From NCBI GenBank assembly GCA_026991575.1, contig JALXBF010000058.1, forward strand, positions 1 through 64,000: a DNA stretch of 64,000 nt, read 5' to 3'. Below are positions 1-64,000 of the stretch, piece after piece. A program made the translations under genes and the position numbers. The notes below the pieces were generated by a model, which had not been told where the DNA came from, ran no database searches, and saw only the letters and a list, made by a program, of their open reading frames with translations. Each line of letters starts with the position of its first letter. The first letter of the stretch is position 1. This DNA comes from Planctomycetota bacterium (GTDB lineage Bacteria; Planctomycetota; Planctomycetia; JALXBF01).

Positions 1-175
1 CGTCACCACGTCGTCAAGTAAGCCTGCCACCGGACGGACACAACGGCTTGGTAACCGGGCCAAGGCGTCTCCCGTGTCCGCTGGCATGATGCTGCCGCTC
101 TTGAAGCGGTAGCCGTTCAGCAAGGCATGCGCACGGCGCGAGCATAGCCCTGCTACGGGCGGCGCTGGTGACCGG

Positions 176-2083
176 CTACATGCGCTCCGGTGTACGGATA
201 CCCAGGAGACCGAGCCCCAATTTCAGCGTCTGGGCGGTGAGATAGCACAGCGCCAGGCGGCTTACCCGAAGCTCGTCGCTCTCAGCCCTCAGCACATCGC
301 ACGTGTTATAGAACGTGCTAAACGTCTCGGCCAGCTCGTACAGATAGTTGGTCAGGTAGTGCGGCATGTAGTCGTCCACTGCCTGCTGGAGCACCTCCGG
401 CAGCCGGACCAACAGCAACGCGAGCCGCCGCTCCGGCGACGTGCTCAACAGGATACGTGGCGGCGAGCTTCGCAAGCGCTCCGGGTCCACTTCACCCTTG
501 CGAAAGATGCTGCGGATGCGGGCGTAGGCGTACTGCAGGTAGGCACCGGTATTGCCCTGCATGGCAAGCATCTTTTCCCAGCTGAACACGTAGTCGCTCG
601 TGCGGTTCTGGCTCAAGTCCGCATACTTCAGGGCACCGATGCCGACCGCTTCGGCTATCTGCCGACGCTCCTCCTCACTCAAGTGCGGGCTGCTCTCGTC
701 GACAATGGCCCGTGCCCGACGAACCGCTTCGTCCAGCAGTGCTTCCAGCCCGACGGTACCGCCTTCGCGTGTACGGAACGGCCGGCGGTCCTTGCCAAGC
801 ACCGTTCCAAAGGCAATGTGCTCGAAGCAGACCCGGTCGTAGCCCCAACGACGGGCAACCTCGAAGACCTGCTTGAAATGCAGGCTCTGGCGATAGTCCA
901 CGACATAGAGGATGTAGTCCGGCGCAAACTGCTCGACCCGGTACTTGATGGTTGCCAGGTCGGTGGTGGCATAGGTGTAGGCGCCGTCACTCTTGCGGAT
1001 GATGCACGGTGGCTCCCCTTCAGCAAAGAAGACACACACTGCCCCCTCACTCACCGTAGCAATCCCCTTGGCCAGTAACTCTTCGACGACCTCCTGCAAC
1101 ATGGGCTGATAGAAGCTCTCCCCCAATGTGTAGTCGAAGTGGACGTCCAGGCGTCGGTAGATCTTCTCCAGCTCCCGCAGGCAATGCGGCATGAACGTTT
1201 CCCATAGCTTGCGGTTCTCGGGGTCGCCCTGATGCAGGCGGGCCGTCTCCTGACGAGCTGCCTCGGCGACGGGCTTGGCCTCCTCAACCCGCCGCCATAG
1301 CTCCCGCAGTAGCTCGTCCAGTTGCTCATCCGATACCTGCTCCCCGGCAGTGACCAGTCCTGCTCGCTGCGCCAGCTCCACGATGATCTGCCTGGCCGTG
1401 CGTTTCTGTTCCGGATTGTCCCCGTGCCGCAACCTCTCCGCCTTGCTGAGCTCCTCTTCCCATTCGGCGGGTGCCGCCATGCGGTTGACGAGTTGGTAGA
1501 GTCGGGCCAGTTCGGCCACGGGGTCGCGCTGCCATGCTTGCTGATCGAGGAAGTGCTTGTAGCCGTAGATGATCATGCCAAACTGGGTGCCCCAGTCGCC
1601 GATGTGATTGTCCCGGATAACCTTGTGGCCGAAGAACCGCAGCATCCGCGCCAGGGCATCGCCGATGATCGTACTACGGAGGTGGCCTACGTGCATGGGC
1701 TTGGCGACATTCGGAGAGGAGAAGTCGATCACGTACGTCGCTGGCTGTGTCGTTGGTTCCACACCGAGGCGATCGTCGGCGAGCAACGTACGCAGGTAGT
1801 CGCTCAGCCAGGCATCACTCAAGCGAAGGTTGATGAAACCGGGGCCGGCGACGCTGACGTCTTCGGCAAGCGGGGCGAAGTCGGCCTGCTCCACGATCTC
1901 CTGGGCAATGGCCCGAGGATTCTTACGGAGCAGCTTCGCCAACGGCATCGCGCAGTTTACCTGGTAATCGCCGAATCGCTCCTCACTGGCCGGCCGGACC
2001 AACGTCGCATAGCCGGCAACTTCTTCGCCATACTTCTCCAGGACCTTCCTGACCGCTTCCGCGAACCGGTTTCGCAGGTTCAT
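176..2083 (-). CDS. argS: Arginine--tRNA ligase
   Basis: FGDYQ, AGPGFIN, DFSSPNVAKPMHVGHLRST (HIGH motif), GDWGTQFG, YLQYAYARI. Start moved to ATG 2083 (MNLRNRF), which has a GGAG SD. Confidence 0.97.
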   Translation of the reverse strand: MNLRNRFAEAVRKVLEKYGEEVAGYATLVRPASEERFGDYQVNCAMPLAKLLRKNPRAIAQEIVEQADFAPLAEDVSVAGPGFINLRLSDAWLSDYLRTLLADDRLGVEPTTQPATYVIDFSSPNVAKPMHVGHLRSTIIGDALARMLRFFGHKVIRDNHIGDWGTQFGMIIYGYKHFLDQQAWQRDPVAELARLYQLVNRMAAPAEWEEELSKAERLRHGDNPEQKRTARQIIVELAQRAGLVTAGEQVSDEQLDELLRELWRRVEEAKPVAEAARQETARLHQGDPENRKLWETFMPHCLRELEKIYRRLDVHFDYTLGESFYQPMLQEVVEELLAKGIATVSEGAVCVFFAEGEPPCIIRKSDGAYTYATTDLATIKYRVEQFAPDYILYVVDYRQSLHFKQVFEVARRWGYDRVCFEHIAFGTVLGKDRRPFRTREGGTVGLEALLDEAVRRARAIVDESSPHLSEEERRQIAEAVGIGALKYADLSQNRTSDYVFSWEKMLAMQGNTGAYLQYAYARIRSIFRKGEVDPERLRSSPPRILLSTSPERRLALLLVRLPEVLQQAVDDYMPHYLTNYLYELAETFSTFYNTCDVLRAESDELRVSRLALCYLTAQTLKLGLGLLGIRTPERM

Positions 2084-2308
2084 CGCAAGAGTCTCTCCAC
2101 GTGCCGTGCTACGGACCATAAATCTTAGGCACCTACAGGACAGGCTACCGCGGACCAGGCGGCCCCGCCACTGCCTGCGTGGCGCAGCGATCGGCGCCAG
2201 TCCATGTCAGCCCCTGATTGGTTCGCCTCCCGTGCCGCCGGCCTAAAATCGCATGTTGGCGATTCGGTGAGTTCGCAGGTGAGCTGACCACGTGGAGGAG
2301 GTATTCAG

Positions 2309-3505
2309 GTGGAGTATCGACTCGCCACGCGCGCAGCGGCACTACAGCCGTCGGCAACGATCGCTGCCGCCCAGAAGGCACGCGAACTGAAGGCCAAGGG
2401 GGTGCATGTCTACGACTTTTCACTGGGGGAACCGGACTTTGATACGCCCGAGCACATCCGTGCCGCTGCCGAGAAGGCGATCCGGGAGGGGAAAACGCAC
2501 TACACGCCTTCCTCCGGCATCCCCGAGCTGCGTGAGGCCGTGGCTCGCCGCTATGCGGAGCGAGGGGTTCGGTACGCGCCGAACGAAGTGGTCATTTCCA
2601 ACGGCGCAAAACACGCACTGCATAACGTGTTCTCTGTGTTGTGCGAGCCGGGCGACGTCGTACTGGTCCCGACCCCGTTCTGGGTCAGCTACAAGGCCTT
2701 GGTGCAGCTTTCGGGGGCGACGCCTCGCCTGATCGAAACAAGCCCTGCAAGCGGCTTCAAGATGACACCAGAACAGCTCGAGGCAGCGTTGTCCGATGAC
2801 GTGCGAGCAATCATTCTGAACTCCCCCTGCAACCCGAGCGGAGCGGTGTACACGCGTGCCGAGCTGCTGGCGCTGGCCGATGTGCTGGCCGACACGGACG
2901 TGGTGATCGTCAGCGATGAGATCTATGAAGACCTTGTATACGACGGCGACTATGCCCCGCCACTGGCATCGCTGCGTGAGGACCTGCGGCAGCGTACTGT
3001 CACCGTCAGCGGCGTCTCGAAGAGCTTCGCCATGACGGGCTGGCGGATCGGGTGGTCAGCAGCGCCGCGGCCGATCACCGAAGCGATCGAGCGGCTGCAG
3101 AGCCAGCAGACCTCCAACCCGTGCTCAATCAGTCAGTATGCGGCGTTGGCAGCGGTAACGGGCGAGCAGGCGTGCGTCGCGGAGATGCGCGCAGAGTTCG
3201 CCCGCAGGCGGGCGCTCGTCGGCGAGAAGCTTGCCGCTATCCCGGGCGTGCGTGCGACACAGCCTGACGGGGCGTTCTACTTCTTCATCGCAATCGATGA
3301 GTACCTCGGGCGGAGCTTTGGCGGTCAGCCCGTGCGCAACTCGGTGGAGTTCTGCACGGCCTGCCTGGAGCAAGCGCACGTAGCACTCGTGCCGGGCATA
3401 GCCTTCGGCGTCGAAGGTTACGTGCGTCTGAGCTTCGCAGCATCGGTCCAGGAACTCGAAGCCGGACTCGACGCCCTCGGTCGCTTTCTTGCGTCCGCCA
3501 GCTAA
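2309..3505 (+). CDS. aspC: Class I/II PLP-dependent aminotransferase (aspartate aminotransferase-like)
   Basis: GEPDF, NSPCNPSG, SDEIY, SKSFAMTGWRIG (PLP lysine); GGAGG SD. Confidence 0.9.
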   Translation: MEYRLATRAAALQPSATIAAAQKARELKAKGVHVYDFSLGEPDFDTPEHIRAAAEKAIREGKTHYTPSSGIPELREAVARRYAERGVRYAPNEVVISNGAKHALHNVFSVLCEPGDVVLVPTPFWVSYKALVQLSGATPRLIETSPASGFKMTPEQLEAALSDDVRAIILNSPCNPSGAVYTRAELLALADVLADTDVVIVSDEIYEDLVYDGDYAPPLASLREDLRQRTVTVSGVSKSFAMTGWRIGWSAAPRPITEAIERLQSQQTSNPCSISQYAALAAVTGEQACVAEMRAEFARRRALVGEKLAAIPGVRATQPDGAFYFFIAIDEYLGRSFGGQPVRNSVEFCTACLEQAHVALVPGIAFGVEGYVRLSFAASVQELEAGLDALGRFLASAS

Positions 3506-3648
3506 CGGCCACCAGCAGCCGCAGCCGATCCTGGGCGTAGGTACACAACGGGGACCGGGGCCGACCGGACCGACCGGATCGCGGCCCGCGTGCCCGCGCG
3601 CGCTCGGGCATGCTGCGATTGCGCATTGCAGGGGCGGGTTACCGCGAC

Positions 3649-4692
3649 TCAGTGCTTGCCCATGAGGGCACCAATGACGTAGCGCTCCAGTTCTTCGTAG
3701 TCGCGGTTCTTGCGCAGCTGCTCGATCAGTTCGTTGTCTAGCGAACGAGCCACGTCGACGAGATCCAGGAAGAACTGCCGGCTGTTGGCCAGGTGCTTCG
3801 TGATGTCGGCCTGTTTCGTGGTGCGCATCGGCTTGACGTCGAACCCGACGCATTCGCCCTGGCTACCGTAGCCGGCTCGCTCCAGCACCCAGACTTGGTT
3901 GAACGCCCGTCGTAGGTCGACAGAGCCAAAGGCCTTGTCCTCGTCGAACTTGAGGCCGTTCTGGTCGTTCAAGTGCACGCTCCAGAGCTTGCCGTGCCAG
4001 ATCGCGTAGGCCATTTCGTCCGACGGATCAAGGCCGGCCAGAATCGCATGGGCCGACTCAATCAGAACGCCTACTCGATCCGGGTCGACGGTGCGGTAGG
4101 CGATTCCAATCATGTGAGCTGCCGTCGGGAGATAACTCTGGTCCATGGGCTCGTTCGGCTTGGCTTCCAGCAAGATACGGATCTCGCTGTCGTACTCCAG
4201 CAGCGCGTTGATCGCATCGACAATGCGACCGACAGCCGTGACCGGATCCTTCGCTTCGCGGATGTACGTACCTTCGCGGGCAAGCCAGAGTACGATGTTG
4301 CGTGTCTCCAGCATGCGCGCGATGTCGACGCAGCGCTTGCTCCGTTCGATGGCGTACTTGCGATCGCGTGGTGAGTTGGATGTGTAGGCCCCATCGATGG
4401 TCTTAGGATGTTCCCAGAGCCGTGGTGCGAGGATCTCGACGAAGAGCCCTTCGTTGTCGAGAATGCGTTTCACCTTCCGGACCCCCTTTTCGGTTTCGCT
4501 CACCCCCCAGTCAGCGGGCACTACGTCATCGTCGTGAAACTGGACGCCGTCGTAGCCGAGCGACTTGTACAGGCGGATGATCTTGGAGAAGGGGAGCTCA
4601 CGGCGGACCGCAGGCCCGAACATGTCGGCGCCGGTGCTGACGTTCCACGGACCGAACGTGAAGCGGTACCCTTTATTGTCGGCGCGGCTCAT
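3649..4692 (-). CDS. Xylose isomerase-family TIM-barrel sugar isomerase
   Basis: FHDDD, WLAREG, EAKPNEP, ESAH, DED, FDVK resemble class I xylose isomerase motifs. Start ATG 4692 with GGAGAGGAG SD. Confidence 0.85.
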   Translation of the reverse strand: MSRADNKGYRFTFGPWNVSTGADMFGPAVRRELPFSKIIRLYKSLGYDGVQFHDDDVVPADWGVSETEKGVRKVKRILDNEGLFVEILAPRLWEHPKTIDGAYTSNSPRDRKYAIERSKRCVDIARMLETRNIVLWLAREGTYIREAKDPVTAVGRIVDAINALLEYDSEIRILLEAKPNEPMDQSYLPTAAHMIGIAYRTVDPDRVGVLIESAHAILAGLDPSDEMAYAIWHGKLWSVHLNDQNGLKFDEDKAFGSVDLRRAFNQVWVLERAGYGSQGECVGFDVKPMRTTKQADITKHLANSRQFFLDLVDVARSLDNELIEQLRKNRDYEELERYVIGALMGKH

Positions 4693-5037
4693 GGCATCTC
4701 CTCTCCATCGCACACTCGCTACAAGACAAAACGAAATCCGGCTGCATCTGTCCTGCGACGGCCCCCCGGGCAAGTCGGGGAGAACTCAAAGTATAGCAGC
4801 ACGGGCTGGCAGTAGAATGGAGCGAGAGTGCGAGGCACGTGGCGAGGGACCGGCTTGCTCCGACGCTTATCGGCCCGAGGACAGATCGGTCGGCTCAGCT
4901 CTGTGCCCGACGCAACCCGGACAGCCCGCAGCGGCACGCGGCGGCGGGCGGCATGGGCCCGAAGAGCACCGGTCCCCGCCATCCGAGCTGCAACGGTGGT
5001 GCTGCCGCCAGTCACGTTGTAGGAGGAGCCGACGGGT

Positions 5038-7425
5038 ATGCGACCTGCGTCGGCAACACGGCCAGCCCGCGAGCACAGATTCCGATCCGCCGTCGGCCGC
5101 ATCCTGGCCCTTGTGACGCTGGTAGCAGCCGCGGCGCTGCCGGCAGCATTTTCCCTGGTGACACTCGCCCGGCCCGTCCCTCAGGCCGCGCAGGTTACCG
5201 GCCCGGTGACCGCGCAGCAGGTGCGGCGCGCGATCGCTCGTGGCCAGCGGTACCTGAAGCAGGAGCAAGGCCCGGACGGGGCGTGGGCAGGAACCAACCC
5301 GGTCGCCACCCAGGGCATCAGCGCTCTGGCGACCCTGGCGCTGTTGGAGTCCGGGCTTGGGCCAGACGATCCGGCCGTGCGACGCGCGCTGGCGTTCCTG
5401 CGTAGTTTCGATCCGACGCAGCCGAGTCAGTGGCGCACGTACATTACCAGCCTGCACACGATGGCCTTGCAAGCGGCCGGTCAGCTTGATCGCGACCTGC
5501 CGTTAATCCAGCGGAACGCGCGGGTGCTGGAAATGATGCAGGTGCCCAGCGGTGGCCCGGAATCAGGGGCTTGGGGCTACGGCATCGGCGGTACCCGTTG
5601 GGATAACTCCAACACGCAGTACGCGGTACTGGGCTTGCACGCGGCCGCTCAGGCGGGCGTGCCGATCGAACCGCGCGTCTGGCTCCGCGTCCGCAATCAC
5701 TTTCTCGCCTACCAGGGACGCGACGGGGCCTGGGGCTACCAGGGGTCGAGTCGTGGCACCGGTTCGATGACCGTAGCAGGCATTGCGTCGTTGGTCATCG
5801 CTGGCATGGAGCTTGAACAGACCGAAGAGAAGCTCGTCAACGGACAGATTGTCGGCTGCGGCCGAGTCCGTGAACCGGAGCCGCTCCGGCGGGCGATCGA
5901 CTGGCTCGGTAGGAACACAGGCATCAGCATCGACCAGCGGGGCCGAGTCGTGCGGATCACAAACCCGCGCGCAGCCAGCTGGACGTTCTACTACCTGTAC
6001 GGCCTGGAGCGAGCCGGTCGGCTCACCGGCCGCCGCTACTTTGGCAAACACGACTGGTATCGCGAGGGCGCGGAATGGCTTGTGAAAGTGCAGGACCCGG
6101 TCAGCGGCGCCTGGCACGGCGGTGGCCTGGAACGTCCGGTGATTGCCACCAGTTTTGCGTTGCTGTTCTTGTCGAAAGGTCTCGCGCCGGTACTCATCAA
6201 CAAGCTGCGGTACGGCGTTCCGGGGAACCTGGCCGGGGGCGATTGGAACAATGATCCCCACGACGTTCGCCAGCTCACGGCCCACGTCGCCCGCCTCTGG
6301 AAGCATCGTCTCAACTGGCAGATCGTCGACATTTCCCGTGCCAGTGTTGCCGACCTGCTGCAGGCACCGATTGTCTTCTTCAACGGGCATCACCAGCCGC
6401 GGTTCCAGCAGGATGAGATCGAGAAGCTGCGGGAGTTCGTTCTGCAGGGCGGCTTCATCTTTGCCGAAGCGTGCTGCTCCAGCGAACAGTTCGACACGGG
6501 CTTTCGTGACCTGATCAAGGAGCTCTTCCCTGAGGCACCGCTTCGGCCACTGCCGCCGGACCATCCGGTCTGGCGTGCCCAGTACCCGCTGGAGCCGGAT
6601 GGATCGCTTTGGGGGGTAGACATCGGCTGCCGCACCAGCATCATCTATAGCCCCCACGACCTGTCCTGCTATTGGCAGAACCCATCCTGGCCAGCGTCGC
6701 TGCGTCCGATCAAGCTTGGCGTCAACGTGGTGGCGTACGCGACCGGTCGAGAGATCCCCCCGGACAAGCTCAGCGTTCGCGCTCCAGTCAAGTTGACCGA
6801 AACCGACCCTGCGGCACGAGACACGCTACGCATCGGCAAGCTTCGGCACGGAGGCGACTGGAACGCCGCCCCTCTGGCCATTCCAAACCTCATGGTTCAT
6901 CTGCGGAACGAGTTCGGTTTCCGCGTGCAGCTACGGCACGAGCCGATCGGACCGCTCGATCCGAACCTCTACCGCTTCCCGTTTCTGTACATGCATGGTC
7001 GCAACCGGTTTCGGTACGCGGAAGACGAGGTACGCAACCTGCGCAGCCTGCTGCTCCGCGGCGCGACCCTGTTTGCCGATGCCTGCTGCGGCAGCGAGCC
7101 GTTCGATGAGGCGTTCCGCGCGTTTGCACGCCAGCTGTTCCCGGACAATCCCCTGGAACCGATACCGCTTGAGGATCCGCTGATTACCGGCGAATACGGT
7201 GGTTACGATCTACGCAAGGTACAGTACACGAGAGCGATGCCGCAGCGGACCGGACCGGTTGCTCTGGAAGGGATCCTGATCGACGATCGCTGGGTCGTCG
7301 TCTACTCGCGCTGGGACATCGGCTGCGCCCTGGAGCGGCATCAGGGCGCCGAGTGCCGCGGGTACACGCACGAGAGCGCCCTGCGGATCGCCACCAACGT
7401 GTTGCTGTACGCCTTGCTCCGGTAA
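5038..7425 (+). CDS. Exported prenyltransferase/squalene-oxidase-repeat protein with two DUF4159 domains
   Basis: Hydrophobic N-terminus; QxxDGxW repeats and FYYLYGLER; two repeats of GGDWN...F(A/G)(E/D)ACC...D(L/I)(S/G)C. Confidence 0.8.
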   Translation: MRPASATRPAREHRFRSAVGRILALVTLVAAAALPAAFSLVTLARPVPQAAQVTGPVTAQQVRRAIARGQRYLKQEQGPDGAWAGTNPVATQGISALATLALLESGLGPDDPAVRRALAFLRSFDPTQPSQWRTYITSLHTMALQAAGQLDRDLPLIQRNARVLEMMQVPSGGPESGAWGYGIGGTRWDNSNTQYAVLGLHAAAQAGVPIEPRVWLRVRNHFLAYQGRDGAWGYQGSSRGTGSMTVAGIASLVIAGMELEQTEEKLVNGQIVGCGRVREPEPLRRAIDWLGRNTGISIDQRGRVVRITNPRAASWTFYYLYGLERAGRLTGRRYFGKHDWYREGAEWLVKVQDPVSGAWHGGGLERPVIATSFALLFLSKGLAPVLINKLRYGVPGNLAGGDWNNDPHDVRQLTAHVARLWKHRLNWQIVDISRASVADLLQAPIVFFNGHHQPRFQQDEIEKLREFVLQGGFIFAEACCSSEQFDTGFRDLIKELFPEAPLRPLPPDHPVWRAQYPLEPDGSLWGVDIGCRTSIIYSPHDLSCYWQNPSWPASLRPIKLGVNVVAYATGREIPPDKLSVRAPVKLTETDPAARDTLRIGKLRHGGDWNAAPLAIPNLMVHLRNEFGFRVQLRHEPIGPLDPNLYRFPFLYMHGRNRFRYAEDEVRNLRSLLLRGATLFADACCGSEPFDEAFRAFARQLFPDNPLEPIPLEDPLITGEYGGYDLRKVQYTRAMPQRTGPVALEGILIDDRWVVVYSRWDIGCALERHQGAECRGYTHESALRIATNVLLYALLR

Positions 7426-7468
7426 GCTTTCCGCAGCATCTGCGCACTGTGAGTGAACGGAGGTGACG

Positions 7469-8482
7469 GTGTCGAGTGACCGTATCGCTGAGTACCTGGA
7501 CTCGTTTCACCGCAGTTACGAGCGGATCATGGACGAGCTGTCCAAGGCAATCATCGGACAGCAGGACGTGATCCGTCAGGTGCTCGCCTGCATCTTCACC
7601 CGGGGCCACTGCTTGCTGGTCGGTGTGCCGGGGTTGGCTAAGACCCTGCTGGTCAGCTCACTGGCACGCACCATGGATCTCAGTTTCAAGCGGATCCAGT
7701 TCACGCCGGACCTGATGCCGTCCGACATCACTGGAACGAACGTCATCGATGAGACACCGAGCGGCCGGCGCGAGTTCCGCTTTGTGCCCGGTCCGATCTT
7801 CGCCAACCTGGTGCTGGCCGATGAAATCAACCGAACACCGCCAAAGACCCAGGCGGCCCTGCTGCAGGCGATGCAGGAGCGTGAGGTCACGGTCGCCCAG
7901 ACTACCTACCCACTACCTCAGCCGTTTTTCGTCATCGCCACCCAGAACCCGATCGAGCAGGAGGGAACCTACCCGTTGCCTGAAGCACAGCTGGACCGGT
8001 TCATGTTCGAGGTGCGCGTCGACTACCCGACGCTTGAGGAGGAGGAGCTCATTCTGGCCCGGACCACTCGGGGCGAATCGCCCGAGCTGAACAAGGTTCT
8101 TTCGGGTCGGGCCATCCTGAAGTTCCAGAAGCTGGTCTACAGCGTGGCCGTCAGCGAGTATGTCATCAAGTACGTTGCACGGCTCGTGCGGGCAACTCGG
8201 CCAAGCGATCCGTCGGCACCGGACTTCGTCAAGGAGCTCGTGGACTGGGGCGCCGGCCCACGTGCAGGCCAGTTCCTGGTGCTGGGTGCCAAAGCGCTCG
8301 CAGCGCTGGATGGCCGCTTCCACGTCTCCACGCAAGACATCCGCGAGATTGCCATCCCGGTGCTGCGCCACCGGATCAGCACGAACTTCCAGGCTCAGGC
8401 CGAAGGCATGTCCTCCGACGATATCATCCGCCGTCTGATCGAAACGGTGCCGGAACCAGAAGTGAAGAAATGGCAGGGCTAG
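7469..8482 (+). CDS. MoxR-family AAA+ ATPase
   Basis: Walker [21 protein letters not shown], Walker [33 protein letters not shown] at 7469 follows GGAGG (alternative start 7463). Confidence 0.95.
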
Positions 8483-8500
8483 AGCAACCGTGGCCGTGCG

Positions 8501-10693
8501 CTAGGGTAGCCCCCACCGTTTACGTAGCGTCCATTCCACGACCAGCAGTCCAACGAACAGAAGTAGCACCGGCCAGTTGTCCCAGAGTCTCACAACTGTT
8601 CGCTTGCGCAGCTCGAGCCTAAAGTCCCGCTTCTTCAGCTTCCTCAGGAACGCAGGCAGCTCCTCGGGCAGCACGAACTCACCGCCACTCAACTCGGCAA
8701 TCTCTGCCAGCAACTCCGGATCAGCTGCCGGATTGACCAGTTCCAGGTCTTGCTGAAATGCGAGAAACTTCCGCTCCACCGGCCCGGCTAGCAGCTCGTC
8801 GCCTTGCCGTACGGTTAGCTTCACGGTATAGTCTCCCGCCTTCTTCGTTTCCCAGAACACCCCTCGCATGCGATCGCCCTGATAGTACATTCGCACCTGG
8901 TGCTCCTTGCCGTCCGGATCGACAACGACCACCTCGTACTGGCCGTCCGAAACGAACCGGCCCCGCTCGTCTTCAGCACCGGCGGTGATCTCCAGGCTCT
9001 CGCCCACTCGAACGCGCCGGGTAGCCAGGTTCAGCCAGGCTCGTGCGCTGCCGACGTCCTCACGTCGCGCCAGCCACAGCACAAGCTGCCGCCAGAACCT
9101 GCGGTGTACCTGCTTACCAGCATCGCTGTACAGATGCCACTGCCAGGTCGTGTCCCCGCCGAACGCCAGTGTTCGCCCGGCACCAAACTCCTGGCTGACC
9201 AGCAAGGGCACCTGACCGTTGCCGGTGGCCAGCAGGCGGGCCCCCACTTTCGGCTCGCCGATCATCGAGCCGCCGCGCAACGGTGGCATCTCGCGCCACA
9301 GCGCCCGGGTGCCACCCTCCTCTGGGCCAACCCGCAGCACGAAATGCACGAGCCCTTCTGCCGTCGGCTCGAGCTTCAGCGGCTCTTCGATTTGTGGATC
9401 AGACGGGTGCATCTCGACCGGCAACAGCTCGGCCAACGGGGCCGCGTGCCAGTGACCGGGCCCAAAGCTTCGCCTGCCCCCCAGCATACCGAGCCCCATA
9501 CCTTGACGAACCCGCTCGGCCACTGCTTCCTGAAAGCTCCGCGGCACCCAGTCGGCCGGGACATCACGCAAGAGGATCACGTCCAGGTCGTCGAGCGGCA
9601 GTTGGTTGAGTTCGGCGGCGAGCTGGTTCGCGTCGAGCGCTTTGACCAGGATGGCCTGGATTTCTTGCGCCCGGTCCAGACTGCGCTTCAGAAACGTCCC
9701 TTCCCACGTCTCCGGTGAGCCGTCGATGATGAGAACGCGAATACCGCCGGCCAGCACGGTCACCCAGGAACTGATGGTGTTGTTCGAGGTGATGCTCTCG
9801 GTGGCGCCGGCCTCCAGCGGCTCGGCCGTCAGCGTCACTTTCATTTCGCCGGCCCGCTCGGCCTGAGCATGCAGCTCGACCCGGCTGCGGAACGGTGTGT
9901 CCGGTACGCGTACCGTCTGGGACGCAACACGCTGGCCGTCGAACTCCAGGTCAACGCGCACGGTACTGCCCGGGAACCCCACCACGGCCAACTCACTGAC
10001 CACGGGCACTCTGGTGCGTTCAAAGACGGTTGGTCCCGCGTCGATGCTCCGCAGGCCCACGTCCTGAGCGATTGCGGCCACCCCGCTGCGGCCGAATGCT
10101 ACGGTGAACACCGGCACGCTGACGTTGCGGTACAGTTCGGCCGCTTGAGCCGGGGGCACATCGCCTGCGTTGTTGGCGCCGTCACTCAGCAGTAGCACCG
10201 CTGCGATCCGGCTGCCTGCTTCTTGCAGCACCTGGCGGAGCGCGTCGCCGAGGGCAGTCTCCTGACCGTTGGGCCGTTCCTCGGGCGTCTCCTTCAAGTA
10301 GGCCTCACGGTCGAAGTACACGACGCGTACGTCGAGCAATCGGGCAAGCTCCTCCAGCTCATCCGCAGACCGCTCGATCGCCTCTTGCATCGCCTGCCAG
10401 CGACTGCGACCGCCGGCGGCGTCCGCCACGGTCATGCTCCGGGACCGATCCATGAGCACGAAGAACGTGGCCGAGCGGCGCCGCACCTCCGTCAGCACCA
10501 GCGCGGGCCGGAAAAGGAGCGTGACCAGCACGACCGCAGCCGCCAGCCGAAGGAGCATCAGCACCCGACGGCGGCGCGTGGACAGTTGCGCGCGGGCGTA
10601 CAGCCACCAGCCCGCAGCAACCAGGACCAACGCGGCCACCAGGGCTACGATCACGTGAAACACCGGTTGTGTGAACGCCCCGACCGTGTTCAT
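8501..10693 (-). CDS. Membrane vWA-domain protein with glutamine amidotransferase-like domain
   Basis: N-terminal TM helices, MIDAS DRSRS...T...LLSDG, GMGLGMLGG segment, C-terminal TM helix and EWTLRKRWGL. Confidence 0.8.
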   Translation of the reverse strand: MNTVGAFTQPVFHVIVALVAALVLVAAGWWLYARAQLSTRRRRVLMLLRLAAAVVLVTLLFRPALVLTEVRRRSATFFVLMDRSRSMTVADAAGGRSRWQAMQEAIERSADELEELARLLDVRVVYFDREAYLKETPEERPNGQETALGDALRQVLQEAGSRIAAVLLLSDGANNAGDVPPAQAAELYRNVSVPVFTVAFGRSGVAAIAQDVGLRSIDAGPTVFERTRVPVVSELAVVGFPGSTVRVDLEFDGQRVASQTVRVPDTPFRSRVELHAQAERAGEMKVTLTAEPLEAGATESITSNNTISSWVTVLAGGIRVLIIDGSPETWEGTFLKRSLDRAQEIQAILVKALDANQLAAELNQLPLDDLDVILLRDVPADWVPRSFQEAVAERVRQGMGLGMLGGRRSFGPGHWHAAPLAELLPVEMHPSDPQIEEPLKLEPTAEGLVHFVLRVGPEEGGTRALWREMPPLRGGSMIGEPKVGARLLATGNGQVPLLVSQEFGAGRTLAFGGDTTWQWHLYSDAGKQVHRRFWRQLVLWLARREDVGSARAWLNLATRRVRVGESLEITAGAEDERGRFVSDGQYEVVVVDPDGKEHQVRMYYQGDRMRGVFWETKKAGDYTVKLTVRQGDELLAGPVERKFLAFQQDLELVNPAADPELLAEIAELSGGEFVLPEELPAFLRKLKKRDFRLELRKRTVVRLWDNWPVLLLFVGLLVVEWTLRKRWGLP

Positions 10694-12900
10694 GCTGCTG
10701 CGCTGGGACGGGCCGAATCGGGCGCCCCCCCACCAGCTTGCGGCCGCCCGCCCCCGTAGAAGCGGTTGGCCAGGTAGTGTTCAACGACGAAAAGGCTTGC
10801 CAGGAAAAGTGCCAGGTAGGGGAACAGCTCGCGGCCCCTGCGCACGTTCGCCAGCGCGTTGCGCAGCTCGTCGACCGTGCGCACAATCACCGCACTGTCT
10901 TCCGGAAACAGCGCCTGAACCTGGCCCTTCGATAGCCGCTCCAGCCGGCTCTCGATCCGCGATGCATTCACCGAAAACCCCCACGTCTTCTGCACACCAC
11001 CCTGCCCGGCCAGCACCAGGCGGTAGTGACCTACGGTGGCAGGAGCCGCAATCAGCAGCTTCGATTGACCGGCTTCCAGCACCCCTTCCAACCTGGCCCC
11101 CCCTTTCGGTGGCACCACCGTGTACGATGCGCGCGCACTGGTGCGGTCAACTGTCAGCACCACATCCTGGCCGGCAATCCAGTTCCAGCGGCGGTGGGCA
11201 ACGCCGGCAAGGTGGAGCGTCATGCTGTCCATGAGGATGACAAACGTGGTCGGGGACTGGGGTAGATCGTTCCAGCGTTCCAGAACGGGAGCCGCACTCA
11301 CCGGGGTGGTCATCAGCATCACTCGCCCGCGCCGCGGCGCTGATGTCGGATCGGGAGCCGCTGCTTCTTCCGGTTCCAGCCGCTCCATCAGCGCTGGCTG
11401 GCCGTCCGTGTACCGCAGCACGACACGGGCCCGGTCTTGCTGTTTGGTCACTTTCCAGTAGCGGTACACGACAACCTGTCCCAGAGCGGTCTCGTTCCAC
11501 TCATGCAACAGCCGGACGGCCGGATGGCCCGGCACGGCCGCTTCCAGGTGGACGGGTTCGTCCGGATCGGCAAGCGCATCGGGCTGAGCGGGCAGGAGCG
11601 ACTGAGCTTCCACCGTGGCGTACAGCTCTGGCTGGCAGCGTTTGCCGACGAAGAGCGCCAGGCCGCCGCCTGCGCGGACATGTTCGGCGAGCATGCGCCA
11701 GTCGTCGCGGCCGGGCCCAGACAGGTCCAGCAAGAAAATGACGTCGTACTCGCCGGGCTGGACCCGGCGGAGCACGTCCGGGTCTGCGCGTTCGACCCGG
11801 TGCCGGAGCCGGCCGAGCCGCACCAGTTCGCGGGGCGCCAGGGCCTGCACCAACGGCTCCGCCTCCAGCTCGCGCGGCGAGACGACCAGCACGCGCGTCG
11901 GCTGCCGCACCTCCAGGGAGAAAAACCACTGGTCGTCAAATCGCAGCCCACCCCCATCACCACGGAAGCGGATCATACCTTGCCGGAAACCAGGCTCCAG
12001 GGCCCGCAGGACGAAGTCATGGCGGATGGGGGTTCCGGCTCGCAGATCAACCGCCTGCTGACCGCGCAGCTGGCCGTCAAGGGTAAGTTCGAGCCGTCCG
12101 GAGGCGTCCACCCCGATCGCTTCAAGCTCTGCCCGAATCGTTACGCTTGAGTGGGCGGGCACACTGTCGCTGGTCGGGCCACCGGAAAGCACCACCACGT
12201 TGCGTACCTGCTCACGACCCACGTCAAAGACGCACACCCCTACGCCGCCTGCGATCTGCCCCATGGCTTGCTGGACGGTGTCAGCAGCACGCAGGTCCAA
12301 GCTACCCTGCATGAGGTCAGTAAACACGTACAGCTCCTTGCGCTCGATGGAAGCCTCGCGGAGCTGCCGGAGCGCCTCGAGCAAGGCTGGCGTGAGATCG
12401 TGCACGCCGGGTTGTACGCGGAGGCCGGCCACGCGGCGCAACGCCTCACTCGGCCGCATGAAGACGGCCACCTCTGGTGCGGCAGCGTCAACGACCAAGA
12501 CCTCCGAGTCCTCCGGTAGCTCTTCCAGCAGTCCACGCGCCGCCTCCTTGGCATGCTCCAGCGCGCTTTGCTCCTGGCCGTCGGCATACTCCATTGACAA
12601 GCTCGTATCGAAGACCATTGCGACCGCCGCCGGTGCTCGCTCGTCGAAGGCACCTCCGGAGCGTGAGATCCGCGGTCGTGCCAGCGCCAGCGCGACGAGG
12701 ACGATGAGCAGGACGCGGAGCGCAAGCAGCAAGAGGTGGCGGAGACGGAGGCGACGAGTGATTCGCTGGTAGCGGTAGCGCAGCAGCCGCAGCGCCGGGA
12801 ACGGCTCGTGCCGGGGCTTCTCGCGCAGCACCAGATGGATAATGATCGGCAACACACCCAACAGCGCCCCGGCCGCCAACGCAGGATTGATCCAGTCCAT
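10690..12900 (-). CDS. BatA-domain/vWA membrane protein
   Basis: N-terminal LPIIIHL...FPALRLL...LLLLALR...ALARP (BatA N-terminus), DTSLS MIDAS-like motif, FTD, C-terminal TM. 4-bp overlap with the downstream gene. Confidence 0.85.
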   Translation of the reverse strand: MDWINPALAAGALLGVLPIIIHLVLREKPRHEPFPALRLLRYRYQRITRRLRLRHLLLLALRVLLIVLVALALARPRISRSGGAFDERAPAAVAMVFDTSLSMEYADGQEQSALEHAKEAARGLLEELPEDSEVLVVDAAAPEVAVFMRPSEALRRVAGLRVQPGVHDLTPALLEALRQLREASIERKELYVFTDLMQGSLDLRAADTVQQAMGQIAGGVGVCVFDVGREQVRNVVVLSGGPTSDSVPAHSSVTIRAELEAIGVDASGRLELTLDGQLRGQQAVDLRAGTPIRHDFVLRALEPGFRQGMIRFRGDGGGLRFDDQWFFSLEVRQPTRVLVVSPRELEAEPLVQALAPRELVRLGRLRHRVERADPDVLRRVQPGEYDVIFLLDLSGPGRDDWRMLAEHVRAGGGLALFVGKRCQPELYATVEAQSLLPAQPDALADPDEPVHLEAAVPGHPAVRLLHEWNETALGQVVVYRYWKVTKQQDRARVVLRYTDGQPALMERLEPEEAAAPDPTSAPRRGRVMLMTTPVSAAPVLERWNDLPQSPTTFVILMDSMTLHLAGVAHRRWNWIAGQDVVLTVDRTSARASYTVVPPKGGARLEGVLEAGQSKLLIAAPATVGHYRLVLAGQGGVQKTWGFSVNASRIESRLERLSKGQVQALFPEDSAVIVRTVDELRNALANVRRGRELFPYLALFLASLFVVEHYLANRFYGGGRPQAGGGAPDSARPSAAA

Positions 12901-13020
12901 CACACCTCGTCCGCTGTCAGTTTCTCAAGCGGCTCACGCGTCTGGACACCACCCTCACAGTCACCCCCCTCACACCAGCCACCGCAACCACCGCCACCAG
13001 TGCGTGCCAGCTCGGCGCGA

Positions 13021-13950
13021 TCAGAACCGCTGGCTACGAGCCACCAGGTAACTCGTCAGGGCACGGTCAAACGGCACGCCCGTGTGCAACGGCACGTAGT
13101 CGATCCGGAGTCGGTAGCACTCCTGCTTTATTGTCTCCCGAAACTGCGCCAGCGTCTCCAGGTAGCTGGTGCGCACGCCTCTTGGGTCCACCGTCAACTT
13201 CTCGTGGCTTTCCGGCTCCTCAAATTCCGTCAGATCCTCGAACGGGAACTCCGCCTCGGCCTGCTCCAGCACATGGAACACGATGACGTCGTGTCCCTGA
13301 TGCCGAAGATGACGGAGGCCACGGAGCACCGGCTCCAGATCCTCCTCCAACGATGCACCCGGCGCATCGGCCGGTGGCAAGAAATCGCTCAGCAAGACTA
13401 CCAGACTGCGGTGCCGGATCATGCGGGCAAGCTGCGTCAGTGAGGCTTCCATGTCGGTGCGACCGCTCGGCTTCAAGCGGCTCAGAAGCGCAAGGACATT
13501 GCCCAGCTGCTTGCGCTGTGCCCGCGGCTCCAGGCTGGTGCGCACGCGATCGGCGAACGCAATGACCCCCACCGGGTCCTGCTGCCGCACCATGAGATAC
13601 GCCAAAGCGGCGGCCAGACAGATGCAGTACTCGAACTTGGTCAGTTCCTGAAGCCGCTGATACCCCATGGATTCCGACAGGTCCATGCACAGGAAACCGG
13701 TGACGTTCGTCTCAGCCTGGTACTGCTTCACGTAGAACCGGTCCGTGCGGGCGTACAGATTCCAGTCGATGGTTTTCAGATCGTCGCCGGGCACGTACCT
13801 GCGATGCTCGCTAAACTCGACCGAGAACCCATGGAACGGGCTGCGATGCAGGCCCGCCAGGAAGCCCTCCACGATAAACCGTGCCCGCAGGTCCAGACGT
13901 GCCACCTGGCGAATCAGCGCGGGGCTCAGATAGTCGGTTGCTTTCCTCAT
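13021..13950 (-). CDS. DUF58 vWA-like protein (MoxR-associated)
   Basis: GLHRSPFHGFSVEFSEHRRYVPGDDLKTIDW, DLSESM, LSDF. Start is uncertain (13950 or 14016). Confidence 0.9.
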   Translation of the reverse strand: MRKATDYLSPALIRQVARLDLRARFIVEGFLAGLHRSPFHGFSVEFSEHRRYVPGDDLKTIDWNLYARTDRFYVKQYQAETNVTGFLCMDLSESMGYQRLQELTKFEYCICLAAALAYLMVRQQDPVGVIAFADRVRTSLEPRAQRKQLGNVLALLSRLKPSGRTDMEASLTQLARMIRHRSLVVLLSDFLPPADAPGASLEEDLEPVLRGLRHLRHQGHDVIVFHVLEQAEAEFPFEDLTEFEEPESHEKLTVDPRGVRTSYLETLAQFRETIKQECYRLRIDYVPLHTGVPFDRALTSYLVARSQRF

Positions 13951-14096
13951 CGGTGCACGGAACGCACTTGGCCTGCCGGTACCCCGGGTTCCCTCAGCAT
14001 AGTCACAGATGACCACACACTACAGCTCTGCACGCCGGTCCGTGTCGCCGACCGCCCTGCCCGCCAGCTCCCGCACACGACGGGCGCCGCGGCGCG

Positions 14097-14570
14097 CTAG
14101 AGCGTATCCGGAACCAGCAATTCATTATCCGGTGAATAGAAGCCCTGGTCTGGCACCTGGTACAGGCCACGGGTTTCGCGTGCCAGGTAGGTGGCGAGCG
14201 TCTGGGCGAGCCGCCGCAGCGGCGACTTCGCCGGAGTGATCAACGGCACGCCAATGATGAACAGCTGCTTTGTCTTGCGGATCGTGTCCAGCACCTCGTC
14301 GACGTGCTCGCCAGTGCGGCCCTCGAACGTCGCAATGACGGGCCGTACCTCCTCTCGTACTTCGGCATCACCTTCCGGTCCGCCACCCACCCGCTCCACC
14401 ATGACCCCTTCGCGGGCCCCTGGTACGCGGAAGGTCACTTGCTCCCAGTCCACATCCTCTCCCAACACTTCGGACTCAAGCTCAAAGCCATGGCGTAGAC
14501 AGGTGTCCAGCAGGTCGGAAGCGTGGGGGCAAGTCCGTTTCGTACCGAAGACACGGATCCAGTAAGCCAT
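14097..14570 (-). CDS. Hypothetical protein
   Basis: 157-aa ORF with protein-like composition and an AGGAG SD; no family recognised. Confidence 0.7.
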   Translation of the reverse strand: MAYWIRVFGTKRTCPHASDLLDTCLRHGFELESEVLGEDVDWEQVTFRVPGAREGVMVERVGGGPEGDAEVREEVRPVIATFEGRTGEHVDEVLDTIRKTKQLFIIGVPLITPAKSPLRRLAQTLATYLARETRGLYQVPDQGFYSPDNELLVPDTL

Positions 14571-14836
14571 GCTCCTTGCCTTCTACTGGGGGGAGTCCCG
14601 CGCTAGGGTTCGGCCCACCAATCGAGCGTTCCCATGCTACGACATGCCGAGCGTCTTGCCAAGCCACTGGCGCGGCGCTCGCCGAACGGCACCCGTGATG
14701 GCCAAAAAACACAACCAGCCACGCGCGCGGAGACGCCCGCCACGCATGGCTGGCTTGGTTTCTCACAGCAACAGTCAGCCGTCCGAGCCTACCAGCCGGA
14801 TCAGGCCACAGAATCGAACACCGGTAGCCTGCAGGC

Positions 14837-15136
14837 TTACTTCTTGCGGCCCACGCACTCAGGCCCCTCGAGGGGGTCCTTCTTTTCCGTAATCTGTGGG
14901 CACTGGCTGGCCATCTCCCGGTTCAGGTCAATGTACTCGCGCATGTCATCGGGCACGTTGTCCTCGTGGAAAATTGCCTCCACGGGGCACTCCGGCACGC
15001 ACGCCTCGCAGTCGATGCACTCGTCCGGGTTGATGTAGAGCATCTGCTCCCCTTCGTAGAAGCACTCGACCGGGCAAACGGCCACGCAGTCCGTGTACTT
15101 GCAATCGAAGCAGTTCTTCGTGACGACGTGCGCCAT
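14837..15136 (-). CDS. 7Fe-type (FdxA-like) ferredoxin
   Basis: [17 protein letters not shown] and [12 protein letters not shown]; start ATG 15136 with AAGGAG SD. Confidence 0.95.
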
Positions 15137-15459
15137 TGCGTCGCTCCTTTCCTGTTCGTCCCAACCCAGAGATACACCCCGTGGCGGCTTGCCCCCCCGA
15201 TAGGGGCCCACCGCACCGCCAGTCTCGTCGAATCCTAATGCGGCCTATGCCCCCTGTCAAGCGACCGCTGCACCGCGGAAGCGCATGATCGTTGGCCGGT
15301 CGCGCGGATCGGCGGATTGGCCGATCGGGAACGGTCCGGTTCTGCATGAAGGGGAGCGAGCGAGCGCGGAGGTACTCACGTGGCGGGCGGCTGAGGGGCC
15401 GCGGTGCGTGGCCAACAGGGGTTGTCAGCGGTGAGATAGGCCGGTAGGGTAGCAGCGCG

Positions 15460-15984
15460 ATGAGCTACCCGTCGAGCCAAGGCACAAAGCGGCGTTGCTG
15501 CCGCACGGGCCGAGAACTGAAGCCGGGCGACGTCTACTTCGCTGCGCTCGTCCGGACCGAGGAAGGTCTTGTGCGCCTTGACTTCGCACCGGAAGCATGG
15601 CAAGGGCCGCCGGCCAACGCCATCGGCTACTGGCGTGGTCGAGTGCCCGTGCCGGCCCGGCGCCGCCGCCGGATCGACGATGCAACTGCTTTGCGTCTGT
15701 TCGAGCAGCTCGAGCAGACCGCCGGCGAGGACCACCGCCTCCGACTGGTGCGCTATCTGTTGGCCCTGCACCTCATGCGCCGCCGCATCCTTCGACTGGT
15801 GCGCATCGAGGTGCGTGGCGACCAGGAGTACATCCGCGTGCGGCACACTCGCGAGAAGACGCGCGAGTGGTTGGTCTGGTCCCCCGTGCTTGAGGAGGGC
15901 GAGCTGAGGGAGCTGGAGGGCCAGTTAGACGAGCTGCTCGCCCCGCTGCTAGCTTCCACGTCGGACGGCCATCGGGCGGCATAG
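15460..15984 (+). CDS. Conserved-looking hypothetical protein
   Basis: RRCCRTGREL...LALHLMRRRILR; globular composition; co-oriented with the next gene. Confidence 0.7.
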   Translation: MSYPSSQGTKRRCCRTGRELKPGDVYFAALVRTEEGLVRLDFAPEAWQGPPANAIGYWRGRVPVPARRRRRIDDATALRLFEQLEQTAGEDHRLRLVRYLLALHLMRRRILRLVRIEVRGDQEYIRVRHTREKTREWLVWSPVLEEGELRELEGQLDELLAPLLASTSDGHRAA

Positions 15985-16012
15985 TCAGCGCCCGGCGTGC
16001 AAGGAGGTGAGC

Positions 16013-17044
16013 ATGACGGCAACGCGCGGCATTCTGTCCCGGCTGCTCCGGCAAGGGACCCTGCTGCGCGCGGTGCTGGCCATCGTAGCAGCCTGTGCCA
16101 CGGTGGGCTGCCAGGCATGGCGCGGTCAAACGCTCGAACTGCTCCGCCGGCAGCCGACCACCGACGAGGTCATCGCCGCAGTCAACGCGAACAACGGCCT
16201 CATTGACACGCTGCTCTGCGACGACGTCGCCATCACGGTCAGAGCCGGCCAGAGCCTGCGGCAGCGGGTCCGTTCGGCCGTCGCGACCCACCTTGCGCTG
16301 CGTGGCCGGCTCGCAGTGCAGAAGCCGCGGCGGCTACGCCTCATCGCCGGCACGCCATTCTCGCGCGAACTGGACCTGGGATCAAACGACCGCGAGTTCT
16401 GGCTGTATCTCCGCCAGGCCCAAGAACCCTCGCTGGGCCCCGGCAAACACCCGGTGCTATATCACTGCACATACGAGCAATACCGCCGCTCGGGCGCCGA
16501 ACTGCCCCTGCAGCCGGAATGGGTCATCGCAGCGCTGGGAATCGAAGAAGTCGACCCCGCGGCCAGTCACTTTCTGCAACCTGGTCCGCCAGGTACCGTG
16601 GAACTGGCAACGCCCACCACGCTGTCGAACGGACTTCCGGCCGTCATCGTGCGTGTAGTCGCGCTGAAGTCTGGGACCATTCAGGCAGTGCGTTTGGAAC
16701 GGGGCGCCGTGGTCGTTGCGGAATCGACGCTATCGGGCCATATCCAGGATCCGACCACCACGGCCGTCGTACCGACGCGCGTCACCTTCACCTGGCACCC
16801 CGCCGACCTGACCGTCACGCTCAAACTGCGCCGGATCCGGGTCAACCCGCCGCTGACCACCGGCCAACTCAGCCGTCTGTGGGAATCGCCTTACGCGCAA
16901 CTCGTCGGCCGCGGCCTGGCGCAGGCAATCAACATCGCAGAGGCAGCCGCTCGGCGGCGGGCTTCGGGACAGCCGCGCCGCAGCAATGTTCAGCTACTGG
17001 GTCCAGAAGCGCTCGACTTGCCCCCCAGCGCCCCACTGCGTTGA
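16013..17044 (+). CDS. Putative exported/lipoprotein hypothetical protein
   Basis: Signal-like N-terminus ending TVGC (lipobox-like), DLGSNDREFW; AGGAGG SD before ATG 16013. Confidence 0.7.
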   Translation: MTATRGILSRLLRQGTLLRAVLAIVAACATVGCQAWRGQTLELLRRQPTTDEVIAAVNANNGLIDTLLCDDVAITVRAGQSLRQRVRSAVATHLALRGRLAVQKPRRLRLIAGTPFSRELDLGSNDREFWLYLRQAQEPSLGPGKHPVLYHCTYEQYRRSGAELPLQPEWVIAALGIEEVDPAASHFLQPGPPGTVELATPTTLSNGLPAVIVRVVALKSGTIQAVRLERGAVVVAESTLSGHIQDPTTTAVVPTRVTFTWHPADLTVTLKLRRIRVNPPLTTGQLSRLWESPYAQLVGRGLAQAINIAEAAARRRASGQPRRSNVQLLGPEALDLPPSAPLR

Positions 17045-17068
17045 ACCGGCTCTGCGTCGCGGTCGTCG

Positions 17069-17653
17069 CTACTTCTGTTCGTCGCTTGGCACGAGCTGAC
17101 GAAGCTTTTCGCGCACGCGGTACAGCGTCGGGCCGATCGAGTTCTCAGCGATTCCCAGGATCTCGCTGATTTCCCGGTACGACTTGCCTTCGAGATGGTA
17201 GAGCCGAACGAGCTGTGCTTCGCGCTCGTCGAGCCGCTTCAACATGCGATCGATCTCGTCTCGGTCAGTGATCCGCTCAAGTGTCTGGTCGGCATCCGTG
17301 ACGTGCAGCGGAACGGACCGTGCTTCGGTGTGTCCCAGCTGCTCCTGGAACTTCCGCTTGATCAGCTCGCGCACGGCCACCCGTCGCGCAATAACGGTCA
17401 GGTACGTGGCCAGACTTGCCCGGCGACGGAACCGGCGCAGGACGGCAAAATCATCGGCGACAATCGTCAGCAGAATCTGGGCCGCGATGTCTTCGACATC
17501 GGCGGGCTGTAGCTTTACGCTGCGGGCATAGGCGGTGTGCTGGATCACGTGGTAGAACAGCCCGGTAAACCGCTCGACAAACGCGCGCCACCCCTCCGGG
17601 TCGCGTCGCAGGCAGCGTTCGAGGATTTGCCGGTCAAGCTCCGTCAGGGCCAC
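17069..17653 (-). CDS. ECF-type RNA polymerase sigma factor
   Basis: Region 2 (VEDI...LATYLTVIARR) and region 4 HTH (EGKSYREISEILGIAENSIGPTLYR); GTG 17653 with GGAGG SD. Confidence 0.9.
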   Translation of the reverse strand: MALTELDRQILERCLRRDPEGWRAFVERFTGLFYHVIQHTAYARSVKLQPADVEDIAAQILLTIVADDFAVLRRFRRRASLATYLTVIARRVAVRELIKRKFQEQLGHTEARSVPLHVTDADQTLERITDRDEIDRMLKRLDEREAQLVRLYHLEGKSYREISEILGIAENSIGPTLYRVREKLRQLVPSDEQK

Positions 17654-17828
17654 TTCGAAACCTCCAGCCCCGGTGCGGCCACCGCACCGAAGCATGCTCG
17701 GACCGCCGGCCCCTGCTCAATCTCTCCCTTCGATTCTACCCGGAATTGCCTGCCCGGTAGGTTCTCTGAGGGAAACATGCCACCCAGCGGTGCTTGCGGC
17801 CCGAGGCTCCGGCCACAGGGTCAGCGGC

Positions 17829-19466
17829 TCACAATAACGCCTGCAACCAGTCGGGAAACACTCCCGGGGGCGGTAGCTTGACGACGCGGGCATGGTCGAT
17901 TTGCGGATGAGCCAGGACCGCCTGGACCGCCTCTTCTGGCGGAACGGAGTCGAGGTTGAGCACGGCGATCGCCTCGCCACCGGGTCGCTCCCGTCCTACG
18001 TTCATTGCCGCGATGTTCACCTTGTGCTCCCCAAAGATCGTGCCGATGTAGCCGATGATGCCCGGCACATCGCGGTGCCAGAAAATCAGCAGGACGCCGT
18101 CCAGGTACGCATCCAGATGGAACCGGCCCAACCGGACGATGCGCAGGTACTGACGGCCAAAGATCGTGCCGGCCGCCACGTGCTTGGCCCCGTCCGATCC
18201 GACCTCTGTAAGGATCATCGTTGCGAAGTCGCCCGTTTCGGTGGTCTTCTCCTCGACGATTTCGATACCCCGCTCCTGCGAAAGCAGCTCCGCGTTGACC
18301 AGATTGACCGTCTCGACCAGCGCCTCCTGGAGCAGCCCGGCCGTGAAGCTCATGGTGATCAATTTGGTGTTCCGCCGTGCAATCTCCCCCCGGTACACGA
18401 TCCGTACCTTACGAATCGGGCCGGGCACGAGCTGCGCCTGAAGCAGACCAAGCCGGTACGCCATGTCGATCTGGTACTTCAGCTCCTCCAGCTCGGCCTT
18501 GTCCAAGCTGGGCATATTGACGGCATAGCGGACGCGGCCGTGCAGCAGGTAGTCCACCACAAGCTGGGCCGCTTCGATAGCCACCGACACCTGCGCCTCG
18601 CGAGTGGACGCCCCCAGGTGCGGGGTGACGACCACATTGGGGTACTTGAGCAGCGGATGGTCCAAGGGGGGTGGCTCGACCTCAAAGACATCCAGTGCCG
18701 CGCCGGCGACGTGCCCTGAGCGGATGAACTCCTCCAGTGCCGCTTCATCCACGATCCCACCGCGGGCGCAGTTGATGATCCGAACCCCTGGTTTCGTCTT
18801 GGCCAGCTCCGCGCGGCCGATCATCCCGCGAGTCTGCTCGGTCAGCGGCGTGTGGACGGTAATGATGTCCGCCACGCGCAGCAGCTCGTCCAGGTTGTCA
18901 ACCCAGCGGATCTCGTGCTCTGTTCCCCGCTCCGGGGCGCGGTACGGATCGTAGGCAACAACCTGCATTTCCAATCCCAGCGCGCGGCGAGCTACGGACA
19001 TGCCCACCCGGCCCAGGCCGACGATGCCGAGAACCTTGCCGGCCAGCTGCGTGCCGACGAACCGGGATCGTTCCCACCGGCCGGCCTTCACCGCCTCGCA
19101 GGCCGGGACGATGTTGCGGGCCAGCGCCATCAACAGCGCGAGCGTGTGCTCGGCCGTGCTGACCGTGTTGCCACCCGGAGTGTTCATGACGACGATGCCC
19201 CTCCGGGTAGCCTCGGCCAGATCGATGTTGTCGACGCCGACGCCGGCACGCACGATCACGCGGAGCCGCTGGGCGCGAGCCAGCACCGAGCGGTCCAGCC
19301 GCGTGCCGCTGCGGACGATCACGCCGTCTGCGGTCGACAAGGCCTCCGCTAGCTCCCCGTCCCGCAGCCCCGGCCGATAGTCCACGCTCAGCTCGGCTGC
19401 TCGTTCGAGAACCTCGATCCCTTCGTGCGCGAGCGGATCAGTGATCAATACGCGCCACTTCGCCAT
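17829..19466 (-). CDS. serA: D-3-phosphoglycerate dehydrogenase (long form, ASB+ACT)
   Basis: RAGVGVDNID, GLGRVG, INCARGG, TPHLGAST, C-terminal ACT domain HRDVPGIIG...NIA. Confidence 0.96.
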   Translation of the reverse strand: MAKWRVLITDPLAHEGIEVLERAAELSVDYRPGLRDGELAEALSTADGVIVRSGTRLDRSVLARAQRLRVIVRAGVGVDNIDLAEATRRGIVVMNTPGGNTVSTAEHTLALLMALARNIVPACEAVKAGRWERSRFVGTQLAGKVLGIVGLGRVGMSVARRALGLEMQVVAYDPYRAPERGTEHEIRWVDNLDELLRVADIITVHTPLTEQTRGMIGRAELAKTKPGVRIINCARGGIVDEAALEEFIRSGHVAGAALDVFEVEPPPLDHPLLKYPNVVVTPHLGASTREAQVSVAIEAAQLVVDYLLHGRVRYAVNMPSLDKAELEELKYQIDMAYRLGLLQAQLVPGPIRKVRIVYRGEIARRNTKLITMSFTAGLLQEALVETVNLVNAELLSQERGIEIVEEKTTETGDFATMILTEVGSDGAKHVAAGTIFGRQYLRIVRLGRFHLDAYLDGVLLIFWHRDVPGIIGYIGTIFGEHKVNIAAMNVGRERPGGEAIAVLNLDSVPPEEAVQAVLAHPQIDHARVVKLPPPGVFPDWLQALL

Positions 19467-19513
19467 CGCTTTCCCCGCTGCCGGGTGCCGCCGCCCGGCA
19501 ATCGCTTCTCGGT

Positions 19514-20656
19514 TTACTGCATCTGGAGCACAGCCTCCTGGGCCGCGGCCACCGCGGCCCCTGCCCGCACACCGGACCAGCCTGCCTGCTTCAGCGCCAT
19601 CTCCAGGGCGGCCATCGCTGCGACGACATCCAACTCATCCATGTAACCCATGTGTGCAATGCGGAACAGCTTGCCCTTCAGCTCATCCTGACCACCGGCA
19701 AACTTGATCCCGTAGTTCTGCTCCAGCCAGCCTAGCAGAGCGGCCAGATCGACCCCGGCTGGGGCGCGCACGGCCGTGAGCACCTCAGCAGGCCGTCGAG
19801 CGAACAGCTCCAGGCCGAGCGCCCGCACACCGGCGCGGCAAGCAGCAGCCATCCGGCGGTGGCGGGCCCAGACGTTCTGGAGTCCTTCGGCACGAAGCCG
19901 CTCCAGCGCGCGGTCCAGGGCGGCGATCAGCGTGTGAGCCGGTGTGAACGGTGTATCTTGCTGCTGGGCCTTCTCGGCCAGTTTGCACAGATCGAAGTAG
20001 AACGGGCGGGCCGGATGACTGCGAATCCGCTGCCACGCTGGCTCGCGCACGACGACGAACGCCAACCCCGGCGGTAACATCAACGCCTTCTGCGAACCAG
20101 CCACGACGATGTCTAGCTCCCAGGCATCCACCCGCAACTCCATTCCGCCTGCGGCACTGATCGAATCCAGCACGAATAGCGCGCCATGTTCGTGCGCGAC
20201 ACGGCAGAGCTCCGCAGGGTGGTGTGCCGCGCCGGTGGACGTCTCGCAGTGGGTCGCAAACACGGCCAGCGGATCGCGGACACGCCGAAGCGTGTCAGCC
20301 AACTGGTCGGGCTCCACAGACTCACCCGGAGCCACCCGAATCTCCGTCACCTCCGCGCCGATTCGCTCCGCGATCTGTCGCCACCTGGTTCCGAACCGGC
20401 CCGCGCTGGCAACGACCACCGAATCGCCCGGTCGGACCAGATTGGTAACAGCTGCGTCCATGGCCCCGGTGCCCGAGCAGGTCAGCACGAGGACCGGCTG
20501 GCTTGTGCCAAACAGCCAGCTTAACTTCTCCTGCACGCGCGCCAGCGTGGCGCGGAACTGGGCCGTGCGATGGTGGTAGACCGGCTGGGCCAGTTCGAGC
20601 AGCACTTCCGGCGGCACCGGACTTGGCCCGGGTGTCATGAGGCGGGGTTTCTTCAT
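19514..20656 (-). CDS. Class V PLP aminotransferase (alanine-glyoxylate/serine-pyruvate type)
   Basis: LMTPGP, SGTGAM, HCETSTG, DSIS, GSQKALMLPPG, RIAHMG. Confidence 0.9.
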   Translation of the reverse strand: MKKPRLMTPGPSPVPPEVLLELAQPVYHHRTAQFRATLARVQEKLSWLFGTSQPVLVLTCSGTGAMDAAVTNLVRPGDSVVVASAGRFGTRWRQIAERIGAEVTEIRVAPGESVEPDQLADTLRRVRDPLAVFATHCETSTGAAHHPAELCRVAHEHGALFVLDSISAAGGMELRVDAWELDIVVAGSQKALMLPPGLAFVVVREPAWQRIRSHPARPFYFDLCKLAEKAQQQDTPFTPAHTLIAALDRALERLRAEGLQNVWARHRRMAAACRAGVRALGLELFARRPAEVLTAVRAPAGVDLAALLGWLEQNYGIKFAGGQDELKGKLFRIAHMGYMDELDVVAAMAALEMALKQAGWSGVRAGAAVAAAQEAVLQMQ

Positions 20657-20817
20657 CAGTTGCTGCCCCCCGAACAGCCAGTACGGCCAGGCGACGTACC
20701 GACAGAACGAATCCCATTCTATGGTCGCCGGCCGAACGGCCGGTTGTCGCCGGCGCGCGGCTGCGGGCGCGGCCGGAGCCGCGCCCGCGAGAAGTTTGCC
20801 AGGGGTCGATGCCCGCG

Positions 20818-21210
20818 CTAGAAGACGGCTTCATCCGCCGCCGTGCTAGCGGAGCGCCGCCGGCCGATCGGCAGTTCCGTCGGCTCGGCCACTTTGCGGT
20901 AGCCCAAGCTCTTGAGCACCTCGAGCACTTCGCTCCAGGTGGGGAACGGCCGGTTGGCCTCGCGGCGATACCGGTCCATCGCGTTCATGAATTCGACTTC
21001 CTCGGCGGTGTAGTCGCGCTCGCAGGTGGTCGGATCCACCAGGCGGCGACGCTCGCCGCGGCGCCGGTCCTTGCCGGAGCGTCGCTCAACAGCCACCGGC
21101 TCTTGGCGCTTGCGCCGGTCGCGCCCGGAACGGCGGTCGGTACCGCGGCGGCGGTCGACTGTCGCGAGTGCTGAATCCTCGGACGGGAGGAACTTCTCTT
21201 CCGCAGCCAT
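20818..21210 (-). CDS. Small Arg-rich protein with (D/E)RR repeats
   Basis: [15 protein letters not shown]...[15 protein letters not shown] followed by DPTTCERDY...[17 protein letters not shown]. Confidence 0.8.
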
Positions 21211-21412
21211 GTCCTAGCCCTCCGTCTTTGCCTCAGGGGGGGAGGTTCGAGCCCTGGGTCGGTCGCTGGCATACTGGGGCTACTGCAACCGTACCACATG
21301 GCCGACGGAAGGCCAGTGCGCGGCGGCGGTTTGGGGCACCGGTTGTTCACGTTCTACAAAATAACCAGACTTCCCAGATTATCCATTTTCTCGAGCCGCC
21401 ACACGGCGCGGC

Positions 21413-22510
21413 TCACGCGTAGAACCGTGCGATCACCCGGTCCAGCTCGTCTCCGGGTACGGTCGCCAACAGCTGGCGGGTATCCGCTCGATGAGCCGCC
21501 AGACGCTGGGACGGGCGGCCAACACGCTCGGCCGCGGCCGAAAGCGCTGCTAGCAACTCGGGCAGCCGTTCACGGGCAAAGCGGAACGCTTCGGCCACCA
21601 GCGGCAACACCTCCGCCAACATGCCGTGGCTTGGGCGGCTGCTCCAGAACCGCACCGCCTCAGCGGCCGCATACACTAGCGACCGCAGCGCCTCCAGGAG
21701 CGTTCCTGCTGCGGCCACCGATCTCGTCCAGGAACCGCTGCCCGCTTCCCCCTCACCCAACCCACCTGCTCGCACAACCTGGAACGCATCGCTGGCGACA
21801 CCGACCGCAGCGGCAGCAGCCGTCAGCAGCAGGTGCATGAGCAGATCCGAAGCCGCCAGCTCAGCTGCCTCCCCTGTCAAGCCCTCATTCACCGGCCGTA
21901 GCCCCACAAGACGCGCAACTGGCAGGACGGCGCCGTCGACGCTGACTTCTTCCGGGACCCGAGCAATCCACAGAACCACACCGCGATCCCCTCGCCCCCC
22001 TAGTGGGAAGAGGATGGGGGAGCGGTGCGGTGCGCAGCTCAGCGTGAGCGCACCCGATGGCTGCCCATCTTCGACAACCGCACCGACGGCCGCTGGCACA
22101 GGCTCCAGCCGCCACGCAGTGGGAGTGGTGCAGGCGAGGTTCTCCGCTAGCACAGAGCGAACCAGTTCGCTTCGGACCTGGTCGCTCCCCCATCGCAGCC
22201 CGCACGCGGTCGCCGACATGTGGGCCGCCAGGGCCATGCCTACGCGAAGCCCTTCCCGGCCGGCACGCTCGGCGGCAAGCACCAGCGCCATCGGCCCATC
22301 GCCTAGCCCGCCATGCTCGCGAGGGCAGCCCAGTGCCGTTAGCCGGCGGCCGCTCAGTTCACGCAGTACCGACAGCGGTTGCGACAAAGCTTCGGCATTC
22401 TGGCCGCACGCGGCCCGTAGCGCGCCGCCGAGTCGCTCGAGCATCATGCGTTCCGCCGCACCGGGCCGGTAGGGATGCAGTCTGGCACCAAACAACTCTC
22501 TGTCTCCCAA
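21413..22510 (-). CDS. Divergent acyl-CoA dehydrogenase-like protein
   Basis: Only the N-terminal LTALGCPREHGGLG...ERAGR resembles ACAD_N; the remainder is degenerate. Confidence 0.5.
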   Translation of the reverse strand: MGDRELFGARLHPYRPGAAERMMLERLGGALRAACGQNAEALSQPLSVLRELSGRRLTALGCPREHGGLGDGPMALVLAAERAGREGLRVGMALAAHMSATACGLRWGSDQVRSELVRSVLAENLACTTPTAWRLEPVPAAVGAVVEDGQPSGALTLSCAPHRSPILFPLGGRGDRGVVLWIARVPEEVSVDGAVLPVARLVGLRPVNEGLTGEAAELAASDLLMHLLLTAAAAAVGVASDAFQVVRAGGLGEGEAGSGSWTRSVAAAGTLLEALRSLVYAAAEAVRFWSSRPSHGMLAEVLPLVAEAFRFARERLPELLAALSAAAERVGRPSQRLAAHRADTRQLLATVPGDELDRVIARFYA

Positions 22511-22675
22511 TGGGTTAACATCGAACGCCCCAACCTCACTGCGGAGCTCTCTGAAACAGCCGGGGCGTCTTCGAACCGGTCCGAATCAGGGGTCGTATTC
22601 GCCTATAGCCATTTAGGGATTGATTGCACAGTTTTGTTGGGGCGATCCGTCAGCACCGTACAAAGGAGCTGGACG

Positions 22676-25600
22676 ATGCGGCCGGCAAACGGCGGTCCGG
22701 TCATCGGGCCAAAGCTTTATCGCTTCCTCATCCCCTTATTCGGTCTCATCGCGCTGATGGGCGCCAACAGCGTGTACTTGGCGTCCGTGACCGCACTGGG
22801 CGAAGACTACCAAACGGCCTTTTACCTTTACATGGTACTGCTGCACCTAGCCCTGGGGCTGTTGCTCATTCCGGCAATGGCCTTCTTCATCGCAGGGCAC
22901 ATGTGGCGAGCATGGCGCCACCCGAACCGAAGAGCCGTGCGGGCAGGTCTGTTGCTGCTAGCTTGCTGCCTGGTAATCGTTGTCACCGGTTTTCTGCTGG
23001 TGCGGTTCGAGGGCTTCCTCGACGTGCGGGATCCGCGGGTTCGGTCCGTAGCATACTGGCTGCACGTCCTGGCACCGCTTGCAGCTATCGGCGCCTATCT
23101 GGTGCACCGCAAGGCGGGCCCGCCGATCCAGTGGCGTTGGGTAGCCGGCTGGTGCGTGGGTGTGGCCTTCTTCGTGGTGGTCATGGCCTCGATGCACCAC
23201 CAGCCGCTGAACTGGGGCCGTGTGGGTCCTCGCGAAGGGGCTCGCTACTTCTTCCCCTCGGCCATGAGGACGAACACGGGCAAGTTCATCCCGGCCAAGA
23301 TCCTCATGCTCGATGAATACTGTGCCGAGTGCCACCCTGACGCTTACGAGCAGCACCTGCTTTCTGCCCACCGGAACGCGTCTTTCAGCAACCCGGCCTA
23401 CCTCTTCAGCGTGCGCGAGACGCGTCGGGTTGCCAAGGAGCGTGATGGCAGCGTACGTGCGGCGCGCTGGTGCGCCGGCTGTCACGACCTGGTCCCGTTC
23501 CTGTCCGGGAAGTTCGAATCACCCGAATTCGACGATCCAAATTACGATCCGTCCAAGGATCCGCTGGGCAGCGCGGGGATCACTTGCGTGAGCTGCCATG
23601 CCGTGACGGCCGTGAATGCACGTACGGGTAATTCGGCACTGACCATCAGTGAACCGCCTCTGTATCCGTTCACCTTTGCCAAGAACCCTGTCCTGAAGTG
23701 GATCAACCGCCAGCTCATCAAGGCCAAGCCCGCTCTCCATAAACGGACGTTCTTGAAGCCGTTCCATCGGCCGCGGCAACCGGACGATCCACCTGAGGCA
23801 GTGCGTCAAGCGGAGTTTTGCGGCGCGTGCCACCGCGTGCACCTGCCGTTTGCCGTCACGCATTACAAGGACTGGCTCCGCGGTCAGGACCACTACGGCG
23901 CATTCCTAGCCAGCGGCGTCTCGGGGCATGGTGTGAAGAGCTTCTACTACCCGCCCAAGGCAGCCATGGGCTGTGCCGATTGCCACATGCCGCTGACTCC
24001 GTCCAACGACTTCGGTGCCCAGGACTACGATGGCACCGGCCAGCTCAAGATCCACAACCACTTCTTCTTCGGGGCCAACACGGGCCTGGCGAAGATGGTC
24101 GGCAACGATGCGGCGATCAAGCTGCACCAGGAGTTCTTGCAGGGGAAGTTGCGGATCGACATTTTCGGGCTGCGCGAAGGCGGCACGATCGAAGGCAAGC
24201 TGATCGCGCCGATCCGCCCCGACCTGCCCACGCTACAGCCCGGCAAGTCCTACCTGGTTGAGGTCGTCATCCGCACCCTGAAGATGGGTCACCTGTTCAC
24301 CCAGGGCACCATCGACTCAAACGAGGTCTGGGTTGACGTTACGGCCCGTCTGAACGGCGAGGTCATCGGCCGCTCGGGAGCGATCGACGAAGAAGGCTAC
24401 GTGGATGCCTGGTCGCACTTCGTGAACGCTCTGGTACTGGACCGGCACGGCAATCGGATCGACCGGCGCAACGCCCAGGACATTTTCGTCAAGCTGTACG
24501 ACCACCAGATCCCGCCCGGCGCGGCCCAAGTGGTGCACTATCTCCTGAATGTACCGCCGGATGCTTCGGGCGAACTCGAGCTGACGGTGAAGTTGAATTA
24601 CCGCAAGTTCGACCGCATCTACCTGGACTACATCTACGGCAAGGGCAAAGGGCCTGAACTGCCCGTTACCGTGCTTTGCGAGGACCGGGTCATCCTGCCC
24701 GTGGGCAAGCCGAGCAAGCTGGTGCCCAAGCAGGAAGCGCCGGCCCCGCAGTGGGAACGGTGGAACGACTACGGCATTGGGCTGCTCCTGGAAGGAAAGG
24801 GATCCGGGCGGCCGGGTGAGTTGAGGCAGGCACTTGCTGCGTTCCAACGGGTTGCCGAACTGGGTAGCCCGCATGGCTTCGTCAACCAGGCAAGGGTGTA
24901 CGTTGCAGAAGGTAACTTGCCTGCGGCCATCGAGGTCTTGCGCCGCGCAGCAGAAAGCAAGACCCCGTACCCGTACCCCTGGGTGATCACCTGGCTAACC
25001 GGCATCGTGAACAAGAAGAACGGCTTCCTCGAAGAAGCGATCGCGAACTTCAAGCAGCTCCTTTCTGAGGAAATGGCCCGCGAGGTCCGAAAGTACGGCT
25101 TCGAATTCCGCAAGAATGCTGAGGTCTGGACCGAGCTGGGCGCGACGCAGTTCGAGCTAGCCAAGCTGTATCGCAAGCGCGGCAAGGCCGACAAACAGCG
25201 CAAGCTGCTACACGAAGCGATTGACAGCCTGTACCAGGCGCTGTTCTACGAGCCGGAGTTCCTTTCGGCCCACTTCCACCTGGGCCTGATCTACCAGCAG
25301 CTTGCGGGTGAGCTGGGGGCCCGCCAGCTGCGCGGCAAGCCGAAGGATCCGGCCAAGTACTGGAAGCCGGCCGACGAGATGCGACGTCAGGTGGCAGAAC
25401 TGAAGCGGAGTCGCTCACCACAGGAGATCGTCGCGATTGCCACCGCGCTGGCACGCCAGGTCGTGGCCTATGCTCATCCGGCCGCGCCGCGCGAGGAGTT
25501 CCAGGGCAAGCCCGATCTGCTGCAAGAGCTCCTGTATCGGGTCAAGCCGCTGTACGAAGCCCGTCGCCAGCGGGACGACCAGGCCACTCAGGCTCTGGCG

Positions 25601-25816
25601 TGGTTGCTCGCAACACTGCATCAAGAGTTGCACGGTCTGTACCTGCCCGATCCGGAGGCCCGGAACCGGGCAATCGCAATCTATCGTGCCAAGAACCCCG
25701 CCGCGGACCACGCGGCTGAGGGCGTGGTCATCTACTCACTACACCGCGAAAACGCTCCCGGCCTGGCCGGACGGCGTGAGCGTTTGCAGGGGGGTGGTAC
25801 GGGCGCACAGCGTTGA
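22676..25816 (+). CDS. Membrane-anchored pentaheme cytochrome c with C-terminal TPRs
   Basis: About 5 N-terminal TM helices; CAECH, CAGCH, CVSCH, CGACH, CADCH; TPR-like C-terminus. ATG 22676 with AAGGAG SD. Confidence 0.85.
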   Translation: MRPANGGPVIGPKLYRFLIPLFGLIALMGANSVYLASVTALGEDYQTAFYLYMVLLHLALGLLLIPAMAFFIAGHMWRAWRHPNRRAVRAGLLLLACCLVIVVTGFLLVRFEGFLDVRDPRVRSVAYWLHVLAPLAAIGAYLVHRKAGPPIQWRWVAGWCVGVAFFVVVMASMHHQPLNWGRVGPREGARYFFPSAMRTNTGKFIPAKILMLDEYCAECHPDAYEQHLLSAHRNASFSNPAYLFSVRETRRVAKERDGSVRAARWCAGCHDLVPFLSGKFESPEFDDPNYDPSKDPLGSAGITCVSCHAVTAVNARTGNSALTISEPPLYPFTFAKNPVLKWINRQLIKAKPALHKRTFLKPFHRPRQPDDPPEAVRQAEFCGACHRVHLPFAVTHYKDWLRGQDHYGAFLASGVSGHGVKSFYYPPKAAMGCADCHMPLTPSNDFGAQDYDGTGQLKIHNHFFFGANTGLAKMVGNDAAIKLHQEFLQGKLRIDIFGLREGGTIEGKLIAPIRPDLPTLQPGKSYLVEVVIRTLKMGHLFTQGTIDSNEVWVDVTARLNGEVIGRSGAIDEEGYVDAWSHFVNALVLDRHGNRIDRRNAQDIFVKLYDHQIPPGAAQVVHYLLNVPPDASGELELTVKLNYRKFDRIYLDYIYGKGKGPELPVTVLCEDRVILPVGKPSKLVPKQEAPAPQWERWNDYGIGLLLEGKGSGRPGELRQALAAFQRVAELGSPHGFVNQARVYVAEGNLPAAIEVLRRAAESKTPYPYPWVITWLTGIVNKKNGFLEEAIANFKQLLSEEMAREVRKYGFEFRKNAEVWTELGATQFELAKLYRKRGKADKQRKLLHEAIDSLYQALFYEPEFLSAHFHLGLIYQQLAGELGARQLRGKPKDPAKYWKPADEMRRQVAELKRSRSPQEIVAIATALARQVVAYAHPAAPREEFQGKPDLLQELLYRVKPLYEARRQRDDQATQALAWLLATLHQELHGLYLPDPEARNRAIAIYRAKNPAADHAAEGVVIYSLHRENAPGLAGRRERLQGGGTGAQR

Positions 25817-25864
25817 TCCTCCATCAGGCCTACAACGCACGGCACCGCGATCGGACGAAGCGAC

Positions 25865-27667
25865 ATGAAGCCTAGTGCAAAGACGACGTTGCTCGTGCTG
25901 CTACCCCTCTGCGCCGTCGCCATCGTAGTGGCCGCTTACTACGGCGGCTGGTTTGCCGGCGAAGAGCGACAGGCGGCCGCGGAACCGCCCCCTGAGCCGG
26001 TCCGCCTCGAAGAACGCGAACAGGTGGAACCGCCTCGGGTACGGTTCACCGACATCACCGCCGAGTCCGGCATCGACTTCGTCCATACGAACGGTTCCTA
26101 CGGCGAGAAGCTGCTGCCGGAGACGATGGGCTCCGGCGTGGCCGCCTTCGATTACGACAACGACGGCGACGAGGACCTCTTCTTCGTCAACTTCGCCCCC
26201 TGGCTGGGCCACGAGACCGATCCGCTGCCCACCCAGGCGCTCTATCGCAATCGCGGCGACGGCACGTTTGAGAACGTCACGGCCGACGTCGGACTCGACC
26301 GCACGCTTTACGGCATGGGAGTCGCCGTCGGCGACGTCAACGATGACGGCTATCTGGATCTGGTGATCACCGGTCTAAGCGGGAACCGGCTTTTCCTGAA
26401 CCAGCAGGGCAAGCGGTTTGTCGAGAAGGTCAACAGCGGCCTCACGTCAGAATTCGGGTGGTCAACCAGTGCGGCTTTTCTTGATTACGACAAGGACGGC
26501 AACCTGGACCTGTTCATCTGCAACTACGTGAAGTGGACACCGGAAATCGATCGTGCCCAGGGCTTCCGGCTCACCGGTATCGGCCGAGCATTCGGTCCGC
26601 CTACGAACTTCGAAGGCACCCACTGCCAGCTGTTCCGAGGCCGTGGTGATGGAACGTTCGTGGACGTGACCGAATCAGCCGGCCTCCAGAAGTTCGATCT
26701 CCTTGGACACCCGAAGGGCAAGGCGCTCGGCGTGGTCACCTGTGACGTCGACAACGACGGTAACGTCGACATCCTGGTCGCCAACGATACGGTGCAGAAC
26801 TACTTCTGGCACAACCTCGGAAACGGCACCTTTGAGGAAATCGGCGAAATCAGCGGGATTGCGTTCGACGTGGCCGGTAATACCCGGGGCGCGATGGGCA
26901 TCGACATCGCCGAGCATCGGCTGGACGGATCCCTGGCCGTTGCCATCGGAAACTTCACGAACGAAGCCACCGCACTGTACGTCACCCAGAACCCGGCCCG
27001 GTTGCTATTCGCTGACGAGGCAATCAGCGCAGCGCTTGCCCAGCCGACGCTGATCATGTTGACATTCGGCGTCATCTGGGTTGATTACGACCTGGATGGC
27101 TACCCGGACCTGGCCTGTGCCAACGGCCACCTCGAAGAGGAAATCCAGAAAGTCAACCCCACGCTCACCTATGAACAACCGTCGCAGTTGTTCTGGAACA
27201 CGGGCGGCAAGGCACTCCGGGACTTCGTGGAGTTGAAGCCGGAACACATCGGCAAGGACTTCTTCCGGCCAATCGTTGGCCGCGGCCTGGCATCGGTCGA
27301 TCTGGATAATGACGGTGACGTCGATCTGGTCTTCACCAGCAACGGCCAGGCCCCACTGGTGCTGCGCAATGACGGCGGCAACCGCAATCGCTGGCTACGC
27401 GTCAAACTTATCGGTGACGGCCAGAATGTACCCCGAACGCCGTACGGAACTCGCGTAGCGGTGGTGCTGCCCGACGGCCGGCGCATTGTGCAAGAGCTCG
27501 CCGGCGGCCGCAGCTACCTGAGCCACTGTGAGCTCACGCTGACCTTCGGCCTGGGTCAGTTCGACCACGTCAAAGAGCTCACCGTACGCTGGCTCGACGG
27601 CACCGAACAGCGTCGAGAGAACATCAAGGCCAACCAGGTGCTGGAGATCGTTTACAACCAGGACTAG
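25865..27667 (+). CDS. CRTAC1-family FG-GAP/ASPIC-UnbV protein
   Basis: Repeated DxDxDGxxD loops (DYDNDGDED, DVNDDGYLD, DYDKDGNLD...); C-terminal GGRSYLS...FGLG; N-terminal anchor. Confidence 0.9.
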   Translation: MKPSAKTTLLVLLPLCAVAIVVAAYYGGWFAGEERQAAAEPPPEPVRLEEREQVEPPRVRFTDITAESGIDFVHTNGSYGEKLLPETMGSGVAAFDYDNDGDEDLFFVNFAPWLGHETDPLPTQALYRNRGDGTFENVTADVGLDRTLYGMGVAVGDVNDDGYLDLVITGLSGNRLFLNQQGKRFVEKVNSGLTSEFGWSTSAAFLDYDKDGNLDLFICNYVKWTPEIDRAQGFRLTGIGRAFGPPTNFEGTHCQLFRGRGDGTFVDVTESAGLQKFDLLGHPKGKALGVVTCDVDNDGNVDILVANDTVQNYFWHNLGNGTFEEIGEISGIAFDVAGNTRGAMGIDIAEHRLDGSLAVAIGNFTNEATALYVTQNPARLLFADEAISAALAQPTLIMLTFGVIWVDYDLDGYPDLACANGHLEEEIQKVNPTLTYEQPSQLFWNTGGKALRDFVELKPEHIGKDFFRPIVGRGLASVDLDNDGDVDLVFTSNGQAPLVLRNDGGNRNRWLRVKLIGDGQNVPRTPYGTRVAVVLPDGRRIVQELAGGRSYLSHCELTLTFGLGQFDHVKELTVRWLDGTEQRRENIKANQVLEIVYNQD

Positions 27668-27725
27668 ACTGGTGGTGCGCCGCTCGGCCGGCATGCGTCC
27701 TCTTGTTGGCATTTGTTGGCAACGG

Positions 27726-29879
27726 TCACGGAACGGCGGCGATCCGGTCAAACACGCGGCGGCAGAGTGCCTCGTCCGCGAGCAGGTCATCAACGGTGAA
27801 GCCGACCAGCCAGACTGTGCCCTGACCGAATCGCCCCGAGACCAGCACAGCCTCGTCGGCAGCGGCCGTGGCTACAACCTGGCCTGCTCTGCCCGGCACC
27901 ACCGTGAGGTGCCCGCGGCATGGGTGCTCGGCCGGGCCCTGCCCCAGCCAGCGGATGACGGCATGACGGACCATCTTCCCACTGCTGCCCACTTCGGGGA
28001 AGAGCACCGGGTACCAATGACGGCCAATGGCATTTCCCACCAGCACGATCGTGCCTCCGGAAGCCACCCAGCGGCGCAGTGTCTCGGGCAGCCGGCCATC
28101 CACCTCGCGCAGATCGGTCAGAGGGGACAACACCAGGATGCTGAGGGGGGACAAGAACGGCATGCTTAGCTCATGGATTGCGACGATGCGAGCGGGCCAG
28201 CGCTCGCGGAGAACGGCATAGAGCCGGGCTGCCCCCTGCCCGTACGCGTACACGCCAATCAGTCGGGTTTCCGGACCTGCCACGGGGGGTACACGGGTTG
28301 CTTGCCACTGGTGGAAGTCGGCGGAGCCGACCGGCACGAACCAACCGCTGTGGCGTACGTAGGGCACGCGGCGGCGATCGCCGATATCGGCAACCCCCCG
28401 GAACTCAATCTGCACGGGCGCGTCCACGGCGGGCAGCGTTAGTCGTGCTTCCGTACTGGGGTCCAGTCGCACGGACGCCTCCAGAACGGCGCGGCCGTCG
28501 AGCGTTCGCACACGCAGCCTGCCGCGCACCGTTGCCGCCGGCTCGCTGTCGGTGTGGACGACCAGGCGAAGGGGGACGTTCTTCGGGAAGAGGGTGTGGG
28601 TGTAGCGGTTCTTGAATACGTCACTGATGGCCCGGAACCGTAACGGCGGCCCTGCCAGACCGGGCACCGTCGGGACGCTGCAGGCGCGGTCGCGCAGCAG
28701 AGCGAGCTGCTGGTCGATCCGGTCCGCGTTGTAGCTGAAGAGCACGAAACCGTCGGCACCCAGGGCACGGCTGAGCTGCACCTGGGCAAGTACGTCCTCA
28801 GGCGAGAGGCGCCAGCTACCGATGCCTGCGATCAGGGGCCGTGCGCCGTCGTTCCACATGAGTGCGTTCTCGAGCTCCTCGTGGAAGCGGTCCAGTGTCT
28901 TCTCGTAGTTCATGAGCACGACGAAGTCCAGCAGCCCTTCGCGAGTCCAACGGGGCCAGTCCTGTTTGACTGTGGCAGAGTGCAGGGCGATGTTCCGCCA
29001 GACGGCGGCCGACACCAGTGTGCCCGGCCGGGCACTGCGGACTGCGGTGGCGATCGCACGCACCGCTTCGGTAACCCGGTCGCGTTGCCAGGCGGTGTAG
29101 GCGGCGTGCAGCACGCCACGGCGGACGCTGCCGGGCCATGGCTCGGGCACGCGCCCGAGGAACCGTGCGAATTCCGAGGCGCTCACTGGGCCGTAATCGA
29201 AGTCAAACGAAGGCTCGTCGGGATAGCGGATGTAGTCGAGGTGATAGCCATCGACGGCGTAACGGCTCACCACCTCGCGGGCCACGTCGACTTCTAGCTG
29301 AACGTTGCGTGGATCGGCCGGGTTGAGCCAGTGAGCCGGCTGGCCGCGGCTGTTGCGGACAAGGCGGTTGTCGCGCTGGAGCTGTTGCCAGAGTCGAGCG
29401 GCATGCTGATCGGTTCGCGCGTGCCGGCGTAGGCTGCCGAGGTGGAAGCAGACCTTCCAGGCGTGCAATTGCAGGCCGTGGCGGTGGGCGGCGGCAACCG
29501 CCGCAGCCAGTTCATCGCGGCCGAGCGCGCGCGCCCACGGTTCCTGCGGGAGTAGCTGGGACGGGTACAGTGCTTCGCCGCCGCGTGCGACGCGCAGGAA
29601 GATGGCATTGAATCCGGCGGCTTTCAGTTTGCGGGCGATCTGATCCCAGTCCTGGGGCCTGGAAACGTGGATCCAGACACCGCGGAGCTCGCCCCCGGTC
29701 TCGGCCGGCAGTGCGGTCAGCGTGGGCAGCTGGAGTGTGGGGTAGTGGAAGCGTGCAGACCGCTCGTGCAGCTTGTTGCGTCGGGCTGCGTCAAGCCAGT
29801 GGGGCAGCGCCAGGCCGAAGCGGAACACGAGTAGCGCGACGGCCAGCGCGGCGCAGCCTGCGACCAGAGCCCTTCTCAT
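27726..29879 (-). CDS. Glycoside hydrolase GHL10 (DUF187)-family protein
   Basis: ELRGVW, GLQLHAW, WLNPADP, YAVDGYHLDYIRYP, QDWPRW; N-terminal signal/anchor. Confidence 0.85.
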   Translation of the reverse strand: MRRALVAGCAALAVALLVFRFGLALPHWLDAARRNKLHERSARFHYPTLQLPTLTALPAETGGELRGVWIHVSRPQDWDQIARKLKAAGFNAIFLRVARGGEALYPSQLLPQEPWARALGRDELAAAVAAAHRHGLQLHAWKVCFHLGSLRRHARTDQHAARLWQQLQRDNRLVRNSRGQPAHWLNPADPRNVQLEVDVAREVVSRYAVDGYHLDYIRYPDEPSFDFDYGPVSASEFARFLGRVPEPWPGSVRRGVLHAAYTAWQRDRVTEAVRAIATAVRSARPGTLVSAAVWRNIALHSATVKQDWPRWTREGLLDFVVLMNYEKTLDRFHEELENALMWNDGARPLIAGIGSWRLSPEDVLAQVQLSRALGADGFVLFSYNADRIDQQLALLRDRACSVPTVPGLAGPPLRFRAISDVFKNRYTHTLFPKNVPLRLVVHTDSEPAATVRGRLRVRTLDGRAVLEASVRLDPSTEARLTLPAVDAPVQIEFRGVADIGDRRRVPYVRHSGWFVPVGSADFHQWQATRVPPVAGPETRLIGVYAYGQGAARLYAVLRERWPARIVAIHELSMPFLSPLSILVLSPLTDLREVDGRLPETLRRWVASGGTIVLVGNAIGRHWYPVLFPEVGSSGKMVRHAVIRWLGQGPAEHPCRGHLTVVPGRAGQVVATAAADEAVLVSGRFGQGTVWLVGFTVDDLLADEALCRRVFDRIAAVP

Positions 29880-29950
29880 CGTGCTCTGTCTCCGCTTCGT
29901 GCCCTTCTGCGGCGTTCGTCGTGGCGCGCGGTGGCAACGCTGGCAGCGGA

Positions 29951-31234
29951 TCAGATCTTACGGAAGATGATCGAAGCGTTCTGGCCGCCGAAGCCGAAGG
30001 AGTTGGACATGACAGCGTTGATGCGCATGGGGCGTGCCTCGTTGGGTACGTAGTCCAGGTCGCATTCGGGGTCGGGCTCTTCAAGGTTGACCGTTGGCGG
30101 CGCGACCTGGTCGCGGATGGCCAGCACGGACGCGACTGCTTCGATTGCTCCGGAGGCACCGATGAGGTGGCCGATCATCGATTTGATCGAGCTGCAAGGG
30201 ATGCGGTATGCGTGCTGTCCGAAGGCGGCCTTCAGCGCGCGGGTTTCCATCGTGTCGTTCAAGCGGGTGCTTGTGCCGTGAGCGTTGATGTAGTCGATTT
30301 CGTCGAGGTTCATACGGGCCTCTTGCAGCGCGCGTTTCATGGCCAGTGCTGCGCCGCGGCCGTCCGGTTCCGGCTTGGTGATCGCGTAGGCGTCGAACGA
30401 GGAGCCGTAGCCGACGACTTCGGCCAGGATCTGCGCGCCGCGGCGACGGGCATGCTCGTAGTCCTCCAGCACCAGCGCCGCAGCGCCCTCGGCCAGCACG
30501 AAGCCGTCCCGATGCGCATCGAACGGCCGCGACACTTTCTCCGGTGGTCGCTGCGCGGTGCTCACCGCACCGAGCACGGTGTAGGCCACGAACAGCAGCG
30601 GGTCGATCCGCGAGTCGGCCCCGCCCGCGATGACCGCATCGGCGTAGCCGTATCGGATGAGCCGGAACGCTTCGCCCACAGCCTGGGTCCCGGCCGCGCA
30701 GGCGGTGACGATCGTGTTATTGGGTCCGTGGCAGTGCAGGGCGAGCGAGACGTGTGCGGCCACCATGTTAGGCAGATGTTTCAGGATCCAGAGCGGCTCG
30801 AGGGCTTCTTCTTCGAGCCGCGCGAACCGGGACAGTTGGAAGACGCCGTTCGTGGAAGCGGAGACGGCAGCAGCCAGCTCACGGATGTCCATCGGCACGA
30901 TGCCAGTGCCGATGACGACGCCGACGCGTTCGCGGTCCGCTGCGTACTTGCCTTCAAAGAGGCCTGAGTCGGCGGCGGCCATCTGCGCCGCGGCCACGCC
31001 AAACTGCACGGCCCGGCACATGATTTTGCGGCTTTTCTTGATCGGTTCGGAGAGATAGGGCGTTAGGTCCCAGTTCTTGATTTCGCCGCCGATTTTCAGG
31101 GAGTGGCCCGAGGTGTCGAAGCTCTCGATGTAGCTGACCCCGGAGCGGCCCGCCACCGTAGCTTCCCAGAACGCTTGCACCCCCACACCGTTGGGTGCCA
31201 CCGCTCCCAGCCCAGTCACCACTACGCGTCGCAT
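29951..31234 (-). CDS. fabF: Beta-ketoacyl-ACP synthase II
   Basis: VVVTGLG; Cys-His-His triad TACAAG / NAHGTST / GHLIGA; SNSFGFGG. Confidence 0.9.
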   Translation of the reverse strand: MRRVVVTGLGAVAPNGVGVQAFWEATVAGRSGVSYIESFDTSGHSLKIGGEIKNWDLTPYLSEPIKKSRKIMCRAVQFGVAAAQMAAADSGLFEGKYAADRERVGVVIGTGIVPMDIRELAAAVSASTNGVFQLSRFARLEEEALEPLWILKHLPNMVAAHVSLALHCHGPNNTIVTACAAGTQAVGEAFRLIRYGYADAVIAGGADSRIDPLLFVAYTVLGAVSTAQRPPEKVSRPFDAHRDGFVLAEGAAALVLEDYEHARRRGAQILAEVVGYGSSFDAYAITKPEPDGRGAALAMKRALQEARMNLDEIDYINAHGTSTRLNDTMETRALKAAFGQHAYRIPCSSIKSMIGHLIGASGAIEAVASVLAIRDQVAPPTVNLEEPDPECDLDYVPNEARPMRINAVMSNSFGFGGQNASIIFRKI

Positions 31235-31575
31235 GGCAGTCCTCGTCCCGCTGGGGATTGGTCAACGTGTGCTCGAGGCGGATTCCATCGGCACGAGCCG
31301 ACGCCATTAGCCCCCCCGGTCCTATCGCGCGCCCGCTGCTGTACGTACGAGCGATCCGCAGCTCCGGCAGGCACTCCGCTGCCTTACTGCAGCCCACATC
31401 CCCTCACGCGTCGCCACGCTGAAAGATCGTCCAACGCCCCCTCGTGCCTTTCGCGTCTCTTCCTACTTTTTCCCATTTTACCCCGTCACCGCCCTACCAC
31501 CGCTACGGCCGCGCCAGGCGGCGCGGCTTCCCCCCCTGGCAAAACCGGCGCAGGTGCTCGGATCCAAAAAGTTGC

Positions 31576-31604
31576 TTGACGCAGCCAGCGCCGCTTCGTA
31601 TCAT
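31576..31604 (+). promoter_or_regulatory. Sigma70-type promoter
   Basis: TTGACG (31576-81), 17-nt spacer, TATCAT (31599-604). Confidence 0.65.
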
Positions 31605-31610
31605 CAGCAG

Positions 31611-31814
31611 CGCGACGCGATGATCTGCTGGGGGCGTCGCAGTACGAGCGCTGGGAACTGAGCACGGAGGTGCTCAAGAGCGTTGAAAACTCGGTGGCGT
31701 GAGCGTGCGCTGGTGGTGTGTCATTCGCCCTGGGCAGGCGCTCGTACGGCACTCGCATCGACTCGCAGGGACGTCTCTTTCCGTCGCCTGTCCTGAGCGT
31801 GTCAGGGCTTTTCT
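31611..31814 (+). ncRNA. Candidate structured RNA (sRNA or leader/attenuator)
   Basis: Lies between the promoter and a terminator-like hairpin. Helices: 31612-18/31634-40, 31642-51/31738-47 (10 bp), 31659-65/31670-76. Confidence 0.45.
31790..31814 (+). terminator. Putative intrinsic terminator
   Basis: GTCCTGA-gcgtg-TCAGGGC followed by TTTTCT (short U tract). Confidence 0.4.
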
Positions 31815-31955
31815 GCCTCTGCGCTGACGCCCGTACGTTTGGTTCCGTTCGCCGGGACTACCCGCGCGGCCAGCGCGACCGCGCGGATCGTGTCGGCTGA
31901 GCTTCGGACGCAACGTCGGAACGAACTACAGAGCGTGCCTTCTGCGGAGAGCGTT

Positions 31956-32246
31956 ATGCTGTGTCCCTGCTGCCTACGCGCAAACCTGAAGTTCGTGTGC
32001 CAGGGCCGACTGGTCTTCGATACCGATGCCCTGGGGCGACCTGTGGGCGAGGCGACGGTAAGCGTGGCAGATGGACGCGGGGTGCTGGAATGCCCAGCTT
32101 GCGGCCGGGCGTTCCCCGTACGCGGCTGGGACCGCAGCGGCCGCACCCTCTTGCAAGAAGAGGCACTGATCCGGCAGCAACGCATCGTGATCAGGTCCAG
32201 TCGGGGCAACGTCGCGGAGCGATCTAACTCAGAGGGGCGCCGTTGA
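31956..32246 (+). CDS. Small putative Zn-ribbon protein
   Basis: MLCPCC...ECPAC (two CxxC); GGAG SD; stop overlaps the SDR start (TGATG). Confidence 0.6.
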   Translation: MLCPCCLRANLKFVCQGRLVFDTDALGRPVGEATVSVADGRGVLECPACGRAFPVRGWDRSGRTLLQEEALIRQQRIVIRSSRGNVAERSNSEGRR

Positions 32247-33046
32247 TGGCTGACGAATCGGCCGAGTCGCCACGGTACGATGTACTCGATGAGCTGTCGC
32301 TGTCAGGACTGCACGCACTGGTTACCGGCGGCAGCCGCGGTCTTGGCCGCGCCATCGCACGCGCGTTGGCCGCGGCCGGTGCAACGGTCCTGATCGGCGG
32401 CCGCGACCGCCAGCGGCTCGAAGATGCCGCTCGCCAGATAAGTCAGGAAACCGGCACCCGCATCCTCGCCCTCGCTGCCGACCTCAGCGTCGACGAGCAG
32501 CGCGACCGCTTCCTGAGTGAGGCTCTCCGACAGCTCGGCCGCGTCGACATCCTTGTCAACAATGCTGGCATTGGACTGCGCCGGCCTGCCGTGCACACCT
32601 CGCTCGACGACTGGGAACGCGTACTCAAGATCAACCTTACCGTACCCTTCGCCCTGGCCACCGCCCTGGCCCCGGCCATGGTCAGCCGCGGCTTTGGTCG
32701 AATCATCAACGTTAGCTCCGCGTTGGGCCTGATTGCATTCCCCGGGCGTTCTGCGTACTGCGCTGCTAAAGGCGGCCTCATCCAGCTGACCAAGGCCCTG
32801 GCGTTGGAATTCGCCGAGCACGGTGTCACCGTGAACGCACTCTGCCCGGGTCCGTTCGAAACCGAGACCAATCGACCAATCCAGGAGGACCCGGTCGCCT
32901 ACCAGCACTACCTTTCGCTCATCCCGCAGCGGCGCTGGGCCAAGCCCGAAGAACTCGGCCCCTTGGCCGTCTACCTGGCCAGTCGCGCATCGGCGTTTGT
33001 CACCGGGGCTGTCTTCCTCATCGACGGCGGCTGGACCGCCCACTGA
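32246..33046 (+). CDS. SDR-family NAD(P)-dependent oxidoreductase
   Basis: TGGSRGLG, NNAG, YCAAK, IDGG. Confidence 0.93.
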   Translation: MADESAESPRYDVLDELSLSGLHALVTGGSRGLGRAIARALAAAGATVLIGGRDRQRLEDAARQISQETGTRILALAADLSVDEQRDRFLSEALRQLGRVDILVNNAGIGLRRPAVHTSLDDWERVLKINLTVPFALATALAPAMVSRGFGRIINVSSALGLIAFPGRSAYCAAKGGLIQLTKALALEFAEHGVTVNALCPGPFETETNRPIQEDPVAYQHYLSLIPQRRWAKPEELGPLAVYLASRASAFVTGAVFLIDGGWTAH

Positions 33047-33274
33047 CACTCAAGCTCCTACCTGGTACAGCTCAGCTACCTCAGGCTGCCCAGGCACAGC
33101 CCGAAAGCCGACCGGAACCGTCAGTAGTCGGGTACGCCCCCCCTGCGAACACCACCCCAGGTGCCGTGCGACGCGGGCCTAACTCCAGTAGAATGGGATG
33201 CACTGGACCGCTTTCGGTAGGCACTCGGCCAACAGGTGCGACCGGTTCACAACAAGACAGCCGATCTGTGAGAG

Positions 33275-36046
33275 ATGACCGTTTCCGACGCGAGTAATCG
33301 AGGCGGCCCCCGGTGCCGCGTCGTGACATCTGCGCTCTGTGCCCTGGTTGCCGTGGTGGCCCTCGGGTCGAGTCTTCGTGCCGAAGAGCGTCACCTGCAG
33401 TTCCTGCAGCAACTCAAGGAGCGCTACCCGGACCTTGCGCTCGAGTACGCCCGACGACTGGACCAGCGGCGCAAGGAGTTGCCGCCTGAGGTCAGCTCCC
33501 AGCTCGACTTGGAGTACGCGGCCGTACTGATTGCCGCCAGCAGCACGCGGCCACTGGAGGAGGCCGAGGCGCTGTTGGAAGAAGCGGCGCAGCGGCTAAA
33601 CGACTTCATCGCCGCACACCAGGGTACCGTCGACGCGCTGCGGGCAGGCTACCAGTTGGGCCTGCTCTGGATGCAGCGTGGTCAGCACTATGCCTCCCGG
33701 GCACAGCGGCAGAGCCGGCCTGCCGCCGACCTCCTGCAACAGGCACGCAACGCCTTGCAGCAGGCGCGCAACACGTTACTGCAAGTTGCCGCGGACGCAC
33801 GCCGGCTGCTCCGCGACCGTGGCCAGCAGCGCAAGAGGCGGCGCAAGAGGGCTTCTTCGGACGAGGTGCTTATCCGCGGCATTGAGCAGTTCGCTCAACT
33901 GCAGGCCGCGTTGGCCCTCTACCACCAGGCGCTCACCTACGACAAGCGGCAGCGGCAGTTCAGCGAACTGCTGGAGAAAGCAAGCGAGGAGTTCGATCGG
34001 CTGTTTCAGCAGCACCGCCTGGAACTGACTCTTCCGGCCCGATTCGCCCATCTATGGCACGGCCGTTGCCTCCAGGAGCTCGGCCGGTACGACGACGCCA
34101 TCGACCTGTATGACGAAGTGCTCGTCTCCGAACCACCCAACGCACGCGCAATGAGCCCGGAAGAAGCCGAACTATACACTCAGGCGTACCTGTTCAGGCT
34201 CGAGTGCATGGAGGCACTCGGACAAGTGGAGGCAATCTTCACCGATCCGGTCTACAACATCGAGGACTGGCTCAAGACACATCGCGTCCTGGAAGGAACA
34301 CCCGAATATGCCGCCGTGCAGTTCTTCGCAGCACGGCTGTACATCGCGCAGGCCAAGCGGGAGCGGAACGCGTCCCGTCAGCAACAGGCATATCGCCGAG
34401 CCCTGGAGCTGCTCACCGCCGTCAGTCGCACGGCCAACCCACACCAGCTGGAGGCACTGCGGCTGCGCAGCGTGGTCGAGGTCCAGTTGCGCGGCCGCCA
34501 GGCGGAACCGCGCACGTGGGACGAGGCTGTGGCCCTGGCAGATCTGGCACTGGATTCGAAAAGTTGGGCCGAGGCAATCCGGCACTACGAGAAGGCTCTG
34601 ACCTTCCGGAAGCGACCGGAGAACCCGGTCCAGGTAGCGACGATCCTCTACAAGCTGGCCTTTGCGTACTACCAGGCGAACCAACCACAGAAAGCAGCGG
34701 ACGTTGCCTTGCGGGTGCTCCGAGACTTCCCGGACAGTCCTGTCGCCCGGGACGCAGCCAATCTTGCGCTGTACGGCTACTACGTCGCGCTTCGCTCCGC
34801 CGCGGGGTCGCAACAGGGCACGCGTCTGGCAGAAGAGCTGCTGGAGCTCTGTGCCCAGGTTGAGAAGCTCTGGACGGATGAGCCGGTGGCGGATGTGGCA
34901 CGCCGGTTTGAAGGGCTGGTGCTCTGGTACCGGGGTGATTACGAACGGGCAGCAGAAGCGTTCGCACGTGTCACGAAGCAATCGCCGGATTACGCCGACA
35001 GCATGGTCAAGGCCGGCAAGGCCCTTTGGACGGCGTACACGTCGCAGCGGAGCCAGCTCTCCGAAGAGCAGGCCCGCCGGCTGCTCGAACAGACGCTTCG
35101 CTTCGTGGACGCGGGTATCCAGGCTGCGCAGGACGATCGCGTCCGGATTGAGGGCATGCTGGCCAAGGTCGACGTGCTCCTGCAGATGCAACGGTTGGCG
35201 GATGCCAAGAAGGTTGCCGCTGCCGCGTTGGATCTGGTCAGGCGGACCACCGATCCTGCCGCGCTGGCGTACCGGCTGACGGCGTACACGGTTGCCCTGC
35301 AACTTGCCTCGCAGACCGGCGACGTGGAAACGGTGCACACCCTGGTGAACGAACTGGCCACCGCTGCCCAGAGCGGTACGGCGAATGTCAGCCCCGAGGT
35401 GCTGGTCTATGTGATCGCGCAGCTGGCGAAGCAGGTCGGTAAGCTGACAGAGCCGCGACAGAAACAGCAGCTGGAGCAGACACTGCAGGACCTGTTGAAG
35501 CTCGTGGACACAGAAGCGCTCCAGGACGACCGCTCGCGCGAGCACATTGCCGAGGCTTACTTTGCACTCGGGGACTACGCGCAAGCATTAGCCTTGTACA
35601 ACGCCCTGCTCACGAATGCCCCGCCACAGCGGGCGTGGCATTATCGGGCACGGCTGGCGCGATGCTACGTGGCGCTGGGGCGGTATGAGGAAGCGTACCG
35701 GCTGATGAGCGAGGCAATTGCCCAGTACGAACGGGCCGGCAAGACGGCACCTCTGGTGCTGCTGCTCGAGCGAGCCAAGGCGCTGCATCACTGGGCGGAG
35801 CAGGAACCGTCGCACTGGCGCCGCGCCTACCGCGAATGGGCACAGCTGTACAACTCGCTGGTGCGCCGATTGCCGCGGCCGCGGGAGTTCTACGAGGTGA
35901 CCTATTACCTCGGCGTCACGCTGAAGAATCTCAACCGCACACAGGAGGCAAAGCGACTGGTCCAGCGCACCCTGCGCGCAAGCCGCACGTGCGGAGGCCC
36001 CGACCTGCGGGCCAAGCTGCAGAACCTGTTGGCCGAGCTGGACTAG
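33275..36046 (+). CDS. Large exported TPR protein
   Basis: Signal peptide (SLRA-EE) and about 900 aa of helical TPR-like repeats. Confidence 0.8.
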   Translation: MTVSDASNRGGPRCRVVTSALCALVAVVALGSSLRAEERHLQFLQQLKERYPDLALEYARRLDQRRKELPPEVSSQLDLEYAAVLIAASSTRPLEEAEALLEEAAQRLNDFIAAHQGTVDALRAGYQLGLLWMQRGQHYASRAQRQSRPAADLLQQARNALQQARNTLLQVAADARRLLRDRGQQRKRRRKRASSDEVLIRGIEQFAQLQAALALYHQALTYDKRQRQFSELLEKASEEFDRLFQQHRLELTLPARFAHLWHGRCLQELGRYDDAIDLYDEVLVSEPPNARAMSPEEAELYTQAYLFRLECMEALGQVEAIFTDPVYNIEDWLKTHRVLEGTPEYAAVQFFAARLYIAQAKRERNASRQQQAYRRALELLTAVSRTANPHQLEALRLRSVVEVQLRGRQAEPRTWDEAVALADLALDSKSWAEAIRHYEKALTFRKRPENPVQVATILYKLAFAYYQANQPQKAADVALRVLRDFPDSPVARDAANLALYGYYVALRSAAGSQQGTRLAEELLELCAQVEKLWTDEPVADVARRFEGLVLWYRGDYERAAEAFARVTKQSPDYADSMVKAGKALWTAYTSQRSQLSEEQARRLLEQTLRFVDAGIQAAQDDRVRIEGMLAKVDVLLQMQRLADAKKVAAAALDLVRRTTDPAALAYRLTAYTVALQLASQTGDVETVHTLVNELATAAQSGTANVSPEVLVYVIAQLAKQVGKLTEPRQKQQLEQTLQDLLKLVDTEALQDDRSREHIAEAYFALGDYAQALALYNALLTNAPPQRAWHYRARLARCYVALGRYEEAYRLMSEAIAQYERAGKTAPLVLLLERAKALHHWAEQEPSHWRRAYREWAQLYNSLVRRLPRPREFYEVTYYLGVTLKNLNRTQEAKRLVQRTLRASRTCGGPDLRAKLQNLLAELD

Positions 36047-36099
36047 ACCGCACTGCCGCCCTTCGCTGCGGTTGACAAGTGGGTGCGATCTGGAGGTGT

Positions 36100-36963
36100 A
36101 TGAGAGTGTCATCGATGGTAATGCCGCAACGATCCCGCTCGCTGCGCTACACCGTCTTCCTGCTACTCAGCATCGGTTACGCAACGTGCGTCCTGCCCGC
36201 CCTTGCGCAGGACGAGAAAAAGGCTGCGGCTACAGAGGACACCGGCGAACCGATCACGCAAGAAAGCGTTTTGGAGTGGATCTACCGGGCGGAGGGTGGT
36301 TTCTTCTGGCCCCAGCTGGCCATCTCCATCGCGCTGGTGGCCTTGATCGTAACCAATTCGCTAGCCCTGGTCCGGTCCCGTTTCGTACCGGATTCGCTGG
36401 TTGCCGAGTTCGATCGACTGGTGAAGGAACGGAAGTATGCCGATGCGTTCGAGCTGGTCCGCAACGACCCGTCGCTGCTTGCCCAGGTGGTGACGGCCGG
36501 TCTGATGCGGTTGCCCGACGGCTACAGCGAGGCAATTGAGGCGATGCAGGAAGTGGCCGAGGAAGAGACGATGAAGCATGAGCACCGCCTGAGTTACCTT
36601 GCGATGCTCGGCAACATCGCGACCATGGTTGGGCTGCTCGGCACCGTCTGGGGTATGGTTCGCAGTTTCCGGACGATTGCCATCAGCGACGTGACGCCGA
36701 AGCCCAGCGAGCTCGCTCAGGGTGTTTCCCAGGCGCTGGTGACCACGATTGGCGGTCTGATGCAGGCAATTCCGGCGATCTTTTTCTTCACGATCCTGAA
36801 GAACCTTCTGGCCCGCCGCGTGCTGGAGGTCGGCATTCGGAGCGAACAGATGATGCTGCGGTTCAAGGGCGTCTCCGTCCAGCGTAAAGCGACCGGGCAG
36901 CGGCCTTCGGCGCCGCAGCAAGCGAAAGCGGCCGGCGAACAAGGCGGCAAGGGCGCCAGCTGA
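36100..36963 (+). CDS. exbB: MotA/TolQ/ExbB proton channel protein
   Basis: GNIATMVGLLGTVWGM and ALVTTIGGLMQAIPA; ATG 36100 with GGAGG SD. Confidence 0.9.
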   Translation: MRVSSMVMPQRSRSLRYTVFLLLSIGYATCVLPALAQDEKKAAATEDTGEPITQESVLEWIYRAEGGFFWPQLAISIALVALIVTNSLALVRSRFVPDSLVAEFDRLVKERKYADAFELVRNDPSLLAQVVTAGLMRLPDGYSEAIEAMQEVAEEETMKHEHRLSYLAMLGNIATMVGLLGTVWGMVRSFRTIAISDVTPKPSELAQGVSQALVTTIGGLMQAIPAIFFFTILKNLLARRVLEVGIRSEQMMLRFKGVSVQRKATGQRPSAPQQAKAAGEQGGKGAS

Positions 36964-36981
36964 TCGGGGAGGCCAACGGTC

Positions 36982-37458
36982 ATGCGGACCCGAGAAGCCA
37001 GGTACGCGATCCCCGAGCTGGACATGACGCCGATGATCGATATGACGTTCCAGCTTATCGCGTTCTTCATGTTCGTGATGAACTTCAGCACGGAGCTGGT
37101 GCGCGAAGAGATCCAGCTGCCCGTCGTTCAGCTCGCACAGCCAGTGACGCAGAGCAAGGTAGAGCCCATCGTGCTCAACGTTGACTCGGACGGTTCTGTC
37201 TACCTGCCCGGCGAAGTGATCAATGTCATGACACCCGACGGTCTCGCGCAGCTGAACTCGTTCCTGTACCGGGAGGCAGCGCTGGCCCGGTTGCGTATGC
37301 GTGCCGCCGGCCTGCCACCCGACTCGCCGCTCAACTCCACCGTCATCATCCGCGGCGATCGGGCAACACCGTTCGATGTGATTCGCAAGGTGCTGCGCTC
37401 CTGCCGCGAAGCCGGCTTCGTGCATTACTCGCTGCGTGCCGAGACTCGCGCACAGTGA
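36982..37458 (+). CDS. exbD: ExbD/TolR protein
   Basis: MTPMIDMTFQLIAFFM (conserved TM Asp), IIRGD. Confidence 0.9.
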   Translation: MRTREARYAIPELDMTPMIDMTFQLIAFFMFVMNFSTELVREEIQLPVVQLAQPVTQSKVEPIVLNVDSDGSVYLPGEVINVMTPDGLAQLNSFLYREAALARLRMRAAGLPPDSPLNSTVIIRGDRATPFDVIRKVLRSCREAGFVHYSLRAETRAQ

Positions 37459-37497
37459 TTGCTCGCACCAGAGAACAGGGCCGCGAGGAAGCCGACG

Positions 37498-37950
37498 ATG
37501 CGCGTCCGCCGTATCGGACATGATGAGACACGAGTCGAGCTGCAGATGACGCCGATGATCGACGTCGTCTTCCAGCTGCTGATCTTCTTCCTGTTCACGT
37601 TCAAGATCCGGCCTATCGAGGGTGAGATCGCCGTCACGATGCCACCACCGGAAGCCGGGCAGGCACAACAGTCGGAAGAGATCACCGTCGCCGATCGCAT
37701 CCACATCAAGCTGCAAGCAGGTGCCGGCGGTCAACTGGCGAACATCCTGGTCGAGGAACAGGCTGTCGGCACAGATCTGGCCGCCCTGGGTCGGGTGCTG
37801 CGCGAACTGGCCGGGAACCCGCCACCAGAAGACCTCGAAGCAGAAATCGATGCTGACGGCAGGCTCTTGTACGGACACGTGATCCAGGTGGCAACGGTGG
37901 TGATGCGCAGCGGGATTGCGAAAGTGCGCTTTACCGACCCAGGCGGCTAA
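37498..37950 (+). CDS. exbD: Second ExbD/TolR protein
   Basis: MTPMIDVVFQLLIFFL, EIDAD; ATG 37498. Confidence 0.9.
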   Translation: MRVRRIGHDETRVELQMTPMIDVVFQLLIFFLFTFKIRPIEGEIAVTMPPPEAGQAQQSEEITVADRIHIKLQAGAGGQLANILVEEQAVGTDLAALGRVLRELAGNPPPEDLEAEIDADGRLLYGHVIQVATVVMRSGIAKVRFTDPGG

Positions 37951-38897
37951 GGAGCGCTGTCCTCCTGCGGGCTGGCGTCTGCTTGTTTCGCTCCGCCCTG
38001 TCGCTCGCTGCGCTCGTCCTCCGCGCCAAAGTCCACCCCCCCTGCATCGGCGCGGGCTCCTGGAACAGTCTCCGGGCCCGACGCTCTGCGCGACACCCAG
38101 TAGACCACAGCCAGGCCTGCCAGGATCAGCACGGCCAACACCGCGCCGACCACCCCCTCCAGACGCTGCACGTCCTGCTGCTCGGCCACGGGTGACGGAG
38201 CCGGCAGCAGTTGCGGCGTGACGACGATCGGCGAACTGAGCAGACGGCCATCGGCAGTCTCATGCTTCCACCATCCCAGGAAAACTCCCACCACACGACA
38301 GTACTCATTCAGGCGTCGGGCCACCGGCAGGGCGGCTGGCCGGCGTACCGAGATGACACAGTAGGGCAGATGCCCGCTGTCGGCTGTAAACACCCATGCT
38401 TCAAAGTACGGCTCCCCGGAGCCAGGCCCGGGCGGCACTGGCACGATGCGGCGCACGCGGCCACGAAAGGTGAGCACCCGGCCACGAAACCGTTCCGGAT
38501 CCTCGAAGAGCGCGCGATAGGTGAAGCGTTTCACCGCCAGCTGTTCCAATCGCTGCACCCGAACATCCCGGAGCAACTTCACCAGGTACAGGAACGGCTC
38601 CGGGGTTATCTCCCGGGCGTGATCCTGATAAGTTGCCAGTAGCGACAGGTCTATGACCAGCTCCTCTGACCGTCCGCCGTGCGCCTCTGACTCACTCGAA
38701 CCTGCGTCAACTTGCTGCATCAGACCGCTCGCCATCCCTGCCTCCTGGCGCCGCAGCCGGGCCGCTTCCTCGCGCAGTGCCACCATCATTGCCACGGCTA
38801 CGGCCAGGAGTAAGACCAGCGGCAGAATGGACGGAGTCACCGGCTTGCGCGCGCCACGCTGCCAGGCCGGTTCGAAAGGCATACGTCTCGGTCGCAT
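37947..38897 (-). CDS. Hypothetical membrane protein (two TM helices flanking a beta-rich domain)
   Basis: TM at each end; DPERFRGRVLTFRGRVRR core. The upstream ORF extension overlaps the neighbouring gene, so the start is uncertain. Confidence 0.65.
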   Translation of the reverse strand: MRPRRMPFEPAWQRGARKPVTPSILPLVLLLAVAVAMMVALREEAARLRRQEAGMASGLMQQVDAGSSESEAHGGRSEELVIDLSLLATYQDHAREITPEPFLYLVKLLRDVRVQRLEQLAVKRFTYRALFEDPERFRGRVLTFRGRVRRIVPVPPGPGSGEPYFEAWVFTADSGHLPYCVISVRRPAALPVARRLNEYCRVVGVFLGWWKHETADGRLLSSPIVVTPQLLPAPSPVAEQQDVQRLEGVVGAVLAVLILAGLAVVYWVSRRASGPETVPGARADAGGVDFGAEDERSERQGGAKQADASPQEDSAP

Positions 38898-38928
38898 CGG
38901 AAGTCCTGTCGCAGTGGTGCCGGGCCGC

Positions 38929-40614
38929 TTAGCCCTGGCTCTTCTTGCTGCGGCGTTTGCGGGACGGAGCAGATTTCTTACGAGCTGGCTTGCCCTTCTT
39001 GTTGCGGCCGCCCTGGTCGTCACGCACGGCGCCGCTCCCTTCCTTATCTGTGCTGTCGCCCCTTTCGGTAGTAGGTTCCGACTCCGCCTGCTTCTTACCC
39101 CCCTTGTCTGCCTGCGGCATTTGCTCGGGTCGGTCCGGTTCCGCTTCGGCAACCGTGTACAGTGGCAGGTAGCGGTAATAGACTTCCAGCGTTAACAGCC
39201 CGACGCAGGTAACGAAATGTCGACCGCCAGCTTCCCCCCAGCGGTCCGAGTCCGGATCCCAGCTTCCGAACTGACAGGCCTTACGATCGCGGTTCTGGGT
39301 ACGTACCCAGATCCGTCGCATCAGCCGGTTCCAGCGGTCCCATTCTGGCCCCTGGAAGTTATGCACAACCTGTGTTGCGTAGTACCAGTAGTAGGAGTCT
39401 CGGCGGCGTGAAGCGGGGTTAGGCAGGTTCTTCATCAGGTAGTCGATTCCTTCGATGATGGCCGGGTCTGAACGCCCTGCGCCCAGATACTGCAGACACA
39501 GGAGTCCAACCGCCGTCATCGACGGAGTCGGCTGGCCACCCGGCATGTACGCGAACAGACCGCCGTGTTTTCCCCGCGAAGCCGACTTCAGATAGTGGTG
39601 CACTCCCAGCAGGGTCTTGGCCGGAACTTGTAGGCCGCCCATTTGACCGCTCTTGATGCCCATGACCTGCCAGCCGACTACTGACGTGTCGGCATCCTGC
39701 GAATTCGGCGTGTATCGCCAGCCTCCCAGAGCGTTTTGCACAGAGGCCAGGAAGTTGATGGCCTTCTGGGCAGCGGCTCCCAGTCGGGGGTCGCGCGTGA
39801 GTGCGTAGGCTTCCGATACGGCAATCGTCGCCAGACCATGCGTGTACATGGGCTGGGCATGATTCTTGACGTGGAACAGGCCGTTAGGCTGCTGATGCTG
39901 AAGGATCCACGTCAGGGCACGGCCCACAACAGCTCGATGCGGGCCGGAGCGGTGGGTGTAGTTGGCAGCGAGGAATGGCAGGACTCCCAGGGCCGTGGCA
40001 GCCATATCGGACCGCACGTTACCGGCTCCGGGGCACCCGTCCCCACGGCAGCGACGGCGGTGGTCCAAGCTCCAGTGTCCATCCGGAAACTGATGGCGCA
40101 CTAGCCAGTCCAGCCCCGCCTGCACGGCGACCTCGGTTAACTTGGTGCCGCCCTGGCTGCCCAGCATCGCGCGCCGCATGCCCTCGCCGCGACCGGAGAA
40201 CGTTGAACCCGGCCCGCGGGCGGCCAGTCCACTGGGCCCGGGCCCCTCAAGGGCCGAAGCGATGTTATCCAGCGGCGGCAGTTCCATGGGCGACAGCGGC
40301 GCGGGCGGTGCCACCTCGGGTGGTGCGGGTGCGACCGCTGCGGCTGCGGCCATGTCGGGCTGCTCCACCTCCGGCATTTCCGGAGGTTCCAGTGGCAGCG
40401 GCTCCAGCGGGATCTCCTCAAGGGGAATGTCCTCAGGGATCTCGGTGAGCTGGCTCTCCAGGGACGCTTCGGCCGGCTTGGGCCTGGGGCTGATGGTGAC
40501 CGTCATCATGACGAAGAGGAATACGGTATGCACGACCAGGCTGACCAGCCAGCCAGGAATCACCTGATCCCGCCACCAGTCCCGAGCCCGCTTGAACAGG
40601 TCCGCTGCGCTCAC
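38929..40614 (-). CDS. Membrane-anchored prenyltransferase/squalene-oxidase-repeat protein with TonB-like N-terminus
   Basis: TM WLVSLVVH (SxxxH), Pro/Glu-rich linker, QW-like repeats (QFPDGHW, QQPNGLF, QNALGGWRY), DADTS, YYWYY. Confidence 0.8.
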   Translation of the reverse strand: MSAADLFKRARDWWRDQVIPGWLVSLVVHTVFLFVMMTVTISPRPKPAEASLESQLTEIPEDIPLEEIPLEPLPLEPPEMPEVEQPDMAAAAAVAPAPPEVAPPAPLSPMELPPLDNIASALEGPGPSGLAARGPGSTFSGRGEGMRRAMLGSQGGTKLTEVAVQAGLDWLVRHQFPDGHWSLDHRRRCRGDGCPGAGNVRSDMAATALGVLPFLAANYTHRSGPHRAVVGRALTWILQHQQPNGLFHVKNHAQPMYTHGLATIAVSEAYALTRDPRLGAAAQKAINFLASVQNALGGWRYTPNSQDADTSVVGWQVMGIKSGQMGGLQVPAKTLLGVHHYLKSASRGKHGGLFAYMPGGQPTPSMTAVGLLCLQYLGAGRSDPAIIEGIDYLMKNLPNPASRRRDSYYWYYATQVVHNFQGPEWDRWNRLMRRIWVRTQNRDRKACQFGSWDPDSDRWGEAGGRHFVTCVGLLTLEVYYRYLPLYTVAEAEPDRPEQMPQADKGGKKQAESEPTTERGDSTDKEGSGAVRDDQGGRNKKGKPARKKSAPSRKRRSKKSQG

Positions 40615-40778
40615 AGGTGCCCCCTTTGCACAACGTCCACCGGTAGCCCGAACAAGCTACGTCGCTGCAGTTTATTGTAGCTAGCCCCCCGGAGAACCGA
40701 CCACCTGCACAGCCGTGCGCCAGGCGACCCGGTCCGCACGCGTAGCATTACGCAGATACGCGCGGAGCGAGCTGACCG

Positions 40779-42434
40779 GTGCCTCTGCCAGAACGTGAGC
40801 TTATCATCCGACAGCCAGTCGGGCGACGTTACCTGGTCGGGTTCGACCCCCGGTCCGTCACTCACCGGTTCACCGACGTGCTGATCGTGGGCGGGGGACT
40901 GGCTGGGGTACGCGCGGCATTGGAGATCGGCCCCCCTTTGCAGTGCCTGGTCGTCACCAAGAGCGCGTTGGAGGTGAGTGCGAGCTCTCGGGCACAGGGG
41001 GGCATCGCCTCAGTGCTCGGTCCCGAGGACCAGTTCCAGAGCCACATCGACGACACGCTTAGCGCCGGCAAGGGGTTGTGCGATCCGGAAGTGGTCGAGA
41101 TGGTCGTGCGCGAGGGACCGGACCGGGTTCGGGAACTCATCCAGTGGGGCACGCGGTTTGACCGGGTCGGACGCCAGCTTGCGCTGACACGCGAAGGCGG
41201 ACATAGCCAGCCCCGCGTCGTGCACGCCCTGGGCGACGCAACCGGCAAGGAAGTGATGCGCGCCGTGATCGATCAGCTGCGGCAACGAAGCAACGTGCAC
41301 GTCCTCGAGCAGACCTTCACCGTCGACTTACTCACTGAAGATGCGCGCTGCCACGGCGCGCTGCTATGGCAACCAAACGCCGGGTTCCAGGCGGTGTGGG
41401 CACGCCAAACCATCCTGGCTACAGGCGGCGCAGGACGTTTGTACCGCGAAACCACCAACCCACCTGTCGCCACTGGCGATGGCATCGCCATGGCATTCCG
41501 AGCCGGATGCCCGATCCGCGACATCGAATTCGTGCAATTCCATCCAACCGCGCTGTACATCGCCGGCAGCGCACGACACCTGATCACCGAGGCAGTCCGC
41601 GGCGAGGGAGCCTACCTGCGCGACGCCACCGGCTACCGTTTCATGCCCGACTACCACCCGGCTGCCGAACTGGCACCACGGGACGTGGTGGCACGAGCCA
41701 TCAGTCAACAAATGCTCAAGACCAGCCATCCCTGCGTCTACCTCGACCTGACCCACCTTTCACCCGATTACGTCCGCCGTCGCTTTCCCGGGCTCGTGCG
41801 TGTATGTACGGAGTTTGGTCTCGATCCCACCAGGGATCGCATCCCGGTGCGGCCGGCCGCCCACTACACAATTGGCGGCGTGAAGGTGGACCTGGACGGC
41901 CGCACCGCGCTGCAGAACCTGTGGGCCTGCGGCGAGGTGACCTCCAGCGGTCTCCACGGGGCAAACCGTCTGGCAAGTAACAGCCTCCTGGAAGGGCTTG
42001 TCTACGGGGCTCGTTGCGGCGCGGGCGCAGCCCGGGCGGCAGCCGCTACCCGGGAACACTACACCGTGCTACCGATCCATGCCCCTGACTACAAGTCCGC
42101 CGACTCAGATTACGATGTGCGCGATCTGACCAACTCTGTGCAGGCTCTCATGGGGCGGCACGTAGCAATCGAGCGGAACGCCCAAGGGCTGCACGAGGCA
42201 ATCGGGCAGCTCGACTTCTGGCTCCGCTTCACATACACCACCCAGTTCAACGCGCCCGACGGCTGGGAGCTGCAGAACATGCTGCTGGTCGCCAGACTGA
42301 TCGCCACCGCTGCCCTCACCCGTGAAGAAAGCCGGGGCTGCCATTACCGCTCCGACTTCCCGGACCCCGACGATCAGCACTGGCGCTGCCACCTGGTCCT
42401 GCGAGCAGCCAGCCTGGACCAACAGGATACGTAA
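40779..42434 (+). CDS. nadB: L-aspartate oxidase
   Basis: GGGLAG, AQGGIA, TREGGHS, QFHPT, EAVRGEG, HYTIGG, HGANRLASNSLLEG, ESRGCHYRSD. Confidence 0.93.
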   Translation: MPLPERELIIRQPVGRRYLVGFDPRSVTHRFTDVLIVGGGLAGVRAALEIGPPLQCLVVTKSALEVSASSRAQGGIASVLGPEDQFQSHIDDTLSAGKGLCDPEVVEMVVREGPDRVRELIQWGTRFDRVGRQLALTREGGHSQPRVVHALGDATGKEVMRAVIDQLRQRSNVHVLEQTFTVDLLTEDARCHGALLWQPNAGFQAVWARQTILATGGAGRLYRETTNPPVATGDGIAMAFRAGCPIRDIEFVQFHPTALYIAGSARHLITEAVRGEGAYLRDATGYRFMPDYHPAAELAPRDVVARAISQQMLKTSHPCVYLDLTHLSPDYVRRRFPGLVRVCTEFGLDPTRDRIPVRPAAHYTIGGVKVDLDGRTALQNLWACGEVTSSGLHGANRLASNSLLEGLVYGARCGAGAARAAAATREHYTVLPIHAPDYKSADSDYDVRDLTNSVQALMGRHVAIERNAQGLHEAIGQLDFWLRFTYTTQFNAPDGWELQNMLLVARLIATAALTREESRGCHYRSDFPDPDDQHWRCHLVLRAASLDQQDT

Positions 42435-42466
42435 TCGGCTCGACCGCCCACCATCTCTCGGCAATG

Positions 42467-42631
42467 GGCGAAGGGGTTCAAGAGGTCGGTTCAGCTGTTG
42501 CGTTCGGCCAATGGAGCACTGAGGAAGGGAGTGACCGCGGCAGTACACCTGGCCTGCCGGCAAGACCGATCGTGCAAGCATGGCCGTGGGAAAGCCTGGT
42601 GACCGGCCGAATGGGAAAGTGCCCCTTCGCC
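42467..42631. ncRNA. Candidate structured ncRNA (possibly 6S/SsrS-like)
   Basis: Closing 10-bp stem 42467-76/42622-31 and nested 9-bp stem 42501-09/42605-13, in the gap between convergent genes. Confidence 0.4.
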
Positions 42632-42802
42632 GGCCGCCGGCGCAGCTAGGCCGCGCTCGGGCGGTTCGTCGCCGCGCTTCCCCGCGCAGACCGCTGTGCG
42701 GCTGGGCACAGGGGTCCGGAAGAATCAGAGCATCGCCAGTCGTCACCTCTGCGCGCGACGCGGAGCCAATCTCCATAGCGGCCCGAGCCTGGCCCGCGTC
42801 GC

Positions 42803-45800
42803 CTACTTTTGACCCGACAGGCTACGGCTGTATGCTTCGATCAGCTCGCGGTACTCCGGTGGCGGCGGCGTGCGCGAGACGTCCAACGCACCTTCATCGT
42901 CACTGACCACCGCCTGCGGCCCGCTGATCAGCCGCCGGCGACCCGGACCGATCCGAGCCACATCACCGGCCTTGCGCTTCCGTCGCTCCTGCTGAGCCTT
43001 GAGGTACTTGACGAACCTCTTCAAGTCCTCTTTCGTCCAGCCGAGACGCCGCAGCAGTTCCGGATCCACCCGGTCTCGGCGGAGCATATCCTCCAGTTTG
43101 GTCAGTACCAGTTCCGTGGCCTGCTTTGCAGCCTGCGAGACCCGCTCCGGCTCCTCCTGCTCACCCTCATCTCCGGCCCCGCCGCCGGCTCCTGGCCGCC
43201 GCGACGGCCCGCCACCGAACTGGCCCTGGCCTTTGTCGGGTCCAAACCCTTTCTGCGGCTGCCCCCCCGGCGCAGCTCCGGCGCCGCCGCCCACGGACGC
43301 GTTGCCCGTGGTGCCACCGGCACCGCCTGGTTGCGCACCACCCGCAGAGCCCTGCTGCCCACCAGTGCCGGCGCCACCACTCTGGCCGCTCCGCGGACCA
43401 CCCTGTCCACCCGGTTTCCCGCCCTGGGCTGCACCGGGCTGCCCGACTCCGTCACGCTGGGCTGCGCCGCGGCCCGTGCCACCTTGACCGGCACCCTGCT
43501 TGCTCCCACCGGAGGAGCCGCCCTGGTCACCGGCCTGACCGCCACCACCTTGACCACGGCCGCCGCTCTGTTGGCCCTGGCCAGCGCCGGAAGCTCCTTG
43601 GCCCTGCCCGCCAGCGGCTGACTGCTGTTGCGAGGAACTGCCACCCGAACGCCCGGCCGGCTGGCCGCCAGCCCCCCCTTGAGACCGGCTCCCCGGGGCG
43701 CCACCGGAGGACGGGGCCATCCGATCCTGCCCACCTCCATCCGCCCCCGGGGACGACTCGCCCTGGCCCTCAGGCTGAGCGGCTTGGCGCTGCTGCGCGC
43801 CGCCGTCCTTCTGCGTTTGGTCGCCGCCAGCAGCCTGACCACGCTCCTGACCGGTCCCCTCCTGCCCGGTGGGTGTACCGGTCTGTTGACGGCCCGATCC
43901 CCGGTCCTGACCGGCAGGCGGCGGCGTTTGGCCGTTGTTGCCGGCCTGGCCCTGGTCGGTGGTGCCCGGCTGCTGCGCCCCGCCCGGCTCACCGTCCTGG
44001 CCCGGCTTACGCGCACCACTCAGCCCGAGCCCTTCCGGCAAGTTTGTTGCCTGCTGACCCTGACCGGGCTGGCCCAACTCTCGGGCACTCTCCTCAGCAC
44101 CTCCCTGCTGCGTCTCGCCTGCGCTGGACTCCGGTCCGCTGGCCTGTTTCGATCCCTGGCCACCGTCACCCGCCGCATTGTTCTGGCGCTGCTGCGGTTG
44201 GCGGTCATCGCCTGCAGGCTGGCCCCTGCGATCGCCCTGCTGATCCCCTTTCCCACCAGCACCTTCCTCACCCTGCTGGCCGCGATCGTTCGCGTTCTGT
44301 GGCGCCCCGCTTGCCTCCTGTCGCTCCTCGCCCTGAGGCTTCCGCCCCGGGGTGCGGGCGTCGTCGCGCTGCTGCTGCGAGTCGTTCGCGCCGGCAGCGG
44401 CACCGGATTGCTGGCCGGCCTCTCCCTCTTGATCCGAGTCACCTGCCTGCTGGCCCTGGTCCCCCTGCTCGCCCTCTTGCTGGTCGCCGGGCTGCTGCTG
44501 AGGTTTGTCTGGTCGAGCAGCGTCACGAGTTTCGCCGCTGCGTCCGGCATCGTCGCTGGGCCGATCGCCAGCAGCCATGCCGTCTTCGCCGGTCGTCGAA
44601 GCTTCCGCGTCTCGGTCTCCCCGGCCCTGGTCGCCCTGTCGCTCGTCGCCGTGGCCGGATTCGGCCTCGGATTGTTCGGGCCGTTGGTCAGCGTCGTCCG
44701 CTTCAGTTTCCCGCTGGGCAGCGGCCTGTTCCTCGAGAAAGCGTTCGATTTCCCGGAGAGCCTGTTCAGGGTCTTCGATGCGTTGCTCCGTCCGCTCCTC
44801 ACCTTGCTCGGCCAGTTGCTGCTGGTCGTCTGCTGCCCCCTGCTCTTCGGGCTGGTTAGCCTGGCCGGGGCCGTCACGCTGCTGGTCGTCATGGGTCTGT
44901 CCGGACTCACGTTGGATGCGCTCGGCCTCCTGTTGCTGCAACTCCGTGGCCTCGCGGCGCCGGCCGATTCTGACGCGGAACTTGCCGCTCTTGCTTCGCT
45001 GAGGCATCGGCCGCCTGTTGTCCGTTGCCTCTGCCCAGTAACGGATCTCGTCGCCGGCTTTCAGTCCGTAGCGCTCGGGGTCGAATTCGAACAGGAACGT
45101 GCCCTCGGTTCGTCGCTCGGCGAGGCCGTCATAGAGTGTCTCGGTGCGTTTGGAACCGCGAGGCAACTCGATGACAAGCTCAACCAGGCGAAGCCCGAAA
45201 TCGTCACGAGCCTGGACCACGATGGGTAGGTGACGGTTCTCCGGAAGGGGAGGGTCGATGATGTCGTGACCGGGTTCATCGATGCGGACCTCGGGCATCT
45301 GATCTGGACGGCAGCGGATCTGGTAGACGGGGGGATTTGGATTGCTTTCACCGCTTTCCAAGACGAACCAGATGCGGTACACGTCGTCTTGTTCTACGGT
45401 GAAGGCGGTTGAGACGCGCGTGGGATCGCCCACGAGCCGATGCATCGTCAACCGCTGCCGTTTGTCCTTGCCCAGAATCAGCTCGGCTCGGGCCGCTGGT
45501 CCGGGTAGTTTGGCGGTAACCGTCACCCGTGTTCCTTGGGGGGCATCGATGTCGGGAACATCGGACACAATCGGATCGCGTCCGGTGTACTCCGGGAACT
45601 CGTAGCGCACCCGGATCGCTTCGATCACCGGGACGGGCAGCACGGTAAACTGGTACAGCTTCGTCTTGCAGTCCCCTCCGACCAGGTAGTAACTGAATGA
45701 CTTCTCCACCTGGGGCAGTTTCACCCACCATGGGTCGAAGGAGTTCTCGGGCCGGTTCAGCTCGACCTGGCGCCACCGCTGGCCGTCATCGGACCAGAAC

Positions 45801-46522
45801 AGCACGACCCGTTCGGGGATATATCCTTCGACCATTGCCGAGATGGTGACGTCGCTACCGGCCACCGCCTTGCTGCGGTCCGGATCATCGCCGGGATCGA
45901 CATCCACGATTCTGGTTCGCGTCGGGTAGGCGATCTCGGCCCAGGGTACGAGCACCCGCCCAAGCGAAGCCAGCACGGACCGCTGCAACCAGATGCTGTT
46001 GATCAGCAGCCCGATGCAGCAGGCGATCACAGCCGCAGCGAACAGGTACCAGGCGTGCAAGAGTCGCTCGGCCCCCAACCGCTGCTGCACCGGGATTTCC
46101 AGCAGCACGCGTACGACACGGTCCTCTACCAGCGGCCGCGCCAGCCTTGCGTTGGGATCGTCCGCGTGCTCCTCCAGGTCAAAGACCGTGGTCACGCCGT
46201 CTTCGAGCTCGGGCACGACCCGGTCGATAAGCCGAGCCACGTACCAGCGGTTGATACGCCGTACCAGGGGCCGAATCACGCCAAAGTAGCTGTACGTAGC
46301 GCCGACGGCCACGGCCGCGACAAGCATCAGGGTCCGGGTTACCGGAGAGAGATCGAGCAGGTGGTCGAGCGCGATGACAGCGAGGACGTAAAAGAGTGCG
46401 CCGGCGAAGAGCCGCAGCAGGGCAACGCCGATGTCCTCAGAACGCAGTTTCCGCGCCACTTGACGCGCGCAGATCGCGATGTACTCGCCGTAGGTCAAAG
46501 ACTCGTGTGTTGCCAGGCTCAT
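42803..46522 (-). CDS. Large membrane protein (DUF4175-like) with Ig-like domains and a Gln/Gly-rich disordered tail
   Basis: 3 TM helices, beta-rich domains (ARDDFGL, YWAEATDN), about 570 aa of Q/G/E/D low complexity; ATG 46522 with AGGAG SD. Confidence 0.8.
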   Translation of the reverse strand: MSLATHESLTYGEYIAICARQVARKLRSEDIGVALLRLFAGALFYVLAVIALDHLLDLSPVTRTLMLVAAVAVGATYSYFGVIRPLVRRINRWYVARLIDRVVPELEDGVTTVFDLEEHADDPNARLARPLVEDRVVRVLLEIPVQQRLGAERLLHAWYLFAAAVIACCIGLLINSIWLQRSVLASLGRVLVPWAEIAYPTRTRIVDVDPGDDPDRSKAVAGSDVTISAMVEGYIPERVVLFWSDDGQRWRQVELNRPENSFDPWWVKLPQVEKSFSYYLVGGDCKTKLYQFTVLPVPVIEAIRVRYEFPEYTGRDPIVSDVPDIDAPQGTRVTVTAKLPGPAARAELILGKDKRQRLTMHRLVGDPTRVSTAFTVEQDDVYRIWFVLESGESNPNPPVYQIRCRPDQMPEVRIDEPGHDIIDPPLPENRHLPIVVQARDDFGLRLVELVIELPRGSKRTETLYDGLAERRTEGTFLFEFDPERYGLKAGDEIRYWAEATDNRRPMPQRSKSGKFRVRIGRRREATELQQQEAERIQRESGQTHDDQQRDGPGQANQPEEQGAADDQQQLAEQGEERTEQRIEDPEQALREIERFLEEQAAAQRETEADDADQRPEQSEAESGHGDERQGDQGRGDRDAEASTTGEDGMAAGDRPSDDAGRSGETRDAARPDKPQQQPGDQQEGEQGDQGQQAGDSDQEGEAGQQSGAAAGANDSQQQRDDARTPGRKPQGEERQEASGAPQNANDRGQQGEEGAGGKGDQQGDRRGQPAGDDRQPQQRQNNAAGDGGQGSKQASGPESSAGETQQGGAEESARELGQPGQGQQATNLPEGLGLSGARKPGQDGEPGGAQQPGTTDQGQAGNNGQTPPPAGQDRGSGRQQTGTPTGQEGTGQERGQAAGGDQTQKDGGAQQRQAAQPEGQGESSPGADGGGQDRMAPSSGGAPGSRSQGGAGGQPAGRSGGSSSQQQSAAGGQGQGASGAGQGQQSGGRGQGGGGQAGDQGGSSGGSKQGAGQGGTGRGAAQRDGVGQPGAAQGGKPGGQGGPRSGQSGGAGTGGQQGSAGGAQPGGAGGTTGNASVGGGAGAAPGGQPQKGFGPDKGQGQFGGGPSRRPGAGGGAGDEGEQEEPERVSQAAKQATELVLTKLEDMLRRDRVDPELLRRLGWTKEDLKRFVKYLKAQQERRKRKAGDVARIGPGRRRLISGPQAVVSDDEGALDVSRTPPPPEYRELIEAYSRSLSGQK

Positions 46523-46697
46523 GGACTTGCCACTCCTGCGGCGTTGCCTCCAACCTCCCCGTGCCCAATCTATTGTGGCATAGTTGCACCCCCGGGACAA
46601 CAGCCCGCCCCGGCCCTTGTTGACAGGGGCCGATCGTGTCGAGACGATTGGGTAAAGTGACCGTTCCCGGAGACCCTGCCCGCCAAGGAGTGCCTCA

Positions 46698-48071
46698 ATG
46701 CAAGCCCACCTGATGCGTCTGTCGTTCGGCTTCTGGTTCCTCTCGGCCTCGATCTCGGCGGCGACGCTAGCCGGACCCGTCCCGGGTCAGCGGCTGATCG
46801 TACAGGGAGAGCTCTCGCCCGTAACGCTATCAGAGGTCCTGCCGCCGGTCAAAACGTTCCGCGTTCACTTCACCGTGCTGCGTGCTAATCCGGACGCCGG
46901 CTGGGAAATCGCCTGGCTGATCGAGGAACTCACTGGGCAACCCCGATGGTACTGGCACCAGCGTTTCGGCGTACTGCAGCTCGACCGCAGCTCTGCTGAG
47001 TCGATTGCCAATGCGCCGGCCGTCCTGGCCGAGCATCGTGGCGCCGTGCGCCCGCTTGCGATTCCGCCACCCTATCTGCCGGCTGTCGCCCTGGAACCCG
47101 GCAGCCGTTTCCGCATGGGCCGGCTGAGCTATTCGGTGGAGGCGACCGAGAAACTGGCAGGACGACGCGTGGTGCGGATCGTCGGGCAGACGCAGTTGGC
47201 CCAGCGGGAAACGATGTGGGTCGACCCGCAGTCGCGGATCGTGGTTCGCCGGCAGCGGCGTGTCTTTCTCGGACAGGGCGTGCCGCATCGGCTCACGCTG
47301 GAAGTTGTGGCTGAGCGTCGGCTCGGTGACAAGCAGCTTGCCGAGCTGCGGGATCTGATCGACCAGCTCGACGACTTACGAGCCGACCAGCCGTATGATC
47401 AGCGCCGCGCCGTGCCACCGGTGGCAAACCCGGCGACACGTGATGGGCTCAGTACGGTGGCCGCTGCGTTAGCCGCGGGCGGGGATGGGTTCGAGGCGGA
47501 GCTGAGGCTGTTGGTCACGGCGCTGCGTGAGCAAAAGGATGCCGAGACTCAGCAGCGGCGCGTGGCCGAGCTGGCCCGAGCGGCCGTCGGCCGACCCGCG
47601 CCCGAGCTTGAGCTCCGCGATCTGAAGGGCGAAACGTTCCGGCTGTCTGACCTGAAAGGCAAAGTGGTCGTGCTCCACTTCTGGGAGTATGGCGGGGAAC
47701 GCATTGAGGCGCCGTACGGCGAGGTCGGCTACCTGGACTACTTGCAGCGAAAGCTGCGCGACAAACCCGTGGTGATTCTCGGCGTCGCCGTGCATCCGGG
47801 CCTGAGTCAGCCTGCCCGCAGGCACCGGACCATTCGCCAGATCGCCAGCTTCGTCCGCTTCATGAACCTCAGCTATCCGGTGCTACTGGACACGTCCAAC
47901 GCGATTGAGCGGTTCGGTGACCCGAGGCAAACCAAGGCACGCTTGCCGCTGTACGTGGTGGTGGACCGGACCGGCAAAGTGGCGGGCTATCATGTCGGCC
48001 CCTGGAGCAACAGCCCAGATGTGGGGCTGGCGGAACTGGCCGAGCTGATCGACGAACTGCTCGCGGAATGA
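46698..48071 (+). CDS. Exported protein with C-terminal TlpA/redoxin-like domain lacking CxxC
   Basis: Signal peptide; APELELRDLKG...LSDLKGKVVVLHFWEY...LPLYVVVDRTGKV; AAGGAG SD. Confidence 0.8.
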   Translation: MQAHLMRLSFGFWFLSASISAATLAGPVPGQRLIVQGELSPVTLSEVLPPVKTFRVHFTVLRANPDAGWEIAWLIEELTGQPRWYWHQRFGVLQLDRSSAESIANAPAVLAEHRGAVRPLAIPPPYLPAVALEPGSRFRMGRLSYSVEATEKLAGRRVVRIVGQTQLAQRETMWVDPQSRIVVRRQRRVFLGQGVPHRLTLEVVAERRLGDKQLAELRDLIDQLDDLRADQPYDQRRAVPPVANPATRDGLSTVAAALAAGGDGFEAELRLLVTALREQKDAETQQRRVAELARAAVGRPAPELELRDLKGETFRLSDLKGKVVVLHFWEYGGERIEAPYGEVGYLDYLQRKLRDKPVVILGVAVHPGLSQPARRHRTIRQIASFVRFMNLSYPVLLDTSNAIERFGDPRQTKARLPLYVVVDRTGKVAGYHVGPWSNSPDVGLAELAELIDELLAE

Positions 48072-48101
48072 CGATCGGTTGCCGAGCCGGTGGGAGGGCT
48101 C

Positions 48102-49268
48102 TTAGTCGGGCGGCGCTTCGGCCGGTTGGATCAGTACATCGGGCCGTTCGATGATGTTGCCGGCCACGCTTATCGGCAGCACGGGCCAGTGGCGTGCGGG
48201 CGTGACCACGCGGTAGCTTTGCCGGCCCAGAAGCACGGTATCGCCACAGACGGCATCGCCCACCGACGGGCTCCAGGCCACGGCCATGTTCGGTCCCAGG
48301 ATCCGTTGTTCACCTGGTCGAAGGCTGAACTCATCGGGCGAGTAGCCCAGTCCCATTCCCTGGCGAGCGAGGACCCACTCGTTCGCAAAGCCGTTCTTCT
48401 CGTAGATCCGCTGGGCAACTTGAAAGACGGTGCCGATGGTTTTGTTCAGCGATGACTGGAAGATCATGGCTGCTGCGACCATAGCTGCGGCGCGGTATCG
48501 CTGCAGAAACCCGTCGTTGGGCTGTCCGAAGCAGACGGTACGGCAGGCGTAGGCGCAGAGGCCGAAGCGGCGGCCGACGGCGGCGACGGTCACGCGGTGC
48601 TGCACGCGGTTGCCTTTGGGGGGTGCCAACCGGAACAGGGCGCTGCGCTCCTCAGCGGTCACCAGGACGCGGACCGGGGTGATCCCGTGGCGGATGAGGC
48701 GATGGGTCAGTTGGCCGGCAACCTCGCATTCAGTATCCCCGACGACCGTGTTGCGGCAGGTTGCTTCGAGGGCGTGAGCCAGGTCGAAGCCGAGCTGGAT
48801 CAGGCGTCGTTGCTCGGTCTGGGCCAGTTCGAGTCGGAGCTCTCTCAATTCGGCGAACCGTTCCTGGGTACCCGGGGTGGGCCAATCGGCCGCCACGCGA
48901 CGCCCTCGGCAGATGTCGGCCAGCAGGCCATCGAGCCCTTCGTACCAGCGGCGTTCTTTGAGCTGGAAGCCGAGTTGGCTGATTTCTTCCTCGAAGAAGC
49001 GGACTGCCTGGTCGTTGGTAGCCAGGACGGTGCGGCTTTCCGGCGCGATGAACAGCGCCAGCGGTGCTGGCTCAGCGGCGCAGATGCCGGCTGCAGCGTC
49101 GCCGCCAGCGGTGAACCAGGCAATGCTGTCGAGCCGGCGCAGGAGAACGGCATCGAGCTGATGCTGGCTCAGGAACTCAGCGACGAGGCGGTGCTTCTGG
49201 TCGACTTCCTCCCTTCGTTGACGGACGGCGTCGGGCAAAGTTGCGGCGTTTCCCATCGGCTCGAGCAC
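48102..49268 (-). CDS. M24 (Xaa-Pro aminopeptidase/creatinase)-fold protein
   Basis: Creatinase-N-like start (LDAVLLRR...IAWFTAG), GDTECEVAG, CRTVCFG; metal ligands are not evident. Confidence 0.75.
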   Translation of the reverse strand: MLEPMGNAATLPDAVRQRREEVDQKHRLVAEFLSQHQLDAVLLRRLDSIAWFTAGGDAAAGICAAEPAPLALFIAPESRTVLATNDQAVRFFEEEISQLGFQLKERRWYEGLDGLLADICRGRRVAADWPTPGTQERFAELRELRLELAQTEQRRLIQLGFDLAHALEATCRNTVVGDTECEVAGQLTHRLIRHGITPVRVLVTAEERSALFRLAPPKGNRVQHRVTVAAVGRRFGLCAYACRTVCFGQPNDGFLQRYRAAAMVAAAMIFQSSLNKTIGTVFQVAQRIYEKNGFANEWVLARQGMGLGYSPDEFSLRPGEQRILGPNMAVAWSPSVGDAVCGDTVLLGRQSYRVVTPARHWPVLPISVAGNIIERPDVLIQPAEAPPD

Positions 49269-49430
49269 CGGCAGTCGGTTCGGTCGCAGAGTGGCACAGC
49301 CGTGGGCACCGCGCTGGCGTCAAGTACGGCATATTCTAACAGGCGGCCTATTCAAGCATAACGCGCAGCCACTGACCGGCGTGGTGGTTCCGGCGCCGTA
49401 GAGACGCGCCGTGCAGCGGCACGGGCCCAC

Positions 49431-50228
49431 TCACGGCGACCGGGCACCTTCGGCCGGCTCGGTCGCGTAGACCGGGCGGGCCACGCCGACCTCGCGACAG
49501 TGCAGCACCTTGATCGGTCGTGGGCTCAACGATCCGATGGCATCCATGATCACGTCGGCCACCTCATGCAGCAACTCGTCCGTGATCCGCTTGCCGTAAT
49601 AGCGGCTAAGGTCAAGGGGCCGACCGTAGTAGACTCTCGTGCGGCTGCGTGTCGTGATTGCTTCGACCAGCGAATGCGTATGGAGCTCGCGATCGATGAA
49701 GGCGGGCACGACGGTAGCCCGACTGCGCAGCGCAAGATAAGCGGCTCCGGGCCGGGCAGGTCCGATCTGGTCGTGCGTCAGCTTGATCCCCCCCTCCGGG
49801 AAGATGCCCAACACGCGGCCCTCCCGTAGCGCGCGCAGTCCGGCCAGTGCCGGCCCCGTGTCACGGCCGGTGCGGGTCACCGGAATCACCTGGGTAATCG
49901 TGTAGATCGGCTTGAAGATCCAGAAGCGGAGATACTCGGCCGCCATAAAGAACGAGATGACCCGATGGCGGGTCGTGCACTGGAGGAAGACGGGATCGAG
50001 GTTGCAGACGTGGTTGGCAACCAGCAGCGCCGCGCCTTCGCCGGGGATCGGGGGGCGTCGATTGGCACGCAAGTTGTGCATCAGCACGCAGTAACTCTGG
50101 GCAATCCGCCGCAGCAACAGCTGATAGAGCGGCTCACCGGCCAGGTAGCAGGCCAGCCGCACCAGGCCAAGCGGCACAAGAACGGCAAGCGTCAAGCCCA
50201 GGGCGTGGGCAGCAAGTAGCTCAGGCAT
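49431..50228 (-). CDS. Lysophospholipid (1-acyl-sn-glycerol-3-phosphate) acyltransferase family protein
   Basis: NHVCNLD (HX4D), IFPEGG; start ATG 50228. Confidence 0.9.
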   Translation of the reverse strand: MPELLAAHALGLTLAVLVPLGLVRLACYLAGEPLYQLLLRRIAQSYCVLMHNLRANRRPPIPGEGAALLVANHVCNLDPVFLQCTTRHRVISFFMAAEYLRFWIFKPIYTITQVIPVTRTGRDTGPALAGLRALREGRVLGIFPEGGIKLTHDQIGPARPGAAYLALRSRATVVPAFIDRELHTHSLVEAITTRSRTRVYYGRPLDLSRYYGKRITDELLHEVADVIMDAIGSLSPRPIKVLHCREVGVARPVYATEPAEGARSP

Positions 50229-50319
50229 GGTTTGCGTCGTGCGATCCGGAAAACAGCCCGCCTCGCCGCACATCAGGCGCGGCGAGGCGGCATATCCGTT
50301 CGTTGCTGCTGTGAGGCCG

Positions 50320-53300
50320 TTACGAACAGCCCATCGAGTTTCCGCAATTCAAGCACCGGAAGCAACTGCCACTGCGCACCGTGATGGCACCGCAATTATC
50401 GCACGGCGGCGCGTCGCTCTGAAGCTGGGCCAACCAGGCAGATGGTGTGTAGGCCGGCGTTTGGCTCGGTTGCCCCTTCGGCTCCTGAGTTGACCCGCGC
50501 GCGGTGGCGGCGGCGTCTCGCTGATGCATTTGCTCTTCGGTCCGGTCCGGGGTCGGCGTGCTGGCAAGCTCGGCGCGGTGCGGCACCGTCTTCTCCCGGT
50601 AACCGGGCACGAAGCTAATGCCAAGCCAGCGGAAGATGTAATCCACGATGCTTTTCGCGTACGGGATGTCCGGATTTTCGGTGAAGCCGGACGGCTCGAA
50701 CCGGACATGCTCGAATTTCCGCACCAGCGCCTCCAGCGGCACACCGTACTGGAGTGCGATGCTGGTCAGGACGCCGATCGTGTCCATCAGCCCGCCGATT
50801 GTGCTCCCTTCCTTTGCCATGTTGATGAACAGTTCGCCGGGGCGGCCGTCGTCGTAGAACCCGACGGTGATGTAACCTTCGTAGCCGGCGATCGAGAACT
50901 TGTGTGTGATGGACCGGCGCGTGTCGGGCAGCCGCTCGCGACGGGGCCCCTGCGGAATCAGCTCACGCTGCACTACCTTGGGCCTGACCGGTTGCTGCCT
51001 GCGTGCCCGCTCGATAACGACCTCCTCGGGCCGCTTACCGGCAACACGAGTCTCGACGTCGCGTTCGGCCTGTTGGCGGTCCTCTTCGTTGCTCACGCTG
51101 GTCGACACCGGTTGACTGCCCTTGGAACCGTCCCGGTAAATGGCCAGTGCCTTCAAGCCGAGCCGCCAGCCTTCGATGTAGGCGTTCATGATGTCCTCGA
51201 CGGTCGACTTGTTCGGCATGTTCACCGTCTTGGAGATCGCTCCTGAGATGAACGGCTGCACTGCGGCCATCATCTTCAGGTGAGCTGAATAGTGTATGCA
51301 TCGGCCGCCTCCCGGGGGTGGGAACGCACAGTCGAACACGGGTAGATGCTCTTCTTTCAGTCCCGGCGCCCCCTCGATCTTGTCGTGTTGCTCCAGGTAC
51401 GCGACGATCTCCTCGATGCTGGCCTTGTCGTAGCCGAGCCGTTCCAGTGCCATCGGCACGGTGCGGTTCGGAATGCGGAGCATGCCACCGCCGGCCAACA
51501 GCTTGTACTTGATCAGCGCGATGTCCGGCTCGATGCCCGTCGTATCGCAGTCCATCATGAAACTGATCGTGCCTGTAGGCGCAACAACGGTGGCCTGAGC
51601 GTTGCGATAGCCGTGCCGCCGCCCCAGCTCCAGACAGCGGTCCCAGACGCTGCGTGCCGCTTCGCGCAGGTAGTCCGGGCAACTGGAGTGGATCCGCTCG
51701 ACGGCATCGCGATGCATCTGCATCACCTTCAGCATCGGCTCGCGGTTCTTCGCAAACTCCTCGAACGGCCCCATGTGGCCAGCAACCTCGGCCGAAGTCA
51801 GGTACGCCTGACCGGTCATGATCGCGCTGATGGCACCCGCCAGCGCACGTCCCTCGTCGGAGTCGTACGGCAAACCGAGCGACATCAGCAGCGAGCCGAG
51901 GTTGCTGAAGCCAAGCCCGAGCTGCCGGAACTTGTGCGCGTTGACCGCGATCTTCTCGGTCGGGTAGCTCGCGTTGTCGACGATGATCTCCTGAGCCAGG
52001 ATGAAGATCCGCACCGCGTTGCGGAAACTTTCCACATCAAACGTGCCATCGTCGCGGCGGAACTTCATCAAGTTGAGGCTGGCCAGGTTACAGGCGCTAT
52101 CGTCCACGTGCATGTACTCGGAGCAGGGGTTAGAGCTGTTGATCGGGCCGCTGTTCGGGCAGGTATGCCACCGCTGAATCGTGTCCTCGTACTGGACCCC
52201 GGGATCGCCGCACACCCACGTGCCCCAGGCGATCTTGCGCATCAGCTCGCGGGCGTCGTACGTGTCCATCACCTCGCCGGTAGTCACCGCCCTGGTCTGC
52301 CACTTGCGGCCATGGATCACCGCCTCCATGAACTCGTCGGTGACGCGCACCGACAGGTTCGCGTTCTGGAAGAAGACCGAACTGTACGCTTCGCCGTTGA
52401 AGTCCGCACTGTAGCCACACTTGATCAGGCAGTGCGCCTTTTTCTCCTCCTTCGCCTTGCACTCGATGAACTCCACGATATCCGGGTGCCAGATCCTCAG
52501 TGTCTGCATCTTGGCCGCCCGCCGCGTCTTGCCGCCGGACTTGACCACTGAGGCGATCGCATCATAGACGCGCATGAACGAGACGGGGCCGCTGGGACGG
52601 CCACCGCCGGAGAGTTTCTCCTTGCTGGAGCGCAGCGGGGTCAGGTCCGTACCGGTGCCGGAACCATACTTGAACAGCATTGCTTCGCTCCGGGCCAGCT
52701 CCATGATCGATTCCATGTTGTCCTCGACCGACTGGATGAAGCAGGCCGAGCACTGAGGGTACTCATACGGGGTCTCCACCCGCACAGCCATACGCGTCTG
52801 CGCATCCCAGCGATAGTTCGTTCCCTTGCCCTTGACGCCATACTGGTGATACAGCCCGACGTTGAACCAAACGGGTGAATTGAACGACCCGTACTGGTGC
52901 AGGCAGAGCCAGGTGAGCTCGTGGTAGAAGCGTTCGGCGTCTTCGCGGGTGGCAAAGTAGCCGTCCTTGATTCCCCAGTCGGTGATCGTTCGGGTGACGC
53001 GGTGGATGAGCTGCTTGACGCTATGTTCCCGTTCGTCCGTGCCCGGCTCGCCGTAGAAGTACTTGTTGGCCACGACGTTCGTTGCCAGACGGCTCCAGAA
53101 CTTGGGCACTTCGCAGTTCTTCTGCTCGAAGATGACGTTACCCTGCTCGTCACGGATCACCGCGGTACGAGTCTCCCATTCGACCTCATCAAACGGATGC
53201 ACCCCCTCGGTGGAAAAGTACCGTGGGATCTCAAGCCCCCCCTTGCGGTCCCGCCGAGCGTCCAGGGCCGTTCGAATGCGTTCTAGGCGGTCGACTTCGT

Positions 53301-53349
53301 GGGTCGTTACCGCACCGTTGTTCCGCCGCGTCTCGTGCCGTTCACTCAT
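50320..53349 (-). CDS. nrdJ: Class II (adenosylcobalamin-dependent) ribonucleotide reductase
   Basis: FNSPVWFN, QCSACFI, GGKTRRAAKM, SNPCSEY, APTGTIS, TSCPD-like C-terminal domain, terminal CxxC...CxxC. Start ATG 53349. Confidence 0.95.
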   Translation of the reverse strand: MSERHETRRNNGAVTTHEVDRLERIRTALDARRDRKGGLEIPRYFSTEGVHPFDEVEWETRTAVIRDEQGNVIFEQKNCEVPKFWSRLATNVVANKYFYGEPGTDEREHSVKQLIHRVTRTITDWGIKDGYFATREDAERFYHELTWLCLHQYGSFNSPVWFNVGLYHQYGVKGKGTNYRWDAQTRMAVRVETPYEYPQCSACFIQSVEDNMESIMELARSEAMLFKYGSGTGTDLTPLRSSKEKLSGGGRPSGPVSFMRVYDAIASVVKSGGKTRRAAKMQTLRIWHPDIVEFIECKAKEEKKAHCLIKCGYSADFNGEAYSSVFFQNANLSVRVTDEFMEAVIHGRKWQTRAVTTGEVMDTYDARELMRKIAWGTWVCGDPGVQYEDTIQRWHTCPNSGPINSSNPCSEYMHVDDSACNLASLNLMKFRRDDGTFDVESFRNAVRIFILAQEIIVDNASYPTEKIAVNAHKFRQLGLGFSNLGSLLMSLGLPYDSDEGRALAGAISAIMTGQAYLTSAEVAGHMGPFEEFAKNREPMLKVMQMHRDAVERIHSSCPDYLREAARSVWDRCLELGRRHGYRNAQATVVAPTGTISFMMDCDTTGIEPDIALIKYKLLAGGGMLRIPNRTVPMALERLGYDKASIEEIVAYLEQHDKIEGAPGLKEEHLPVFDCAFPPPGGGRCIHYSAHLKMMAAVQPFISGAISKTVNMPNKSTVEDIMNAYIEGWRLGLKALAIYRDGSKGSQPVSTSVSNEEDRQQAERDVETRVAGKRPEEVVIERARRQQPVRPKVVQRELIPQGPRRERLPDTRRSITHKFSIAGYEGYITVGFYDDGRPGELFINMAKEGSTIGGLMDTIGVLTSIALQYGVPLEALVRKFEHVRFEPSGFTENPDIPYAKSIVDYIFRWLGISFVPGYREKTVPHRAELASTPTPDRTEEQMHQRDAAATARGSTQEPKGQPSQTPAYTPSAWLAQLQSDAPPCDNCGAITVRSGSCFRCLNCGNSMGCS

Positions 53350-53467
53350 GACTTGCCCCCAAAACGCTAACGTCCTTGGTTCGTACCAGCGGCCCTTCAC
53401 CCAATCGTAGGCCACCGAAGCGGGCCCCCGGCCGTGCCTGCTGGCGGGTACGCCGGCGGCACCGCAG

Positions 53468-53515
53468 GCCCCAGATATTGGGCTATGGCCGCCCCACATC
53501 CCCAATATCTTGGGG
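53468..53515. promoter_or_regulatory. Tandem NrdR boxes
   Basis: GCCCCAGATATTGGGC (53468-83) and CCCCAATATCTTGGGG (53500-15), offset 32 bp, fit the NrdR consensus core CwAtATmTwG. A minus-strand TTGACA at 53529-34 places the -10 region in box 2. Confidence 0.8.
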
Positions 53516-53632
53516 ATCTGCGTCCGGCTGTCAAGTCCCCACCGGCAGAATCGCTCAACCCCCGCCGAAACCCAACCTTGCGGCCGGAGACCACCGGCAT
53601 CGGCGAATACGGCCGTTTTCCCGGTGCGGCCC

Positions 53633-53662
53633 TTGACATCCGGCCCCGCGGCGGGTCAGAAT
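53633..53662 (+). promoter_or_regulatory. Putative sigma70 promoter of the histone gene
   Basis: TTGACA (53633-38), 18-nt spacer, CAGAAT (53657-62). Confidence 0.5.
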
Positions 53663-53793
53663 CGGTCAGACAGCCGGATTTGGCGGTTTCCGGGCGGATT
53701 CGCGACTGCTGCATCCACTGAGGAGTTTTGCTCAGGTTCGATGGCACGGCCCGGTGGTTTCGTTTGCGAGCTAGCTCGAAAGGAGGTGTCGCT

Positions 53794-53991
53794 ATGGCAA
53801 AGAAGAAAGCAGCAAACCGCGAACCGCTTGTCGTAGGCTCCAAGGTGAAGGCGTTCATCGGCTCGAACAACATGCGGATGGACGGGCAACTGCTAGAGGC
53901 CCTGAACGCAAAGGTGTACGAGCTGCTTGAAGCTGCCATCAAACGGTGTCAGGCGAACGGACGCTCCACGGTTCGTCCGCACGATCTGTAA
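53794..53991 (+). CDS. Bacterial histone-fold protein (65 aa)
   Basis: LVVGSKVKAFI...EALNAKVYELLEAAIKRCQANGRSTVRPHDL; RxTVxxxD histone signature; AAGGAGGT SD. Confidence 0.88.
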   Translation: MAKKKAANREPLVVGSKVKAFIGSNNMRMDGQLLEALNAKVYELLEAAIKRCQANGRSTVRPHDL

Positions 53992-54042
53992 GGTCCACAC
54001 ATGAGTTGATTCGACACCGCCCGGAACCGCCCTCCCGGCAAT

Positions 54043-54084
54043 GGCCCGGCACCGCGACCGCTGCCGGGCTCTGTTCTTTTTTTT
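54043..54084 (+). terminator. Intrinsic terminator after the histone gene
   Basis: GGCCCGGCA/TGCCGGGCT stem, then CTGTTC and T8. Confidence 0.6.
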
Positions 54085-54121
54085 CCCGGCGACGGTAGCC
54101 ACCTCGCTCAGGCCGCGCATG

Positions 54122-54148
54122 AAAACAGCCCGGCGCTGCCACCGGGCT
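54122..54148 (-). terminator. Putative terminator of rplU
   Basis: Minus strand AGCCCGG-tggcagcg-CCGGGCT followed by GTTTT. Confidence 0.45.
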
Positions 54149-54175
54149 CTCTCTGTTGCCGCTAACTGGAACCGG

Positions 54176-54520
54176 CTAGCTGTTGGACTCCTGGGAAACG
54201 GCTCCGCCCAGCTCGATCGCCTCGATCACCACACGCGTCGCGCGCTGGCGGTGCCCTTTACGTCGTCGGTAGTTTTTCCTTCGCTTGAACTTCTCCACGT
54301 AGATCTTCGGCCCCTTGACATGCTCCAGCACCCGGCCGACGACGCGTGCCTCGCTAACCACGGGCTGGCCCACCAGGACCTGCTCGGCGCTGCGGCACAG
54401 GAGCACGCGGTCAAAGACCAGCTCATCGCCCGGGTTGAGCCGTTCGCGGTAGTCGACGTCCAGCACCATCCCACGCTCGACCCGGTACTGGTGGCTACCG
54501 TCTTCGATCACCGCATACAT
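54176..54520 (-). CDS. rplU: 50S ribosomal protein L21
   Basis: MYAVIEDGSHQYRV...KFKRRKNYRRRKGHRQ. Confidence 0.96.
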   Translation of the reverse strand: MYAVIEDGSHQYRVERGMVLDVDYRERLNPGDELVFDRVLLCRSAEQVLVGQPVVSEARVVGRVLEHVKGPKIYVEKFKRRKNYRRRKGHRQRATRVVIEAIELGGAVSQESNS

Positions 54521-54877
54521 CGGTCGCAGTCTCCGAATGGCAAGCCGTTCGTTCAGGCAACAGGCTCGGAATTATGGGCGGTCGGAGCGTGATGTTCAAG
54601 GCCGGCCGGCGCGGCGGCATGGCTTGCCCGATGCGGGCCGGGTTGCTACGCTTAAGTGGAGACAGCGAAGAACCTCTGCCTTGTGCGTGATAGACGGTAT
54701 TTTGACGAACCGACACCTGTCCCGCAGGGAGCCTACATGGCCCGGGGAGGCGTATAGCCGCGGTCGTGGCGGCCGTGGATCACGCGAGCCGGGTCTGCGG
54801 CGCCCACTTGGCTTGCGGGTTCTCAAAACGCCGTCTACACGGCAAATGGCGGAGGTTTTTCCTTTTTTGGGCAGCCC

Positions 54878-56215
54878 ATGAAGTCGCTGTTCGAGCCGCT
54901 CGAAGAAGACCGGCTGCGGCGCAACCGGCCGTTGGCCACGCGCATGCGGCCGCGCAGTCTCGAGGAGTTCGTCGGGCAGCGCCACCTGCTCGGGCCCGGC
55001 AAGCTCTTGCGCCGCATGCTCGACGCCGACCGCCTCAGCTCGCTGATCCTGTACGGCCCCCCCGGCAGCGGCAAGACCTCACTGGCCGAGCTCATCGCAC
55101 ATTGCACGAAGGCCCACTTCGTCCAGCTGAACGCCACGACCGCCACCGTGAAGGAGGTGCGTGAGCTGATCGCTCAAGCCCACGATCGCGCCCGGGCCGA
55201 AGGCCGCCGCACCGTGCTGTTCCTCGATGAGATCCACCGCTTCAACCGGGCGCAACAGGACGTGCTCCTACCCAGTCTCGAAGAAGGCTTCCTCATTCTC
55301 GTGGGCGCGACCACCGAGAACCCGTTCTTTGCCTGCACCGGACCACTACTGAGCCGCAGCCAGGTTTTCCGGCTCGAGCCGCTCTCCGAGGACGACCTCG
55401 TCACCCTGCTGGAACGCGCGCTCAGCGATACCGAGCGCGGTCTGGGCCAGTATGCGGTGCAGGCCGATCCGCAGGCCCTGCGCTTCCTGGCTCAAACAGC
55501 CGGCGGTGACGCGCGCCGAGCACTAAACGCCCTGGAACTGGCTGTTCTCTCCGCACGCACTACCCCCGTGCAGCTAACCGTCGAGCTGGCCCGTGACTGC
55601 ATCCAGCGCCGCTATGTCCCGCACGACCGAGCCGGCGACCAGCACTATGACGTCGTCTCCGCATTCATCAAGAGCATGCGGGGCAGCGATCCGGATGCAA
55701 CGGTCTACTGGCTGGCGCGCATGCTGGAGGGGGGTGAGGATCCGCGATTCATCGCGCGCCGGATTGTCATCTGCGCGGCCGAGGACGTCGGTAACGCCGA
55801 CCCGATGGCACTCGTCGTGGCCACCGCAGCGCTGCAGGCCAGCGAGTTCGTGGGCCTGCCCGAATGCAAGCTCATCCTCAGCCAGGCCGCCCTCTACATC
55901 GCCACCGCACCAAAAAGCAACGCCGCGGCCAAAGCCATCTGGCAAGCTGAAGCGGACATCCGCAATGGCCTTGTCCTAGAAGTCCCCCCTCACCTGCGCG
56001 ACGCACACTACCCGGGAGCCGCCCAACTTGGCCACGGCCGCGGCTACAAGTACCCGCACGACTACCCGGGCGGCTGGGTCGACCAGGCCTACCTGCCCCA
56101 GCCCCGCCGCTACTACGAGCCTACAGACCGGGGCCACGAGCGCACGATCCGCCAGCAGCTGGCACGCCGACGCCACGCGGCCACCGACCCGAGCGACTCG
56201 CCGCCGCCGCGCTGA
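54878..56215 (+). CDS. rarA: Replication-associated recombination protein A
   Basis: PLATRMRP, GPPGSGKT, FLDEIHRFN, GATTENP, SAFIKSMRGSDPDA, YKYPHDY. Confidence 0.95.
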   Translation: MKSLFEPLEEDRLRRNRPLATRMRPRSLEEFVGQRHLLGPGKLLRRMLDADRLSSLILYGPPGSGKTSLAELIAHCTKAHFVQLNATTATVKEVRELIAQAHDRARAEGRRTVLFLDEIHRFNRAQQDVLLPSLEEGFLILVGATTENPFFACTGPLLSRSQVFRLEPLSEDDLVTLLERALSDTERGLGQYAVQADPQALRFLAQTAGGDARRALNALELAVLSARTTPVQLTVELARDCIQRRYVPHDRAGDQHYDVVSAFIKSMRGSDPDATVYWLARMLEGGEDPRFIARRIVICAAEDVGNADPMALVVATAALQASEFVGLPECKLILSQAALYIATAPKSNAAAKAIWQAEADIRNGLVLEVPPHLRDAHYPGAAQLGHGRGYKYPHDYPGGWVDQAYLPQPRRYYEPTDRGHERTIRQQLARRRHAATDPSDSPPPR

Positions 56216-56374
56216 ACTGTCCCAATCGCCGCCGCATCATGCCCCCGCGTCAGGTGCAAGGCGTCACGTACACCCGATAGCGGCCAGTGCGCAGCCGGCA
56301 CAACGACACGTCAACCACGCCATAGACGGCACCGTAGCCCCTTGTCACCGCGGCATGCAGCCAGGCCCAGCGCG

Positions 56375-57094
56375 TCAGTGCAAGCGGGCCAGCGGCCCCA
56401 CGGGAAAGAACGGATAGCCCGGCACGCGACGCTGATACTCACGGTAGCTAGCTCCCAAGTAGTGCGCCAGCCGTTCGTCCTTCAAATAGCTGCCGATGAA
56501 GACATAGATCGTCCAGACGACGTTCAACAGCAGCCGGTCGGCCGTCAGCAGCACGGGTGTCCACAGGATGCACAGGAAGCTCAGGTAGATTGGGTGTCGC
56601 AGACAGCGATACACGACGTGGTCCGGCACGGTGCGTGGCGGGAGTCGCCGGCCGCGAAGCCACGCCCAAAACGGGGTCCAGCCGGTCTGGTAGCCAGCCC
56701 CGGAGATCCAGATGCTGTACAGGAGCGCGGCCCAACTGAACCCATACGGCACGTACGCCCACCACACCGCGTGCACGTCCCAAAAAACCGGCCCGAACGA
56801 TCGCCAGTAGAGCAGCGTCACCAGCAGTGAGATGCAGGTTGCGGCGCAGAAGAAGCAGCCATAAAGCGGCCCGGGCACATACTGCGTCAGCCGCTGCCGA
56901 ACCCTGGGCAGTAAAAGCACACTGTGCAAGACGCCGAATTGCACAGCCAGAAGGATGTCCTGCGCACAGGCGCCAGGGCTGCAGCTGCCGGGCGGGTGCA
57001 ATAGACCCGACAACCACACAACCAGAGTAGCCGCTGTCACCGCGAAGGCAACCTGGGTAAAGAAGCCAAGAGCCGTCCATGCCGCAACGCTCAT
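56375..57094 (-). CDS. Membrane methyltransferase, ICMT/Nurim/MddA-like
   Basis: Multi-TM; QFGVLHS, YRCLRHPIY, WTPVLLTADRL, DERL...YREYQRRVP. Confidence 0.75.
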   Translation of the reverse strand: MSVAAWTALGFFTQVAFAVTAATLVVWLSGLLHPPGSCSPGACAQDILLAVQFGVLHSVLLLPRVRQRLTQYVPGPLYGCFFCAATCISLLVTLLYWRSFGPVFWDVHAVWWAYVPYGFSWAALLYSIWISGAGYQTGWTPFWAWLRGRRLPPRTVPDHVVYRCLRHPIYLSFLCILWTPVLLTADRLLLNVVWTIYVFIGSYLKDERLAHYLGASYREYQRRVPGYPFFPVGPLARLH

Positions 57095-57111
57095 CGCCTA
57101 CCGCTCCTCTC

Positions 57112-57957
57112 CTACGAGCCACTCGCTTCGGCCAGGAACAGGCCATACTCCATCGCACCACGACGGTACGCCTCAAGGATGACCGGGAAACCGTCCAGGA
57201 AGGCAACGAACTCCTTGCCGGCCAACCGAGCAAGCCAGCGTGCAGGCCAACCGGACGTGCGCTGAAGACACAGCTCCCATGTGCGTGCCACCTGGTGCCC
57301 CAGCAGCTCAACACGGCGCACCTTCAAGCCTGCCGCGGTCATCCAATCGCGGTACTCCTCTGCCGTCGCAAGCGACGGGCACAGGAACGCGTCACAGACT
57401 CGCTCAACCAGACGCCGCCTTTCCGGATCCCGTTCGGCCGTGGTTGTGGCCAGCCACGCGCAGATGGCCAGATGGCCCCCGGGGGCTAGCCACCGCGCAA
57501 CGCGTCGGAAGAACGCCTGTTTGCCAAAGAGGTGCTCGGTGCACTCGATCGACAGGACCAGGTCGAAGCTGGCATCGTCAAACCAGACCTCCTCCGCATT
57601 CTCGGTTCGGAAACGGGCCCTGTGGGACAACCCACGCCAGCGTGCCGCCAGTCCTGCCCAGCTGCATTGCACGGGGCTAAGCGTGATGCCGGTTACGTGA
57701 CAGCCGAAGTGCCGGGCCAGATACAGGGCCGTGCCTCCCAGCCCGCAGCCGACGTCCAGCACGCGTGCCTCTGCTCCCAGCGGCACGCCGCGCAAGAGCC
57801 GGGCAATCAACGCCCGCTGTGCGTCATGGGGCAAGCGATCCCGATCCCACACGCCGTGGTGAATGTGCTCCCCCCAGAGCAACCGATAAAACAACGATCC
57901 CAGGTCGTAGTGCCACCGAATCGCCGCACACCGGACCGTAGCCGTGGCAGAAATCAT
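57112..57957 (-). CDS. Class I SAM methyltransferase (tocopherol/sterol MT-like)
   Basis: HYD...LWGEHIHHG, VLDVGCGLGG, GITLSPVQ, FDLVLSIECTEH; ATG 57957 with AAGGAGG SD. Confidence 0.88.
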   Translation of the reverse strand: MISATATVRCAAIRWHYDLGSLFYRLLWGEHIHHGVWDRDRLPHDAQRALIARLLRGVPLGAEARVLDVGCGLGGTALYLARHFGCHVTGITLSPVQCSWAGLAARWRGLSHRARFRTENAEEVWFDDASFDLVLSIECTEHLFGKQAFFRRVARWLAPGGHLAICAWLATTTAERDPERRRLVERVCDAFLCPSLATAEEYRDWMTAAGLKVRRVELLGHQVARTWELCLQRTSGWPARWLARLAGKEFVAFLDGFPVILEAYRRGAMEYGLFLAEASGS

Positions 57958-57991
57958 CGGCGCATTCCTCCTTGCTCTGCTCCGCCCCCCC

Positions 57992-58696
57992 TCATCGGCC
58001 TCGTTCCTTTCGCGCAGCACGCACCGCGGGCTTCCTCAGGACAATCACCCCGTAAATGTCCAGATGATCGGCAACGCCAATCGCACCGAACAGCCTCGTA
58101 TAGGGCCGGATCCCGTAATGGCTCTGCAACAGCCGAAAACCACCACGGAGCACCAGCCGGTCGGGCTGATTCGTGGGATACACCCCGGCTTCGAACGATA
58201 GCGGCCGGGTGGTACCGTGCAGCGTAAGCTGGCCGCCGATGCGGTAGACCACGCGGGCATCCCTGAGCCAGCTGGTCCGCGGCTTGGTCGGCTCCAACGA
58301 CCGGATCTGGTAGCGGGCGGTCGGGTAATGTGCCACGTCGAGGATGTCTGGACCGAGCATGATCTGGGTCACCTCACGCTGCTCCGCAACACTGCGGTCC
58401 GGCCGTAGCCCGACCGCGCGCCGCGCATCGGGACCGTCCGCATAAAAGCGACGCATGTCAAATACCAGCTCCCCTCCCTGGACTCCCGGTCCAAATTCGA
58501 TCTTGCCCTCCTTCAGCACGCCGCGGACCCCGTGCTCATGACCAAGTCCCGTGGCATACACGTGCACGAAAACGCGGCTGGCGCGCGTGTCCACGTACCA
58601 TGTGCCCTCCGGCAGCCCAGTGACCTGAGTCGGGGCGGGGACCGCAACCGCAGCCACCACAGTCCAAACGAACAACGTGCAGCTCAGCGGAAACAT
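57992..58696 (-). CDS. YceI-family exported lipid/polyisoprenoid-binding protein
   Basis: Signal peptide; WYVD...S.V, LDVAHYPTARY, GQLTLHGTTR, QSHYGI; ATG 58696 with AGGAGG SD. Confidence 0.82.
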   Translation of the reverse strand: MFPLSCTLFVWTVVAAVAVPAPTQVTGLPEGTWYVDTRASRVFVHVYATGLGHEHGVRGVLKEGKIEFGPGVQGGELVFDMRRFYADGPDARRAVGLRPDRSVAEQREVTQIMLGPDILDVAHYPTARYQIRSLEPTKPRTSWLRDARVVYRIGGQLTLHGTTRPLSFEAGVYPTNQPDRLVLRGGFRLLQSHYGIRPYTRLFGAIGVADHLDIYGVIVLRKPAVRAARKERGR

Positions 58697-58781
58697 CTCG
58701 CGCACCTCCTGGTTCAATGACCACTGCGTTGGAGCTCCTGCAACGTGCTCCTCACTGGCACGCGCCAACGACAGGCTAACA

Positions 58782-58817
58782 TTGCCGGCGGCCCAGGTAA
58801 ATACTAAAATGTTAGTA
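58782..58817 (+). promoter_or_regulatory. Promoter overlapped by a palindromic operator
   Basis: TTGCCG (58782-87), 17-nt spacer, TAAAAT (58805-10); inverted repeat TACTAA-aatg-TTAGTA (58802-17). Confidence 0.6.
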
Positions 58818-58993
58818 ATCCGCCGGTCCCCCCTGGCGTCCGCGGCGGGACTGACGCGAAGCTGAAGCTGTTTGAGGTTCGGCTGTTGCCCGATGCGGCG
58901 CGACCGGGAGCGGTTCAGCACGCGGGGCGCCACGACGAACGGCGTAGAACGGCGCATTGCCCTGGCCGCTGCACCGCATGGAGGACGCCTTCG

Positions 58994-59752
58994 ATGGCCT
59001 GGCTCACCTGGCAGGATCGGCCTGAGACGCTGACCGAGATCCTCGACGACCCAAACGTTCACGATCAAATCCGTGTTCGGATTCTCAGTCAATTGCCGCG
59101 CGTGAACCGCTGGCTCGGCGGCTGGCGTGCGTTGCGGGCAGAACTGCAGCATGTTCATCAGAAGATCGGCCTTGGACGGCGTGTGCTCGATGTGGGCTGC
59201 GGTGTAGGGGATTTGTGTGAGTCGATGCAGCGCTGGGCTGCGCGGATTGGCAATCCCGTCGAGGTGGTAGGCATCGACTTGAGCCGCGGCCTCCTGCGCG
59301 CCGCATCAGGGCGGTCCGTGCTGGCTGTGCGTGCCGACGGGTTCCGACTACCGTTTCCTGACCGCTGCTTCGATCTGGTTACCGCCAGCATGTTCCTGCA
59401 CCACTTCACCGGCAACGACCTGCACCGCCTGTTCGGCGAGCTGTGCCGCGTCGCCGATCGCGCGGTCGTGATCAACGAGCTGTATCGCAGCCGTGTCGCG
59501 TGGCTGGGCTGGCGGCTGTGGAGTCTGTTTTTCACGGACGACGAAATCATCCGGTACGACGGTGCGGTTTCGGTACGCAAGGGATTTATCGCTAGCGACC
59601 TACTAGAACTAGGCCAATCCCAGGAAGGCTTCCACTGGACCGTTCGCAGGCATCCTGGCTTTCGAATCTGCTTGACCGGCACACGGTCTGATGTGGCCCG
59701 GCCGGCGGGCCGTGCTGAGTGCGCCCCTGCCGTAGCGGCGTCGAGCGGATGA
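58994..59752 (+). CDS. SAM-dependent methyltransferase-domain protein (type III PKS cluster)
   Basis: EILDDP...VNRWLGG, VLDVGCGVGD, FLHHF, YDGAVSVRKGF; ATG 58994 with GGAGG SD. Confidence 0.88.
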   Translation: MAWLTWQDRPETLTEILDDPNVHDQIRVRILSQLPRVNRWLGGWRALRAELQHVHQKIGLGRRVLDVGCGVGDLCESMQRWAARIGNPVEVVGIDLSRGLLRAASGRSVLAVRADGFRLPFPDRCFDLVTASMFLHHFTGNDLHRLFGELCRVADRAVVINELYRSRVAWLGWRLWSLFFTDDEIIRYDGAVSVRKGFIASDLLELGQSQEGFHWTVRRHPGFRICLTGTRSDVARPAGRAECAPAVAASSG

Positions 59753-60930
59753 TGGTTGCGGAGGCGAGCATGGAGGTAACCGAGGAGGTATGCTGTGATG
59801 TCCTGGTTGTCGGCGCTGGACCGGCCGGTTCGGCGGCAGCCGTGGAACTGGCCCGCGCAGGGTTCGATGTCCGCGTGGTCGAAGCCAAGCGGTTTCCACG
59901 TCCGAAGGTCTGCGGTGAGTTCCTGGCAGCGGGTGCATGGCCGGAGCTTGAGGCGCTCGGCGTAGCGGAAGTGATCCGGCAGGACGCACAGCCGATCCGC
60001 TTTCTGCGGCTCTGGTTTTCCCCGGCGCGCCCGGTGCTCGTGCCATTGGAGAAGCCGAGCGGGACAGGCCCGGTCGGCATCACGCGCGACCAGCTGGACC
60101 GGCGGCTGGCCCGGGCAGCGCAGGCGTGCGGTGCCACCGTCGACTGGCGAACTCGCGTCGTGCACGTAGAACGATCTGGTGGGCTGGTTCGCTCGGTCGT
60201 CGCATGGCGTGGCGGGCGGTTGATCCGTTATCGACCGCGGTGGTTGGTCGCCGCCGACGGCCGCTACTCCGGTGTGGTCCGTGCGACCGGGCGGCTGTGC
60301 CGGCGACGGCGGCTGGGACGCTGTGCGGTGAAGTTACACGTAGCGGCACCAACCGGTGGCTGGCCGGCCGCCGTGGAACTCTACGCGCTCGGTCGTGGTT
60401 ACTTTGGCACGGCGCCGGTGGGCGCTGGTCTGATTAACCTGTGTGGCCTGTTGCCCACCGAGCTCCTTCGGCGGCACCGAGGCCGGGTGCTTCGTGCGCT
60501 GGCCGAGGCGTTCGGTTCCTGGCCGCGCTTGCAGACTTTGGTGGTTTCTGAGCAGCGTGTGATCGAGTTGTGCACGATGCCGGAGGTCAGCTTCCAGATG
60601 GCTCGCCCCGCGTGCGCGAACGTGCTTTACGTGGGCGATGCACTGGCGACCATGGAGCCGGCCACCGGGCAGGGCATCACGGCTGCCATCCGCTCTGGCC
60701 GCGAAGCTGCCCGCAGCTTGCGTAGATGGTGGCGGCATCGTCACCGCGTTCAGGCGGGCTATCTGGCAGGCTGGTACGCCGCATGTAGCGCGAAACGGAC
60801 CATCAGCGGCCTGTGTGGTGTGGCGTTCGATCACGCCGATGCGGTAAGCGGCTTGCTGCGGCGGACCGCAAGCCTCTTCGGTACCGCCCCTGCTCTGGTC
60901 CGGCAACTGTATCGTTTCGCTCAGCTGTGA
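59749..60930 (+). CDS. FAD-dependent oxidoreductase (geranylgeranyl reductase/aromatic hydroxylase superfamily)
   Basis: VVGAGPAG, FPRPKVCGE, AADG, VGDA...EPATGQGI; ATGA overlap with the upstream gene. Confidence 0.88.
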   Translation: MMVAEASMEVTEEVCCDVLVVGAGPAGSAAAVELARAGFDVRVVEAKRFPRPKVCGEFLAAGAWPELEALGVAEVIRQDAQPIRFLRLWFSPARPVLVPLEKPSGTGPVGITRDQLDRRLARAAQACGATVDWRTRVVHVERSGGLVRSVVAWRGGRLIRYRPRWLVAADGRYSGVVRATGRLCRRRRLGRCAVKLHVAAPTGGWPAAVELYALGRGYFGTAPVGAGLINLCGLLPTELLRRHRGRVLRALAEAFGSWPRLQTLVVSEQRVIELCTMPEVSFQMARPACANVLYVGDALATMEPATGQGITAAIRSGREAARSLRRWWRHRHRVQAGYLAGWYAACSAKRTISGLCGVAFDHADAVSGLLRRTASLFGTAPALVRQLYRFAQL

Positions 60931-60950
60931 GCGTCAGACAAGGGACAAGC

Positions 60951-62006
60951 ATGGAGCCTGTAAGCATCGTCTCAGTGGGCACGGCACAGCCGGAACATGC
61001 ATGGCGTCAGGAGGAGCTGCGTCGGATGTACCACGAAGTGGCCACCGCGGAGCTTCGGCCGGCTGCTGTGCGGCTCATGGACCGTGTATTCCGCGAGGAA
61101 GCGGGGATTGAGCGGCGTGCGCTGGCGTGCGCCGACCCGAGGACACTGCCGCGTGAGTCTCCGGCGGACGCGCAGCGACGGTATGAGCAGGCCGCACCCG
61201 CGCTGGCAGCCCGTGCCCTGCAGGAGGCTTTAGCCGAAGCCGCCTGGCCTGCCCATCGGGTCGCGGCCCTGATTTGCTGCACGTGCACCGGCTATCTGTG
61301 TCCGGGGATCAGTTCCTATCTCGTCGAACGACTCAGCATGCCCGCGGCGACGCGCTGCTACGATCTGGTCGGCATGGGCTGTGGTGCATCGCTGCCCGGA
61401 TTGGATCTGGCCCGGCAACTGGCACCGGAGGTCGCGCCGGCAGGGGTGGCCGTCGTCGCCGTCGAAATCTGCAGCGCCACGGCGGTCTTCGGCGAGGAGC
61501 CGGACTTGATCGTATCGAATGCTCTGTTCGCCGACGGAGCTGCCGCTGCGCTGGTGTCGGCCGAAGCTCGTGGTCCTGTGCGGCTGCTGGCATACGCCAG
61601 CGAAATCCGGCCCCTGTACCGCGATCGGCTCAGGCTGGTGCACGACGGGACTCGGCTCCGCAACCGGCTGGATCGCTCGGTGCCCGAGCTTGCCGCTGCG
61701 GCAGCCGACGCGGTGGTTGCCCGGCTGCTGGCCGGGGCCGATCGAACCCCGGCGCAGATCGAGCACTGGCTGGTGCATCCGGGGGGGACGAGAATCTTGG
61801 AGGCGGTTCAGGCTACGTTCGGCCTGACGGCTAGCCGTCTTCGCTACTCGTACGACGTGCTCCGCTGGTGCGGCAACATGTCATCGCCGACGTCGCTGTT
61901 CGTGCTGAAACGTTTCCTGGAGAGTGAGCCGGCGCCGGGCCTGGGTGTGTTGCTCGCGTTCGGAGCGGGATTCAGCTGCTACGCGAGCTTGTTCCGCGTC
62001 CCGTGA
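60951..62006 (+). CDS. Type III polyketide synthase
   Basis: Cys-His-Asn triad GMGC / VHPGG / GNMSS; LFADGAAA; AFGAGF; ATG 60951. Confidence 0.93.
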   Translation: MEPVSIVSVGTAQPEHAWRQEELRRMYHEVATAELRPAAVRLMDRVFREEAGIERRALACADPRTLPRESPADAQRRYEQAAPALAARALQEALAEAAWPAHRVAALICCTCTGYLCPGISSYLVERLSMPAATRCYDLVGMGCGASLPGLDLARQLAPEVAPAGVAVVAVEICSATAVFGEEPDLIVSNALFADGAAAALVSAEARGPVRLLAYASEIRPLYRDRLRLVHDGTRLRNRLDRSVPELAAAAADAVVARLLAGADRTPAQIEHWLVHPGGTRILEAVQATFGLTASRLRYSYDVLRWCGNMSSPTSLFVLKRFLESEPAPGLGVLLAFGAGFSCYASLFRVP

Positions 62007-62161
62007 CGGCGCCATGCGTGGCCGGTCGGCGCTGGCATCGGCTTGATGCCGCTGCTCGTGCGCGGCGACGAGCCGGGATCGGGTGCCCAGGGACAGTGCC
62101 CGGGCACCAGGCGCAGGGCAGGCTCTGAGCAGATCAACGTCGGCCGCCAGCCCGTTGGTGG

Positions 62162-63256
62162 CTAGATGCTCGTTTCTTCGAACGGCAGCGGGCGGAGCTC
62201 CTTCGTGTTCCGCTCGACGGCCAGGACCACGGTACGCTCTTCGAAGCCATCGGAGGAGACGACGCCGACCGGGATGATCTGCCGCCCTTCGGGCAACGGG
62301 AAGCGGATCGTGAAGGTGCCATCGGCGCTGAGATCGACCGGCTCCCCCTGCACCTCAACGCGTGCATCGGGTAGTGTTGCCCCGCGGACGAGCAGCTCCG
62401 CGTCCACGTGCAGCCACAGGGGCATTTCGGACAGGCGCCGGCGTGCTTCGTTCTCGAGGCGGCGTTCGAACTCGGTCCCCGTCCCCGCCGCCGTGCCGCC
62501 GTTGCCAACGCTGTCCGATGCGAAGGGCAGTTGGCCACGCAGGTCGGCGCTGTAGGCTTCCGGGCCGCGTGCTCCGGTAGCGACGGCCGCCGTCGTGCGC
62601 GGCGTGCGCACCGTGTTGGTGCGGAGCAGCAGGACGAAGCGGCCTTCCGGAGTCAGGTAGCCGACGTCCACGCGGTAGAGTCGGTTCCGCGGGCCGACGT
62701 GGAAGAACCAATGGGTCGTGAGGGAATCAATCGGCTCTTCGCGGGCAATCACCTCACGGGTTCCCTGAGCCTCCTCGGCCGTCAGGTCCACGAGCCGGAT
62801 GACCGGCTTGGCTCGGTACCACTCGTGGGCCAGTGCCGCACGGGCCCGTTCCACGGCTGCTCGACTCACCCGCCAGCACACTCTCAGCCAGTGCGGGTCC
62901 ATCAGCTGCAGGATGGCCTCGTCCTCGGCCAGCGGCTCCACTGTCCCCGCGCTGGCCAGGTCGTGCACCATCAAGGGCGAGATGTCGGGAGTCTGGTCGC
63001 TCTTCCGTGTGCGGGCCGTGCCGGACTTGTTGGTCGTCTTCTTTGCCTGCCGTTTGTTGCTGGCTTTGGTCCGTTTGCTTGAAGCGGCAGTTCCCTTGGC
63101 GGCCGTTTGGCGCTTCTTTGCTTTTCGAGACGCCGCTACCAGCGCTGCGACCAGCTGGTCCTTGGTCATACGGCTGTATCCGGCGATACGCCGCTTGCGT
63201 GCCAACTCGACCAGTTCCGCCTTAGTACGCGTCGCTAAGCTGTCCCTGGTGGGCAT
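62162..63256 (-). CDS. DUF4912-domain protein with Rho-N-terminal-like domain
   Basis: TKAELVELAR...YSRMTKDQLV, Lys/Ala-rich linker, DPHWLRVCW, DAELLVRGAT...DGTFTIRFPLPEG. Confidence 0.85.
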   Translation of the reverse strand: MPTRDSLATRTKAELVELARKRRIAGYSRMTKDQLVAALVAASRKAKKRQTAAKGTAASSKRTKASNKRQAKKTTNKSGTARTRKSDQTPDISPLMVHDLASAGTVEPLAEDEAILQLMDPHWLRVCWRVSRAAVERARAALAHEWYRAKPVIRLVDLTAEEAQGTREVIAREEPIDSLTTHWFFHVGPRNRLYRVDVGYLTPEGRFVLLLRTNTVRTPRTTAAVATGARGPEAYSADLRGQLPFASDSVGNGGTAAGTGTEFERRLENEARRRLSEMPLWLHVDAELLVRGATLPDARVEVQGEPVDLSADGTFTIRFPLPEGRQIIPVGVVSSDGFEERTVVLAVERNTKELRPLPFEETSI

Positions 63257-64000
63257 CGCAGAACTCCAAGCCGTGCTTGCGCAAAGGCCCCCCTCGCTTG
63301 GCGCCGAAAAGGGCCGTAGCCGCGTTGGTCACTGTCGCTCCCCGCCCGGGCACCGCACCGTGCGCGCCGGTTGGTCGCGGACCTTCCCCTGAGGAGCCTT
63401 CCTGAGGAAAGGGAGACTCAGCGGTAGCCCCATGCTGCCGCGCCGCCGCCGCGTCCGTCCGCAGTGGCTTCAGATTAACGCTACCAGAGGCTCGGCACAC
63501 CGTCAACAGATTCGGTCCCAGGGCTCGCCTGCTATGCCGACTTGATTCCGCAGATCCACTTAATCTTACGCAGCTTTGCAAGCTCCGGTCCGATCACCAC
63601 CTTTGCCAACCGGGCCCCCGCAGCGCGCCCCAGATCTGAAGCGCGCAGATGGCGTTGCTCGGTGCGGCGAACCGTTGCATCGGCCATCTAACGGCCGATC
63701 CACCGCTCCCTGGCCACGGTGCCGACTTTGGCGACATCTTCGGCACGTGGTTTGCTGTCGCGGCCAGCCCCACGCCACAAGCAGCGAATGTTGCGACAAA
63801 GTGAGGGTAGCCCGGGCGCGGCGCCGAGCGGACCGGTTCGGACCGCCGGCGGCAGCAGCCGGTTGACGGCGGCGGCTACTGCCGGATATAGTGCCAGTCC
63901 CTCTGATGGCCAGGTATTCTCAGGATCTGCCCCGTGGCTGCCCAACCCCGTAAGCCGCCGTTGGTGGTCGGGCTGGAGATCGCAAGCTTGGTGACCAGTG

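Follow-up and report, generated by a model that had tools for sequence, protein, structure and literature searches.

A predicted face-to-face histone gene in a hydrothermal-vent planctomycete

The histone gene and its surroundings

The window (the whole stretch of 64,000 nucleotides that was analyzed) belongs to the genome of an uncultured hydrothermal-vent planctomycete (4.96 Mb, 64.2% G+C). It harbored a short gene for a predicted histone of the face-to-face (FtF) family, located between genes coding for a ribonucleotide reductase and ribosomal protein L21, with the following features:

50320..53349/53505, minus strand: nrdJ, class II-like ribonucleotide reductase, divergent from the histone gene
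53633-53662, plus strand: sigma-70-like promoter candidate TTGACA-N18-CAGAAT, implying a leader of ~125 nt
53780-53787, plus strand: Shine-Dalgarno sequence AAGGAGGT, with a 6-nt spacer to the ATG
53794-53991, plus strand: FtF histone gene (predicted), a 198-nt open reading frame (ORF) from ATG 53794 to TAA 53989-53991, 65 aa
54043-54085, plus strand: intrinsic-terminator-like hairpin and U-rich tract, with a 9-bp G+C stem (54043-54051/54062-54070) followed by TCTGTTCTTTTTTTT
54176..54520, minus strand: rplU (L21), convergent with the histone gene

The 65-codon ORF is a real gene. Its product, MAKKKAANREPLVVGSKVKAFIGSNNMRMDGQLLEALNAKVYELLEAAIKRCQANGRSTVRPHDL, is a basic protein of 65 aa and 7.15 kDa (pI 10.0, 12 K+R versus 6 D+E). 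A word-indexed similarity search with this protein retrieved 51 proteins at E <= 0.001, and a profile run against 1.84 billion cluster representatives retrieved 2404 at E <= 0.001, with 574 reaching E <= 1e-10. Compared with the gene of a genome from the same family (G001), 21 of the 57 ungapped codons were identical, 23 displayed synonymous differences only and 13 were non-synonymous. Differences were distributed 13/6/29 over the three codon positions, which indicates purifying selection on the histone protein; it is this codon comparison, together with the 51 homologues, that identifies the ORF as a gene.

As an earlier note on this DNA had reported, the histone frame is hidden within a longer mechanical ORF call, here an 87-aa frame starting at TTG 53728. 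Homologues started at the same MAK(K), the first methionine being found in at least 90% of 46 aligned rows, which favors ATG 53794 over the upstream TTG. This alignment retained 46 of the 51 matches and omitted five calls of 75-99 aa (P0006, P0026, P0031, P0037, P0042), probably mis-started ORFs. An 87-aa product starting from TTG 53728 is hardly credible, and so is a chance frame. The longer frame does stay open, but its extension (MLRFDGTARWFRLRASSKGGVA) is not common to the homologues and would contain the Shine-Dalgarno sequence, and the upstream frame of G001 is different (MHQERKGGRT); a chance frame is at odds with the homologues and with the third-position bias of the divergence.

The expression signals described in the earlier note (Shine-Dalgarno, TTGACA-N18-CAGAAT, hairpin with T8) were all in place. 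Scanning 53300-54400 gave a single promoter-like site, compared with an average of 0.1 over 50 shuffles, and its counterpart in G001 (TTGACA-N17-GAAAAT) was located ~140 nt before the histone ATG. The motif AAGGAGGT occurred 101 times on both strands of the genome for ~108 expected from composition, so it is not common furniture of this genome; G001 carried AAAGGAGGT at the corresponding place. Downstream of the gene, the 45 nt before the T8 tract folded at -21.1 kcal/mol, and only 15 runs of at least eight T were found in the whole genome (both strands). Given this scarcity, a hairpin of -21 kcal/mol with such a tract 52 nt behind the stop codon is unlikely to have arisen by chance. The hairpin was established by folding, its loop being beyond the limit of the terminator scan, which did not call it. 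The whole 104-nt stretch containing it folded no better than shuffles (z -0.43), and the terminator sequence was not conserved in G001. No Rfam family matched 53200-54300 at E <= 1, and the putative 5' leaders of the source genome and G001 were no more stably folded than shuffled sequences (z +0.92 and -0.86, respectively), hence no leader element is proposed.

With nrdJ divergent and rplU convergent, the histone gene must be monocistronic. The same nrdJ / histone / rplU arrangement was kept in G001. When synteny was searched by tblastn at 81 histone loci (L007-L087), NrdJ was matched at one, L21 at one and RarA at none, the sole locus being that of the family-mate (L087); the histone gene has no phylum-wide neighborhood. 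Altogether, the expression signals suggest that the gene is well expressed, from which we infer a high abundance of the protein. Sequencing runs matching 53400-54600 were DNA only, all labelled hydrothermal vent metagenome, with no RNA run among them.

Both flanking genes displayed features of their own. Two imperfect palindromes, CCCCAGATATTGGG and CCCCAATATCTTGGGG, were found at 53469-53482 and 53500-53515 (32 bp centre to centre), located 120-170 nt upstream of where nrdJ probably starts (ATG 53349, minus strand; TTG 53505 looks over-extended), and two like boxes were present at the same place in G001. They resemble tandem NrdR boxes. The genome encoded NrdR (TIGR00244, 192.7 bits, C156:20453-20887). 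Although located ~120 nt from the histone promoter candidate, these boxes probably serve nrdJ only. On the other side, rplU had its own terminator-like hairpin (window positions 54127-54148, minus strand). The interval between rplU and the histone gene (53992-54175) leaves no room for rpmA, the usual rplU-rpmA pair being split, and the L21 of G001 displayed a long Pro/Glu/Ala-rich C-terminal extension (178 aa).

Fold, family and predicted tetramer

The AlphaFold2 model of the protein (mean pLDDT 88.3) displayed helices at residues 15-24 and 33-54 and a turn at 62-64, giving the following layout:

Residues 1-11: basic disordered tail
Residues 15-24: alpha1
Residues 33-54: alpha2 (22 residues)
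Residues 57-64: L2 motif R57-x-T59-x4-D64, read R57-S-T59-V-R-P-H-D64
Residues 62-64: alpha3, a single turn

Sequence and structure searches converged on the same solved relatives, whose identities were obtained from Foldseek: HLp of Leptospira perolatii (9QT0), HTkC of Thermococcus kodakarensis (9F2C) and HBb, or Bd0055, of Bdellovibrio (8CMP/8FVX). With the single sequence, phmmer against PDB sequences matched 9qt0_A at E 7e-12 (ungapped over residues 6-64), followed by 9f2c_A at 9e-7 and 8cmp/8fvx at ~0.02 (HBb 0.017). The profile of the 46 homologues gave HLp at 3.4e-25 (91 bits), HBb at 9e-13 (51 bits) and HTkC at 1.9e-12 (50 bits), with no nucleosomal histone at E <= 0.001. Foldseek placed HLp first among PDB structures (E 3e-5, TM 0.95 on target, 45% identity over 56 residues), then HTkC and HBb, while nucleosomal histones only appeared at E > 0.1.

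These results support a histone-fold singlet of the alpha3-truncated FtF family: as in the FtF class, whose alpha3 retains 3-4 residues, alpha3 is cut to one turn and alpha2 is shortened. The earlier note had read a histone fold from the letters, a reading that held up in the sequence, profile, fold and multimer tests. The Foldseek and AlphaFold comparison it had suggested was run, and superposed the model on HLp at an rmsd of 0.7 A with a histone fold. Its likeness to the Leptospira histone and to Bd0055 also stood, HLp being the closest solved relative and HBb still detectable, as did the truncated alpha3 (the one turn at 62-64 of the model) and the RxTVxxxD motif of L2/alpha3, found here as R57, T59 and D64 in all 46 homologues.

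Reference family models did not capture this protein. The best Pfam match, DUF1931 (PF09123), was below its cut-off (E 0.0024, 18.5 versus 21.8 bits) and covered residues 33-65 only, and PF00808 (CBFD_NFYB_HMF) was weaker (E 0.19, 12.5 versus 21.4 bits). At E <= 0.01, these two models matched 11 and 2 of the 46 homologues, respectively, and none of the NCBIfam models matched the histone. Falling below Pfam cut-offs and having no NCBIfam model, the FtF family is left in an annotation gap in which its genes are filed as hypothetical proteins, and such genes can also vanish inside longer mechanical ORFs.

Among histones of known structure, HLp (PDB 9QT0/9QT1/9QT2, Hu et al. 2025, PMC12701072) was the closest relative, sharing the length class (63 versus 65 aa, aligned ungapped), short alpha2, one-turn alpha3, RD clamp, R/N/R tetramer residues, the A/G-S-K "paired ends of helices" motif, the T/S-T contacts of L2 and the predicted tetramer interface. 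It differs at K21, K23 and T27, which are G, N and M here, and at the secondary interface contacts S52, T61 and F63, which are A54, H63 and L65. Context differs as well: nrdJ and rplU flank the gene here, versus SMC/MAP/DUF350 in Leptospira, and the present host encodes HU and a DUF1931 doublet, whereas passages of PMC12701072 describe Leptospira as devoid of HU and Dps. HTkC (PDB 9F2C) shares the FtF tetramer class and the fold (Foldseek E 6e-4, TM 0.91, 41% identity), but belongs to an archaeal cluster and has no basic N-terminal tail, with a profile E value of 1.9e-12 against 3.4e-25 for HLp. DUF1931 pseudodimeric histones (Aquifex Aq_328 type, PF09123) have the histone fold, and the protein matched part of their model; they are doublets that, in the sections of PMC11390915 dealing with them, appear without the usual DNA-binding residues, whereas the histone studied here is a singlet.

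FtF histones form a closed homotetramer through the end of alpha2, L2 and alpha3, according to the parts of PMC12701072 and PMC11390915 that treat them, with conserved tetramer residues given as R49, N53 and R55 of HLp (Hu et al. 2025, PMC12701072, in its section on these residues), R48 and N52 in the FtF profile. HLp numbering being that of our protein minus 2, the ungapped alignment to 9qt0 assigned these residues to R51, N55 and R57. R57 also forms, with D64 (HLp D62), the RD clamp. Nine positions were invariant in all 46 homologues: V14, S16, K17, A48, R51, N55, R57, T59 and D64.

Modeled as four copies, the histone obtained an ipSAE of 0.88 (0.89, 0.87 and 0.88 in the three runs), versus a best of 0.00 in three controls. 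Runs shared at least 97% of their contacts, with a partner pLDDT of at least 88. In calibration, the mark was reached by 20 of 30 proteins solved as one-chain pairs and by 1 of 23 solved as single chains, counts that are only a rough guide for the histone, modeled with its own alignment and as four copies. Contacts between the two predicted dimers involved residues 50-51, 54-55, 57, 61 and 63-64, which correspond to the HLp interface. This score may come from the model's memory of the solved 9QT0, in which case it would express likeness to HLp and not independent proof.

As an alternative, the protein could be a bacterial dimer histone like HBb/Bd0055, remaining strictly dimeric and bending DNA instead of wrapping it; this appears very unlikely. 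HBb (PDB 8CMP, 8FVX, 9EZZ) is an alpha3-truncated singlet with the same S-K motif in alpha1 and R-x-T-x-x-x-x-D motif in L2. The short alpha2 and alpha3 are common to both proteins, HBb was detectable with the single sequence (E 0.017) and with the profile (9e-13), and bacterial dimer histones are also listed in Planctomycetota in the parts of PMC11390915 dealing with their distribution. Nevertheless, identity between HBb and the histone was 31-32%, and HLp scored 40 bits above HBb with the family profile, the sequence being closer to this bacterial FtF histone than to dimer or nucleosomal histones. Above all, the dimer class is depicted without these R and N residues in the relevant passages of Schwab et al. 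(2024, PMC11390915), as is HBb, a strict DNA-bending dimer, in those of PMC12701072 and PMC11390915, while R51 and N55 are invariant here, and a tetramer through the HLp interface, above the dimer state of that class, was predicted (0.88 versus 0.00 in the controls). The assignment to the short face-to-face type, also advanced in the earlier note, was borne out by the invariant R51, N55 and R57 along with the predicted tetramer.

Distribution of the gene in Planctomycetota

The FtF histone was scarce among close relatives of the source genome and common in the phylum. Among the 41 nearest relatives, it was found in two, the source genome itself and its family-mate G001. Three of 401 genomes of the class had a match, two solid ones (both from this family) and a marginal, partial one, while 186 of 401 genomes of the phylum harbored the gene (124 of the 244 genomes at least 90% complete). 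Among the genomes searched, then, the gene is common across the phylum and, within the class, confined to this family. Being seen only in its own family within the class, the histone provides no general explanation of condensed nucleoids. The marginal class match (G229:C159:6522-6608, plus strand, locus L088) had an E value of 7e-4 and covered profile positions 38-66 only, within a 185-aa frame, and could represent the C-terminus of a histone fold that has been fused or has degenerated.

The named relatives of the histone (the best 80 of 374 stretches confirmed among 453 pattern matches) were mostly metagenome-assembled genomes (MAGs) of Planctomycetota (Sedimentisphaerales, Phycisphaerae, "Pirellulales"), along with Plesiocystis pacifica and a few others. 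Those of the neighboring L21 were Gemmataceae, Gemmatales and Symmachiella, at 48-56% identity. The relatives of both proteins point to Planctomycetota and, as judged from the L21 matches, the lineage is probably a deep order of the class Planctomycetia, that of Gemmata and other cultured planctomycetes.

The gene tree comprised 79 rows and 61 columns: the source histone plus 78 rows from 81 loci, the three remaining loci being left out because no ORF passed the motif and length filter. Only 3 of its 74 inner branches were starred. The source histone and that of G001 paired at an SH-aLRT of 94, but this pair had no resolved position in the tree, so no donor can be named.

Histones of "Pirellulales" MAGs (loci L009, L012, L014, L016, L052 and others) were nearly or fully identical to those of Sedimentisphaerales/Phycisphaerae MAGs; in the tree they interleaved with Sedimentisphaerales sequences, one of them being identical. 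The 401 class genomes gave no such "Pirellulales" match outside the source family. The "Pirellulales" record titles may be wrong at the class level. In the cluster-representative search, the top FtF-profile representatives (P0172-P0187 and others) were 118-150 aa long with two matched stretches each; these are tandem FtF-type doublets, distinct from the DUF1931 doublets.

The histone family is already known, and FtF histones of Planctomycetota are already catalogued in PMC11390915 and PMC12701072, both of which list the phylum as one of the leading bacterial sources of these proteins. The phylogenetic persistence of histones in Planctomycetota is likewise noted in a passage of PMC10627809. A literature search on histones and nucleoids in the phylum listed no experimental work on any planctomycete histone in its 15 best-ranked matches, and the word histone is absent from a 2025 review of the phylum. 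The present gene opens no new question in itself. What it adds is a well-delimited example of an FtF histone gene, complete with promoter candidate, ribosome-binding site and terminator, in a lineage whose relatives lack one.

DNA contact and the other chromatin proteins of the genome

Besides the FtF histone, the genome encoded a single HU (~102-105 bits, Pfam) and a second histone-fold protein:

G000:C158:1017-1430 (locus L003), minus strand: full DUF1931 doublet (Pfam ~168-169 bits; 149-aa cluster)

This doublet was found in 2 of 201 class genomes (the source genome and G001) and in 1 of 401 phylum genomes (the source genome only). Its nearest named relatives were from Actinomycetota (50-54% identity), and the family seems to have gained it horizontally. 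Among the genomes searched, the family with the DUF1931 doublet is also the sole family of its class with an FtF singlet. With HU and the doublet present, the histone is not necessarily the main chromatin protein of its host, unlike in Leptospira; the L. interrogans orthologue of HLp is described as abundant and probably essential in the part of Hocher et al. (2023, PMC10627809) devoted to it.

In the reading that we consider highly probable, the protein is a minimal FtF histone that forms a closed tetramer and wraps DNA as a general nucleoid protein produced from its own transcription unit. Two chains would first pair head to tail through alpha1 and alpha2 into a histone-fold dimer, and two such dimers would then assemble into a closed, rigid homotetramer by contacts of L2, the one-turn alpha3 and the C-terminal part of alpha2 (R51, N55, R57, H63, D64, L65). 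By analogy with HLp, the perimeter of this tetramer would expose a basic/polar ring made of S16, K17, K19, G31, S58 and T59 together with the MAKKK tail. From the same analogy we infer DNA binding and wrapping: the tetramer would bind DNA irrespective of sequence, wrap ~60 bp and compact the nucleoid, acting as a general nucleoid protein beside the single HU. The promoter candidate, strong ribosome-binding site and terminator would make the gene a transcription unit of its own.

The putative DNA-contact surface was preserved in part. Six HLp contact residues were kept (S16, K17, K19, G31, S58, T59) while two were changed (K21 to G23 and T27 to M29), and the family consensus IKSK reads IGSN in the source genome and IGEQ in G001. 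With these changes, the basic ring is thinner than in HLp.

A protein with a true FtF fold could instead play a minor or specialized role: it might bridge DNA, act in the nucleoid under certain conditions only, or serve as a protein-protein adaptor, with HU packing the bulk of the DNA. The presence of HU and of a second histone-fold protein and the replacement of the alpha1/L1-face lysines in this lineage agree with such a role. Bridging is left possible by the authors of HLp in their discussion of DNA binding (PMC12701072), and prokaryotic histone-fold proteins need not all organize genomes, as pointed out in a passage of PMC11390915. Opposed to it are the strong purifying selection and the signals carried by a monocistronic gene of only 65 codons (a perfect -35 hexamer, AAGGAGGT and a hairpin-T8 terminator), and we regard a minor role as unlikely. 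Quite unlikely, too, is a broader scenario in which the vent family gained both the FtF singlet and the DUF1931 doublet horizontally and runs a mixed chromatin of HU, histone and pseudodimer. There, the lysine-depleted alpha1/L1 face (IKSK to IGSN) and the KKK tail would lead to a mode of DNA contact unlike that of HLp, such as bridging or tail-dependent binding in place of a full 60-bp wrap. A lineage that also harbors HU and a DUF1931 doublet would offer a convenient case for how bacterial histones share the nucleoid with classical nucleoid proteins.

A search of the source genome with PF00808 gave no match. A second DUF1931-like match (C122:11675-11809, E 0.53) was rejected as chance, lying inside an 875-aa ORF on the other strand, and the fourth one (C143) had an E value of 6.9. 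A 54-aa ORF at G000:C122:34439-34603 (minus strand), with AAGGAGG 6 nt before its ATG and no Pfam match, consisted nearly entirely of KKKTAA-type repeats (MAKARKKKTAAKKKTAAKKK...). From its composition one might guess, and only guess, at an H1/Hc-like lysine-rich nucleoid protein.
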